Source: Podarcis bocagei
Taxonomy: Eukaryota
DNA: 64,000 nucleotides
Assembly: GCA_964188305.1 (NCBI GenBank)
Contig: OZ076886.1
Strand: one strand, 5' to 3'
Shown here: positions 1 to 64,000 of the stretch, piece after piece
How the letters are laid out: each line of letters starts with the position of its first letter
Numbering within the stretch: the first letter of the stretch is position 1
Notes under the pieces: model-generated
Database searches by the model: none
The model's input: the letters and a program-made list of their open reading frames with translations, nothing else
What the model was told of the DNA's origin: nothing
Translations under genes and position numbers: made by a program

Positions 1-552
1 TGGGATTACAATACTGACCATTGAGGAAATCTGCAAGATAAATGCCCTCAGGGCAGCGGACAATACTAATAGTTGCAATTGAGGCAGCTAAAACTCCACT
101 TTGATGGCCCCACTCCACCGAGTGTATGACCCCCTGGAGTCATCCGATGCCCAGGACCACAGACCTCCAAGCACCTTAAATCAGAATCCTTCTTTCGAAG
201 AGGACCTAGCCAAAATAATTAGGGGTTTGTCTTCAAACAGCCAGAAAGCCAAAAATGCAATCTCAGAGTGAGCGAGGGTGTCCACGGGAGGGGCAGAGAA
301 CGCCTAGGGAAAAAGCCAGTGCGCCATCTGCAGGCAAGAGGGTCACTGGAAAATGGAATGCCCAAAGGCCCCACGCCCGACACACCCCACTCCCCACAGG
401 GTGGGAACAGTAACCAAAGTTCCGATGCCTATGTACCCAGCCATGAGCCTCAGCGCTACAGCCACAAGCCCAGCTCTGAACTCCAGAAAAATCAAGGCAG
501 AGGGCAAGAACAGGGATCTGTGCAGGGATACCCCATGGCCTGAACCCCACCT
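1..552 (+). pseudogene. gag: gag remnant 1 (capsid fragment, nucleocapsid zinc knuckle) ending at the probable start of protease
   Basis: 1-15 = WDYNT; ~62-98 reads ILIVAIEAAKTP; 317-367 = QCAICRQEGHWKMECPK (CX2CX4HX4C), preceded by RLGK with a frameshift; PEP at ~539-547 resembles the start of gamma-type protease; stops and frameshifts present; no major homology region. Confidence 0.85.
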
Positions 553-1169
553 CTCCAGTCCTGAGAGACGAAAAAAAAAACTTACTAGGATAAACCAGGC
601 CCAACAAACGCAGGTTCCCAGAAGCTGCCTGGCCCTGGTCCAACAATGGTTGCTCGGCACACAGAATGAGGTTTCTGAAAATGATTTGCTCAAAGACTGT
701 TGCAGAAGCAAGTGCTCATTCATGCAAGTAACAGGACATCAGCTTTTTTTTTTTTCTTTTCTTTCTCCTTGTGCCAGGCGCTTGGAGGCAGCTTCAGAGC
801 GTTATCTCTTGGCAGCTATTCCAAGAAGGACACTGCTGCATTCAGCCAGCTACCCTGAACCTCACACTTTCTGGATTTACACTTCAGCCACATAAACCCA
901 GAAGGCCAAGAGTTACCCACCCCCCTGCCCAAAAGTACTAACCTGAAGAAGTGACTTTCTTAAAAGCAAGTGAATGCTTTCTGTGAACTTTGTCAAGTTT
1001 TTTTTCTTTTTAAGGTGCAATTTTACTCTGAAAAAGGAGCCGCAGCATAGCATAGGAATTGATACTTTGAGGAACTTGAAACTTTGCCAGAAGCAAGGAG
1101 TGCATTGTTCTTTCTACAGACACTGGCAAATGAACTGAAATTTGCAACATGGCTTAGAGTTCTGAAGCC

Positions 1170-1443
1170 CGAGCACATGAGGCTGCCAATGCCCCTATCA
1201 TAAAAAACTGCCTTTGTAGCCCAAGCGGCGCCCGATATCCACCAAAAAAAAATGAAGGTTTCTTTTTTTAAGGGCCACACCCTTGAATGGATGCTGGAAT
1301 TAGCCCAGACCATTTATAATTAGAGGGAAAAAGAGACCCAGAAGAAAAAGGAGAAGTACCAGGCAGAGAAGTTGATGGCCCTGAAGACGGTAGGTCCACC
1401 GTTAGGAGAAGAAGAGGAGGGCGAGGCCGCTTAGGAAAGAGCA
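1170..1443 (+). pseudogene. gag: gag remnant 2 (capsid C-terminal domain and charged region)
   Basis: From 1207: TAFVAQAAPDIHQKKMKVSFFKGHTLEWMLELAQTIYN*REKETQKKKEKYQAEKLMAL, matching the F..Q.APDI..KL motif of class I Gag; then RRRRGGRGRLGKS in another frame. Confidence 0.8.
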
Positions 1444-3285
1444 ACAGCATGCCTTCAAGGATTTGAAAAAGGCATTGCAACACTGTTTGTGTGACCCCGC
1501 ATGCAGTCCCAGCACTGCTTGACATGAAGGGTACCTATTTCCTCTCCCAAGCAAAAATGAGAAAGTGCCAGATGCTATTGTTGCACCCGCGTTTGAAGTT
1601 CCAGGTCACCACCGCCCTCAACCCAGCTACCCTATTACCGGTAGGAGAAGGTGAGGAGCCCACGCATGACTGCATTGAAGTAATGGACGAAGTATATTCC
1701 AGCAGGCCTGATCTCAAAGACAAGGCAAACGAGGCTGGGCAGCGGAAGGCAGGCTATGCAGTGGTAGCCCTGGAAGACCAGGTGATCGAAGCAAAGTCAC
1801 TCCCACCTGGAACATCGGCCCAGCTGGCAGAACTAACTGCGCTTACCAGAGCCCTGAGCCTGGCAAAGGGACAGAAGATAAACATTTATACAGATTCTAA
1901 ATATGCATTCCTGACTTTACATGCCCATGGAGCCTTATGGAAAGAAAGAGGTTTGCTTACCTCCAGAGGAAGCCAGGTGGCCCACCCACAAGCCTTATTG
2001 AACCTTCTGGATGCTGTATGGGAACCCGAGGCAGTGGCAGTTATCCATTGTTATGGACACAAAACTGGACCAGGGAAAGTGGCCAGAGGAAACCGATTGG
2101 CAGACAGAGTAGCCAAGGAAGCAGCCCGAGAACTGGCCCCCACCTCGGTTATTGGAGCACTGGTCCCAGAAGAGATTTTAAGCACTACTGACAAGCCGGC
2201 CTACACAAAGCAGGAAAGGGACACTGCAGATGCCCAGGAGTTGACATTGTCCAAAGAAGGATGGTACCTTACCCCTGATGACAGGATATGGATTCCGGAG
2301 TCCCTTTCTCGGCAGGTTACTCAGAGATACCATGATTCAACCCACATAGGACCAGATGCTACAACCAAGCAGCTGGAAAAATGCTTCTATATAGCCCACC
2401 TTTACCAACTGGCAGCCCAGATCTCCAGGAAATGCCTGCTATGTCAAAAGAATAATCCCAGAGCCGGACCACTGGCTCCCCCAGGGATTCAGCACAGTGG
2501 AACTGCACCTATGGAAGATTTTGTCGTGGACTTTACTGAATTACCCCGTTGTGGACTGCACCGCTACCTGCTGGTAGCAGTGTGCACCTACACCGGATGG
2601 GTCAAAACATGGCCCACAAAGACTGAAAAGGCATTTGAAGTAACCAGGTGCCTGCTTAGGGAAATCATCCCTCGCTATGGATTGCCAAGGTCCGTAGGAT
2701 CTGATAATGGACCAGCATTTGTTCATGCAGTCCTACGGGGGCTGGCGAAAGCGCTCCAAAGAATCAGCTGTCCAAGCTGACACAGGAGACCGGGTCTAAT
2801 TGGGTGACCATGTTGCCCTTGGCGTTACTCAGGGTCCGCAGTCTCCCGTCAAAACGGACCCATCTGTCACCCTTTGAAATTATATTTAGGAGACCGGTCC
2901 CATATGTCAAAATGTTGTCCCCACATGCTGGTCAGGATATGCAATTGAATAATTAAGTCCAGATATTCTTCCGAGTTTTCTTTTGTCTCGACAGGTGGAC
3001 CCAGGCTCGCAGCTCGCAACCCCTGTGTGTTGGCTGCATCAGTTCGAGCCAGGTGACGAAGTGTGGGTGAAAGACTGGCAGCGAGCCCCCCCCCTACAGC
3101 CTTGCTGGAGGGGACCATACACTGTGCTATTTGTGGGTCCACCCTACTCAGTAAAGAAAACCATTTCAAACTGGACAGTTACACCAGATCCAGAGAACTC
3201 CCTTCAGCTGATTATCTCCAGATGCCTGGCAGACGACCGCTCTGCTGATATCACACCGGAAGCTGATATCTCAACGCACAGCTGA
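1439..3285 (+). pseudogene. pol: pol remnant: RT thumb fragment, connection domain, RNase H, integrase
   Basis: 1439-1483 EQQHAFKDLKKALQH; ORF 1491-2780 has LNPATLLP, RPDLKD, SAQLAELTAL, IYTDSKYAF, GNRLAD, integrase HHCC (HDSTH...CLLC), VDFTELP, SDNGPAF; continues out of frame as NQLSKLTQETGSNWVTMLPLALLRVR...LSPFEI; 2983-3285 has PGDEVWVK...WRGPYTVL. Confidence 0.95.
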
Positions 3286-3423
3286 AGAATTGGATGGGAG
3301 GGGCGCCCGCGGGCAGCGTCCCCAACGTGAAAATCCGTGCCGGGACTAATCCAGGAAGTCCACCAGGACATTTAATATTTCCATAAGGACTTTCTCTTTT
3401 CTTTTTTTTCTGTTATCTGCTCT

Positions 3424-3831
3424 ATGTCCCACAGCCCTGACCCCACTGAGCCATACCGCCCTTATTGGCCTGATGGCCTCTGCTACGACTGGTTCGTCTT
3501 GCCGGTGGTAAGAGATGGCGTGCTCTTTGGCTATTGGAAACTGGGGTTTGATGAGATTGCCGTATTGAGACACCCCACTGCCCCGTTGTGGCTCCTCTCC
3601 CACACCACTGTCCAGCACGCGTGGATAGTGCTCATACGGGAAGTTGCAGAGACGATCGAAATCTATCGAGTTCTGGACCACTCTTGTTGTTGTGGGAGGG
3701 TAGTCAACTGTTATCTGGGAGGTAGAGCACTGTACCAACCTCATTTGATAGACCAGGTCCTATTCTTAATCCAGGTGATAGATGGGACGGAACCTGTCTT
3801 GATGCAAGTATTGCAGGGGTGGGAGCCTTAA
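3424..3831 (+). CDS. Putative ERV accessory ORF (135 aa, unknown function) between pol and env
   Basis: Uninterrupted ATG-started ORF with globular-protein-like composition; long polypyrimidine tract ~3391-3430 and CAG at 3432-3434; no motif recognised. Confidence 0.45.
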   Translation: MSHSPDPTEPYRPYWPDGLCYDWFVLPVVRDGVLFGYWKLGFDEIAVLRHPTAPLWLLSHTTVQHAWIVLIREVAETIEIYRVLDHSCCCGRVVNCYLGGRALYQPHLIDQVLFLIQVIDGTEPVLMQVLQGWEP

Positions 3832-4034
3832 CCAGGTGTGCATTGAAATTGCTAAACAAGTGCCAGTAAGAATTGCCACCTCTGGTCACTAGGGAGGTAG
3901 CACGTGAGTTCAATCCACCCGACAGGGTTAATAGGAAAATTGACCCACATAGTGGGAGCATCAGCTCACTGGTGGGCTCTCATCCTTGAGGCTCAACAGG
4001 TAGTCGGGCACAAATATCAGTGGGCTCTTCAACG

Positions 4035-4681
4035 ATGAGCACACCCCCTGAATGTTGGTGGGAGGAACCATGGAGATATTGGGTTTGGTGGGTAGGAGTG
4101 ATATATACCGCCCTTGTCATATGGATGCTCTCGTATTTCTGTTGGCATGAACGGTATCGTATTTGTGGGAAGAGACGTAATCCATCTATACCTTTGATGA
4201 TTCTCCTTTTCTTTTTAGTTGAAGAGCCCACATGTGTATTGACGCAGGCAAGAAAAAGTTCCCCGACCTCCCTTGCCGACATTTCCCATTTGATGACTAA
4301 GTGGGGTGCCCATAACTCCTACAATAGGTGGTTACAAATGGCTGAAATGGAGCATGTTGCTTCAACATTTCAGACCATGGCGAGGCTATCCGTGATCTGG
4401 CAGCAAGAATTGAAAAGGTAGCACATGTCCCTGTACAAACCTGGGAGGGCTGGGATATGTCTTGGTTGGACGGCATCTTCCCAGGTGGATGGATGGGGAG
4501 AATATTTACTATGGTGATAGGTCCAATTATGCTTCTATTGCTTTTCTGCTTCTGTATGCCCTGCTTGATGCAATGTATGCAAAATATGATGGAGAAGATG
4601 ATGTCTCGCATGATGGGACCTCACGTGCTTGCTTTCATGAGAGATTATAGACCCCTACCCCAGAACGAACCTAAGTATTAG
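4035..4681 (+). pseudogene. env: env with large internal deletion (leader and start of SU joined out of frame to the end of TM)
   Basis: ATG at 4035 (MSTPPECWW...), hydrophobic IPLMILLFFLV, NRWLQMAE; from 4346 in another frame NGACCFNISDHGEAIRDLAARIEKVAHVPVQTWEGW, membrane anchor IFTMVIGPIMLLLLFCFCMPCL, tail YRPL, stop at 4679-4681. Confidence 0.88.
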
Positions 4682-4690
4682 GTTGTTCAT

Positions 4691-4705
4691 AAGAAGAGGA
4701 GGGAG
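4691..4705 (+). other. Polypurine tract
   Basis: aagaagaggagggag, just after the env stop and immediately before TG. Confidence 0.8.
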
Positions 4706-5273
4706 TGAAGGGAGAGGGAAGGGTTGCTTTCTATATTTTATACCTAAGAAGGATCTTCATATATACCTAAGAAGGATCTTCATATATACCTAAGAAGGAT
4801 CTTCATATTCTCTGTAAGTTAATTTCTGAGCTAAGGGCCCCTCAAGGAATGCAAGATAAGACAGAGACTGTAAGCTAGAAATAGCCTCGCCTTAGGAATG
4901 CAAGATAAAAAAAGACACAGACGGGAGGAGACGGGGGGATGCAGGACGCTTAGAAAGAACAATAGGGAGGGCTGTTTTAGAAGGCTATAGACATGCTAAA
5001 AATAAGTTGAAAACTTCTTCGGGAGGGCGTGGGGAGGAGGGAGAGAGCCCACTCAAGGTATAAGAAAATCTGCAGAGGGGTATTTTCTGGGCAGTCAGTT
5101 TTTCCAGAATTTATTCTGCTGGCTGTCTCCTGTGCACAGAGAATAAAACTGCTTTCCTCCAAAGAAGGATCTTTCCTGGTGTTTACTTTTACTCTCTCTC
5201 TGGATCTGAGGACGCGGGCCAACGATTCCCTGGCATGGACTAGGCTCAGCCTACAGTAGGACTGGGCCTGACA
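4706..5273 (+). repeat. 3' LTR of the ERV (3' boundary approximate)
   Basis: Starts TGAAGG after the PPT; 23-bp tandem repeats 4741-4808; TATAAG 5059-5064; AATAAA 5142-5147; candidate end ...cctgaCA at 5273. Confidence 0.8.
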
Positions 5274-6947
5274 CCTCTTGGGGCCCTTTGTGTTTGATAT
5301 TCTTCATTACTGCTTTGTCCCAGAGGATCCTTGTTTGTTTGTTTGTTTTTAAAGGTCTAGGTATTTATGTAGCCCAGAGCTGTTAAGTTCTACCAGTTCA
5401 CTTGCCTATATTGAAACCCAAAGCGCTACTACCTGTGTACCAAGATATTGCCAGGCCAATATCATGCACAGCCACAAAAACGTTCCCCCCACCTTCAACG
5501 TCCATTCTGCGGAGGACTGGTTAATGCTAGTTAATATTTGGTTTGGTCTTCTAATATTATAGTAAAGTGATAGCCTGGGCACCACCAACTCAAAAATCTG
5601 CTGTATTTCAATCCTTCCCTTCCTTCAACGTCCACTCAGTGGAGCTAACCAAAGGATTGTTTTGTTTCTGTTGGGTCTGTGAGGCAATTTGCAACGAAAG
5701 AGGCTTATACATTGCTTAACAAGAGGCTTGTGCAAACACTTTCTCTTGTGCCCCTGTTGTGTTGACAGGACAGTGAGAAAGCATCATGCTTCTCCCAAGG
5801 GAACGAAGCAGCTAAAATCCTGCTAGAGACAGCATACCTCTTCCTGGGCCTGAGGAATCGTGTTGGCATGTGGAACAAACACAGGGAACAGAGAGCATGT
5901 AAAAGCAGGGGGAAACATGAGGCCCTTTCCTGATTTCACACAGCCTTTGCTACCACCAGCCAGCTATTCTGAAGAGGGTTGTTTCTGTGTTCTTACAGCA
6001 GCAGGCCAGACAGTGCGGTGGGAAGGTTTCAAAAGGATTAGATAAAGGGAATATTCACAAATTCATCATGGCCTTCCAATACTGTGAGAATAACTCAGGG
6101 CAGGAACAGGAACAGCACATTCCATTTTGCTGCTCCTGCTCCCCCGCCGCTGGCGCCACAGCTCTCTTACCTGCATGACGCAGCAGTGCCCACAAAGCAC
6201 CAGCAGTGGTGCCAGCTTCTGGCAAGATCTCATCAGAAGCCAGTGCCACTTTTCCACTGGCAGCAGATGCAGCAGGGAGCGGGAAGGTGCAGCAGAGGCA
6301 ATGTGGGTGCTGCTTCTTGGGCTTCTGCTGCTTGAGGCAGCACCTTGCCTCTTCAAAGGGCCAGGCCTAGGCAGGAATTCCATTTCTCTCAGGACCCAGC
6401 ATAGGGCAAAATTTGCTTTTCTGCTTCTGCATCTTGGCAGTGATTTGTATTGTGTTTCATTCCAACAAAACTCCTTGGTCCCTCTGGCAATTGAGGACAG
6501 TGATTATTTGGGAGGTTGGGGAAGCAGGATAGGATTCCCAGCACAACGGAATAAAAACCCTCCTTCTACATTATAGGTTTTCCTGAGCAGGCTTCATGCT
6601 GTTTTCTCTTCCGTGCAGTACTTGAATCCCATCCAGGAATGAGGCAAAATTATTCTGTAATTTACTTTTGTGCCAAGAGTGCCAGCTCTGAACGTATTCC
6701 AGGGGTCCATTAATGCAAGCTTTATTTGCTTCTGTCAAGGGCACTTCAGAGCTGATGCCACATAAACATTGTGCTGCGGGCGATCCCCGGTCCCATCATG
6801 AAATCTGGCTCGGAACAGAGGAAGGAATTAGAGTAAAGCCTAGGCACCTTTCTTTCTTTCTTTTCTTTTCTTTTTTGTACAGGAATCCTTTGTTAAGAGA
6901 AGTTTTTACCACTGATGCAGCAATCCTTCATTCAGCCCCCAACTAAA

Positions 6948-7050
6948 TAACATAAGGACACAAAAAAGAGCCTTCTGGATCAGGCCAATGGCCCATCTAA
7001 GTCCAACATCCTGTTCTCACAGTGGCTAACCAGATGTCTCTGGGAATCCT
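6948..7050 (-). mobile_element. CR1-type LINE fragment
   Basis: aagagcc..ctggatcaggccaatggcccatcta.gtcca.catcctgttctcacagtggc..accagatg; a related copy lies at ~53140-53230. Confidence 0.55.
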
Positions 7051-9379
7051 CTAGACTAGAGACTTTTAACCTCTTGATCTCTATGGATGTTTGCTTTGAT
7101 TTCTTGATTGCTATTAGTATCTACTCACTATAGCACTACTATAGCCTAGGGTGGCCATGTGTCCTCTTTTACAAAGGACAGTCCACTATTTGAAGGACAG
7201 AGGGCAGTCCTCTGTGAAATAGTGTCCTCTATTTGAAGTGCTCTCCAGTCCAAGAACCCTAGGAAGGGGGAGCACCAGGGGACTTGAAATTGCCCATCAA
7301 GCCCCTCAGACAGCAGATTAATCAGGCACACGGGTCTTCCTCACAGCCTTCCCCACTATGGTCAGATATATTGTGTTATATTTTATTTATAGCAATTATT
7401 TCTAAATTTGCATCTATACAAATTTTATGCAAATCGCCACCTCTTTTCTCTTGTTTTCTGGTGATTTCTAAATGGCCACCCCTCATGCAGCACCCGAAAG
7501 CAGGAATGAGTAGGGTTGCTGCAGCAAGGCTTGATGAAGTTATAGGGTAGTCAATTACAACTTTTTTAAAAAAGAATGGGTATGTCAAGATTAATCAATA
7601 CCTTAAAAACAGAGAGAAAGTGAAAACAGCAAAAGGCGGAAGGATGGGCAACTAATGGTGAAATGGAACTGGAGGCAGCAGGGAATCACAGCCACTCGCA
7701 TTATAAGATATTGATCTTCATGGAAACTCGGACAAATGGTGGTTAGGAAAGATTGTTCCATCCATTACATTCCAGAGTAAAGTTCTGTTTGTAGCAGCAG
7801 CACTCCCTGTTACAATCTTTAACTATCTGTTTCTTTGCACATTGTTGACCTGTGGTGGAACATGCTTTCAGAGATTTGCTTACGTAGGTACTTCCTCCTC
7901 TCAAGGTTATTGGGTTGTTCCTTGAGTTTCTGAGTAGAGCTATATTTGATTGCACACAATCAGCCGCTGAAGGGTGCACATTAAAAAAAAGAGAGAGAGG
8001 AAGAAACTGAACTTTCTTTATGCTGTTGCAAAGTAGCCAATTGCCTTAAAGGAGAATATCCGTAGCCAGGGAGGCTTGCGGCCTTCTTGGCATGACAGTT
8101 TAAGTCCAGCAGGCCCCTGGCAAGGCCCCTTAGCCAGCTTAGCCCTCCAAGGCCCATGGCAAGTGTACCTAGCTGCCTCCCACCTCGGCATGGGCCTGTC
8201 CATGGCCTTTCTTTAAGGAAAGGAGAACTTCTGGCCTTCCACATATTGCTGGACTGGCTATAACTCCCGTAATCCCTGATCATTGGCTAGGTCTGTCCTC
8301 CAAGACTAGCTCTCCAAATAATAGTCAGGGCAAATGCATAGCTCCATCCTGAGGCAGATGTGAATACACAGAGCTTTTTCGCACACAGGATTTTTGGACT
8401 GAGCTATACATAGTTACTGAGGATCCAGAGCTTTATCAAACATACCACTGTTGAATTGTTTTTTGTTCTATCTGCATAACATATATACAGTTTTATACCA
8501 GGAGTAGAACCTGTGGCCTTCCAGATATTGCTGGACCCCAACTGCCATCAGCTCCAGCTGAGAAGACCATCAGCTCCTTATTCTTAATTTATACATTAGT
8601 TCTGAAAACTAATACTACTGAACAGACGTCATGCTCAACAGTGCAAATCTTTGCTCAAACTTTCATTTCCCCATAAACAGTCCTTCCTTTGTTTCCTTCC
8701 CAACTCCACAGCTTAATCCTCGCAGCTTCATTTAGTACATACTAGAAATGTTGATGTTTCCCTGTGGATTTCAAGAATTAATACATAGTTAATGTCTTTT
8801 CTGGCTGTGTTAGCAGCTTGATAGACAGCAGGTGAATTATGTACTGTTTGGAAGAGTGAAAATCACAGAAGGGTTTGAGACACCCCAGACAGGCTTCCTT
8901 ATCACATTTGTGAAAGCAATGCCTAGCATGAAAGAGAATGTAAACATGTCAAGACACTCTTGGTAAGTCATGTGGTTCCATGTAATCTTTCTTAAATGTC
9001 TTATAAAGGGCTGCACTGGCTGCAGTTTGTCTTCATTCAGTGCGTCACTGCCAGATCTACCTGATTCCCTGTGCTGCTCTGTCCTAAGTGGCTCATCTAA
9101 GATATTTTAAAGACAGATTTGTCAGTTGCAGCAAGGGCAGGAGCTGTAGCTCAGCAACAGAGCCCATGTGTTGCATGTAGAAGACCTCTGGATCAAGCCC
9201 CAGCATTCCCGGGTAAACAGACAAGGAAAGAGCTCTGGCAAGATCCCGGCGAGCTAGCACTAGGAGTAATAGCAGGACTCTGTGTAAGGCAACAGCTTTA
9301 TATATCCATGCTATAGCTAACCTTCTACATCAGGAATGAGGAGCTGCCCAGTGAATCATCACCAACTTCACCTGCTCGT

Positions 9380-9690
9380 CTTTCATTTCCCATTCTAATA
9401 ACAATTTATACATTCTGGAACTTACTTTGTTGTTATTCCCTAGTAATTTTCAAATTGCGAGGTTTGATATGGAAAAACCGGTCCTTTTTATCTTCCTTAA
9501 AGACTGCATTGAGTTGAAAATATTGTAACCACTCTGTTATTTGTTGACCTAACTCTTCAAACCTCTTTAATATAAGTTCACAGTCTTTTTCTTTTAATAA
9601 ATCCTTATATGTCACTCAGCCCCCTCTCATCTTCTTCCCCCCCACTGATATCGCTTCAAGTGGGGAAAGCCACCATGTTTTTGCCTAGCA
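9380..9690 (-). mobile_element. L1-clade LINE ORF2 fragment
   Basis: Minus-strand translation TYKDLLKEKDCELILKRFEEL...EWLQYFQL, plus WLSPLEAI; resembles the 42.4-42.7 kb L1 region. Confidence 0.65.
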
Positions 9691-11026
9691 CCTAAATTTG
9701 GAACAAGGGGTTGCTAATATCTTCTATGGCGAACCTATTAAAAAAATAGTTGTGACTTGCTTGAGGACCTCAGTGTCAGGGCAAAGTCCTGGACAGTGGT
9801 ATTTAGCAAATAAATGTGTTCATGGAACCATAGGATTGGAAGGAAACAAAAATATGACCACCCCCATGTAATCCACAATTCTGTGTACCAGAAGCAGAGA
9901 GCAGGTACATTGCAGAAAGATGCGTGTCAACCTTATAGTTTCAGATGAGGGTGGGGGAGAGTTTTAAGCAACGCAGGAATCTGCCTTACACTAAATCAAA
10001 CTATTTATCCATCTATGTCACTATTGGTCATTTTGACTGGTAACAGCTCTGCAGGGACTCCAGCAAAGGGACTCCATATCACATGCTATCTGCTCCTTCT
10101 AGCTGAAGATGCCAGGGATTGAACCTGGAACCTTCTTCATGAAAACCATGTGTTCTGCCACTGAGCTTTGGTCACTCTACAGTTTTGGCTAAGTTCCAGG
10201 CCATTTTAATCATCAAAATTGCAATGTGGTGCATTGCATGGTGAAGAGGATTCCTGAGGTCTTATCAGGCTCAGTCACAGACCTCCGGTGTGAGTTTAGG
10301 TGAGTTTCTTTCAATGCATCTTTTTCTCTCTCAATCATTACAAGGAATAATGGAATAATCCACACCATGGGGCCAGTCTTAGGTCCTTGTCCTGCCAACA
10401 AATTTTGTCATTTTCTATAGGAGCTCAGGGTAAAGTGTCCGAAGCAGGGATACTCAGATATGTAGAGAAAGGGAAATAATACAGACTCCAAGAACAAGAA
10501 GCCAGTGTGGATTTCTGGAAACAGAGTGATAATCCTGGGAGTTGTGCAGCCACAGGATGAACCTCCTGTTCATTGCCTTTTTGCCAGGAAGAAGAAAGGA
10601 ACACATTCAGAATTGTTATAACTCCATCACAAGAAGACCAATCTGGTGCAGTAGGCCCTGTTTCTTTCATATGAGTGAAGTAGCTTGCTTGCAGCCTGAA
10701 TGACGGGGAAAGGAAGCAGTGTACAGGGTTTTTCCTTTGGAATGGATCCAAGGTTCTTCCTTCCTTCCCTCCCTCAAACATAACAGATGCCAGACGTGTC
10801 TGCCTGGGCAACAGCCAATCCCTGAGGCATGGGATCTATCAACAGGGTGGTGAAGGTTTATGGATCTCAACACAAAAGGCTGGCAGCCACCACAGTGTCC
10901 AAGCACTTTGCTCTTGAGCAGCCACTCTCTTGTCTAGTCCAGAGCTCCACAAGACCAGAAAAAGGTGGTCTCTCTTCAACAAAAAGAAAGGCACAGTATT
11001 TATAAACAATGGTTGAATACCTGAGC

Positions 11027-11160
11027 CCAGTGCTATTTTTCTAGAAAAAGAGGTGCCGGAATTCAGCATGAACACCTCCCTCGGTCTCTTAGAATGGCAA
11101 TGGCCTCACCTGAGAGTCACAGAACTGAGTTGGGCAAGTTCTGGCTGAAAAAAAGCACAG
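11027..11160. mobile_element. Non-autonomous DNA transposon (hAT-like MITE)
   Basis: cagtgctattttt...aaaaaaagcacag ends; internal sequence shared with 54631-54786. Confidence 0.6.
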
Positions 11161-12274
11161 GCTGGACCACACAAAATCCTCAGTCAGATATGGGACCAAT
11201 GCGCACATTATTGGCAAGGGTTATGAGTCATCCTTGAAGCAGTAAGACTGGTACAAAAACCGGTGTCTGTAAATGACTGATGGGGTTGTGGTATGAATCT
11301 TCAGTAGTGATACCTCATAGGTGCATTTCATGGTATTTTGGCCAGAAATGTGTAGATTTCTGAAGGACCAGCATGATGGCTAAAATCCTAACCCAACATA
11401 CCTGGGAGTAAGCCCTGTTGAATTCAATAGGACTGGCTTCTGAGAATACATGATGATGGTTGCTATCTAACCCCAGATACCATTTGTTTAAAACAAATGT
11501 GCTCCTTCACATTACTACTCTTTGTCTGTCCTTTTGATATTGTCAAAATTATGAGGACAATTGGGCCAGTCTGTTCCAATGGTCATGTTCACCACCTCAC
11601 ATGGTTCTCTTATGGATTGTATGAAATGTATGTCATGCTTTGGTTACTTACCACTCAGCAATACGTACCTAGCACCTCAGCTGGTTGTCAAAATAGGCTT
11701 GATTCTGATGAAGGGCAGAATAGAGGATACACTGGAATTTACCCAATGTTAATAATGCAATATCCAACAAAGTTGCCCCACAAGCACAAGGACATCTGCC
11801 TGCACAATGAGACTTCTTCTCCTCTTCCTGCATGCTCCCCCAACACCCCTCACATATGTTCTGGGGTTCCCCAACCCTCTGGAGCAGATTTAGGGGGGGG
11901 ACAAGGAGAGAGGAAAGGGAGTCCTATCAAACAGATGGAGAGCCTTGCAATATCAGGATAACTGCTGGATAAAACTGAAAGTTTATTTGAGCCACAGTGA
12001 AAACAAATTTGCAATAAACTGAAATGAATGGGTGCCAAACTCATGCCTAATCTCCTAAATGCATTAGCCTGCATGCGCCAATTCCACTTCAGATCTTTCC
12101 ATGCTAAGAAGGAAGTTCTGAAGGGGGGTTCTAAGCACATCAGGATGTGTATGTGCCTAGTTCCTTTTGCAATCAGGAACTCTTGATAAGACAGAGTTCC
12201 TGATAATAGAATCTGAAGCCAGCGTGTGTGGAGATGTTGGGGTGTGCCCCCTCCCCATTTTTACCTGCATGTAT

Positions 12275-12338
12275 CCTGGCATGCTCTGGTCCATGGGGTC
12301 ACGAAGAGTGGACATGACTCAACGACTAAACAACAACA
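12275..12338 (+). mobile_element. BovB (RTE) LINE extreme 3' fragment
   Basis: gctctggtccatggggtcacgaagagt...acgactaaacaacaac matches the end of the 22.6-23.0 kb copy; flanked by atcctggca / atcctgaca. Confidence 0.8.
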
Positions 12339-13465
12339 TCCTGACAAATACCGGCATCAGGCTTTTCCCGCTCAGCTAATCCTCAGTTGTCACCTTCAAA
12401 AAACACACACCCCAACGGTCATTCCACACCTGCTTCAACTTCCACTAACCTTAACATTCTATACTCCAAGCGATCCTCGCCCCTCCAAATACAAGAGCTA
12501 AGCCTGGGGGCAAATGGAGGCCTGTTTTTAATTTAACGTGATATTCTTGGGAAAAACACAGGCAGGATTTGTGCTAAAAATAAACCTAGGAAACGTGTAC
12601 GATAAAGGGTTGATTTGAAGGAAATGCACCACAAACCTTGGAATCATGATTCCTTGGAAGTGTATGGAAACACCAGTAGGGAAGTCTGCTGGAAAAACTA
12701 GTAGGAAGAACTGTGGGTCACAAGAGCTGTGGTAAGGGAATGGGAAAATATGTTCATCTTTCACTTGGAGAGGCTTTGGCATGGAATACTGCCACCCTCG
12801 TGAACCCTCACAAGTCAGGCTTTGTACTGGCTTAAACAAAACTGGCTTTATTGCAGTAGTTGTATATATAGTACATCAAAGGAAAATAAACAGAAATGCA
12901 TTCTCTCAACCTAAGGTTTATGCTGTGTGGTGTCCTCTGGAGATTAGAGAACCAGGCTATATTGCTTATGAACAGAGGCACTTGCTCTCAGTGAACCAAG
13001 AAACCAAGAGCTAGAGAAGCTGCCAGTACAGCTAGCTTGCCTGTTACAAGAATCGTTAGTGCAAGTGGTCTAGTCTGCTCACAAGATGCCGGTTTTCTAA
13101 CCCTGGAGGAGGAGGTTTGGTCTTTCAAGACTCCTCTCTGACCACATTACACTATTTGCTTGAGTAGACTGATCGTACAGTGATGTCTGCTCCATTTCAA
13201 GAATCCTATAGCCTAGAAACTCAAATTCTGTAATTTGACTGTAAACACAACAAACTACGCAGGGTGAGGACCAATGTAATGTAAGACTATCCAGCTGCTT
13301 CCTTCCAGCTTCACAACAGAACTCATCATCTGCATGAATTATGGCAGAGCTGCTGATCATTGATCCATTGTCTGCAGAATGCGCACACCAGAAGTGAGAT
13401 GTAATGTAGACATGGAATCTGGCAAACACCACAACAGCTACCGCTGCTGAAGAGGTTTGCTACTG

Positions 13466-13580
13466 GTTACAGATAGGTAGCCGTGTTGGTCTGCCATAGT
13501 CAAAATAAAAAAGCACACGAAAGCTCATACCAAGAACTAACTTAGTTGGTCTTTAAGGTGCTACTGGAAGGAATTTTTTT
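13466..13580. mobile_element. Penelope-like element terminal fragment
   Basis: gtagccgtgttggtctg...cacacgaaagctcatacc...gttggtctttaaggtgctactgg; flanked by a perfect 13-bp direct repeat aggtttgctactg (13453-13465, 13581-13593). Confidence 0.65.
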
Positions 13581-14958
13581 AGGTTTGCTACTGTTCAGTT
13601 GCTTAAAAGCAGATTGCCTCTTTGGGGCAGATGTTTCAATGCAAGATCTGGTGTGGTATATGTTGTTTCTCCACGCCCAGGTACGTAGCACCTATAATAA
13701 TATGGCTTTGCCGCTGTCCAATCTCTGCCTTACACAAGCATTTAGTGAGATCCAAATGGAGCGAGAGTGAAATGGCTTATGTTCATTCCCCTGCTTATTA
13801 TATTTCCACACCTGCATATTTAACATTTTCATCTTTACCCCTGATGGGCTTGAAAATGCTGGCCTGGCCCAGACCTGTGCTTTTCTACAGCTGCACTCTA
13901 GTGCACGCTTACTTAAGAATCTCATTGAACACAGTGGGATTTCTAAAGTGTGGCTATATTCCAAGACTTTATTCTATTTTATTGTATTTTTACTTCTGTG
14001 ATTGGTGAAGACTATGCGGTTCAGATACCCACAAAGGTTTTAATTACTAATTAGTCAAATAAATGTTCCTGTTTCCCTCGTTCTCTCCAAATTACCTCCT
14101 TCTATCATAAAAGTTTGTGCATGAATATATCCCAAGATGTAATTTTATTGCATTTTTATTCCTGTGACTGATGAAGACCATGTAGTTATAATGGTCACAA
14201 AGGTTTTTAATAACTAATACAAGCTTGCCATTCCCCCGCTCTGTCCAAATTACCTCCTTCTATCATATGCGCTTAAGCTTATATGAGCTCTAAATATTTT
14301 GGAAGCATTTTGGGCCATTGAAATTAAGCTCTCTGAATAATAGCATTACCAGTATTGTCCAGGCGTTTTGTTTGTGAGCAATGTCCTAATGCACAGGTGC
14401 TCTCCAGATGTTGTAGACTACAACTCCCATCAGTCCCACCCAGCATGGCCAGTGGTCAAAGATGAAGGGAGTTGTAGTCCACACCATTTGGAGGACACAA
14501 TGTTGGCTACTCCTGAGATATTCATTTGGTCTTGCGACCTCTGGAGATACCTCAGCACAAGCCATATAGTCAGAATCTTTTGCAATGCAAGGAAATGGTG
14601 GTTCACCAATAAGCAAAAGGTCAGCTATAGATGGGGCTTCTGTGTTATGCTGAGCAAGTTCAAAGATTTGAGAACTGAGCAGAATCAGGAGTATCAGCTG
14701 GCAAAAGACAGTAACTCGGTTTGTATATTTTGTTTATAGACACCCCGCAAGCAATCTGTACCTGGAAGCAGAAGTAGGCAAAAGGTGGCCATGCGCCAGA
14801 TTAGATTCTGGGGTACCACCCTTCTCTGACTCCCTCCCTGCTTTCTTTTTTGTTCACATTCAATTTCACACCATCAGGTAAATCCATATAAATGCAGCCT
14901 GTTGGATTGCCAGCATGTTTTCCTCTCTGGGTAGAGCTAGGAAGCAGGAAATCCAAAC

Positions 14959-14961
<3 letters not shown>

Positions 14962-15012
<51 letters not shown>
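14962..15012. repeat. (AC)n microsatellite
   Basis: Seen directly. Confidence 0.98.
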
Positions 15013-15017
<5 letters not shown>

Positions 15018-15428
15018 CATAATCCACTAGGGAGCTCTCTTGTGCAAGCTTTGTTGAAATGAGCAGCATCTATGCTAGAACTTTTTGGTTAGCTCCCATT
15101 GATTTCAGTAGTTCTTTCAGTCTGAGAGGACGTCTGGGTTGCTGTCTCCTGCCATTAAGAGAGTCCCAAATTCACCATTTGGAGACCATTGCCTCACCTT
15201 AACCTCCCGGCATGCCACATCAGTTGCCTGGGTATGTTAATTCAGAAGTAAATCCCACTGTGTTCAGCACGGCTTGTTCCTAGATAAGTGTGAATAAAAT
15301 TGTAGCTATAGAATTCAGGAAAAAGAGTTAATTGGAAAAAATGTACGCAGTACATAAAATGGATCTAGGCTGGCTGCAGCCATAATTTTGTGGGGAGTGA
15401 TAAACTGTGGAAGAATACAGCACAAGAG

Positions 15429-15432
<4 letters not shown>

Positions 15433-15483
<51 letters not shown>
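15433..15483. repeat. (GA)n microsatellite
   Basis: Seen directly. Confidence 0.98.
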
Positions 15484-15488
<5 letters not shown>

Positions 15489-15676
15489 TGACGGAGTTCC
15501 AGCTAAGGCATACTCAGAATTAATAGACTTTTTAAAAGTTACATTGGCTATCACCCTCTGTATTTGTTAACAATAATCTGTTTTTCTGTATATTTATTCA
15601 ATATAGATTCCTACCTTATATTCATTTGGTCTTCTATTTATTGTTCGGGGAACCCCCATTTAGGCACAATCTAGCT

Positions 15677-15801
15677 CAGGCATAGGCAGACTCGGCCCTC
15701 CAGATGTTTTGGGACTACAACTCCCATCATCCCTAACTGCTGCTAGGGATGATGGGAGTTGTAGTCCAAAACATCTGGAGGGCTGAGTTTGCCTATGCTT
15801 A
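15677..15801. mobile_element. Palindromic hAT MITE (ccagatgtt...gactacaactcccatc family)
   Basis: Almost the whole element is an inverted repeat; 8-bp TSD atctagct / atctagtt. More degenerate relatives at ~14400-14510, 26550-26680, 33450-33590, 35820-35945 and 60500-60620. Confidence 0.85.
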
Positions 15802-17074
15802 ATCTAGTTGAAGTTAAAGCACTTAAGTTCCATTGATTTAATCACGTGCTTAAATCTCTTCTACTGGGCTCATTCAGATTTTAACATGCTTACTTTTGTT
15901 TGGATTTACATCCTTAATTTGTAGGGGGTGCCATAGTACTTCCTTGAAGTTGGTGTAGGTATGCATACATATGTATGTTTGACAAGGAAGCTTTGGAATC
16001 TAGCCAAGTATTTCAGCATGGAAAAATAGAAGTCCTAAATCAAAATTCCAGAATAACGCTTGAAATTGCAGGCAGAACAATTTTTTTCTGCAGACTAAAG
16101 AAAGGATCATGAATGGAAAGAGAAAAGAATTGATAATCAGTGGAGATGTAGCAAACTAAAGAATGTGTAATAAGATGTCAATGACAGATAAGTCTATATA
16201 TGATATGATAGGATGAAAAAAATTGTGTATAATGGATATTTAAAAAGTGCAAAAAGAAAAAGAAATTACTGTCAGAACTGCTAGTGAAAGGGTGCATGAT
16301 TGACCTGACAACCAAACCACTACAGAGGCAGCAAGCGTGAATTCTGAAGTTACAGAAGCACATCCAACGTGGTTTCAACTGTAAAGAGTGAATGCTTGTG
16401 CCAAACCATATATCAGGACCTGATGTCTGCTAATATGCAGGAGCAATGATCATCTCTACAAACAAAACCAGGCACTGAGAGACTTCATATGTATGTGGAT
16501 GTGGCGTGTGCTTGTACGTGGGTGGGAGGACCGTGCAGGGCATATGTTCTAAGCTCTTCCAGCAAATAACACAAAGTGGATTCCTTTACTAGGAAAATAT
16601 GCTTTGTACTGGCCCCGCAAGCCTTTTTTGGGTTGTTTTCAATCACGTTGCTCTTTCTGAAGAAACAGTGCCTCCCTCTTCCGGAGAGCTCCCTTCTCTG
16701 CCTGAGAATTAGCACAGAACCAGACGTTCACAGGGCAACGAGAAAACGGGCCTGTTCTGTTACTGACACACATAAGGAGCCTGCTAAATAGCTCACAACA
16801 GTTGCATGTTTGGTATGTACAGAGGCGGACACGCACGTGAATGTAGACCTCTCTCTGGTTGCTGCTGCAAAAGTAGGCAACTCTTTCTCTGCCTGAGGTG
16901 TTACGCCTCAGTGCCTTTAGCAGCTCCTATGAAAATAAAATACAATAAAACAATTAGCAGGTGTGGTTTCCCCTTCATTAGCATAGCATGTCAGAACAAT
17001 CTACCTCTGTTGGTTTTCTGTATAGAAGTTAAAGGCGCAGAACCTCTGTCAAAGGTGGGCAAGGTGGCAATTAG

Positions 17075-17770
17075 AACTACAAGACTGGATTACTGAAATA
17101 TGCTTCAGGTGCTGCTACCTTTGAAGATGGTTCAGAAACTTCAGCTAGTGCAAAATGCAGCTAATGGGGCCAGGAGATCTGAACGCGTGACACCCCAGCT
17201 GCTCACTGAGAGACTCCATATGAATTGCCCTGGCTATCACCGTGCTGGCTCAAGACATTTTGCTGCCTGATGTTAAGGACAAGATGGCACCCCAGCCCTA
17301 TTCCATGTACAGACCCTAACTGGACTGCCAATCTAATCTTCTTTCAGCATGGTGATAGGACAGCTTCTCCGCACTGCACCTAAGAGCAACAGGCCAGCGT
17401 AATAGAGGGCAGGCTGCAGGGCACACACAGATCTGTCCTTCAGTACCTCATTGCTGCTCTTCACTGCCCCAGCGGTCACTGTCCCACTGCCTGTGGCACA
17501 GCAGGCCCTGGGCTAGCAGTCTTTTTTTATTTGGGCCTCTTAGGCCCTAAATCTGGCTACCTAAAGGACTGCTTGCACCCATATGACTGTGCCTATAATT
17601 TGAGCTCTTCATCCAAGTTCCTGCTTGTGTGAACCAGGTGAGACAATACGTAACAGGGATTTTTTGCTGGTGGCTTCATAGCTGCAGAACTCTCTTCCGA
17701 TAAGCATTTCCTTGGCTCCTGCAGTCCTTGCATTCAAAAAAGCCTTTAAAACTTACATTTTCACTGTTGC
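17075..17770 (+). mobile_element. Degenerate L2-type LINE 3' region, interrupted
   Basis: agactggattactg...gaaacttcagctagtgcaaaatgcagc (RLDYC...KLQLVQNAA) and downstream ..ttcaaaaaagcctttaaaacttac. Confidence 0.6.
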
Positions 17771-18285
17771 CGTTCCTTGAGAGAGTTTAGCATGGTGCTC
17801 TAATTCGCACATCTTTTCGTCGATATTCACTCACTGCTTCTTCACATTCGGATGTTCTAAATGTCTCCTCTCTCTTTTGAGTTGTGAGGGCTTGGCCCTG
17901 AAAAGTGACTAAGAAATAACATGAATAAATAAACACCAATTTTTAAGACAGCTCTGTTCAAGAACAGAGCAGCAATGAAGGGCAGTATACAAATTTAATA
18001 AATAATAATTTTTGTTGCTGTCTTTATACCTTTAACTTGATATGCAGAGATGAAGCTGTTACCTTTTTTACCTGTCAATTCATCTCCTTGCTGAGGAATA
18101 CTCTGCCTACTAGGCACCAGCATGTTGTGCCGTTGTTTGAAGGCATAGATGCCAAGCTAGTAAATTGGCCATCTTCTGTGGCATTTACAGCACATTGCAC
18201 TATAGCCTCTAATGATCCTGCTCTTGAAGATCCCAGATGCTTCTGGTGTGACATGGCTGGATTCAGTGGAATGTTGGCTGGATCC

Positions 18286-18443
18286 CAGTGGCGTAGCGTG
18301 GGTTATAAGCACCCGAGGCAAGGCAAGTAATTTGCGCCCCCTAACCCATGGATTTGTGCCCCCTAACCCGTGGATTTCCCTAACCCCCAGATGTTGCGCC
18401 CGGTGCGGCCGGCCCCCCCTGCACCCCCCACGCTACGCCACTG
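18286..18443. mobile_element. hAT MITE, young
   Basis: Perfect 17-bp TIR cagtggcgtagcgtggg; perfect 8-bp TSD ctggatcc (18278-18285, 18444-18451). Confidence 0.92.
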
Positions 18444-21400
18444 CTGGATCCTGCAGAGCTTCTCCAGCATTCTTAAGGGCTGCCACACACAATATACTGC
18501 TGGACCTCATAGCCAGAAAGGAAATACATTTGGGCCTGTTGCCAGTAATTCCTGATGTATGATAATCAACAGCCCAGCCACTGGTGTCCTTAGCAGCCTT
18601 TTATGGATCGGGCCCCAGGACAATGGCTGGAAATATAACTGGTGATTGCTTCTGCACATACCATGAATAAATGAATTTTTGTGCCCTGTACCATCACCAG
18701 GATATGGAAAATATGTTGAACAAGGCAGCAAAATGCAGAATGTATATATATATATACATATATGTGATCACTTTCCTAGTCATAAAATAAAAATCTCTTA
18801 CACTACATGAACTCAACCAATATTTTATCTTAAAATGAATGTGGGAACCAGCTCTTAACTTTGGGTGACTACTGATGACTGAAAATAGCTGTTTGTACAT
18901 GCAGAAATTCCACCAAGAAAATCTGACACAATTGTCACTGAAGATTAGGTTTTGCTTTGCTTACCTTTGTAGACATAGCCTCAGCGGCATTCACTGCCAT
19001 TACCTGGAACTGAGCAGAGGCCTGTGGCTCCCTTGTGATAAGATGCCTAATGCTAATGCTGAGCTAAGAAGATAACACTTTTTTCAGGAAACAATGTCAC
19101 ATCTGTTCTTACTATTGATTTAGAACAAACTGGAAAATCCAGATGATTTCCAGCTAATTCAGGGTTCCCTGGAATCATGGGGAGGACAGCAAAAAAAAAA
19201 GCAAAAAAAAAAGCAAGCAAACAGTCTGGCTTCCTCCTGCACCTACAAGAGAAGCTTCATTTGCAAAATTGAGTAGGCAGAGATACTCACAGCAACACCC
19301 CAGCTTCTAATTTCTGCAGATGAAGCTACTGTTGAGGCACCTGAGTTGAGGATGGTAAAAAGCTCTATTAGCAAGATCATCCCTGACCGCTTTGGAGGAA
19401 AATTCTATGCTCAAAAACACTGCAATGTCTACTGCTGGAATTCACCAGGGAGAATCTTATTCCTAAATTTATATTAAGTTCAACCAAGACCATTTTAGGC
19501 CATGCTTCAGTATTTATTTATTTTTTATTTTAATGCAAATTATATCCCACTCTTCCTCCCAAAGGAATACTGGAGGATGATGTCGAAGCATCAGTGTTGA
19601 ACTAAGATTCAGCTGCTAGGCCAGTCAGTTTCTGTGGAAGGTGAGTGGAATTGCCCTCTTCTTGCTTGCCTGAGGCCATCAAATGTCTTAGGCTAGTCCT
19701 AACACCATGGCCCTCTCTGAACAAGAACAGCTGACAAATCGCCAAAGGTCGAGGTCTGTCAAAAGAGCCAAGTCCATTCCAGCACCCATAGTGCAGATTT
19801 TCTTCCTACTTGGGATGGAAAAGTTGTTCTTTTTCTCTCTGGGACAGTCACTGAAGCAGAGCTGGGAATACACTAGGAATTCACCCTGGAGACAGACATC
19901 TCCCTGTGCACTTATGGGGTGAGCAGGGGTCAGCTGCTGTAATGGGAAGCTGTTATTTCTGGTGCTACCCCTTTGTGCCAGAAACTTAAGAATGTGCTCA
20001 CATTACCATTTACTGCAGCTCCAGTGTACTCCGCTGCTGGTTTTTAAAGGTGGGTTCATATGCCATTAGCCACAATCTGTATGTATTCTGAAGCTTTTAG
20101 AGAAATACTCTTCCTTGATGTGTTCTATCTTAACCCAATTTCCATAGGATTTGAAAATGAAAACCACAGTTCCATTGTGGTGTGAACAGTTCGGGCAGCT
20201 TTTGCACATGTGCAGATGATGGCACACATGCAAACAGAAGCCTCACTGAATTGGAGTTTGGCATGGTGGGGGCATTGAATCATCTGGTGACGACATCTAC
20301 CCCCCTGCTCTGGTGTGAGAAGCAAGAAAGTGACATGGAAATGCAGCCAGGGTGGTGGTGGTGGAATAACCTCACAAGCTGCTGATGTGAGCATAGCCTT
20401 TCTCTCTTCGGTCTGTAGTCATTCCCCACCCCAGGCCCTGAACCAAGCTACAGGTGTTCCCATATATTGTTATCTGACTCTAGTACAAGGCAGTGTGGGA
20501 GGATGTTGCAATGTTCCTCATCGAGGCTATAGGAGAGGCTTTATAAATCAGACGAATGCTTCAACGAGCCCAGAGCTGTCAGTCTTGATGAGGAACAGGT
20601 CTCGGAATCATTGAACCAAGCCACTGGGTTGTCTCTGGAGCAGATCTTTTAAGAAAGGTATGAAGGGGTGGGCAGAGCACATCCTTATCTTTCAGCTTTT
20701 CCTCTCCCGGTAGAAAGAACAGGCTGCTCCAAATGCCCGATTTCTAAAATTTATTTATGCATTTTAAAGACTCCCATGCTGTTTTGCAGGACAACCACCT
20801 CACAAAGCAGTATACAAACCATCAGATTAGTCAAAACAGTCAATGCAACCATAATAAAGTTTTAAAAACCTGGCAGGTGACCTATACGCTGCATCATTCT
20901 CCTGCCGCTTCTGCTCTGCCTGGCCTCAGCTGATGGAAGGCAGCACCTCACTGCTCTGGCTGTTTCCCTCTCGTGGCTTCTCTGTAATGATGCTAAACAG
21001 ATCTAGGCAGGGCCAGCATCAGCCCACAACAGAGGATCACGAGCTGGGCTGTTGCTTGGAGCAGAGAGGCACCGCTAGATCTTTAAAAGACAAAGGGCAC
21101 AGACCAATGACAAAAAAAAAATTGCATGCCATTTGCAGGTGCTAATTTATATGTGCGGACACAATTTCCGGCTGCTTTTCATAGGGAAAGTCACTCTACG
21201 ATACAGAAGGGGAAACTCACGTTCAACCATTCCCAAAAGCCTGGATGAAAAGGCGTGCTTTGGCGTGTCACCAAAAACATGTGCAATGTAGGTGCCAGAT
21301 GCACATGTTGACCTTAGGATTAGTACTTATTGTATAATTATGCTTGTTGATTCATTCTTGTCTTAATGCTTTCTATCTCTTGTGTTCGGCTGTTTATTTA

Positions 21401-22576
21401 CGCTGTAAAGATTTCAAAATTCCTCTAATGTTTCGATGGGCAGGGGAACTTATATGTTTGGGGGAAGGGGCAAAGATGGGTAGGTGGGCTTTATTGAAGG
21501 CGTAAGGCTGAGAGTGGTATATTTTAATGTAATGGGAAATTTCTAACAGACTGTTAATAATACAAAAACATGGAGGAGGGGGGAAAGGGACTGGCAATCT
21601 GGGGCTCAGGCCCCCTAGATCCCCTCCAAGAAACCCCCCGATTCAGAAGATGCAAACACAAAGAATGTCTGCTTGCTTGCCTGCTATAGAATGGCCTCTG
21701 AGTCCATGAATTGCAAAGAGATAGAATGGGATGAAAAGGATGGGCTCAAATGGAATGGGATCCTTATTCCCTCCCAACACACCCTTTTCACCCACCCTAT
21801 CTCATTGCAACACAAAATATTGAGCTCATAGGTCAGTTCTTTCTCTTTTATAGCATCCAAAGAGACTGGGGGAATTGATTCTCACCATTCACCTCCCAAC
21901 ATATTCCAATATAAACTTTATAAAATATTTTTCTTTGAGAGGCGGGCAGGCTGCCACATTCTGTACTGGCTGCAGCTTACAGATGGCAGCCCCAGGCAGA
22001 GTTTGGCACAGTAGAAAAGTTCTGTAGCTTTTGCTCTTTGCTAGCCTTTGCTACAATTTTTCTTTTACGTTTGATAAACCAAGTAGCTGCTACTAAATCT
22101 GCCCCACGCTCTATCTTGCTCTCAAGAGCAATAGATGCAGAGCACTTGTGTTTGTGCAATGGTCTCCATCGCTCTATTGAGGGGTGTGTGTGTGTGTGTG
22201 TGTGTCTCCTTCAAGGAGATCTAAGAAAGTGGTGGACAAGCCAAAGCCACACCAAGTGGGAAGAGAAGAAAATTCCAATAGAGTCTTGGCTTTGGGAAGG
22301 TCAAGAGGTACGTAAACAAAGTTTGTTATAATCATTCCAGATTTGCATTCCTGACTTGCTGTAATTTGTCACAATGCACAAAGCTGGTGCAACACCACCA
22401 AGCATCATTTTACTTCACTGCTTCAGCAAGGGAGAATGAGAAGCTGCATATCCTAAGAAATTTAGAGTTTTGAAAGCCAACAATGTTACTTTGCCAGCAG
22501 ACCAGAGGGAAAGATTTGGAGGAGGGTAGGATTTATTGGGTTGAATATTCTTTTTGTTCCTAGTAGAAGTCATGCT

Positions 22577-23016
22577 ATGGTTTTCCCAGTAGTGATGTAT
22601 GGAAGTGAGAGCTGGACCATAAAGAAGGCTGTTCGCTGAAGAATTGATGCTTTTGAATTATGGTGCTGGAGGAGACTCTTGAGAGTCCCATGGACTGCAA
22701 GAAGATCCATTCTGAAGGAAATCAGCCCTGAGTGCTCACTGGAAGGACAGATCCTGAAGCTGAGGCTCCAATACTTTGGCCACCTCATGAGAAGAGAAGA
22801 CTCCCTGGAAAGACCCTGATGTTGGGAAAGATGGAGGGCACAAGGAGAAGGGGACGACAGAGGACGAGATGGTTGGACAGTGTTCTCGAAGCTACGAACA
22901 TGAGTTTGACCAAACTGTGGGAGGCAGTGGAAGACAGGAGTGCCTGGCGTGCTCTGGTCCATGGGGTCATGAAAAGTCGGACACGACTAAATGACTAAAT
23001 GACTAAACAACAACAA
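22577..23016 (+). mobile_element. BovB (RTE clade) LINE, 5'-truncated
   Basis: atggttttcccagtagtgatgtatggaagtgagagctggaccataaagaaggctg...; KTLMLGKMEGTRRRGRQRTRWLD; (CAA)n tail; perfect 12-bp TSD agaagtcatgct (22565-22576, 23017-23028). Confidence 0.95.
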
Positions 23017-23549
23017 AGAAGTCATGCTGTGGGGTTCCAGTAAACCATGTAGCCATCATATTATATTTGGCCAGAGGCCATATCTCAGAGTACATAAAGC
23101 ATGGCAAGAGAGGCAGGTGGTGTTCTGTGTGTGAGATCCTGACATGCAGCTATTTCTGGCTACACATGAAAGTGGCACAATTGCATCATTCTGCTACTTC
23201 TCAAGTAGAGAATCAGATAACATATATGTGGTAGATCCTGAAAAGGGGGGGGGGGGTGTTAAAAGCCAGTCTATGCCAGAGACACAGATAGTGGTCCAAG
23301 TAGGTATTGATATATAATTTGTTTCTTGCGTCATTGACACATAGTCTAGTTTTACTAGCCATGAACTGCACAACAAGCTTGACTACAGAAAGGAAATTCT
23401 AACAAAATAGGGCCTCTTTAAGAGTCATCTGTTTTATCTTGCTATGGCTGGAACTGATTGCATTCAGAAAAAAATATTGCTAAAAGTAATTGAACTGCAT
23501 ACTTACTGATATGTATTGACAACCATATGTCAGGAGTGCTCTGATGGTG

Positions 23550-23621
23550 TTTCCTGCTTGGCAGGGGGTTGGACTCGATGGCCCTTGTGGTCTCTTCCAA
23601 CTCTATGATTCTATGATTCTA
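23550..23621 (+). mobile_element. CR1 LINE 3' tail
   Basis: gcagggggttggactcgatggcc...cttccaactctatgattctatgattcta, with the CR1 octamer tail repeat. Confidence 0.85.
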
Positions 23622-25554
23622 CTGCTTTTACTTGGAGGCCACAACTGTGAAGGCCCTTCTCCAAGCCATCAATGTTTTACCCCAGGGAAAACTGTTGTGC
23701 TGACCTTCAGTTGGCAGACGCCAATCACCATCAGCCCTAGCCAACTTAGCCACTGATCTTCACACCCTAGAGCAGGGGTCACTAACCTTTCTGGACCAGT
23801 GGGCACATTTTAAATTTTGAGAGCGTGCTGTGGGCTCCAGTCACAAAATGGCTACCATGGGGGCAAGGCATAACACATGTGTTGTAACACAATTAGAGTG
23901 AGTACAATCATTGCTCCTCCTTCCCCTGGACAAGCTCATACTTACCATGGGAGGCCAGGTATAGGATGCCAATGGGGAAAGCTTAACTCTCACACGATTG
24001 ACACAAATCTCTGACCCCAGACTTCGGTACCGCTTGCTTTGGGGCATGTATATTTTCCATTCATTTCTTCTCTTAATGTGTGTACTGTGGCAATTTGTCA
24101 TTGCTTTTGGGTAGCTGGGGATCTGTTTATCTTTAAGATCGAGGTGTGTATGTACTGTGTGATTTTCTGATCACATATATGTAACTTGGCTGCCTGAAGC
24201 ACCATCTATATATTCTGGCTCCTTTATTTCATATAATAAAACAACATTTCTTTATTCCTCTGGGGTGAACTTATCAGGCATATGGTTAAGAGCTGAAACA
24301 TATATTCATAAATAGTCACATGTATTGATTCTGGCAAAATATCCCAAACCTATTGGGAATGTGTGTAGGGGTACGGGGGGCGGGGGCGGGGGTGGATATG
24401 CATGTGGATTCAGGCTTACACCACATAACAAAATATGCACATCGCTTGGTAGGAAAAAATGAATGGTGAACTATGGCATTTCCAAGAAAATAAAACAGAA
24501 GCAGGGAAAGTGTGATAAAAGGGAACGGAAAACAGTAGTTCTTTAGGACCCTAGCGATTCCTATAGCTGGTGTCCAAGCAACTCACTTCACTGATCAGCT
24601 AAAAACACTGATAAGCAAGAGCAACTAGGCTGGCTCATTTTGTGTAAATCGCTTAGAAGCGTACCTGCACATTTTGCTTCATAACTTTCTTTTAAGTGTC
24701 TTGCTGCTTTACTCTTGAGTAAGGAGCTTTGAGGCATGCATGGTGGCCCCACCTATAGGTCAGTGTTTATGGTGGTTATGAAAGTGCTAGTGCTGCTTTT
24801 TAGCAAACGGCACAACCCACACTTCAGGCCAGAACACCCCCCTTAAGCCTTGCATAGAACCCTGCTCATGACAAACTGGTCACCTGAACCATTAATCCTA
24901 TCCACAGATTACCATCTGGCACATCACTGCCCACATTTCTGAGGCGGATTGAGGCATGGTGTTGGTCTCTGTCCGCAGAAAGGATTCACGAAGCCACTTT
25001 GCTCTTTGTAAAGCTGGCTGTGAGTTCACAGCAGATGTATAGGCTGGTTCTCCCACCAGCACTGCTGAGCATCTTGGAGCTCTCGACGTGCTGGTGGTTG
25101 AAGGTCTACCAAGGTATTATGTTGATGTTGACCAGCTCCTCAGAACACTGGGTGCTTTGACATGGAGACAAGTTTTTCTAGTTCATTGCAGGTTATGCTT
25201 ATAAGGCAAGAACACAAGTGGAGCAGGTGAGTTATACCAGCCCTTTGAGTGCATGACAGGCTGGCGTGCTGCCACAAGCACTGTGTTTTGGGATACCTCT
25301 TTGTGTATCACCTACTGCAACGGATGTCTTGCCTGTGCTGCAAGTTTTTCCACCCAGCTTCCTGCTATCTTTATAATACCCTGACACAGAGAGATCAAGC
25401 AGGAGCCAGCTACTCTGAAGGATGAAGGCTCGGGGCCACTTTTCCACATTTGGCAAGTAGTTTGAACTATAATTTGGTTGCTGCCTGTTTGAGTGATCTT
25501 CGGGCCCACAGACAACATCTCTCCACTTGAGTGCATACCTAGGACTTGTGTGTA

Positions 25555-25782
25555 CAGTTGTACCTCTTGTTACATCAGTCTTCCGGGTTTTACCCTGCGC
25601 GCATGTGCAGAAGTGCTCTGCGCATCTCGTGCATGCGCAGAAGAGCTCTGCACACCTCACACATGCACAGAAACGCTCTATTGTGCCGCGTGCATGCGCA
25701 GAAGCGGCACTCTAGTTGCGGACTTTTCAGGGTGCAAACGGCACCCTGGAACGGATCGAGTACATAACTAGAGGTACCACCG
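25555..25782. mobile_element. Tc1/mariner (Tigger-like) MITE
   Basis: TA-cagttgtacctc...gaggtaccaccg-TA; internal gcatgcgcagaag repeats. Confidence 0.8.
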
Positions 25783-28700
25783 TACTGGGCCCTACAGACA
25801 GCAGGAGCCAAGGGAGATGTTGAGAATGGGAACCTGTTTATCAGAACAGGGGGTGATCATAGTTAGACAGACCATTAACCAGTTCTGGGTAAAGAGGGAG
25901 GCTGCTAGCCAAGAGCATCTGTAGACCAGCTTCCTAACACTACTGGACTGGAAAAAGCTGACTCTTATGGCTGGGTGAAGTGTCAAATTAGTTCTCATAA
26001 ATGTTTGAATACTATGTGCTCTATCTGGCTGCTCATCAAATTTATCCAAATAAAAGGGTTTTTGTTTGCTTGCTTGCTTACAGCAGGAATGTGACTCAAT
26101 TGCCAGACAACACCTTCCAAGCTAGCGTGTTGACTGCAAGGAAATATTTTCACTCGAGTGCTCCAAGAGCAAATTCAAGCTGTGGGCAAAAGGCGAGTCC
26201 TTGTCTCCCCAATCATACACTTCCCCCATCCCATCTGCCCAGCCACCTTCTCTCCTGCACCAGCAGGTCTATCAATGCTTGTAAGTCCTATTTTGATTGA
26301 GGCTGCATGACTATGACAAATCATTACATGCAACACACTTCCTCACATACTCTTTTTACACTTGCTTGTACCATTGGTAAAAGCAGTCCTCGGAGGTTAA
26401 ATGAAAGGAACTTCTTCACACAATGCAGAATTACGGTAATCTGTGGAATTCATTCCCCCACAAAGCATTGCTGGCTGCTATCTCTTGACTGCTTTACAAA
26501 GGCCATGGTAGCTCCCCCACCTGAGTGCAAAGAAAGCCAAGGCTCTAGGGATGGGGAATCTGTGACCCCCCAGAAGCTGTAGGACTCCAACTTCCATCAG
26601 CCCAGCATAGCCAATGGCCAAGGATTATGAGAGATGTACTGTAGTCTAACAACATCTGGAGGGCCACAGGTTGCCTATCCTTGACGCATCCTTTGGAGTA
26701 CCTCATATTGAAAACGCACAAAGGAAGGCTGTTGCCTCCATGTCCTGCTGGAATTTCCAAAGAAATCATGCTGGGACCAGACCAGATGGAGCTTTGTTCT
26801 CATCTACAAATCTTTTTCTTATATTCTTGAAAGGAAGCATGTGTCTTTTCTCCCTTCCCTATTCAAGTCAAAGGCTAAGTAGTCCCTGCTGCACCATTCC
26901 AACAGGATTGCCAAGCTGGTCTTAAAAAACTCCTCTAACAGCTGTAATGTTATAGTGGTCCCGGAAGACTCTCACACCATTTAGCAAGGCATTTGCACCC
27001 AATTCTCTCCCCCTCTCCCCTCCTGCAGCATGTACAAAATTACCTCCCCCAAAGATATACGGGGAATAGGATTTTGCACTACTTCTGAGTGCTCGGTCCA
27101 GAGAAGTGTGTTTTTAATACCAAGAAATAAAGTTGCTAGGTTGGACATCTGAAATAAGCCACCCAAAAAGCCAGAACGACACACAGAGCAGGATTCAGAT
27201 AATGAGTTCCACTAGTGGAAGCCCACACAAGGGTTCCCACTAGCAGAGCAAGGCTCCCCCCCAAAAAAAATTGACTCGGGGTGTGTGTGTGTGCACATGT
27301 ACCAGGGGAACCCACAGAACAGTGTGTGGGTGTAAGAGAGAGCAGACTACAAGTGCTTCTGGGGTGAGGTGGAGTGGAATGAGGAGAGTAGTTTCTCCAG
27401 GGCATCATCATCCTACATGGAGAATCAGCTGTTTACAAGGGTGGAGTCTTGGTTTTCTCTGGGAGACATCCTATTATTTCTTACTGTGCTCTTTAAAACA
27501 ACTTTAAGGGATGGAACAGGTCCAAGTCCAACTACCAAAAGGTAAATAAAACACAGACGGCAATATACGTCATGCAGGCTTCAAAACAAGCATCATTCCA
27601 ATTGCTTTTGTGTGGCACATTCAGCTCAATGCAGGCACTCCCAGGGGTCAATTGCACTAAAATGTCGGCAGCAGGGCTGCAGCTAAGGAATGGATGGGCA
27701 AGTAACTTTGCTCTCAGTATTTTAGGAGCAAACTTGGTCTCTAAACACCATCGCAGCTAGAGGGCTCCCAGACACCCTGTATGGAACCAGTTTCATGATG
27801 CATGAAAATGCAGACCAGTTACTACAATGGCTTGCTGAATCGCTGTTTAGACCTGTATGGCCCAGCTAATTGTCTTGTGCATCCTGACAGGGGATGAACA
27901 AATTGGCCTTCTTCCCCTCATTGTTTGTGCCTTGCCTCCCATGGGGGGAAGCCATCCCATTTCCCAGCCCCCAATCAGCCGGCAGGATGGCGTGTTTGTT
28001 CCTGCTTGTAGCTTCTCAGAAACATAGCCACAATAGTCCTACCCGATGCTCCTTCCAGCAGCGGAGACAGAAAGCTCAAGGTCCACCTTGTTGACTAAGC
28101 ATGGCCTGGTACAGTGGCTGCAGCAAGAAGACTGGAAGACAAGACTGCCATAAGCATCACTGCGGCCCCTCAAAGGGTGGGCATCTGATACATCCCTGCT
28201 AATTTGATTCTAAGTCGGGGGAGAATTGGTATGTACCTGGGAAGGGGGGAGCAACTCCTTCCAATACCACATGACCAGAGCATTCAAGGGCCTACACAGC
28301 TTACTAGGAGCTGTAGAATCTCAGAGTGCCCATTAAAATGAAATGGCTGGCTGCACGCAGTGCAGCATCTGGTTCCACTTCACATGCAGGGCCATTTCCA
28401 ACCCAGCCCTCACCAACCCGTTTAATATTTGGACTGCTCCAAGCAGGGAGATTTAGAAATATTTGAGTCAAGGAAACACAAATATCACAGGGCAGAAATC
28501 GAATGACTTCTTTGAGATTATTTGCTCTCACTCCAGAGGCAGACCCCTAGCACGCGAGACACATTATTTTTATGTTGTTGCTCTGACAGGGCTCAAGCAT
28601 AGAGACCCCCCCCCCAAGGAAAAAGTTGCACCTGGCCATGAAGTTAGAGTACTGCAGTTGTTTTACTGGGTATTTCTCTGGGTAGTTTCCTTTTTCCCAA

Positions 28701-30869
28701 TGTGCCATCTGCAACCTCTCTTTTGAGGTAGTTGCTACACGCACCTGCTCACTTCTCCCTTAGCAGCAACCAGAGAACCGTCTTGCTTACACAGATCTGC
28801 AACACCACCCTAACTGGCTGGGTCCCAACTCCCGCATCCTACCATTTCCTCCACAGAGGAAGTTTTAATTTTTGTCCGTGTCGGCCAAGAGATGGGATAA
28901 GCCGGAACTCCACTTGTGGGCACTCTGCACCTCCCCTCCCCACAACACGCCCCTTAAGCACACATGCAGGCAAAAAGCAATTTAGTAATGTCAATATATT
29001 TTTATCTTAAAGATGCTTTACACATAGAATACAAAAATATGCCCAAGGAGAATATGGTGCCTGGTCTACCCACAAGGCTTCCGGTGCCAGGGCACAGGAA
29101 GGCAAGGCTTGGCAGAAACCTCACCCACTCTGAGCATGAGGTGTGGGTCCCGAGGGCAACTAGGCTCCACATCCTACTTGGGGTTAGTGTCTTAAAGAGA
29201 TACAGTAGGTGGACTGGGGCTGTGAGGTGTGATTGAAGAGGGAGGGGGCCTTCATGGCTCCTAGGGTGACCAGACAGTGCCTGAACTACAGTATTGGGAT
29301 ACAGTACAGGGAAGAGGCCCAACATTTGGGTGTGTGCGCGCGTGCGTGTAGTGTCAGTGAGAGAATATCAATAATTTAACAGAGGCAGCTTTTCAGGCAT
29401 TATTAACTGGGCCACCCTGGGAGGTAGGTCAGTATGACAAGGTTGGACAGATTAGTCAAAGACAGATCTCGACAAGGACATGCCCAAACCCAGACCGCAA
29501 GGAGAAGCTGCTGCTGTTGCTGCTTGTGGTTTTGCTGCCCTCTGGGAACATCCCCAGTGCCAAGCAGCACCACCCTGAGCAGAGGAGTTCCCCAGAACCA
29601 GTCCAGTAAGGGAATATTCCCAGCAGTAATTGGGATGGGGGAATGCCACTGGTGTGACAGGCTCAGCAATGGCTCATCACCAGTGAGACACTTGGGACGA
29701 CCACCTTTGTACTATCCACACAGTGTGAGTGACTGGGGGCAAGAAGCTCAGCTGCAGGTGGAGGGTGGTGGTTAAAGAGGAGGTGGGCCTTGAAACCACG
29801 CTTCGCTCTGGGGAAGTGGCTGGAGGCAGGACAAGCCAGGTCCATTCAGGGGGAGAGGGAGTGGCTGGCTATACAGCCTTGAGTCTCTGCTGCCAGCTGT
29901 TCTCAGCCATGCCCAACCAAAGGAAGCTTGAGACTGCCGCTCAAAATGGATTCAAGTTCAACAGCTGACGATGGGGCCGGGAAGCAGAGGCAGGCTTTGT
30001 TAGGCAGGGTAGGACCAGCAGCCGAAACTCAGCTGGAAGGACTGCCTAGCGAAGGATCTCTCTAGGAAACAAGATTGGGGTCGGGGACTTTATTTCCTCC
30101 ACCAGTTTTTTTTTACCTTGTAATCTGATGCTCTCTGATTTCTGAGTGCCTCTCTTGCATATACTACCCAAAGCCAAGCTACGAGGATCAAGCAAGAGAG
30201 AACAGCTATGAAATGAGGTCCACCCGCAGCAAGAGAAGCAGCTTCCCAGTGCATATTGTACCAAAATGGATTGGAGCTGGACCAGCAGCGGATGTTCATG
30301 CTGGAAAAGAGGGATGCGTGTGTGTACCCTCTTAGCCTACCCAGAGCAGATATGCACAGTGAGGAGCTTTTGCCGCACCTGCCCACCCACCCACCCACCC
30401 AAATGGTTGTGTCAGGGCTGTCCAAACCCATCCGAGCTCACCCCAGCCCCATCCGTCGCCTGATGCGAGATTCCCCCAGACTAACTGCCTATCAGGATGC
30501 CTGCATATCCTCGTTCAAGGATAGGCCTGGAAACCAGCAAGGAGCAGCTGCAGCTCCCTGAGAACAGCAAACTGTATGAGCAGAGCGGCAGAAGCCAAGA
30601 ACTGGCAGCAAGGGACTCCTAGCAGACTGTGTTCAGGTCTGAGGGAGCCTCATGCACAAGGAGGTGGTCAGCAGCAGTGATTCTGGCCCCCATTCACATT
30701 ACACTCCAGTCATTAATGCAGGTGACTTATTGCTCGAGGGCCTCTCCAGCCCCTAGGGAAAGGAGGCAGGTGTGGCCCAGCATCGAAGTGAGGGCACAGT
30801 GGTGTGCCAGGCCCACCAGTGGCCTGCCTAGTAGTCCTGCCTGCAGAGTCCAGCAGAGGGCGCAGAGTC

Positions 30870-31021
30870 CTAGTAGCGCCCAACTTTGGCGTCGCCAATC
30901 GCTCCCCAGACGTCGAAGACAAACTCGTCGGGGAAGGCAAAGTCCCCCAGCTGCTCGTCCAGGGACTCAGCAAATTCGTCAGGATTCCGTTTGTCCTTTC
31001 CCAGCTCCACCATGGTAGCAG
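30870..31021 (-). CDS. GIPC1: GIPC1 coding exon 6 (C-terminus, stop TAG)
   Basis: AATMVELGKDKRNPDEFAESLDEQLGDFAFPDEFVFDVWGAIGDAKVGRY*; acceptor catag at 31022-31026; 152 nt. Confidence 0.97.
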
Positions 31022-31266
31022 CTATGCGGGGGAAGGAAAGAAAGCCAGAGGTGAGCATCTCCTCCACACCCCAAACAGCTCACAAGCCAACACAACAACT
31101 GAGACAGAGGCACGGGGAGAGCTTCACATTGGCTCCCATTCCAGCATTGGAAAGGTGTGCCAATCAAGGGGAGATGCCAGCATCTACAGGGAGGCTCCAG
31201 TCTCTTAACTAGTTTGCTTTGGGTGGTTTACTTCCAGATTAAAAGAGGAAAGTAGCAGCAACTCAC

Positions 31267-31348
31267 CTAGCTCTGTGTCACGGATGCCCATGTAACTCTC
31301 CAAAAGATCATCAACCTTCTCAATGGCCTTTTCCTCAAATGCAGATGG
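31267..31348 (-). CDS. GIPC1: GIPC1 coding exon 5
   Basis: [27 protein letters not shown]; cacag| ... |gtgagt; 82 nt. Confidence 0.97.
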
Positions 31349-31947
31349 CTGTGAAGAGGAAGAACACAACGACTGAAGCAGCGACAATGTCTGTTTTCCT
31401 CTCTATTAACTTGAGGGGTGGCAGCTGCGGCTTGGCTACAGCTACTAGCTGACAGAGCCAATGGGTCTAATGCAGAAGAAAATGGCTGCAATGTGGCTGA
31501 AGAATTTTGGTAGAGATTGGAGAGTGGGAGACTCTAGAGCTGGTTATCCGGGGACCACGTGTGGCTCCATGTCTTCAGAAGACACATGAAGGCTGTGAGG
31601 AAGAATACCAACCGAGGGCTGCGTGTATCAGCTGGACTATCCCTCTTACCACCAATACCGTCATAACACCCCTTTACTTCTCTGGTCTGCACAATAACTT
31701 GAAGGAGAAGCAGGAAGAAGGAGATGAGAGAAACAGGAGAGATGGCTGCTCCTTCTCCCCCGTCCTCTAAAACCATGCCACAAGGAAGAGCTATGGGGCA
31801 GGGGAAAATATGCTGCTGGGCATGCCTCTCATCAGGGGGGGGGGTGAATTTGTGGACACCTGCTCTAAACCAGTCTTGGGGAAAAGTGGAGCAGAGCAGA
31901 GCTGCCCATCCTTCTGCTCTACATTTCTGGGCTTGCTGAACACACAC

Positions 31948-32060
31948 CTGTTCCTCCACAGTGGCTGGTCCTTTGGCCCGAAGCCGCAGGGTGCCCCTTC
32001 CTGTGCCAAGCTGAGCGCTCCCGCTGTGTTTGCCTCCTGCAGACCGCTGACTGATCATAT
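31948..32060 (-). CDS. GIPC1: GIPC1 coding exon 4
   Basis: DMISQRSAGGKHSGSAQLGTGRGTLRLRAKGPATVEEQ; ccag| ... |gtgtgt; 113 nt. Confidence 0.96.
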
Positions 32061-32777
32061 CTGGAACAGAGCAAGAAAAAAGCCAGGTGAGCTTTTTTGC
32101 AGAGTCTGCACACTGGTGGTCCCAGCTTAGAAACAAGCCCAACAGAATGTTTTCCACACACAGTGACTGCATGAAAAAGAAGCATGAAAAAGAAACACAC
32201 AGTTTTCAGCATGTTACTACTGACCCACATTTAAGGCGGTTTGCAGTCACATGCCAAAGCACAGAGGTGAAGGTCCATGCATGTACGGGAAGTTCACAGA
32301 GAAGTGCTTCAAGCTCAAAGTCAAAAGGCAAAAATGTTTTCCACGACTACCACACACTGTGAAGCGGTCATGAAGCCGTTGGCATATCTAGAGAAGACCA
32401 TTTCGCTCAAGTCCAATTCCAAGCAAGTGACACCCAGCCAGTATCAGTGACTGTTTGTCAAAGTACAAGAATGATACGACTTTAAAAAGCAATAGTTGGG
32501 TGAGGGCAATAATTCAAAAGGAGAACTCTAGGAAGAAACACATTTTAGTATGCCAAGTGCACAGATAGGTAAGCGGGATGTCAGTGGAACTGGGGAGGAT
32601 ATGATGTGTGGGGCAGAGATTGAGAAAGAAAGGGCAGAGATTGAGAGAGACATTCAAGAAATGGTGTAGGCAATAGCAATGGTGAGGACAATCTTTCCAC
32701 AGTGGAAGCTAACATGGGAGTGATGGTAAGCAGACCACTGTGAAACAAGCTTAGGAAATGCCATTCTACGTAGCTGA

Positions 32778-32781
<4 letters not shown>

Positions 32782-32821
<40 letters not shown>
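32782..32821. repeat. (TA)n microsatellite
   Basis: Seen directly. Confidence 0.98.
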
Positions 32822-32824
<3 letters not shown>

Positions 32825-35800
32825 CCAAAACACATCAGGCCCATTTCCTTCTCACATCCCAATGCTCAAATAAAACAAAAAAGACATCTTCTCAGCAGCA
32901 GCTCCCATGCCTGCAGATGTCATATTTCCATAGCCCTTGCCAGAACTGCACCTTCTGAGTCTACGTGCCTCTCAAGGCACTGTTAAGTTCAGCCGAAGAA
33001 TCAATTAAAGTCCCTAGGGAGAGGGAATTAGTCCTGTTAGATCCATGGCTTGCCAAGGGGTCAACGCCTCTGCAGCACCGAGTTCCCAGATAGAGGAAAA
33101 GGGAAAGCGGAAGTGGAGGGGGGTAAAGTCTAGCACTGCAGGACAGTCTGAATTAGACATTCTTTCTAAAGGCAAGAATAGAAAGAGTGATGTTGGAAGA
33201 AGCCAGCTGTGTCAACACCAAGGGGGAGATGCAGGGCAAGAACAGGAGCAGGGGGAGCAAACTTACAAGAACTCTACCCCAACAAGGTAAGCATAATCAA
33301 AAACAAGATAGTGATAACAGAGCTATGTTGGGCAGAGGAGATGCAGAGGGCCATTTCACATGTAACAGAAGAGCAGTTAATTCAGGGTTTGTACCAGTGT
33401 GTCAAGTGGACCTTTCCACGCTTTCAGGTTATTGTTGAACATACTGCCTATGGCAGGGGCAGGGACCTATAGCTTTCCAGAGGTTGACGGATTACAACTC
33501 TCACCGATCCCTATCCCTGACCACTGCTCACACTGGCCATGGCTGATGGGGATTGCAGGGCAGCAGCAGGCAGAGGGGCATAAGTTCTACAAGTTCCTAC
33601 GAGGAGATCTGTGAGCTCCTAATCCAAAATACAGACTATTCTCTTCACATTATACCTGGAAACATGGGAAGGAAAACCGCAAGGCGGTCACCTGTCTTTC
33701 TCTCACACACCCTCAGCTCCAGTCCCTCAGCAGCCTGCAGTGGACACTGTGGAAGAATTCAGCACTGCCTGAACTGATCATTCCATTGGCACAAGCATCA
33801 CAGCTGGCAAGTGGAATGAGTCCCTCCTCTCCTCCCCCTACACACAGTTCTGGGGGGTTCTCCTGACCTCCTTCTCAAGCCACCTGAAGAGGCTATGCAG
33901 GGAGAAGAGAGGGGAAAGCCCCTCTGCGCAAGCTGAAGTCCTAGCACAGGGCTTCTGCTGATGGGACCTGCTAGGTGGCTCCCACCCTGTGCATCCAACC
34001 GCAGTACAAACAGGATGGGCATTTCTTTCCCCGCCAGTATTTTACCTCTGCCAAGGTTTTGTACAAATTCTGCAAGCTTGAGAAAGCAGTCTTTGCTCAC
34101 TTCCTCTGAACAGTGCCTGAGGGTGGTGAAACCATCAGCCACAATGTCCTAATCTCCTTGCCATTTCCCGACTTCTGCAATTGCTTTGGGCCCCTGTTGC
34201 CATCACTGGTTTGTGGTGGTTCATCGAGTACCTGATAAGGTTTGGCTGACTGAACAGTTCTTTACACAGCTGCAACTATCTGGCCTGTTGCTGATCTGGA
34301 TGCTTTCTTCCCTGATCTGGATGCTTTCTTCCTTCATACCGCTTGTAAACTTATTCTCTAACCTCCAAGCAGACTGTAGCCGTAGGAGCCTTTTCCTTAA
34401 ATCAGCAACATTATCCAAAGCACTCTCGCCACTTACAAGCAGTAACAGGAAGGCCACTGCATATAGCAGGCCCTTTCTGTATAGTTTACAGTAGAAATGC
34501 ATAAGATAATATTTTATCTCACTTTGCATTTTTGCCTACAGAACATTGTGTTGAACTACATGAACAGAGGATCTATGGCAGATGTGTTGATCTGATGACA
34601 TTAACACAGGGCACTTTATGGAGGGACATGGAAAGTATCGGTTCTTTAATGGAGCACTTAATAGGATTAGCCAACTAAACTGGCTGGGGAAAATAGGGAA
34701 TTTTGTCCAAGACATCTGGAGGGCAATAGGTTGGGGAAGGCTTTCATGAAATGGAAGTACTACTCTTTTTCACAACCAATTAATGAAAGGGTGATGAATG
34801 GTGCAAAAGAATACAGAACCGCAGCGATACCCTCCCAAACCCAGCATATGATCTGAGTCTATCAGCAGGAATGTAGTGCTTAGAAATGGAAAACGTCTGC
34901 CAAGCTATTTCCCCCCTGTATATTCTGTGGGTATACACTGGCCTAGTTGAATAAGCTCAAAAGTCCACGCAGATTTCCTGCCCAAAGGAACTAAAAATCA
35001 CTTCATATTAGTTCAAATCATTGCTTAAAATCTCTGTCATAACAGAAGTGTGTGCAATGACACGGGGGCAGCTTTGAGAAAGGAATTAAAACAAGTGCTG
35101 AGGCTTTCAAATTTGCTTTGTTCTCTGAAGTCAGATGCCCAACACAACTAATTGGTGGGAGGCAGCCTCCAGTCCAGTGTGTGGTCCTGGAAAAGTAACT
35201 GGCAGGTTAAAGCCCTGGCTAAGAATGGAAGAACACAATATGCTAGGAATGTCGCTGGGATGAGGCATTGACTTCCTTTGTCATGACGATTAGTCTGCCA
35301 GCTTTTAAGGCAGATGCGCGCACAAGAGTGGTCACATGCTTCTGCATAAGCATAATCAAGAAGAAATGGCCAAGCTTTGGGCAGCAGGGTGTGAGTGTCT
35401 CCCATTAATTTAATGAGGACTACATTCATGTTCCAGGCTAGAGCGGGTCTTTCCAACTGGAGGACAGGCTTCAACAGTCACTTCTATAGAAAACTTTACT
35501 TAATTGCCAGAGGAGAAAGAAATGCTTTTGTTATTGACGTGAGAAGCCATTGCAACATATACTTTCATTGCAGTAACTCAGACACTTAACAGGTAAGAAA
35601 TAGAGATTCCAAAAGAGGCAGTGAGAGGCAGCTCTGGAGCAATAGCTTAGCACCTCTTCTACATGCTCCTAGCTCTTCATTTATAAAGGAACAACTTAGG
35701 TTTTCTATAGTTCACTATAATTGCCTACATTCATAATGAGAGATTGTGCAGTCATTCTTCTATCAGCCAGACAGGTAGAGGAATTCCTGATTTGGATGAG

Positions 35801-38800
35801 AGGCCAGGCCAGCATTCTATGGCAGCCTTCCCTAAACAGGTGCTCTCCATGTTTTGGACTACAATTCCCATAATCCCTGACCACTGGCCAGGGCTCATGC
35901 CATAGGAGCTGCAGCTCAAAACATACAGATGGCAGCAGGTTGGTCCATCTAGCTCAGAAGTGTCCACACCATGAGCAAGGAGCCTTTTTAAGGTCAAAGG
36001 CTGTACAGCCAGCCTTTGGGTGATCTTGTGGGGCTGCATTCCAAAGCCAAATGTTGGCAGAGCCAAAGCCAAACCTACTTTTGATCAGTCATACTCAGTC
36101 ATGTAGATCTCCCTCCTGAGCCATCTCCACTCCATGCTTCTCTCTCTTCCCTTGTATAGGAATTTGGCTTATAAAAAGATCCAATTTGTGTTCATGGGAC
36201 TTTTTCTTCCTAATGGCCACACAAGGGGGCAAATGCCATAAATGGGCAAGGCAGAATGAGCCATTCTTACCAACTCCTCAAATATCACAAACCCCTATGT
36301 GGTCACAAAGACTTTGCTGGAAACATCTGCATTGCAGGCTGCTGGTTCTTCACCATGATCTAGGCTGACTGAGAGGAGGTTCTCCAAGGCTGCAAACAAG
36401 GGTCCTTCCCAGCCCTCATTGGAGATGCCCAAGCATGCAAATCTTGTGGTCTACCACCAAACTGAGATCCTTCTCTAAAACTAGAGGAAGATTGCACAGG
36501 CCAGTATTCTTCTCTTCAAGAAAGTAACTCCTCCCTTTTTGCCACATACATCAGCACACTTCGTGCTCGTGTCACACTGACGTGATTCATCCGGTGCTTC
36601 AATACACTGCTCCCAAGGACCTGCCAGGTTGTTCCACAACACACACATGTGCTCCTTCCTTGTTTATGTGCACACAGTTGTGGTGTTGTCTGTAATTATA
36701 ACCAGAGTTTTCTCCAGGGGCAGTTAAAGACATGTAACGCCAGATGGCTGATACGTATTTTCCTGAGGTGCCTCATCTCCAGCGGCCTTGGCTCCACATG
36801 GCTACCCTAAGCCTGGCCACCCTAAGGTGGCGACAGCACTGGCAAGACAGATTAACAGTGCTTTTCTGAAACTACACTTCTTGATTGTATTGACAGACAT
36901 GTTCACTGGGAATAGGCTCTACAGATCAATTGGCAAACTGCAAGAAGAGGAACCCAATACTCTGCACTCTGCCCCTGCCATCAGTGAAGTCAGCCTTCTC
37001 CTATGCCTTATCACATAATCCCAATGTCAGAGCTGCAAGGAGGCATGGTACAAATTGTACAATCTAGGCAACCACTCTCTAGTTAACAAGGACAGAGGAG
37101 CCCCATGTCCAGCAAGCTGGGGTTTGCAGAGTTCAGTAATCCAGAGAAAAACAACTGCCTGCTCACGACATCCTGGCACCATCCCCAGCAGCAGCTGCCT
37201 GGCTCCTCCAAGCCTCCAGCACACCCACCCTCAGATCCCTCCAGCATTCCACTATCCTCCAAGTGCAAATTAGCACATTATGGGCTGCGGCTGTGCCAGG
37301 TTTAAGATCAGAAAAGGCTGTAATCTTGGCGGCAGACTGGCCTTAGACATTGGACTGAGCTCGAACATATGGCACAATTAAAGAGCCACGCGACAGACAA
37401 TAGCTGGCAAGGCTAACCTTGAACACCAACTTTGAGAACCGACATGCTGCCTGTAGGAAAGACCAGGATGCAGACCTACCAATGGGACCTCTCTATATCC
37501 TGCCTCCCTGCGTTTTATGATGCTAGGGCGGACTTGCACAGGAGCTGTGGTCTCCAAACTGCCCCACTGGCTTTCACGTGGGGATAGACATGAGAATGAG
37601 TTTTTCTCTGCTGCAGCAGCTCTTGCTTTGCATTCCCTTCCTGAGGAGTACACTTGGCCGCAGAGAAGAGGTGCTCTCAGTTAAGAAGCAAAGGGCAAAG
37701 GATTTACACAGACTGCTCTCCTATCCATAATTTACAAGCAACAGTTTCTAACACATACACACACAAAATAGGGAAAAACAACATTCACTCAGGTCCAATT
37801 CCACTGCTTCATGCAGCCAGCATGAGGTTATACACAGACCCTACATGGGCCTCCTCAACTGCTGAGAGTCTGCTTACAGCTCCCTACGGCGGAGCTGGGA
37901 ATGCATAGACAGAAGCAGTACACATAAAATGCTCGGTTGTTCTATCTGGTCTGGCAGGGACATGTGTTTGGCCAGAAGCTGGGTACTATCCCCAGATGTT
38001 CCTGGCCCTGTTCTTTGTAGGTTTCCTGCCTCTGCCCTTTCAGCTCCATTGTGGGGACATTCCAAGGAATGATACAACCCTAACTGGGCGACAAAGCCTC
38101 ATAGTATTCTTGGCTGGCCCCTGCCTTTTGACTTGGCTAGGTGTCCAGACGTCAACAACTTTTTCATCACCTTCGTTCTGAAGAGCAAGGAGAGCCAGTG
38201 AAATAGCTAATCTGAAAGGGGTGGGGACACACACACAGCAATTCAGAGGAGCCCATCAATGTAGACTGTGCATTAACCAGCCAGCTAAAATGCCAATGAA
38301 AAGGAACAGAAAAACAGTAGGACCAAAGTGCACACACAGAACGAGGGCATGGAAAGAAAGTATTGATTTTCCAAGACTAAGGCTGTTCACCCTGAACCCC
38401 AATTTTATTCGCCTAGGGACAATTCTAGCAGTGCCCCCTCCATCATATCTCTGTTATAGCAGGAGGACTGCAGTCATTGGCCTTTACCAAAAAGACCAAC
38501 TAGAAAGATAAAGAGCAAGGGAAGTGGTGCTCCAGGAGATTCTTTCATTGCTCCAACATAAAGGGTCAATGTCTAAACAAATATGTGATGTGAGATTGAT
38601 GAAAGTGTTCAAGGATGGAACCTGGCAGTTAGCAGGCAATAGCTCAAATCGGTTTACGGCATGAGTGGAAAGAACACTTGTGGATTTCTGGGAAAGAGAC
38701 CTCTGCTTCAGGGTGGGCCCATGAGGACCGTATAGTCCCACATATTGGTAAAGAAATGAAAAATTCCGCAATGTAGACCAACCCATAACCAAGGGTCCAG

Positions 38801-41129
38801 CTAACACATTCGACTGCATCAAGAATTGGCACCTGGATAATTTTTTTAATGGCCATTTTATTTTTACATCAAAATGCTAGTCAGTGGCCTGTTTATTTCT
38901 CTTACAACATTAAATTCAAAACAAGTAGATCCCAGAAGTATTAGGGGGAAAGTTATAAAGATGTCAGGATATGAAATTTTGCTGGAGCTTATTCATACTA
39001 TTAGGCCATCTTGACAGTAACTTTGCTGCCGATTTATTATCTGCAGCAAAAATACTTTGGTGTTATTATTGTAAAATATATATTTTCCGGACATGTGGCT
39101 GGTTGTCAAAGAGTTTATGCCCTAACTCATACAGTTATGTGAAGGCAGAGAACAAAATGAGTTCAAATGGTAACTGATATCCCTCTCCGAAGAAGTATAG
39201 GTAGCAATGCTGTACTGAAGAAAAATTCCAAAATCCTTATTAAGGCAATACCTTTATTAGGCCAAGCAAAGTATCACAAGATAGCAGTCAAATTTTCTAG
39301 TTCTCCATAAACTCTTCATCTAAATGGTCAACAAAGCAAGAAAGAAGAGGAAAATAAAATGTCACTGTCCTAAGGCAGACTGAGACGAGGGGCTAACAGA
39401 CATTCAAATGAAGCTCTTTTAGGAACTATGCAAGTATCGGCTTGCACCAAGACTTACTGGGAAGAACCGGTTTGTTCGCTATGGTTCCAAGTTGCTGTCT
39501 CACTGGCAAATCCCAAAAGCAAAAGCCCTGTTTCTGGAACCAATGAATCATTCCACAGCTCAGCTCTCCTAACCTGTGAAATACCTGTGCAGGTTAAAAA
39601 GCAACATTGGTTGCTTGCAAAATGATCCAGTGTCTAGGCAATAAATGGAGCCCCATTTTGGGATGACTTGGTGGTTCCAAAAATTAACAGGAAAAATTGT
39701 TCTACTGGAAAAGTGCTAATTCTGTTTCTCTCTTTCTCTGTGTTTCTTCTCCTCACCCCCCCGCTGGCCAGCCAGCTTAGCAAAGAACATCATTCACATC
39801 CAAGTGTTGCATGATGGGGACGAGGGAATCAGTGTGACCATTCCTGAAGCACTAACAAATATTAATCCAGCAGAGGAGATGAAAGTGAAGAACAAACACA
39901 CACACAACAGCCACAGCCAAGGAAGGAATAACTTGGAAAGTGGAAAATCATCCTTCCCAGAACTGTCTGGTGAGTCACTCAAGGAGGAAGAAACTTGCAG
40001 TGGCAGAGGCAGACTGAAATGATGGATAAGCTGTGCTGCAAACACAGCAGGGGTTGCAATGCATTTAGAAACTGGAACTGCTCGTGACTTATTCTGGGTA
40101 ACACGAAGAAGCATTAAGCATAGCGGATGCACCGCAGACACAGAACTCCAAGGTGCGGTTATTACCCAGCAATGTGATCTTAGGCTCTCTCTGCTAAGTA
40201 GAACACTACAGGCGCAGGGAGGTTACTTAGTACCAGGATTCAAAGACATCCTGTATGGCAACCAGCCTAATGCACAAGCCACAAAGGAATATAATGACAG
40301 CACAAGGCTCTGACCAAAAGGGAGCTGGATCCTACCCAGAACACAGTTGTTAGGAGCAGGAGTCTTCGCCATGCAGGAGATAAAATGAAAAACTGAGCTT
40401 TGTGTATTCAGCATGGAGCTTCCTGCCCATCTTCTCTCAAGGGTCAGGGAAGTCCAGCCCCAAGTTTTGTTCCACATACCTCTCACTTCCTCAGTTCTCC
40501 TCTGGGTCACTTATGACTACCCTGCTTCTCCCACCCCACCATGGATAACCTTCCCATCTTATACTGACTAAGTGCAGGATCCCTCCTCTAAGAGACCTAG
40601 CAAGGCTTCTGGATAGAGAAGGGAAGCCCACCCCACTCTGCGCTCACTTGAGCCAACACTGAGAAAAATTGCTGCTCCATTCAGATACCAGTTCTGCTCT
40701 CCCAAAGCTAGCTATTCCACCTTACTAAATGGCAAGAGCCACTCTCTCTGCCTGCCTAGGAAGAGGATGTGTAAAAAGAGTTTCTTCGACCCAGCAGAGA
40801 TTTGGCTCAGGGTAGAGAATGCTATTGAGCTGGTGTCACCCTGACCTCTGCTGGCGAGAGAAGACTGCAGCACCACAATTTCAAACGAGGGTTTCTCCCA
40901 ATAGTGAAGTTACTTGTGTGCAGTATATATTTTGTTAATGCATGTGAGAGAGATTTTAAAGTAAACGTATATCCAGGTTTTGCCAGCACATTCCAAATCC
41001 CAGAACTGCACATGTGAAAACTCCGTCAACCACAATGTAAATTATATGGTGCAGGTGCTTAACAAAGCTCCTGTGCCACATTTGTGCAAGCTTGTTAGAA
41101 AACTGCAGCTATCCATTATTACGAAGCTG

Positions 41130-41600
41130 CTATGCTCTGGTGACCAACTGCTTGACTCTATGTGGGGCAGCCCCTGAAGATGATCTGGAGGCTGCAGCTC
41201 ATGCAGAACATGGCTCTTGGGTTGGTAAGCCTGATGGGACCATGGGGCTGTGTGTGAACTACCAGGTCTAACATACTAGCATTCAAAGCCCTAAACTGCT
41301 TGGGACCCAAGTACATACCTTAAAAAAAGCACCTTCAATTACCAACTATATTGCGACTACGATCGATAGTGTCACCAGTGGGGATTGGCAGAGACTCGTA
41401 ATGGGGCCTTCTCAGTGGTGGTTCCTCATTTGTGGAATGCCCTCCCTAGGAAGGTGCATCTGCCTCCTTCATTATTAACTTTCAGGAGGAATTTTAGAAA
41501 CGTTCCTTTTTACACAGGCATTTTATGACTAAAAGTGTCAACCCTGAAATTATGACCTGCGAGAGTAGGTGATTGTTTTAAACTATTTTTTAGAAACTCT
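41130..41600 (+). mobile_element. Degenerate L2-type LINE 3' region
   Basis: ctgcagctcatgcagaac...ttcaaagccctaaactgcttgggaccc...gccttctcagtggtggttcct..ttgtggaatgccctccc. Confidence 0.65.
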
Positions 41601-41628
41601 TAACTGTATTGTTTAAGAGTTTGGAGTT

Positions 41629-41855
41629 TGGATTTGATATCCCGCTTTATCACTACCCGAAGGAGTCTCAAAGCAGCTAACATTCTCCTTTCCCTTCCTC
41701 CCCCACAACAAACACTCTGTGAGGTGAGTGGGGCTGAGAGACTTCAAAGAAGTGTGACTGGCCCAAGGTCACCCAGCAGCTGCATGTGGAGGAGCGGAGA
41801 CCCGAACCCGGTTCACCAGATTACGAGTCTATTGCTCTTAACCACTACACCACAC
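41629..41855 (-). mobile_element. tRNA-derived squamate SINE (Squam/CORE-like)
   Basis: Minus strand starts gtgtggtgtagtggttaagagc (A box)...ccgggttcgggtc (B-box-like)...gctgggtgaccttgggccagtcac. Confidence 0.85.
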
Positions 41856-42339
41856 CACCACTACCGACACATTTGCCACCCTGGGTTCCTTTGGGAGGGA
41901 GGTGAAGATATAAGCCTAATAAATAATAATATAGTTGGAAGAGATATTTGAAAACAGTAGTTGCTCAAGATAAGTAAAGATGAAAGGAGGCAAGTAATAT
42001 GAAGCCCAAACTTACTCATTTTCTGAAGAACTTTACTGAAAAGTATCCCATGTTTTGTTTTGTTAATACAAAATCAGTGCAATTTATGTCTCAGCTGTGG
42101 CCTGAACCTTCACCATGCTCATGAAACCAATGTGCAAATTAGGTCAATTACTAACAACTGCCTGGGCATAAGGCCACAGCTAATTTGAATAAGAGTCCTT
42201 TCTACAAAAATAGTATGTCCAGTCTGCTGAAGACTGTGCAAGGCTGGTGCTGTAGCACCAGCGCCATCTGTTGGCTGCACTACAGCACAACTGTCAACCA
42301 GTGCCATAAACTTATTTTCTTATCATTATCCTATTTCAC

Positions 42340-43597
42340 AATATGAAATTTGGCTGGCATGCATGTCTCTGGGATGGGAAAGCCAAAATATATAAAAGTT
42401 TCGTGAACCATGTCATTGGGAGAAATTTGTATAGAGTCTGGGAGAAATGTAAAAATTTGTTGGAAAGAAAAACACCCTTATGGTTATCGCCAACCAAAGC
42501 AATTACAATTAAGACAGTAAATATGGATAGACAGTGGGGGTCCTTTTGAGACTTGTTGGACTTTTCGGGGAGAGAACCCAGATTGAAACCAATGGAAGAA
42601 GTAAAGAGCCAGGTTACTGATTGGGTTACAGTACAGTATCATCAAATAAGAAAAATGGCTTTTTGGACGAAAGCTCACAGTTTGAAAGAGAGTTATTGCT
42701 GAATAAGGAAAAACTACTGTCTAAAATGTATAAATTATTATTGGAATGGGAAACAAAAGATGAGGTGGTTAAAGCGTCAATGACCCATTGGGCAATGGAT
42801 ATAGGGTACAATATAAAACTAAACCTCTGGGAGAAACTTGGAAGAATGATTTGAAATTTACTGCATGCTACACACTGAAAGAGAACTATATGAAAATGAT
42901 CCATAGATGGTATTTAACTCTGAATAGATTGGCTAAGATGTATAATGCAAAATCTGATTTGTGTTGGAAATGTAAAGAAGTAAAGGGAACCTTTTTTCCA
43001 TATGTGATGGGCATGCAAAAAAGTTAAAAGTATATTGGGAAATTATATATAATGAGATGAAAAAAATGTTCAAAACAACTCCCCCCCCCCCCCTGAAACA
43101 GAAGCATTTCTCTTAGGAATTGTTCAGACAGAGGTTTCCAAGAGTCAGGAAAAAATTATTTTGCCGTATATATGTAACAACAGTGGCTCGGATTTTGCTA
43201 GCCCAAAAATGGAAAGTGAGGGAGGTCCTTAGCAAGGAGGACTAGCAATTTATGATGATAGAATATGGAGTTAGCAGGTCTAATAAGTAGAATAAGGGAG
43301 CAAGAAGAACAGGTATTTAAATAGGAGTGGAAAATTTTTGTCAAAGTATATTGAAAACAATTGTGCACAGTTGAAAACACTGGCAGTATTAAAGTAAATT
43401 CAACAGTATAATATCTATTGAAATAATGTAAGATAGGAAAATAGAATTAGAGGCATAGATCAAAATATGCAGGAATGGTGGATAAGTTAAATGACCCTTG
43501 GAAGGAGAGAGAGGTCAATGAATGTATGGTATAATAAAAGATGTTTAATTTGAAATGCAAAATTTGAAAATTTAATAAAAATATATTAAATAAATAA
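42340..43597 (+). mobile_element. L1-clade LINE ORF2 3' part with 3'UTR and A-rich tail
   Basis: KENYMKMIHRWYLT...CWKCKEVKGTF..(fs)HM*WAC zinc-knuckle motif; EAFLLG; aataaa and A-rich end at ~43574-43597. Confidence 0.88.
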
Positions 43598-45328
43598 TCT
43601 TATTTTCTGGGCTGTATACACTCACAGCACTTGAAAAATAATTCTGCACGCACACAATTTAAATTCTGTGGCAAGAAAAATGGGCTGTATAAATAATGCA
43701 ATCTTGCACAATGTATTCTGGATTTGATAGTCATTTGGAGTGGCAGGGGATGGGAAGGGGAGGAAGAGAGAAGAGAGAAGAGGAGGAGGAGGAGGAGGCA
43801 GGGCATCAAAGTCCTCTCCAGCTACTCAAAATCTTATTCTGCTACCTATCTTGATTTAGATTTCAGCAGGTGTGATCCACACATTATTGAGAATAGCCAC
43901 CCATCCATAAGAAATAGAAAATTGCTTTTATCCCTTTTTTCTTTTAAAAAGGTCCTCAGGAAGTTGAAGACAGACATAGAGTACACCTTCAAAAATAGCA
44001 CACACTGCAAGAGGGCAAACGTCCCTTAATTCTAAGCTCAGGTGAGTCTGCTCCCAACTGAAACAGAGCCCATCCTCTTCGCTAATTCTTTGACACAAAC
44101 AAACTGCATTTTGAATAGAAGAAAGGTTCTGTGTTTCCCTCAGCTAGGCTCATACACATCATGGAAACTTCTCTGTGTGTCTGTATTGGGTGCAAAACTT
44201 ACAATTTTGTCTTGCATGTCATGAGCAAAATGTAAACCATGTTTTGCTCAAAGTTCAGTTTAGAAGCTAACAGGAAACCAGCCTCCTGCAAGCAGAGAAT
44301 TCAAACACACCCTTTGTCAACCTTCTCCTATTACACCAGGTGGTTGCCAAGTATTAAAACACTTCTTCCTTAGAGGAAGAGTCTATAAACCTGCCTATAA
44401 AAGGTGCACAGAAACCAGAGGTTCTTTTTGATGAATTTTCTACTCTTAAACGTGTGCATCGTAGAAACTTAGATCCTGTTTCCTACTCCAATGTGTGAGT
44501 TCCTGAAGAAAGTGTTTGGAATGTATGCCACTGAAAGAATCATTGATTGCCACAGGGAAAGCCAAAAGACAAGTCTGTGTCATTAGTTAAAGTGTACAAA
44601 TGTTATTCATGCTGTGCTCTTGAAAACGAAGTCAGATATACCCTTACTTTTGGCTGGGAATCTGATATGGAAATTGGCTTTAAAGCTCCAGTACAAAGGT
44701 AATCAAATTCTTTCTAACTTGATGCAATACTGAGGGCAAAGCCAGATATTAGCTTGCACCTTCATTTTCTATGCCTAATCTGCACCTGCCACCTTATTGT
44801 AAAGTAAGACATCAACAGGTTAGCTGAAGTACCCTTGACATTTTGCTTGAGCACTGCATGCATGGAAGATTACATGCAACAGTCTGTGGGATGGTGATGC
44901 CCATGGCTGGTGTACAGAGGGTTGGTCAAGAGGGAATGTTGCGGCCCTTGAGCAAAAAAGATGTCCCGCCCCAGGTTATTATAACTGAGAGGTAGTCAAA
45001 GAAATTGCTGTCCTCAAGCAAGGGAAGGCACAGATTTTCCTCCAGCAATTATGGAGTCCCTAGTTTTACCTCCCCTTTAACTTGTGGATTGGCTTGTAAT
45101 GGGAAACATGCCCCCAGGACTAACTGAATCTCCTATCAGTAACCAGAAGGGCAGAGTCTAAAAGAGGGCAAAAGCCACCTCAATTACCTCTAGTCTTGTG
45201 AAAATAAAGTTCAGCTACGGTTGCTTTGAGAAACAGCAGGCTGCCAACTCCCCATTTCTTGAATGATGTATTTTTATCTCCCCCCCCCCATACTTCCCAG
45301 CAATTCAGAGTGTGCAGAATACACTTAC

Positions 45329-45509
45329 CAAAAGCCTTCCGAGGCTCAGTAAGCTTCAGTGTGAAAGTGCGGCCTTTGGGCAGGTCCTTGAGCATTTTGG
45401 CGACCTCATAATGCCGGCAGCCGATAAGACTCTGTCCATTGATAGACTCGATCATGTCCCCCACATTGATGACTTGGATCCGGTCAATAACACTCCCTTC
45501 CTTGATTCT
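45329..45509 (-). CDS. GIPC1: GIPC1 coding exon 3 (PDZ domain, C-terminal half)
   Basis: [60 protein letters not shown]; ggcag| ... |gtaagt; 181 nt. Confidence 0.97.
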
Positions 45510-47965
45510 CTGCCAACAACAGATGGGAACAGTCAAGATGCAAATAAAGACCCAACCATTTCCTGACACTTCCCACCTCAAGAAGACATTGTGTCCAGAA
45601 ATCAAGTAACAAACTATACGGCAATAGAGGCAGGCTCTAATTCTAAGCTGACCGAGGTTCACCCATCCATTCTAGCTTCACAATCATACCTTCATGATGG
45701 ACAACTGTCAGCATTTCTACAGGGAAGGAAGCAAGTTGGTGAGAGAAAGAGTGAAGCTCATAATAAAGCAAGCCAATGGAAGAATCATTTTCATTGATGT
45801 TTTTTTAACACCTGGTTATAACCAGACAACTAGTGTGCCAAGACCAATTCCTTGGTGAGTATTTTGCCACATGTATCATGTGCCTTTTAAGCATGTGGGG
45901 AAATCTCCACTGTCAGGCCTCTGAGTAGAGAAGACCATGTACCTCTGAGGAGTAAGAAGCCCAACTTTGTGTTCAGCATGTTTTAACTCCCCTGTCTCAT
46001 GACCTTTCAGCCTTGGGATCCACCACAGCCCTAAACTATGTACATACAATGCTCACCCTGCTCCATTCTGCTCCAGTGCTGAACCTGCAGCTATTTTTCC
46101 TGAGGATTGTGACTCATAATTACACTTATATATTTAATTGACTCATGGTGGATGCAAACAGTAGCCTAACCAGTCTGGCATCCTGTTTCCAGCAGAAGCA
46201 ATTGTCAAATACCTTGGAAGGAGGTATAACCCCACCTCACCAAGCAAAGTTATACTTCTGGAAGCAGTTTAGAAAAAGGAATAGTGCTTCTGGATCACCA
46301 AATATCCCACACATCTAGTCCAAGGAATAAGAGCCTTCTTCACACAAACCTGAAAGTAATAAGCACCCTGAGTCTCTCTCTTCCCTGATCCATGGTTCCT
46401 AGACAGACTGCCCGTATTGCACTGCAACAGGGTGGAAGCATTCCTTTCCTTGCAGGTTTTGCCTTGCAAGAGTGGAGAATGCCCAGAACTACAAACCTAG
46501 TGTGAGACGTTGCCTGTGCATGTTTGTACTGCATGTGGAAGTGTGCAGCAGAATCACTCTGGATTAAGCATGGAGAGAGGTTACACGTGATTTATGATAC
46601 AAGGAACCTATCAGGAAGTGTAGCCTCCTGAAGAGAAGTAGAAAAGGGGGAGGAGACCAGAACAAGGGAGAGTATTGCTAAGGAGAACAGACTTTGACTG
46701 CTTCTGAAACTGAAGCAGGCCAGTACTGGCCTGGAGAAGTTCTGAATACTGTTTCACAGGGTATTTAGGTAATGGTGAACAAATTTCTGTTTTAAAGCTG
46801 CTTAAAGAACTGCAACAGCAAACCTTCACATTAAAAACAAACACTGCAGTGTTGTGCTGTTTTTAAAAGGGCAGGTACTCCCTCAGATCATCTTGTGATA
46901 ATACACAGTCACTTCCTCCAGGACTGAGAAGCTGATGAACCCTGGGTGGAGACAGCAACTGTTTATTAAGTACATAGCAGGTACTGTGGCAGCTCTGCCC
47001 AATGCCATGTGAATATTTCCTTCTCTATCCAAAGATACCAAACTGCCACTAGCCTTACAGCTCCTTGAGAAAGCACAGGTTGTGATGCTCCCAGGAAGTT
47101 CCAACCGCTCCAAGAGAAAACACCCATCTCAAGCAGAGCCACAACTTATTTTCCGCAAGAAAGTTGGAACAAGGCCATGTGGCAGGTGGTCTAAACTTAT
47201 CTACTCCAGGAGAGAATGAGTGTTGCAATCTCATGCTCTTGCACATGCTCAGAACTGTGAAAGTAGAGCAGGCTCCAGTATTTTCCAGAACGTAACTAGC
47301 TAATCCCTAGTTTATGAACCAACCGTATGAAGGGAACATAAGCAAGGGTACAAAGAGGATTGAGGCTCTTGCATCAGAGGTATAGCTCTGTTCCAAGCGT
47401 CTAGGGACATATAACCTGAAAAGTGGAATCCAATATTCCTGCAGAATCTGAGGAATCACACACACACAAAAAAACAGCAACAACACCACATGCACTTTTA
47501 AAGAAGGAAGAACAGAATAACTATTCTACTGGTAGTTAGAAAATGGAGTGGGGTTGGGTTAGTGTAGTCAGGTGGACAAGCTTCTGTATTCTGTAGTACT
47601 GGGGAAAATTTGTTGAATATTTGAAAAATATAGGTATGCAAGTAAGTTCATTTGTAGGATTAACTTAAAACAAGCAGTTAAAAATATTATTGAAAAAAAC
47701 AGAAGATTATCATAAAAATGGAATAAAGTAGAAAATGCAGTGTAAAAAACTAAAATTAAGAAACCACAAAAGTGTGTGGGGGGGAGAGTCAAATATGCAA
47801 TTGTATTGGATGTATGTGTTTGTAGTGTGTCTGTTTGTAAATTTTTGAAAACTGAATTATTATTATTTTTTTTTAAGTAACAGCGAACTAAGGTTTGCAA
47901 ACCAAACCAAACCAAACCAACTATAGTTTCACCTAGCTCATGGTATGTTGGCAGTAAATGAACTA

Positions 47966-48195
47966 CAGTGGTGCCCCGCAAGACGAATGCCTCGCAAGAC
48001 AAAAAACTCGCTAGACGAAAGGTTTTTTCATTCGCGATTTGCCTCGCAAGACGAATTTCCCTATGCGCTTGCTTCGCAAGACGAAAACTTCTTGCGACTT
48101 TGTTAAACCGTTTAAACCGTGCTTCGCAAGACGAAAAATTCGTTAGACGGCAAAAATTGCGGAACGAATTAATTTCGTCTTGCGGGGCACCACTG
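47966..48195. mobile_element. Tc1/mariner MITE, young
   Basis: Perfect 22-bp TIR cagtggtgccccgcaagacgaa; TA on both flanks; internal cgcaagacgaa repeats. Confidence 0.93.
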
Positions 48196-48764
48196 TACTG
48201 TTAAGCCACTGAGCAGGATTCACACATAATGCTAATCCATGCTTTTATAAACCATAAGCATTATGTGCTAACTTGTCCACTATGTAAATAAGTACATTAA
48301 TTCAGTTAGATTGAATATATTTCCACATAGCAGAATTTATGGTTTCTTATCTTATTACTCAAATAATTTTAGCACAGACTTTAAAGAAAGTAAGAACACA
48401 AATGCTGGACAAGAGCAAAGATTTAGCTAGTACAACTTCTTTTCCAACTATAATAGTAATAAACCTCTGTTAGCTCCATCAACTGATATTCAAGGAATCA
48501 CTGCCTCAGTAACTGGAGGTTCCATTTTGTTATTGTGGCTAATAGACTTGGGTTGTCCTATCTCATTTTAAAGCCATCCAAGTCAGTGGCCATCAGCCTA
48601 TCTTGTGACAGCAAACTGAATGAATGATCTGTATCATTTTCTTCTCTCACTTAAATCTACTTACAATTAATTTAACTGGGTGCCCCAAAGCATCTATAAA
48701 AGAAATTCTTATCTGCTTCCTCAAACTTTTATATAACTAAAAATCTCTGTATCATATCCTTCTT

Positions 48765-49096
48765 AGGTAAAGGTACCCCTGACTGTTAGGTCCAGTCGCA
48801 AATGACTCTGGGGTTGCGCGCTCATCTTGCTCTATAGGCCAAGGGAGCCGGCGTTTGTCTGCAGACAGCTTCCGGGTCATGTGGCCAGCATGATTAAGCC
48901 ACTTCTGGCAAACCAGAGCAGCGCACGGAAACGCCGTTTACCTTCCCGCCGGAGTGGTACCTATTTATCTACTTGCACTTTGATGTGCTTTCGAACTGCT
49001 AGGTGGGCAGGAGCTGGGACTGAACAATGGGAGCTTACCCCGTCGCGGGGATTCGAACCACTGACCTTCTGATTGGCAAGCCCTAGGCTCTGTGGT
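48765..49096 (-). mobile_element. Sauria SINE
   Basis: ggtaaagg tail; gtcatgtggccagcatga...ccgtttaccttcccgccggag.ggtacctatttatctacttgcac..ttcgaactgctagg; B box ggttcgaatcccc on the - strand. Confidence 0.92.
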
Positions 49097-49637
49097 CATC
49101 TTTTTTTCCTTAAAAACCCCCACCCCAAATGCTTAGCATTTCTAGACTACTTGGTTTATCAGGACTTTTCTGTTCAGACCCCAGAAGATAACCTGGTTAT
49201 CATGTTTCATGTAGAAAAGGCCAGCAGGTGTTTTAGGGAGCCTTGTGCATTATACAATCACTTGGTACAGTAAAATAATACATTCTCAGCCAGAGTGGGA
49301 AGGAAAAAAGGGTAATTGTTAGGAATGGGTGGGTTGGACTCCCTAGCTCCTGTAAGACACATTAGCTCCCAGAAAGGTTCAGATCAGGGAAGATTCGTAG
49401 CTCACAGTATGAGGATTAGGGTAAGCACTGGGCTTAGTGGCCTCTTGGGTAGAAACCTCTGAAAGATAAAACAGCCGCCCTGAAGCTGATAGATTAGAAA
49501 GAACAATGGAAGCAACACAGTGGACCAAACCAAAAACCAAAAACCACACCCACAAAATGGAAGCCCCATACACCCTCCTTCAACAGCAGCCAGAATTCAG
49601 TAGGAGAGCAGCACAAGCTGAGCCTACCCAAAGATAC

Positions 49638-49823
49638 CTTGATAAAAGCATAGCCAGCTCCATTGTCTGTGATGGTCAGGCCCAGGGCTTCCTCAGATTT
49701 GAACACCTCAACCTCCTTCCTCTGGCCCTTTGTGTGGGCGAAGATGAAATCCTCTAGGCCAATCTGGCCACCCAACAGTTTTTCCATGTCCACTTTGTGG
49801 GTATTTAAGGTGCAGAACATCAC
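49638..49823 (-). CDS. GIPC1: GIPC1 coding exon 2 (end of GH1, start of PDZ)
   Basis: [62 protein letters not shown]; ctag| ... |gtatct; 186 nt. Confidence 0.98.
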
Positions 49824-50107
49824 CTAGATAATGGGAAAGGAGGCATGAGCACTTGACATTACAGGCATCCTAACTGCTTTTAGAGAAAGTGCACCAGTGA
49901 GGTCTGCTCCTTCAGTTCAAGAGGTAAGAGACCTGGAAGCTTTTGACCACAGACTTGCAGCATACGCTCCCAGATATTTACTTAAACACAGCCTCATGCA
50001 ATCCAAACTGTGGTTGACCCTGGCACCTGCCCCACCCAAGCTGAGTTAGCCATGCCATCCCCAACACTAAATGGGCATTACCAGGAAAACATGATGATTC
50101 TACCTAC

Positions 50108-50392
50108 CTCGGCTGGTGAGATTTTAAAGGCCTCGGCAATTTTACTATACAGTTCTTTGACATTGGTAAAGCCCTCGATCCGGCCAGTGGGGCTTCCGTG
50201 GGCCAGCTGGGTGTGGAACACAAGTCGAGGGCGGAGACTGGCAGGGGGTGGGGGAAGGCCAGACTGAAGTGCCCCGCCAACCACACCAACGCTGCCTACC
50301 CCCAGCCCGCCCAGGCCACTGCGAATGGGCTCGGCTTCCTCATTCTCCACCAGCGGTGGGGCCTTCTTCCGTCGGCCTAGTCCAAGCGGCAT
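50108..50392 (-). CDS. GIPC1: GIPC1 coding exon 1 (ATG at 50392; exon extends as 5'UTR to 50443)
   Basis: [22 protein letters not shown]...[43 protein letters not shown] (GIPC1-type N-terminus); donor gtaggt; upstream acceptor tttctag at 50444-50450; the six exons sum to 999 nt in frame. Confidence 0.98.
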
Positions 50393-50784
50393 GAGGGAGA
50401 TGTGGCCAGTCAGCAGCGAGGGTCAGTCGCCCAAGGTATGGACCTAGAAATGGAGGGGGCACAAGGTGAAAAGAAGGAAATGGAAAAGGACAGGCAAGCC
50501 TCTAGAAAGACGCATTATCTTGAATTCTAGGGAGCACTTTTCCAACAAGGAGGAAAGGAAGCTGGACCAGAAACAGGTATAGAACTTAATATCACTAGAC
50601 AACAGCACTTCTCTATTTGTGCCATCAGGTCAGGTAGACTCAGTTTATAAGTAAAGTAGTCTTGCAAATAAGACCACAACAAAATATTACTGGCTTGCCT
50701 GCTCACACATATCTGTGGTAGCCTGAAAAGAGTGAAGAGCAAGGAAGGAAACAAAGCTTTCCCCCATTTATAAGCATTTCAATA

Positions 50785-50845
50785 TTCCTGCGCAGCAGAG
50801 AGTTGGACTAGAAGACCCATTGGCTCCATTCCAACTCTATGATTT
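50785..50845 (+). mobile_element. CR1 LINE 3' tail, degenerate
   Basis: ttcctgcgcagcagagagttggactaga...ttccaactctatgatt. Confidence 0.7.
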
Positions 50846-53134
50846 CTCAGTTTGGCAAATGGCTTTGGGATATGTGTTTCTTGGGGACGTTTTGCCTTGT
50901 TGTGGAAACTAGGGTTTTATCCAGGCAATCTATGTATGTACGCAGATCCCAACCACATCATGGCTTTTGCACAGAAGCGCCACAAGTTCCAACTCAAAGG
51001 CACGAGACGGCAAACAACTACCATGGGAGTTCTGTATCCCACTGGCCGGTGCTTGGGAAAAAAGGGAAGGCTGTCGCTCAGTGGCAGAGCATCTGCTCTG
51101 TATGTGGAAGGACCCTAGTTCTATCACTGCTGTCTAAAGGCAGGGATGGGAAAGACTCGCAGCTTGAAGAAATTATTCTTCAACATCAACTTTGTTAAAC
51201 TGGTCATGTTGTTTGGATGCCTGATTATTGTCTTCCAAAGCAACTACTCTATTCCCAACATAACAATGGAAAGTGAAATACCGGTGGACAACAAAAGAAG
51301 TTTAAAGACACTCTCAAGGCAAATCTTTAAAAATGTAGTATAAGCACTGATAACTGGGAAACACTGGCCTTGCGTTCCAATTAGAGAACAGCCTTTACCA
51401 AAGATGTCATGGACTTTGAAGAAGCACAATCTCTGGACAAAAAGGAGAAACAAGCTAAGAGGAAGGCATGTTTGGGAAATTCTCACCATGATAAACTCCT
51501 GCCTGGAAACCTATATCCCCACTGTGGAAGGACTTGTGGATCCAGAATTGACCTCCACAGTCACTAACAGACTCACTGTTAAGACCGTGTTCATGGAAGG
51601 CAATCTTACTTGGCTATGAGTGATCGCCAAAGAAGAAGAATTACTAGCATACTCCTAACATGTACAATTAACTCAGTCACAATGCAAGTTTTCAAAAAAA
51701 AAAAAAAATGTATTGGAAATTTTCCAGTGGTTTTTCCTATGCAAATTTGCATAGGAAAATTTCAGTTTGCATCAGGAAATTTTCCCTAGAAAATGATCTA
51801 ATTAGCATGTTTGCTTAACTTGTATTTAATAAATGAAGCTACAAACTCTGATATTGCCAATCTTACCTAATATTTACTTGCAACTGACATCCATTAGTTG
51901 TCACAAATGAACTTATGAAATGGAAAATTTTCCACAGAGAAGCGTATCACAGGAAAGTTCTCCATTTTGCAAGATTTTCTGCCCCGCATCTCAGTAAGTC
52001 ACAGCTCAAGCTTTCTAGATATGTATGCCTATTCTGTTTGTGGTTGTCTGACTACAGGAACTCTATTTGGTGAGTGGACGCACAAACAGGAAACAAAATG
52101 GGGAATATAGGAGCATGGATCTAGACTTTAATCCCTTTGCCATGTTATATCTGACTTTATCTCCTGACTTTTGAGTTTCACCTGAAGCAAGAGGTTTCTA
52201 GTCTTGCTTGCTGAAAGGCTTATAAGATCCTGAAATGTTGTGAAACACAGAAAGCCTATTGTTGAATTCAAGTTGGGAGGCTGCATCACAGAGACAAGAT
52301 TTTGCTGTCTGCTGAAGAGAGAACATTCCAGTTGTTCGAAGTTACCAGTGACAGGCTGCACTGAGGCTATATATGAATTGGGTTTTTTGTTTTAACATTG
52401 AAACTGTAATTTAAAGATGCCTTGGTCAACCACTGCATATGTCGCTTACTCCAGAAAATGCTCACAGAGATGATGCACATTTTCTATTAACCAGGGAAAG
52501 GGGTTAATGAGTAGAAAATAAATCCCATTTTAGATAGATGATGTCGATGTTGCATCACCTGGATTTTATCACTCCATGATTGTCCAGAGGTGAATACTGG
52601 CCAAACACCTTTTAGCTGTTTGTTTATGCGTACTTGTTTAACTGCCTCCATAAACCAAAAGAGGTTTTTATCTATGAAATGGAATTGGGACATATTAATT
52701 ATCTGCCATGAACTAATAAGGTTGTAGAGATCGGGCTCTGGGCAGCAGTCTAGTTGCACAGCCATTTGCTGCTGTTAAACCCCGACTCCCAGCAAAACAC
52801 ACTTGCAGCATGCAAGAGGGGAAGAGCACATCCTCAGAATGAACGAAAATGAAGTAAAAGCAAACAGTGGGAGATTAAGCATTCTAACATTCACCACTTT
52901 TAAAAGGCAAGACAATGTTCCCATGTTGAAGCAGTACAGTATGGAGAAGCTCACCACTAAAATGTGTTTTTTTAAAATCGAATAACAAGGCCACACAACA
53001 GTACAGGCCAGGTTTATTTAGAGGTGGGGCAAGAAGAGGGGTGTTGTCTCTCATCTTTCTCACCACAGGCTATATCCAACAGGCACCTGAAATGCTCACA
53101 TGATATTCCACACAGCAATTACAATGGCTGTGAC

Positions 53135-53560
53135 CACAAGAAGAGCCCTGATAGATCAGACCAAAGACTGATCAAGTCCAACATACCATTTTCAACAGTG
53201 GCCAGCTAGATGCCTCTGGGAAACCCACAAACAGGATATGATGGTATGAGGGCACTAGCCCTCTTCTATGCTTGATCCTCAGCAACTTGTACTCAGAGGT
53301 ATATTGCCTCTGATCCTGGAGGGTAATATACAGCAACCATGATTAATAGTCAATGATAACTCTGCCCTCCATGAATCTGTCTAATAAACGTGCTGTAGAG
53401 ATGGGGGGAAATGCTTCCCCCCCCCATCAGATTGATGAACTTCTATGATGTCTCCTCCCCTTACACATCTTTCTTCTAAATTAAAAGAAGCAAGCATTAT
53501 ATTCTTTCTCTGTAGTGGAGTTGCTTCAGCCCCCTGACCCCTTTGGTTGCCCTTTCCCTA
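53135..53560 (-). mobile_element. CR1-type LINE fragment
   Basis: aagagccctgatagatcagaccaaag...ccctccatgaatctgtctaat...cttctaaattaaaaag...ttggttgcccttt. Confidence 0.6.
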
Positions 53561-54630
53561 AAAGTGACAGGATTTGATAGGTGAGCATGCTTTGCTCTCT
53601 TTCGGCTATGAAATGGGCATTTCAGAGCTGGATTCAGTACAAGAAGCCACTGTCAAATCTCAGGTCTGGGTTCATGTCCAGTACTGCTCATCGCTCCATA
53701 ATACACAGGTACACATTTGTGTGGGTTACAAAGGTTTATAATGAATAATACAAGTACCCGTCCTTTCTGTAGGAAGTTAACAACTAATTGATATAAGAAC
53801 AACCAATAGGTAAACACTATCAGATTAAGATTTAAATACAGTAAACCAAAGATTAGAAATAACTGGGAAGAAAAAGTCAAACTGTCAAGACTTTGGTTTA
53901 GAAATGTCTGTGTATTAACAGGAGGCAAATTATTGCTCCAAATTAAAAACTGCATAATGAAGACAAATCACATAACAAAGATACCCTAAAATAGCCTTTG
54001 GGTCCAACAACATGACTCTCTCCTAAAGGAAAAGGCCCTTGAATAATACAGCAGGACACAAGATCCTAACCTTTCTGCTAATTTATGTGCATCTCCAAAC
54101 CAGGCCCTGGGAGCGTGCAAGTGTTGGGACTGGCACAGCAGGAGCAAGCCTCTGACGCCTCTGTTCTGGGATCAGGGTGGAGCAGGCCTTTGCAAGTTGA
54201 TTCAGAGCAGAGAAACAGGCTACAGGGTGTTCCCTAGAGGGTGGGACAGCAAGGGAACGCAGCCAAACCTGTGAGTGCTCCACACTGAAGAACAGCTAAA
54301 GCAAACTACAGGGCAAGGCATTCCACATTCTAAGCACAGCCTTCAGCATTGTCAAAAAAAACTTCTGCCAACACCACTTCCCCTTCAAACACTGCCAAAA
54401 GTAACTATTTTCAAAGCAATATTTTGTCTCCTTTTATGCTGCAAGTTCCACTGTGATCTGGCTTGTCCCATCATTTTCAGCTCCCAGAGATCATTACACT
54501 ATTCTGCACTTGCATCTGTCTCCCTTGACTTCTCTCCCAAAGTCTGCCAGAGAACAAGATCTTATCCCTGTTTCAATATTACATTCATATCCCATCTTTC
54601 CTCCAAGGGGCTCACTGAGATAAACATGGT

Positions 54631-54786
54631 CCAATGTGCTAGAAAAAGGGGTGCTGGAACTCACCATGAAAACCTCCCTCATTCTCTTAGAATGGCAATG
54701 GCATCCACCTGAGAGGTGCCAGCCCAGAACCCACCTGAGAGGTGCCAGAACTGAGTTTCTCTGAGTTCTCCCTGAAAAAAGTCCTG
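54631..54786. mobile_element. hAT-like MITE, same family as 11027-11160
   Basis: Shares ctagaaaaag.ggtgc.ggaa.tca.catgaa.acctccctc..tctcttagaatggcaatggc; internal duplication of ccacctgagaggtgccag. Confidence 0.6.
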
Positions 54787-57700
54787 GTACTCCTCCCTCC
54801 CTCCCTCTTTTATTCTCAGCACCCATTTGAGGTATGTCAGGCTGCAAGATGATGATTTGCCCAAGTTAACCCAGTAAGCTTCACAGTTCAACGTTGATTT
54901 GAACGTGGGCCTCCCCTGTCTTCCTGATTCACAATATTCTCATTTCAAGCAATTATGAAAAATATAATCACACACTCCAGAGCATAAATCCACCAAGACT
55001 ATAGGCATTTACAGGTCATGGAATTAGCTCTAAACAAGACTCCTCATGGGTGCTGAATTTTAATTTGTCTAGACAGCAGACATACAGGAGACAAAGTGCT
55101 GACAAGGCCCCATCTTGGCAGAAATGCAGAAGGCAAGAGGCTGAAAGCCCTAAAGCTATAATCTTTACCTATAAAACAAATCATTTGAAATACTAACACA
55201 TCTAAACTTAAACTAGTGTGAAGCATCCTAAGGATTTCAAAATTTGAAGCACAATGTATAGTTTTGGGGAGGGCCAGATAACTTCAGAGATCTGTTCCAT
55301 AAATCCTACTCAAGTTTTGTTGACATTCCATACTGAACTAGAGATTTCTCTGCAGCTGACTAGGATAGGCGTTAAAATGCTAAGCCTTGAATAACTGGAG
55401 GCCTCAAATGGATTTTTGTGGTAATGCCTCTGTATTAAGATAGGAATTATTTCACCTAGGCCTAAACAATCAAGAGGAGGCTTGCCAAACTTCCTCTTAA
55501 ACTCTCCAGTGAAGATGGCCGTGAATTCACTAGCTAACTTAGCCTCCTATCTCTGCTGCTTTTACAGCTAAGGATTTGCTTTCTACGTTTTTAACAAAGC
55601 CTTCGTTTCCTGCTGTTAGAAACACGACTGGTTGACTTCCACCTGTTAATTGTTCGTTTTAACATCAAAATCCATGTGCTTGCACACCCTATAACTTAAA
55701 CATATTTATTTCTGTCATCACCTACCCCCCAGGTTCTCCAGTACTGTGTGTACGTTTACTTAGCTGGGGCAACCCAGGCAGATAGGTGGGGTACAAATTT
55801 CATCATCAACATCAACATCGGTATCCCCTTGAGTTCAAGAGGATTTTCTCCCATGTTAGGATTGCAGTTGAAGTATTTCCCTTTGAAGTGTGTCTCATTA
55901 CCAGCAGCCTCACTAGCTGTTATTACCATCACTACTATTTACGGTAACCTTTTTTATTGTCTGTGTGAGACACTGCACTGACCTCACGTATAAAAGCCGC
56001 TCCTGCCCAGATGGCTTACTATGGAAGACTGGGAGGACAAAGATGAAGGGAGATAACAGGAAGAGAGTAGCAAAGGGCAGGTGGGAGAGGGTTGTATTTA
56101 CTATTACTCCTGCATGTTAACAGGATCAAAATGAAGGCACAGTATTATTTCAAATGACTTGGACAGAATACTTTGTGCATCACAGAAAATCCTTTACTAT
56201 TCTTGCAACAGACCACATTCAATTTGTGATCCACAATTACCATTGAATCCTTATCAGCAGAGCTAGAGCCTAGCTAGCCTACTTTTTCTAATACTATAAG
56301 TACATTATACCAGACAGTTGCTACATCCCACAGCAGGAAAGCATGTGAGCGACAGTGTTACTTCACCAACATCAACACAGAGGTGGGTGGGGAGACCTTT
56401 CAGCAATTTTGTTTTACTCTTCTGATGAATACTGTATTTGGAAAGGAAAGATGGTCAGAATCATCAGGGTTCCTCCCTGCTTCTGCTCCCTGGGTTAGGC
56501 AAGGGAAGATAACAAATGGCACCTCACCCTACAGTGGGCGCAGTTTCCTGCTTCAGGAACCAGTGACCTCTTGGCAGTAAGTGAAGGAAGGTCCCTTACA
56601 TCAGGTGGGGAAGAGAGTGTGAACTGGCAGACCTGAGGAAAAGGGTGGGCTACATTATACACATTTGCATGAAAAGGCCAATTCATATCTCACCAGTAAC
56701 TGAAATATACTGTATACTGAATGCATTATACAAAGTCACCAACATCCTGTTATTGGTACATATTATGCACATTCACCCACATTTACTCCTTTTTCACCAT
56801 TATTCTACCTGCAAAATTTAAGATTTCAAAGAATTTGGAGCATTTTGCAAAATGTAGAAAGCCAGAGGAGAATCAGTGATTAGGCTTAAGTGGTCAGCAG
56901 GAGGGGAACAGAACATGGTGGCCACAGGAGGGAATAAATGTGTATGGTGCTGTATTGTTAGATTTTGCACAACTTTGGCGACAGGTTATGCCTGCCAAGC
57001 ACCTACCCACCCCTTCCTTGTTAAAATGGTAAGGGACTGTAATGGAACACACTGTGTACATCCCTTTTGACCTAGATAAGGAGTAGTAAGCTTCTGAATG
57101 CCTCTGAAGAGTGAAATAGAAGCACTTGCCAGTTTTGCCAGTTCTTGAATAGCACCTAGGTTACAGAGCACAAATCTTTTTTCTCCAACTTCCTCAAACG
57201 TTAACACCCTCAACAGATTACCTATAGCAACAAAAGGACAAAAGTCCAACACCTTATACCACTGAGCCAATCATTAAAAGCATAGAGGAACACCTTCTAA
57301 ATTCAGCAAAAGAGCCTTCAGTTAGGGAAGATGGAAGCCCATAATGCAGGAGAATGGCATATAGTACACAATTTAGGAGAAAGATCTGACAAAACTGCAT
57401 TTCCCCCCCAGCTTCTCAAGTCTCCTGAGAAAGCAGGGGTGCTGACCTCACTGGAGAGATGTTAAATGGACAGGAAAGCCAGTTTCCTCTGCTACTAGGC
57501 ATTTGGGTGTTGCTACCGAGTTTCCCTCAATTCCTACACTACAATAAAAGGAAAACAGAAAGTCAGTTTCGGTAGTGAAACTCAATCCTCCCCCATCAAT
57601 GATAACAGAGACACCGACCCACACACTCTCCTAAGCCCACTTGGCATCAGGAACAGCAGGAACCATGGGACTCGGCACACTTTGAAACAGGTGGGTCTTT

Positions 57701-57929
57701 ATCAGGCACTTGTTAAACCACCTTATTTTATATTCTCTGAACGTAGCAGGATAGTTCAAAAACTCCTCACCTAACTTAATAGTACAGAGCGGACGTACAT
57801 GGACGTTTATTTAATCGCTTACCCCCTTTTACTAATGGAAGGGGGAGCAGAGGGTCAGGGAAGAGAAACTCTCAGCATGTGCAGAACCCCCCCCCCCGAA
57901 ATTCCAAGTCACAACACGCCCAGGGGCTC

Positions 57930-59420
57930 CATTCAGAGAACCCAGGAGTCCGGGCTGCCGCTCCAGCTGGCAACTCCCCTCAAGAGCGGGCTGTCTCAGG
58001 GGCAACGGCACTACTTTCCCTACGTGTTTTGTATCCAGGCAAGCCCGGCGGGGCTTTTTGCATCTGCAAACGGGCAGGAAGCTCCCTCCCGCCGGGTGGG
58101 GGTTGGGGGAAGAGCGCTGGATGCCAGGACTCCTGGGTTCCCCCTCACCCCTGAATCTCGCTTTCTCTTAGGAGCCGCCCCCACTTCTCTCTCCCCCCCC
58201 CCAGCTCCCTTCCCTCGCAGCGCAACCAACACTCCTCCCCCCAGAGCCCCTCTCCTTAGGCAAGACACGTCCATTCCCTTCTCCTCCTCCTTACCAGCGT
58301 CCCTTTCCTCGCCGGGCCCGTCCCTCAGCCAAACTACAACCCCGCGCAAGCCAGGCCTGTCCCTCAGCAGGAGGCGGGACTTAGAAACCGCGCCTACTAG
58401 CCAATTGGAGCGCGCTTCGCCTCCTTCCTTGGCTAATCACAGGTTGCCCTCCCAAAGCAAGGAGAACATTCCGGGTCCTTCGTATCAAGTTCCACACAAG
58501 CGCCGCCGCCACCCCCAGCTTCGAGATGCAATGGAAGGGGTGGGATTGGGTTGCGGAGCAGAAACGCAGAGCGGGTGGAACATACCATCCTCGAAGTGGG
58601 GGGGGGGGAGAGGTGGATAGTAACCATTCAGGAAGGGTTTTGGGGATAACTGCCCGCGGCCCTGAACCCGCCCAAGCGCCCTCTCCTCCCCCCGCCCGCA
58701 CCCGGCTCGCGTCCGTGTTCTCATTGCCTTCTAGTGGCCAATTCTGTCACTACAGCGCGCTTGGAACCAATGGGAAGGCGGGAGGCCGGGCGCGGCCTGA
58801 GCCGGAGGCGAATTAGCTGCCCCGGGTGGAGGGAGGGGGAGACTTGTCTGTGCCTGGCGCTTAGCAGCCGAGCGCCGGGGTGGGAAGGTGCGCTATTCCG
58901 ATCACGCCTTTTCTCTAGGTTAGGGGCGGACCGGAGTTCACTACTTCGGCCTCGCCCCGGAACCTGTTGTGAATTCGAGGGGATCGAAACACTTAAAGCC
59001 GGAGAACTCTGCGCTTTTCCTTCACGCGAAACCAGCCCCGCTCCTCGTCCCGCAAAAGCCTCTCCCTCCACTTTAGGCCGTAGGAGAGGCGGTTCTTGGA
59101 GGGCAGCGGTGGCGTCCAAGGCTCCGGGGGGGGGGGGAGGACCCACATGTCACAGCCCACTGGTGACCGAGGGAGGGCGTCTTGCCGACTTTCAGAAACG
59201 GGGTGTCAACATTCGCTCACCACGACGCACGTCACACCCACACCCACTTTTTCCTTCACTGCGTCGAAGAGAATATCTCCCAATTCTCGGTGATTTCGAA
59301 ATTTGGATTAAAAATGCCATTGGAATCAATTGGGCGTGACAGAATTTTCATAGGTTGGGGCGGCCCATTGTGAACATAATGGTGCTTGCCTTTGAGTAAG
59401 TATCGCGAGCGCCAGTCCTA
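57930..59420. promoter_or_regulatory. GIPC1: CpG island / GIPC1 promoter region
   Basis: Abrupt rise in CpG and GC content; CCAAT boxes at 58401, 58738 and 58767; ggcggga at ~58373 and ~58777; GC box ggggcgg at ~58923; ~8 kb upstream of the first coding exon. Confidence 0.85.
58295..58360 (-). other. GIPC1: Candidate non-coding first exon of GIPC1 (5' end approximate)
   Basis: Minus-strand donor ctg|gtaagg (GT at 58294-58293) just downstream of the CCAAT box; the first coding exon has its own acceptor, so an upstream exon is expected. Confidence 0.55.
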
Positions 59421-59506
59421 CCATTAGGCAAAGTGAGGCAGCAGGGAAGCTCAGCAAAGCACTCACAAATGCATAGGTCATATAATAATACCCTGTGTCA
59501 TATAAT

Positions 59507-59653
59507 CAGTGGTTTTTTCCTGGGGGGACACGGGTACACATACCCCTAAACATTTTGTGAATCTAAGTTTGGCTTCATTGAGGGGCAGTATTTCAATATG
59601 AGTAGGAAAATGAGAGTACCCCTCTCATATTTTTTTTTTAGAAAAAAGTACTG
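59507..59653. mobile_element. hAT MITE
   Basis: cagtggttttttc...gaaaaaagtactg TIRs; TSD catataat / cctataat. Confidence 0.8.
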
Positions 59654-59679
59654 CCTATAATATACAGTTGTGGCTGTTC

Positions 59680-59897
59680 CAGGGCTAGCCCACCCACAAG
59701 TCAAGGTGAGGCAACTGCCTCGGGTGGCAGGATCCACAGGGGCAGCAGATCCCACCTCTCTGTGAATAGGAAGCACTGCTGGTCGTCTCCTCCCACCTTT
59801 GTTCCTGATATATATCTTCACTCTCCCTATCTTCCCTAGCAGGGACACACCATTTTGTGGTTCATCTTAGGTGTCAAAATGCCTTGGGCTAGCCCTG
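59680..59897. mobile_element. hAT MITE
   Basis: 13-bp TIR cagggctagccca / tgggctagccctg; degenerate 8-bp TSD ggctgttc / ggctctgc. Confidence 0.7.
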
Positions 59898-62800
59898 GGC
59901 TCTGCCATAATACTTTGAATTTGCAGGGTGGAGCTATCTTTGGTTGTATGAGAAGACAGTTGTCATAGTAGTGTTGATTGTTTCGCCTACATACTGCTGG
60001 GGGGGGATGTTGATTTAATCTCAGTTCTGTGCATGTTCAGTGATGCTGTACACCTTGAAATTAAGGGAGGGATTTGCTGGTTTATTTCAGGTAGCAAAAT
60101 GTATTGGGCTAGCCCTGATTATCCTGCTCTTCCTCCAAAGATGGCATCCATAGTCCACTCCTGTAGACTCCTAACATTTGTACCAGATAGGTTTGGCTGT
60201 AAACTACCCAGCCATTATTGTGTGACATATCCAAGTGTCGCCTGTCCTGTTTTGCCACCTTGCATATGCTTCATGCACTGCCCACCCCCACTGAAGCCTC
60301 GCTTTCTGGGGTTGTGCAGGTGCAACTTCCAGGTTCAAATAACATCTTTCTAAAACCCAGAAACCACCACAGCCGCTTCTCTGAGAGCAGGGGCATGCAT
60401 CTGCAGAGGCACCCTTTGGGTTCTACCACCTGAGGCAGCAGTCTCTCTGCATGGACAGGCCCAGCCCTGGCCATACCACCGATTATTAGCAGCCTAGGCC
60501 AGGAATGGAGAACTTATGGCCCTGCAGATAGTATTGGACTGCAGCTCCCATCGTCCCTCCCATTTGGCTGTGCTGTGCTGTTTGCGACCAATAGAGTGGG
60601 ATGGCAACATCTGGAGAGCCACGCATGAGCTAGGCACTAAGAATTAACGTACCAGGGAAAGAAGCTCAACCCAAGCCTGTGCTCTACTTGTTCTGTACTG
60701 CTTTTCTTCAGATAGAAAAAAATGAGATTCCTGGCCTACCGTCTGAACTGGTAAGAGTTCACTTTACCTCCATACTCTGCATGTGTAGCATCAAGCCCCT
60801 GTCACTCTTCTTGGCTGCTATCTGGTTGAGCTTCCTAAAATTAATCTCTTGGAACTTGTTTGGCTCAAGCTCATATGGCTCACACAAGCAGCAGACTGTA
60901 TCGCTTCAGCTGTCAGATCACTTTGGAATGTGCTTCCTGCCCCCATATAAAATATTCAGCAAGTTAAAAACTAGCACAGCTTGTTGCTCTCTGTTATGCT
61001 GCTTTTCAACTTATAGAGAACTGAGAATTCTTCACATAGCAAAGAATTTAGAAATGTGATCCAGCACATACTTATCTACCCGCCTCTTCCTGCTGCACAC
61101 ATAGACTAGGCTCCTTTGGGACTTTTGGGAACAGGGAGCTAAATACTGAGTTTAAGCAAATAAAGAGATTTCTTAGAATGCAGAACAAAACCTTAAAATT
61201 TAAGCAAAGTTTGCGGTAAGAATTCTTATTTGGATGAGGCCGGTGCAATAGCACATACCAGTTGGCAGTCAATACTTTGGAGGGTTTGCTTTCAGGGCTT
61301 TCGTTCTTAGCCTTTACTCCCTTGTAGCTTAAATCGTCACTAGAAAAAAATCTGTGTGAACTGACAGAATATAGGAAGCACGACCATAAACAGTAGTGTA
61401 TTAGGGTAGCGTTGTTGCCAATATATCCATGGTATGGAGAGGAAGAAGAAGAAAAAATCAAAATGAAGGTGGCAGCAGATACCTTAAAATTGTGTTGATC
61501 AGTCTCTTCTTCTTCTTGCTGAACTTCTTGCAGGAATCCTATTGGACTACATGCATATAGTACCAATACTGTCTTGACCAGAATGCAGATACACCTCCTT
61601 AGACCACACATGTATTATTTTACAATAAAAAAATTTCACTCACTTTTCTGCTTGTATTTACAATAAAGGAAGATCCAAGCTTAGGTCATCCATTTTCATC
61701 CATCATATTTTGCTTCTTGGGTCCTCATACCTCACTAATTTTTCTGCCTAATATTAAAAAAAGTTAACCTAGATTCAAAAACCCAGCTATCTCAATCATG
61801 GAAACCAATACTTTAAAAATCTGAAGTTATTTTTACCCTTGTACTTAATGACATTACAACTGTGTAAGATGCCTGTCTTTGGACAGCGACATCATGACAA
61901 AAATCCTACAAACTAGTTAAGTGTTGGAAATATCATGAACAGTATAGTTCATGATTGCACATATATGTTACACTCACTGCTCCTGCATTAGGATATATGC
62001 ATAGGAAACTATAGTGAACGCCTGCTTAACCATTGAAATAGATATGTACTCAATCATCCTGTGTAAAGTTTGCCATACATGGGTTTTTTTCAATTGGACA
62101 CAATTGAAGCAACTCCAACGCAGAAGAGGTTGAGACAGGCCCTGCCTGATCAATCTCCTTAGCTTAACTATGCCAAATTGAAGAATAGACGTTTCACAAA
62201 GAAGAGCTAACTGCAGAATCTGTAGTGTAGCCTGAATTCGTTTGCTATCTGTCACAAAGTTAGGGGTGCATCCTGTACAGCTTCCAACTATGAAAATTGT
62301 GATTCTGTGCAATCAGTTGTCACATTCACATGAGTTACATGGAAGCTGTTGCTTGAACCGTATTAGAGTGAGCAACAAAACAAAGAAATCATATAAAAAT
62401 ATTCGTTCCCACCTTTTCTGATGTGAATCAAAGGATGCTGTAGCCAATGTGGCAGTTCTAGAGCACTGCACTGATAGAATATTCAGAAGTGTTGCATTTG
62501 ATGCAGCTAAATGATGTCAGGTTTTATCTTCCCTGGAGAAGCTAGACTGGCTCTCTTCCTGTTCTTTTGCCAGCAGGTGAAGATCTTGTTCCAACAGGCT
62601 TCTGGGAATTGACTGCTTTTTTTAAAAGGGCTGGTGCAGTACTGTTTTTAATTATTTGTATGTTTTAAGCCAATTTTATATATGCGTATAGTTTTATGTC
62701 TATTAATGTTTGTTTTTTAATTATTTGTTTCTCTGTTTTTAAGTGATTGTATTTATCTCTAAGCTGCCTTGAGCCCCATCACGGGAAAATGCAGGGTATA

Positions 62801-64000
62801 AATATAACAGCAGCTCAGGCACCAAAGGAAAAAAATCCCATCAATTGGAGAATACTCCCACACATAGCTCTGTAACTGGCTTGTTTCCTCCTAAAGGTGA
62901 CCAATTTCAGTTCCCTGGAGACCCAAACTAAAATAACATGCCCAGTAATCTTAAATCTCTTAATCTTATACTCGTATGATGGAAATGCTACTGGTGCATG
63001 TCCATAAGATCCCAACCCGCCACCTGAAGATGAATTCTCTAGCTTTTTCCTGTAGAAACTTACATTTGCCTATTAAGAAACAAGGTGCTCACAAGCTATT
63101 TTCGGCACATACACATTATGTACAAGAGACAGATAATTTTAGTTTGAGATAATGTATAGGACCCATTTGGAATTCACGTCTATCAGACACACAGAACTTC
63201 TGACGTAACAGTGAGATTTTTTAGTGAACATGTAAAGACCATATGGCAACACAGAGGCCCTTCGGTTTACAATTGCTATTCATTAGACTAGTAGTGATCA
63301 CGCAGAGGAATGAAGAAGCAATCTTGCTGAGGAAATTAAACAGGTTGCATTTCTAGAAGAAATGGGTAGCTTTGCCTGCAATAATCAGTTATTTTCCTTC
63401 CATTTAATCCCTCTTTAGGATCAGATAGCACAGTGGAATGCCTGTTCAGAGATTTTAGTGACAAGGATCCAGCAGAAGCTGTGGATTTATGTTGTAGCTA
63501 AAGAGCATTTCTTCATTGCTTGGAATGCATTCCATTTTAATTTTAAGCCCATAACTGTAAGCTATTTAATATTAATTTGGTATTTTTCAAACCTAGAACA
63601 TTGAAGAAAGAAGCTCAGTATGACAAGTTTCTTATTTCATGACCATGAACCAATAAACACTCACATCTAGGTTTGTTTACACTAGTTATATTTTTTAAAA
63701 AAATGTTTACAGGAGGCTATACATGTTCCTTTACTAGAAACAATACCTTTAAGAAAAATGACTAATGCTTTACTCTTTTCAGTTTCAATAGTTATCACCT
63801 ATTGAAATACTTATTTATTAAAGAATGTCTTCAACTGAACATTTTACATCTTTTCTGCCAGTCCAATCAACCAACCAGGATCAAGTCTGACATATTAACA
63901 GTGTATGGCAAGAAGTCAAAGATTTCACTGAAAAAACCTGTAAACTTCTTACATGCTTTCCAGAAGTTATAAGGCAGCATCCTGCTTGCTTAACAGGGGA

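Follow-up and report, generated by a model that had tools for sequence, protein, structure and literature searches.

Gamma-type retroviruses are the textbook simple retroviruses. Gamma-type genomes have been described as typically simple (PMC9967133), and the accessory genes listed in review belong to delta-, lenti-, epsilon- and spumaviruses and to HERV-K (PMC1224870). For HIV-1, leaky scanning between vpu and env has been described (PMC2657110), and a crocodilian endogenous retrovirus (ERV) with KIT-ligand and WEHV with cyclins are carriers of captured host genes (PMC4299795). Here we report an ERV family of the lizard Podarcis bocagei in which an open frame between pol and env, orfA, is conserved, is separate from both neighbours and has a paralog, orfC; the copy from which the analysis started is a mosaic. 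A literature search conducted outside subscription journals, Repbase and Dfam returned no account of the orfA family.

On best-hit scores of the reverse transcriptase (RT), the group is placed among class I, gamma-like ERVs: the Pol of a full-length sibling provirus (L140) scores 713 bits against XMRV/MLV RT, 177 against foamy virus and ~60 against HIV. Gag and pol occupy one frame across a single stop in five siblings (L130, L131, L133, L140 and L143), and the Env of L140 and of L130 contains a CxxC motif, a furin site, an immunosuppressive-domain (ISD)-like motif and CX6CC; a regex search of L168 and L175 found neither CX6CC nor ISD. The MLV-like Pol, the gag-pol frame and the gamma-type Env are shared with MLV/XMRV and ERV1. 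The interval from pol to env differs, as it is free of genes in a simple gammaretrovirus, whereas here one to four extra ORFs occupy 0.4-1.5 kb. With selected extra ORFs beside open gag, pol and env, this is probably a complex retrovirus. A sequence-only reading of the locus had assigned the ORF to a class I ERV as a candidate accessory gene, an assignment supported by the MLV/XMRV-like Pol, the purifying selection on orfA and its separateness from env.

The window (the whole stretch of DNA analysed, 64,000 nucleotides from an assembly of 507 contigs and 1.6 Gb) opens inside the provirus, whose parts all lie on the + strand and whose 5' LTR is upstream, ~1.65-2.2 kb before the window. The 3' LTR (4701-5255) matches the 5' LTR at 554 of 555 bases. 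A pol remnant at 1467-2780 comprises RNase H and the integrase core (Pfam RNase_H, rve and Integrase_H2C2), with internal deletions that appear as gaps against L140, and an integrase C-terminal remnant (Pfam MLVIN_C, E=2.7e-7) extends from 2953 to the pol stop at 3285, where the sequence-only reading had ended the pol frame. The env remnant (4035-4681; Pfam TLV_coat) retains its leader and has lost most of SU and TM, with the end of TM at 4346-4681 and the deletion junction, relative to L175, at 4207-4348; pol and env both carry deletions in this provirus. The env ATG at 4035 was also placed correctly, as the same N-terminus heads the 517-aa env of siblings, and so was the 135-codon ORF, orfA, which runs from the ATG at 3424 to the stop ending at 3831 and encodes a putative 135-aa accessory protein. 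It lies in a cassette (3333-3900) that has no match to family E in this stretch. The remainder of the spacer, left unannotated in the sequence-only reading, is not blank and contains remnants of two other accessory genes: an orfE 5' remnant (3294-3386), now a 30-codon upstream ORF with the N-terminus of the 117-aa orfE of L171, L172 and L175; a deleted orfB remnant (3818-3890) that has no start codon and in which, by eye, the beginning and part of the middle of the L130 orfB (138 aa) can be recognised; and an orfE 3' remnant (3901-4038), for which the orfE search of the same genome matches C2:89903805-89904032 (E=1.7e-10). The U3 region of the LTR contains three exact copies of a 23-nt tandem repeat (4739-4808), and a signal-peptide-like, ATG-led stretch ~1 kb past the 3' LTR (6301-6360) is possibly a host exon.

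Searching the genome with the orfA protein gave at least 150 loci at 72-100% identity (150 scored of 276 candidates), and ~116 of the 150 scored matches are, by hand count, stop-free across the whole protein. The length of orfA is not by itself beyond chance, because the window has 26 further stop-free runs of at least 130 codons outside orfA; it is comparison between copies that makes the argument. All eight representatives of the subfamilies, which we name A (deleted, like the window copy, or full-length), A2, B, C and D, have no stop in the orfA frame and two to five stops in each other + frame. Pairwise dN/dS (w) was computed over the colinear core, using orfA codons 1-88 for representative pairs; L079 (non-colinear) was left out, and duplicates of the L076, L127 and L145 type were treated separately among the dropped rows. 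Over codons 1-88, w was 0.49 between the window copy and family C (p=0.011), 0.36 between B and C (p=3e-4) and 0.34 between D and C (p=2e-4), compared to 0.77-1.03 in the two other + frames of the window-C and B-C pairs. The mean between subfamilies was 0.30-0.60, a favourable outcome of the conservation and dN/dS check that the sequence-only reading had suggested, and within full-length A, B and C w was 0.10, 0.20 and 0.22, respectively. Two closer pairs, unlike the distant ones, also showed low w in a shifted frame (window versus B, +1: 0.49, p=0.08; window versus A2, +2: 0.36, p=0.045). Compared to the RT control (w=0.03), which is far tighter, the constraint on orfA is moderate. Purifying selection was not seen within the deleted A and A2 groups, where w is ~2 on very few changes; since the LTRs are also identical at all but one position, the open orfA of these groups reflects youth. 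The suggestion that orfA had been kept open while the enzymes and Env were deleted is therefore weak. Selection shows instead in the full-length lineages, in family B and when lineages are compared with one another.

The frame of the C-terminal ~25 residues of orfA differs between families, and an 'HSCCC cluster' singled out from the window sequence is not conserved, its histidine being replaced by arginine in 9 of the 15 other rows of the orfA/orfC alignment (A1) and its first cysteine alone being kept in 13 of 13 orfA rows. Among family B copies (L061-L100), a 24-nt duplication of the orfA start is frequent and many copies are frameshifted at a G run past the Cys cluster; L081-L100 were chosen as truncated matches, and their breakage rate is not representative. 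We consider it very probable that orfA is a genuine accessory gene that begins at its own ATG.

The two LTRs of a provirus agree at 99.8-100% of positions, over 181-714 bases, in 13 of 13 copies, and the family is very young and was recently active. Open gag, pol and env flank the cassette in three family C proviruses (L130, L131 and L133), and in two family A proviruses (L140 and L143) orfA is flanked by pol (1205 aa) and env (517 aa), both of them open; the pol genes of full-length A and C copies share only 59% identity. The family C spacer, 1504 nt between pol and env, contains in order orfA (126 aa), orfB (138 aa, beginning at the orfA stop), orfC (130 aa, the orfA paralog) and orfD (73 aa, with one hydrophobic segment and overlapping the env start), followed by env. 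The weakest protein match to orfA (P0006; 36%, E=5e-8) is orfC, a separate gene downstream of orfA. Alignment A1 has 20 invariant columns over 16 rows, with conserved W, Y and P and a paralog identity of 30-36%, and orfA and orfC form two clades with support of 100/100. The other pol lineage has a single native gene between pol and env, orfE (117 aa); an invariant YSCGC motif anchors its alignment with orfB, and relatives of both are present in Logan. The profile of orfA/C shows no relationship to that of orfB/E (probability 0.2%), and outside its own genome orfA matches only unnamed Logan proteins, at 52-79% for orfA types. Families E and F, full-length or young, lack both orfA and orfC, and orfA is therefore not needed by every lineage.

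Several further variants of the block were noted. orfD (L130:7718-7939) is lysine-free, with an acidic tail and a vpu-like layout, and has a relative in family B. In families A, E and F, env opens with a long W-rich leader containing two hydrophobic segments (window 4035-4230; L140:7081-7290), the first of which may derive from an in-frame fusion with an orfD-like piece, although the match of orfD to the family A leader (E=0.01) is only suggestive. orfE (L171:6417-6770, L175:6487-6840, L135:7042-7395) is nearly full length in ~47 of 151 matches by hand count, with w of 0.41-0.54 in two pairs, and its family F relative (L168:6400-6783) is open over 127 codons, with no in-frame ATG at the start, which may be GTG. 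The family C provirus L134 lacks orfA and the orfB start, its orfC is frameshifted, and a different retroelement-like ORF replaces env.

This arrangement recalls the lentiviral vif/vpx/vpr/vpu block, in that small genes lie between pol and env in both. The duplicated pair orfA/orfC has a counterpart in vpx and vpr, and orfD, like vpu, is a small membrane ORF with a weak ATG that overlaps the env start. Unlike the lentiviral accessory genes, orfA has no Pfam or PDB sequence match and stands in a gamma-like backbone, and its model is a beta-meander, whereas Vpr and Vpx are helical bundles. The crocodilian ERV and WEHV likewise have an extra ORF in a virus that retains its core genes; theirs, however, are recognisable host genes, whereas sequence comparison gives orfA no named relative, and its companions are a paralog and two further types of unnamed gene.

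The window copy joins two of these lineages. Positions 35-3332 are 96.4% identical to L172, a deleted provirus with an open orfE and no orfA; positions 3418-3869 are 87.6% identical to family B; and similarity to L172 returns after ~3900. orfE is the accessory gene native to the window backbone, and its DNA match to L172 stops at 3332. From this split similarity, recombination most likely put the orfA cassette, gained from the other pol lineage (families B/C), in the place of the middle of orfE, with the orfE ends at 3294 and 3901-4038 most likely left over after the insertion. The orfA-bearing proviruses have four different primer-binding sites, presumably those for tRNA-Glu, -Gly, -Pro and -His.

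The predicted main splice acceptor lies inside integrase (2969-2995, AG at 2993-2994), a position that corresponds to that of the MLV env acceptor. Using a crude consensus score of our own on the 368 AGs of window positions 1-4700, this site (2994/2995) ranks second with a score of 8.3, and in L140, L130, L175 and L062 no acceptor before the cassette scores better than an equivalent site. In six of six family C copies, the ~1.8 kb from the integrase acceptor to env contains six ATGs, none of them before orfA: the four accessory starts, one 4-codon ORF and env. The 1504-nt spacer has 6 ATGs compared to 17.3+-3.3 in shuffles (0 of 1000 as low), and position -3 is a pyrimidine at all four accessory ATGs and a purine at the env ATG. 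This sparse ATG map points to leaky scanning on one spliced mRNA. A subgenomic mRNA would be spliced at the integrase acceptor, orfA would likely be read from its own weak-context ATG on that mRNA, and ribosomes would scan leakily past the weak ATGs of orfA, orfB, orfC and orfD to env. Such a map suggests one polycistronic mRNA, in contrast to the many splice forms of lentiviruses, and leaky scanning of the HIV-1 vpu-env kind would here extend to five genes. The picture is less clean elsewhere: in family A, where short upstream ORFs are also present, ATG depletion is only mild (7 versus 11), and in the window copy two short ORFs that begin with ATG precede orfA and five more lie from orfA to env.

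RNA reads 90-99% alike to the provirus cover orfA in two single-cell runs of organism B, from 6% of each run, mostly from another organism and carrying no strand information. The runs placed 919 and 763 reads on the provirus, with a depth over orfA of 9-18 per direction compared to 1-3 just upstream, a rise that can come from subfamilies sharing only the cassette. A 343-nt joint in these reads was considered as a splice and rejected, because it matches a genomic deletion in subfamily A2. This env deletion (equivalent to window 4173-4517) is thus found in the runs of organism B as well, and the deleted family is therefore common to both organisms.

In the model of the orfA protein (mean pLDDT 67.6, residues 11-80 at 71-85), a beta-meander of five to six strands lies between one helix and a second, C-terminal one. 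The protein has no membrane segment (maximum KD19 1.5) and a net charge of -7, and its invariant residues are mostly aromatic or proline, together with C20, H50 and E79, a candidate catalytic triad. Searches with orfA returned no Pfam family at E<=1 or E<=5, its profile had no match among PDB sequences at E<=10, and ESM Atlas gave nothing usable for orfA or P0002. The structure search that had been proposed was equally unproductive, as Foldseek found no match to the model at E<=0.001 among viral models and the PDB. In VIA-align against 48,161 chains the best Z was 5.6 (gC1qR/p32; rmsd 3.6, 89 aligned), tied with polo-box and other sheet-plus-helix domains; the modelled arrangement is a common one and, as a model, shows neither a new fold nor a function. 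The orfB/orfE model (pLDDT 40) was too poor for a fold search. A search for a captured host gene gave only unnamed Logan proteins, with the own-genome search saturated by ERV copies among the 150 candidates scored of 276. The C-terminal helix of orfA could be read as BC-box-like; folding orfA with a retrocopy of Elongin C found in this genome scored 0.00 and gave no verdict. That retrocopy (L179:1450-1788, G000:C5) is intronless and open over 112 codons, with a few substitutions. The family C accessory cassette is lysine-poor (4 versus 10 expected, pooled P=0.03, no single protein being significant), and PMC10169902 links lysine scarcity to proteins of the ubiquitin system.

Several other explanations of orfA were weighed against these data. 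The sequence-only reading had suggested that splicing behind a 'strong' acceptor enters orfA at 3435, as a second exon. The long pyrimidine tract and CAG exist (3388-3434, with CAG at 3432-3434 after 37 pyrimidines in 45 nt), and six of seven family C copies have the AG, with a score of 5.1. In the window, however, the site at 3434 scores 3.7 and ranks only 8th of the 368 AGs; the AG at 3433-3434 is present in 27 of 86 copies, all in families A and C, and absent from 59, whereas the orfA ATG is kept in 85; L128, with no usable orfA start, was left out of this comparison. Splicing at 3435 would remove that start codon, the ATGs of the predicted first exon are all closed by stops ahead of the donor-like site in both the window and L130, and none of the joints listed from the two single-cell runs lands at either 2995 or 3435. 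Second-exon entry is thus very improbable. No copy checked in the families that lack the AG (B, A2 and D) has more than 34% of env, and A and C include full-env copies, a correlation over five related lineages that are not independent tests; the CAG at 3434 may be a real secondary acceptor, whose use would skip orfA and would serve the genes downstream of it. A viral regulator of RNA export or transactivation, in the manner of Rev, Rec or Tat and in place of a host antagonist, would also make orfA a real gene and strikes us as unlikely. A genome that expresses several of its genes from spliced RNA may depend on control of this kind, and orfC has an arginine-rich tail and a net charge of +9, but orfA is acidic and has no arginine-rich stretch, its start codon rather than an acceptor into the coding frame is what is conserved, in contrast to Tat, Rev and Rec, and families E and F do without orfA and orfC.

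The remaining explanations deny that orfA is a gene of its own. As the near-identical LTR pairs and the deleted families devoid of visible selection would allow, the cassette could be a cis-acting RNA element left open by youth; frame-specific dN/dS below 1 at a dS of ~0.6, W/Y/P columns kept by a paralog at 30-36% identity and the absence of any match in an Rfam search make this very improbable. Equally poor, or slightly poorer, prospects attach to a C-terminal extension of Pol. In family B, integrase and orfA often stand in one frame uninterrupted by stops, giving open frames of up to 744 codons, and in the window orfA and pol also share a frame, yet three stops separate them there, pol of full-length A and C copies stops 137-180 nt before orfA in another frame, and the family B fusion follows, by eye, the loss of the integrase end. 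The chance that orfA is a stray fragment of env SU, or the shadow of an antisense ORF at 3346-3759, is almost negligible: although orfA lies just upstream of env and is overlapped by this 137-codon antisense frame, it shows no similarity to a sibling's complete env (best E=1.3) and siblings carry orfA next to a complete env, which argues against an SU origin, and the antisense frame is broken in representatives of A2, B, C and D, with w of 0.7-1.2.

For orfA as an accessory gene, the product may well be a small intracellular adaptor directed against a host antiviral factor. Its lack of a membrane segment, charge of -7, few lysines and vif/vpx/vpr-like position point in this direction. A gene that is dispensable, duplicated, moderately constrained and traded has the look of a host antagonist such as vif, vpr or vpx. 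By this analogy, orfA could act in the manner of Vif, Vpr or Vpx: it would bind a host protein and might deliver it to ubiquitin-dependent decay, a role that we propose tentatively as a genuine possibility. More broadly, and with some doubt, an undescribed complex gamma-like lineage may have independently built a four-gene, lentivirus-style block (orfA with orfC, orfB/orfE and a membrane protein resembling Vpu), read by leaky scanning from one spliced mRNA and swapped between distant backbones by recombination, with orfA founding a new family of restriction-factor antagonists.

MLV-like enzymes together with as many as four genes under selection in the pol-env interval mean that genome complexity arose again in the gamma branch. 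Because the cassette moves between backbones with 59% Pol identity and four primer sites, it is a natural example of how accessory genes are traded and of polycistronic translation, and because the copies are nearly unmutated, the proteins are open to study singly, as the genome holds them. If the antagonist reading is true, the target of orfA would expose a reptile antiviral pathway, and the partners of these proteins would name antiviral factors in a vertebrate group in which few are known.
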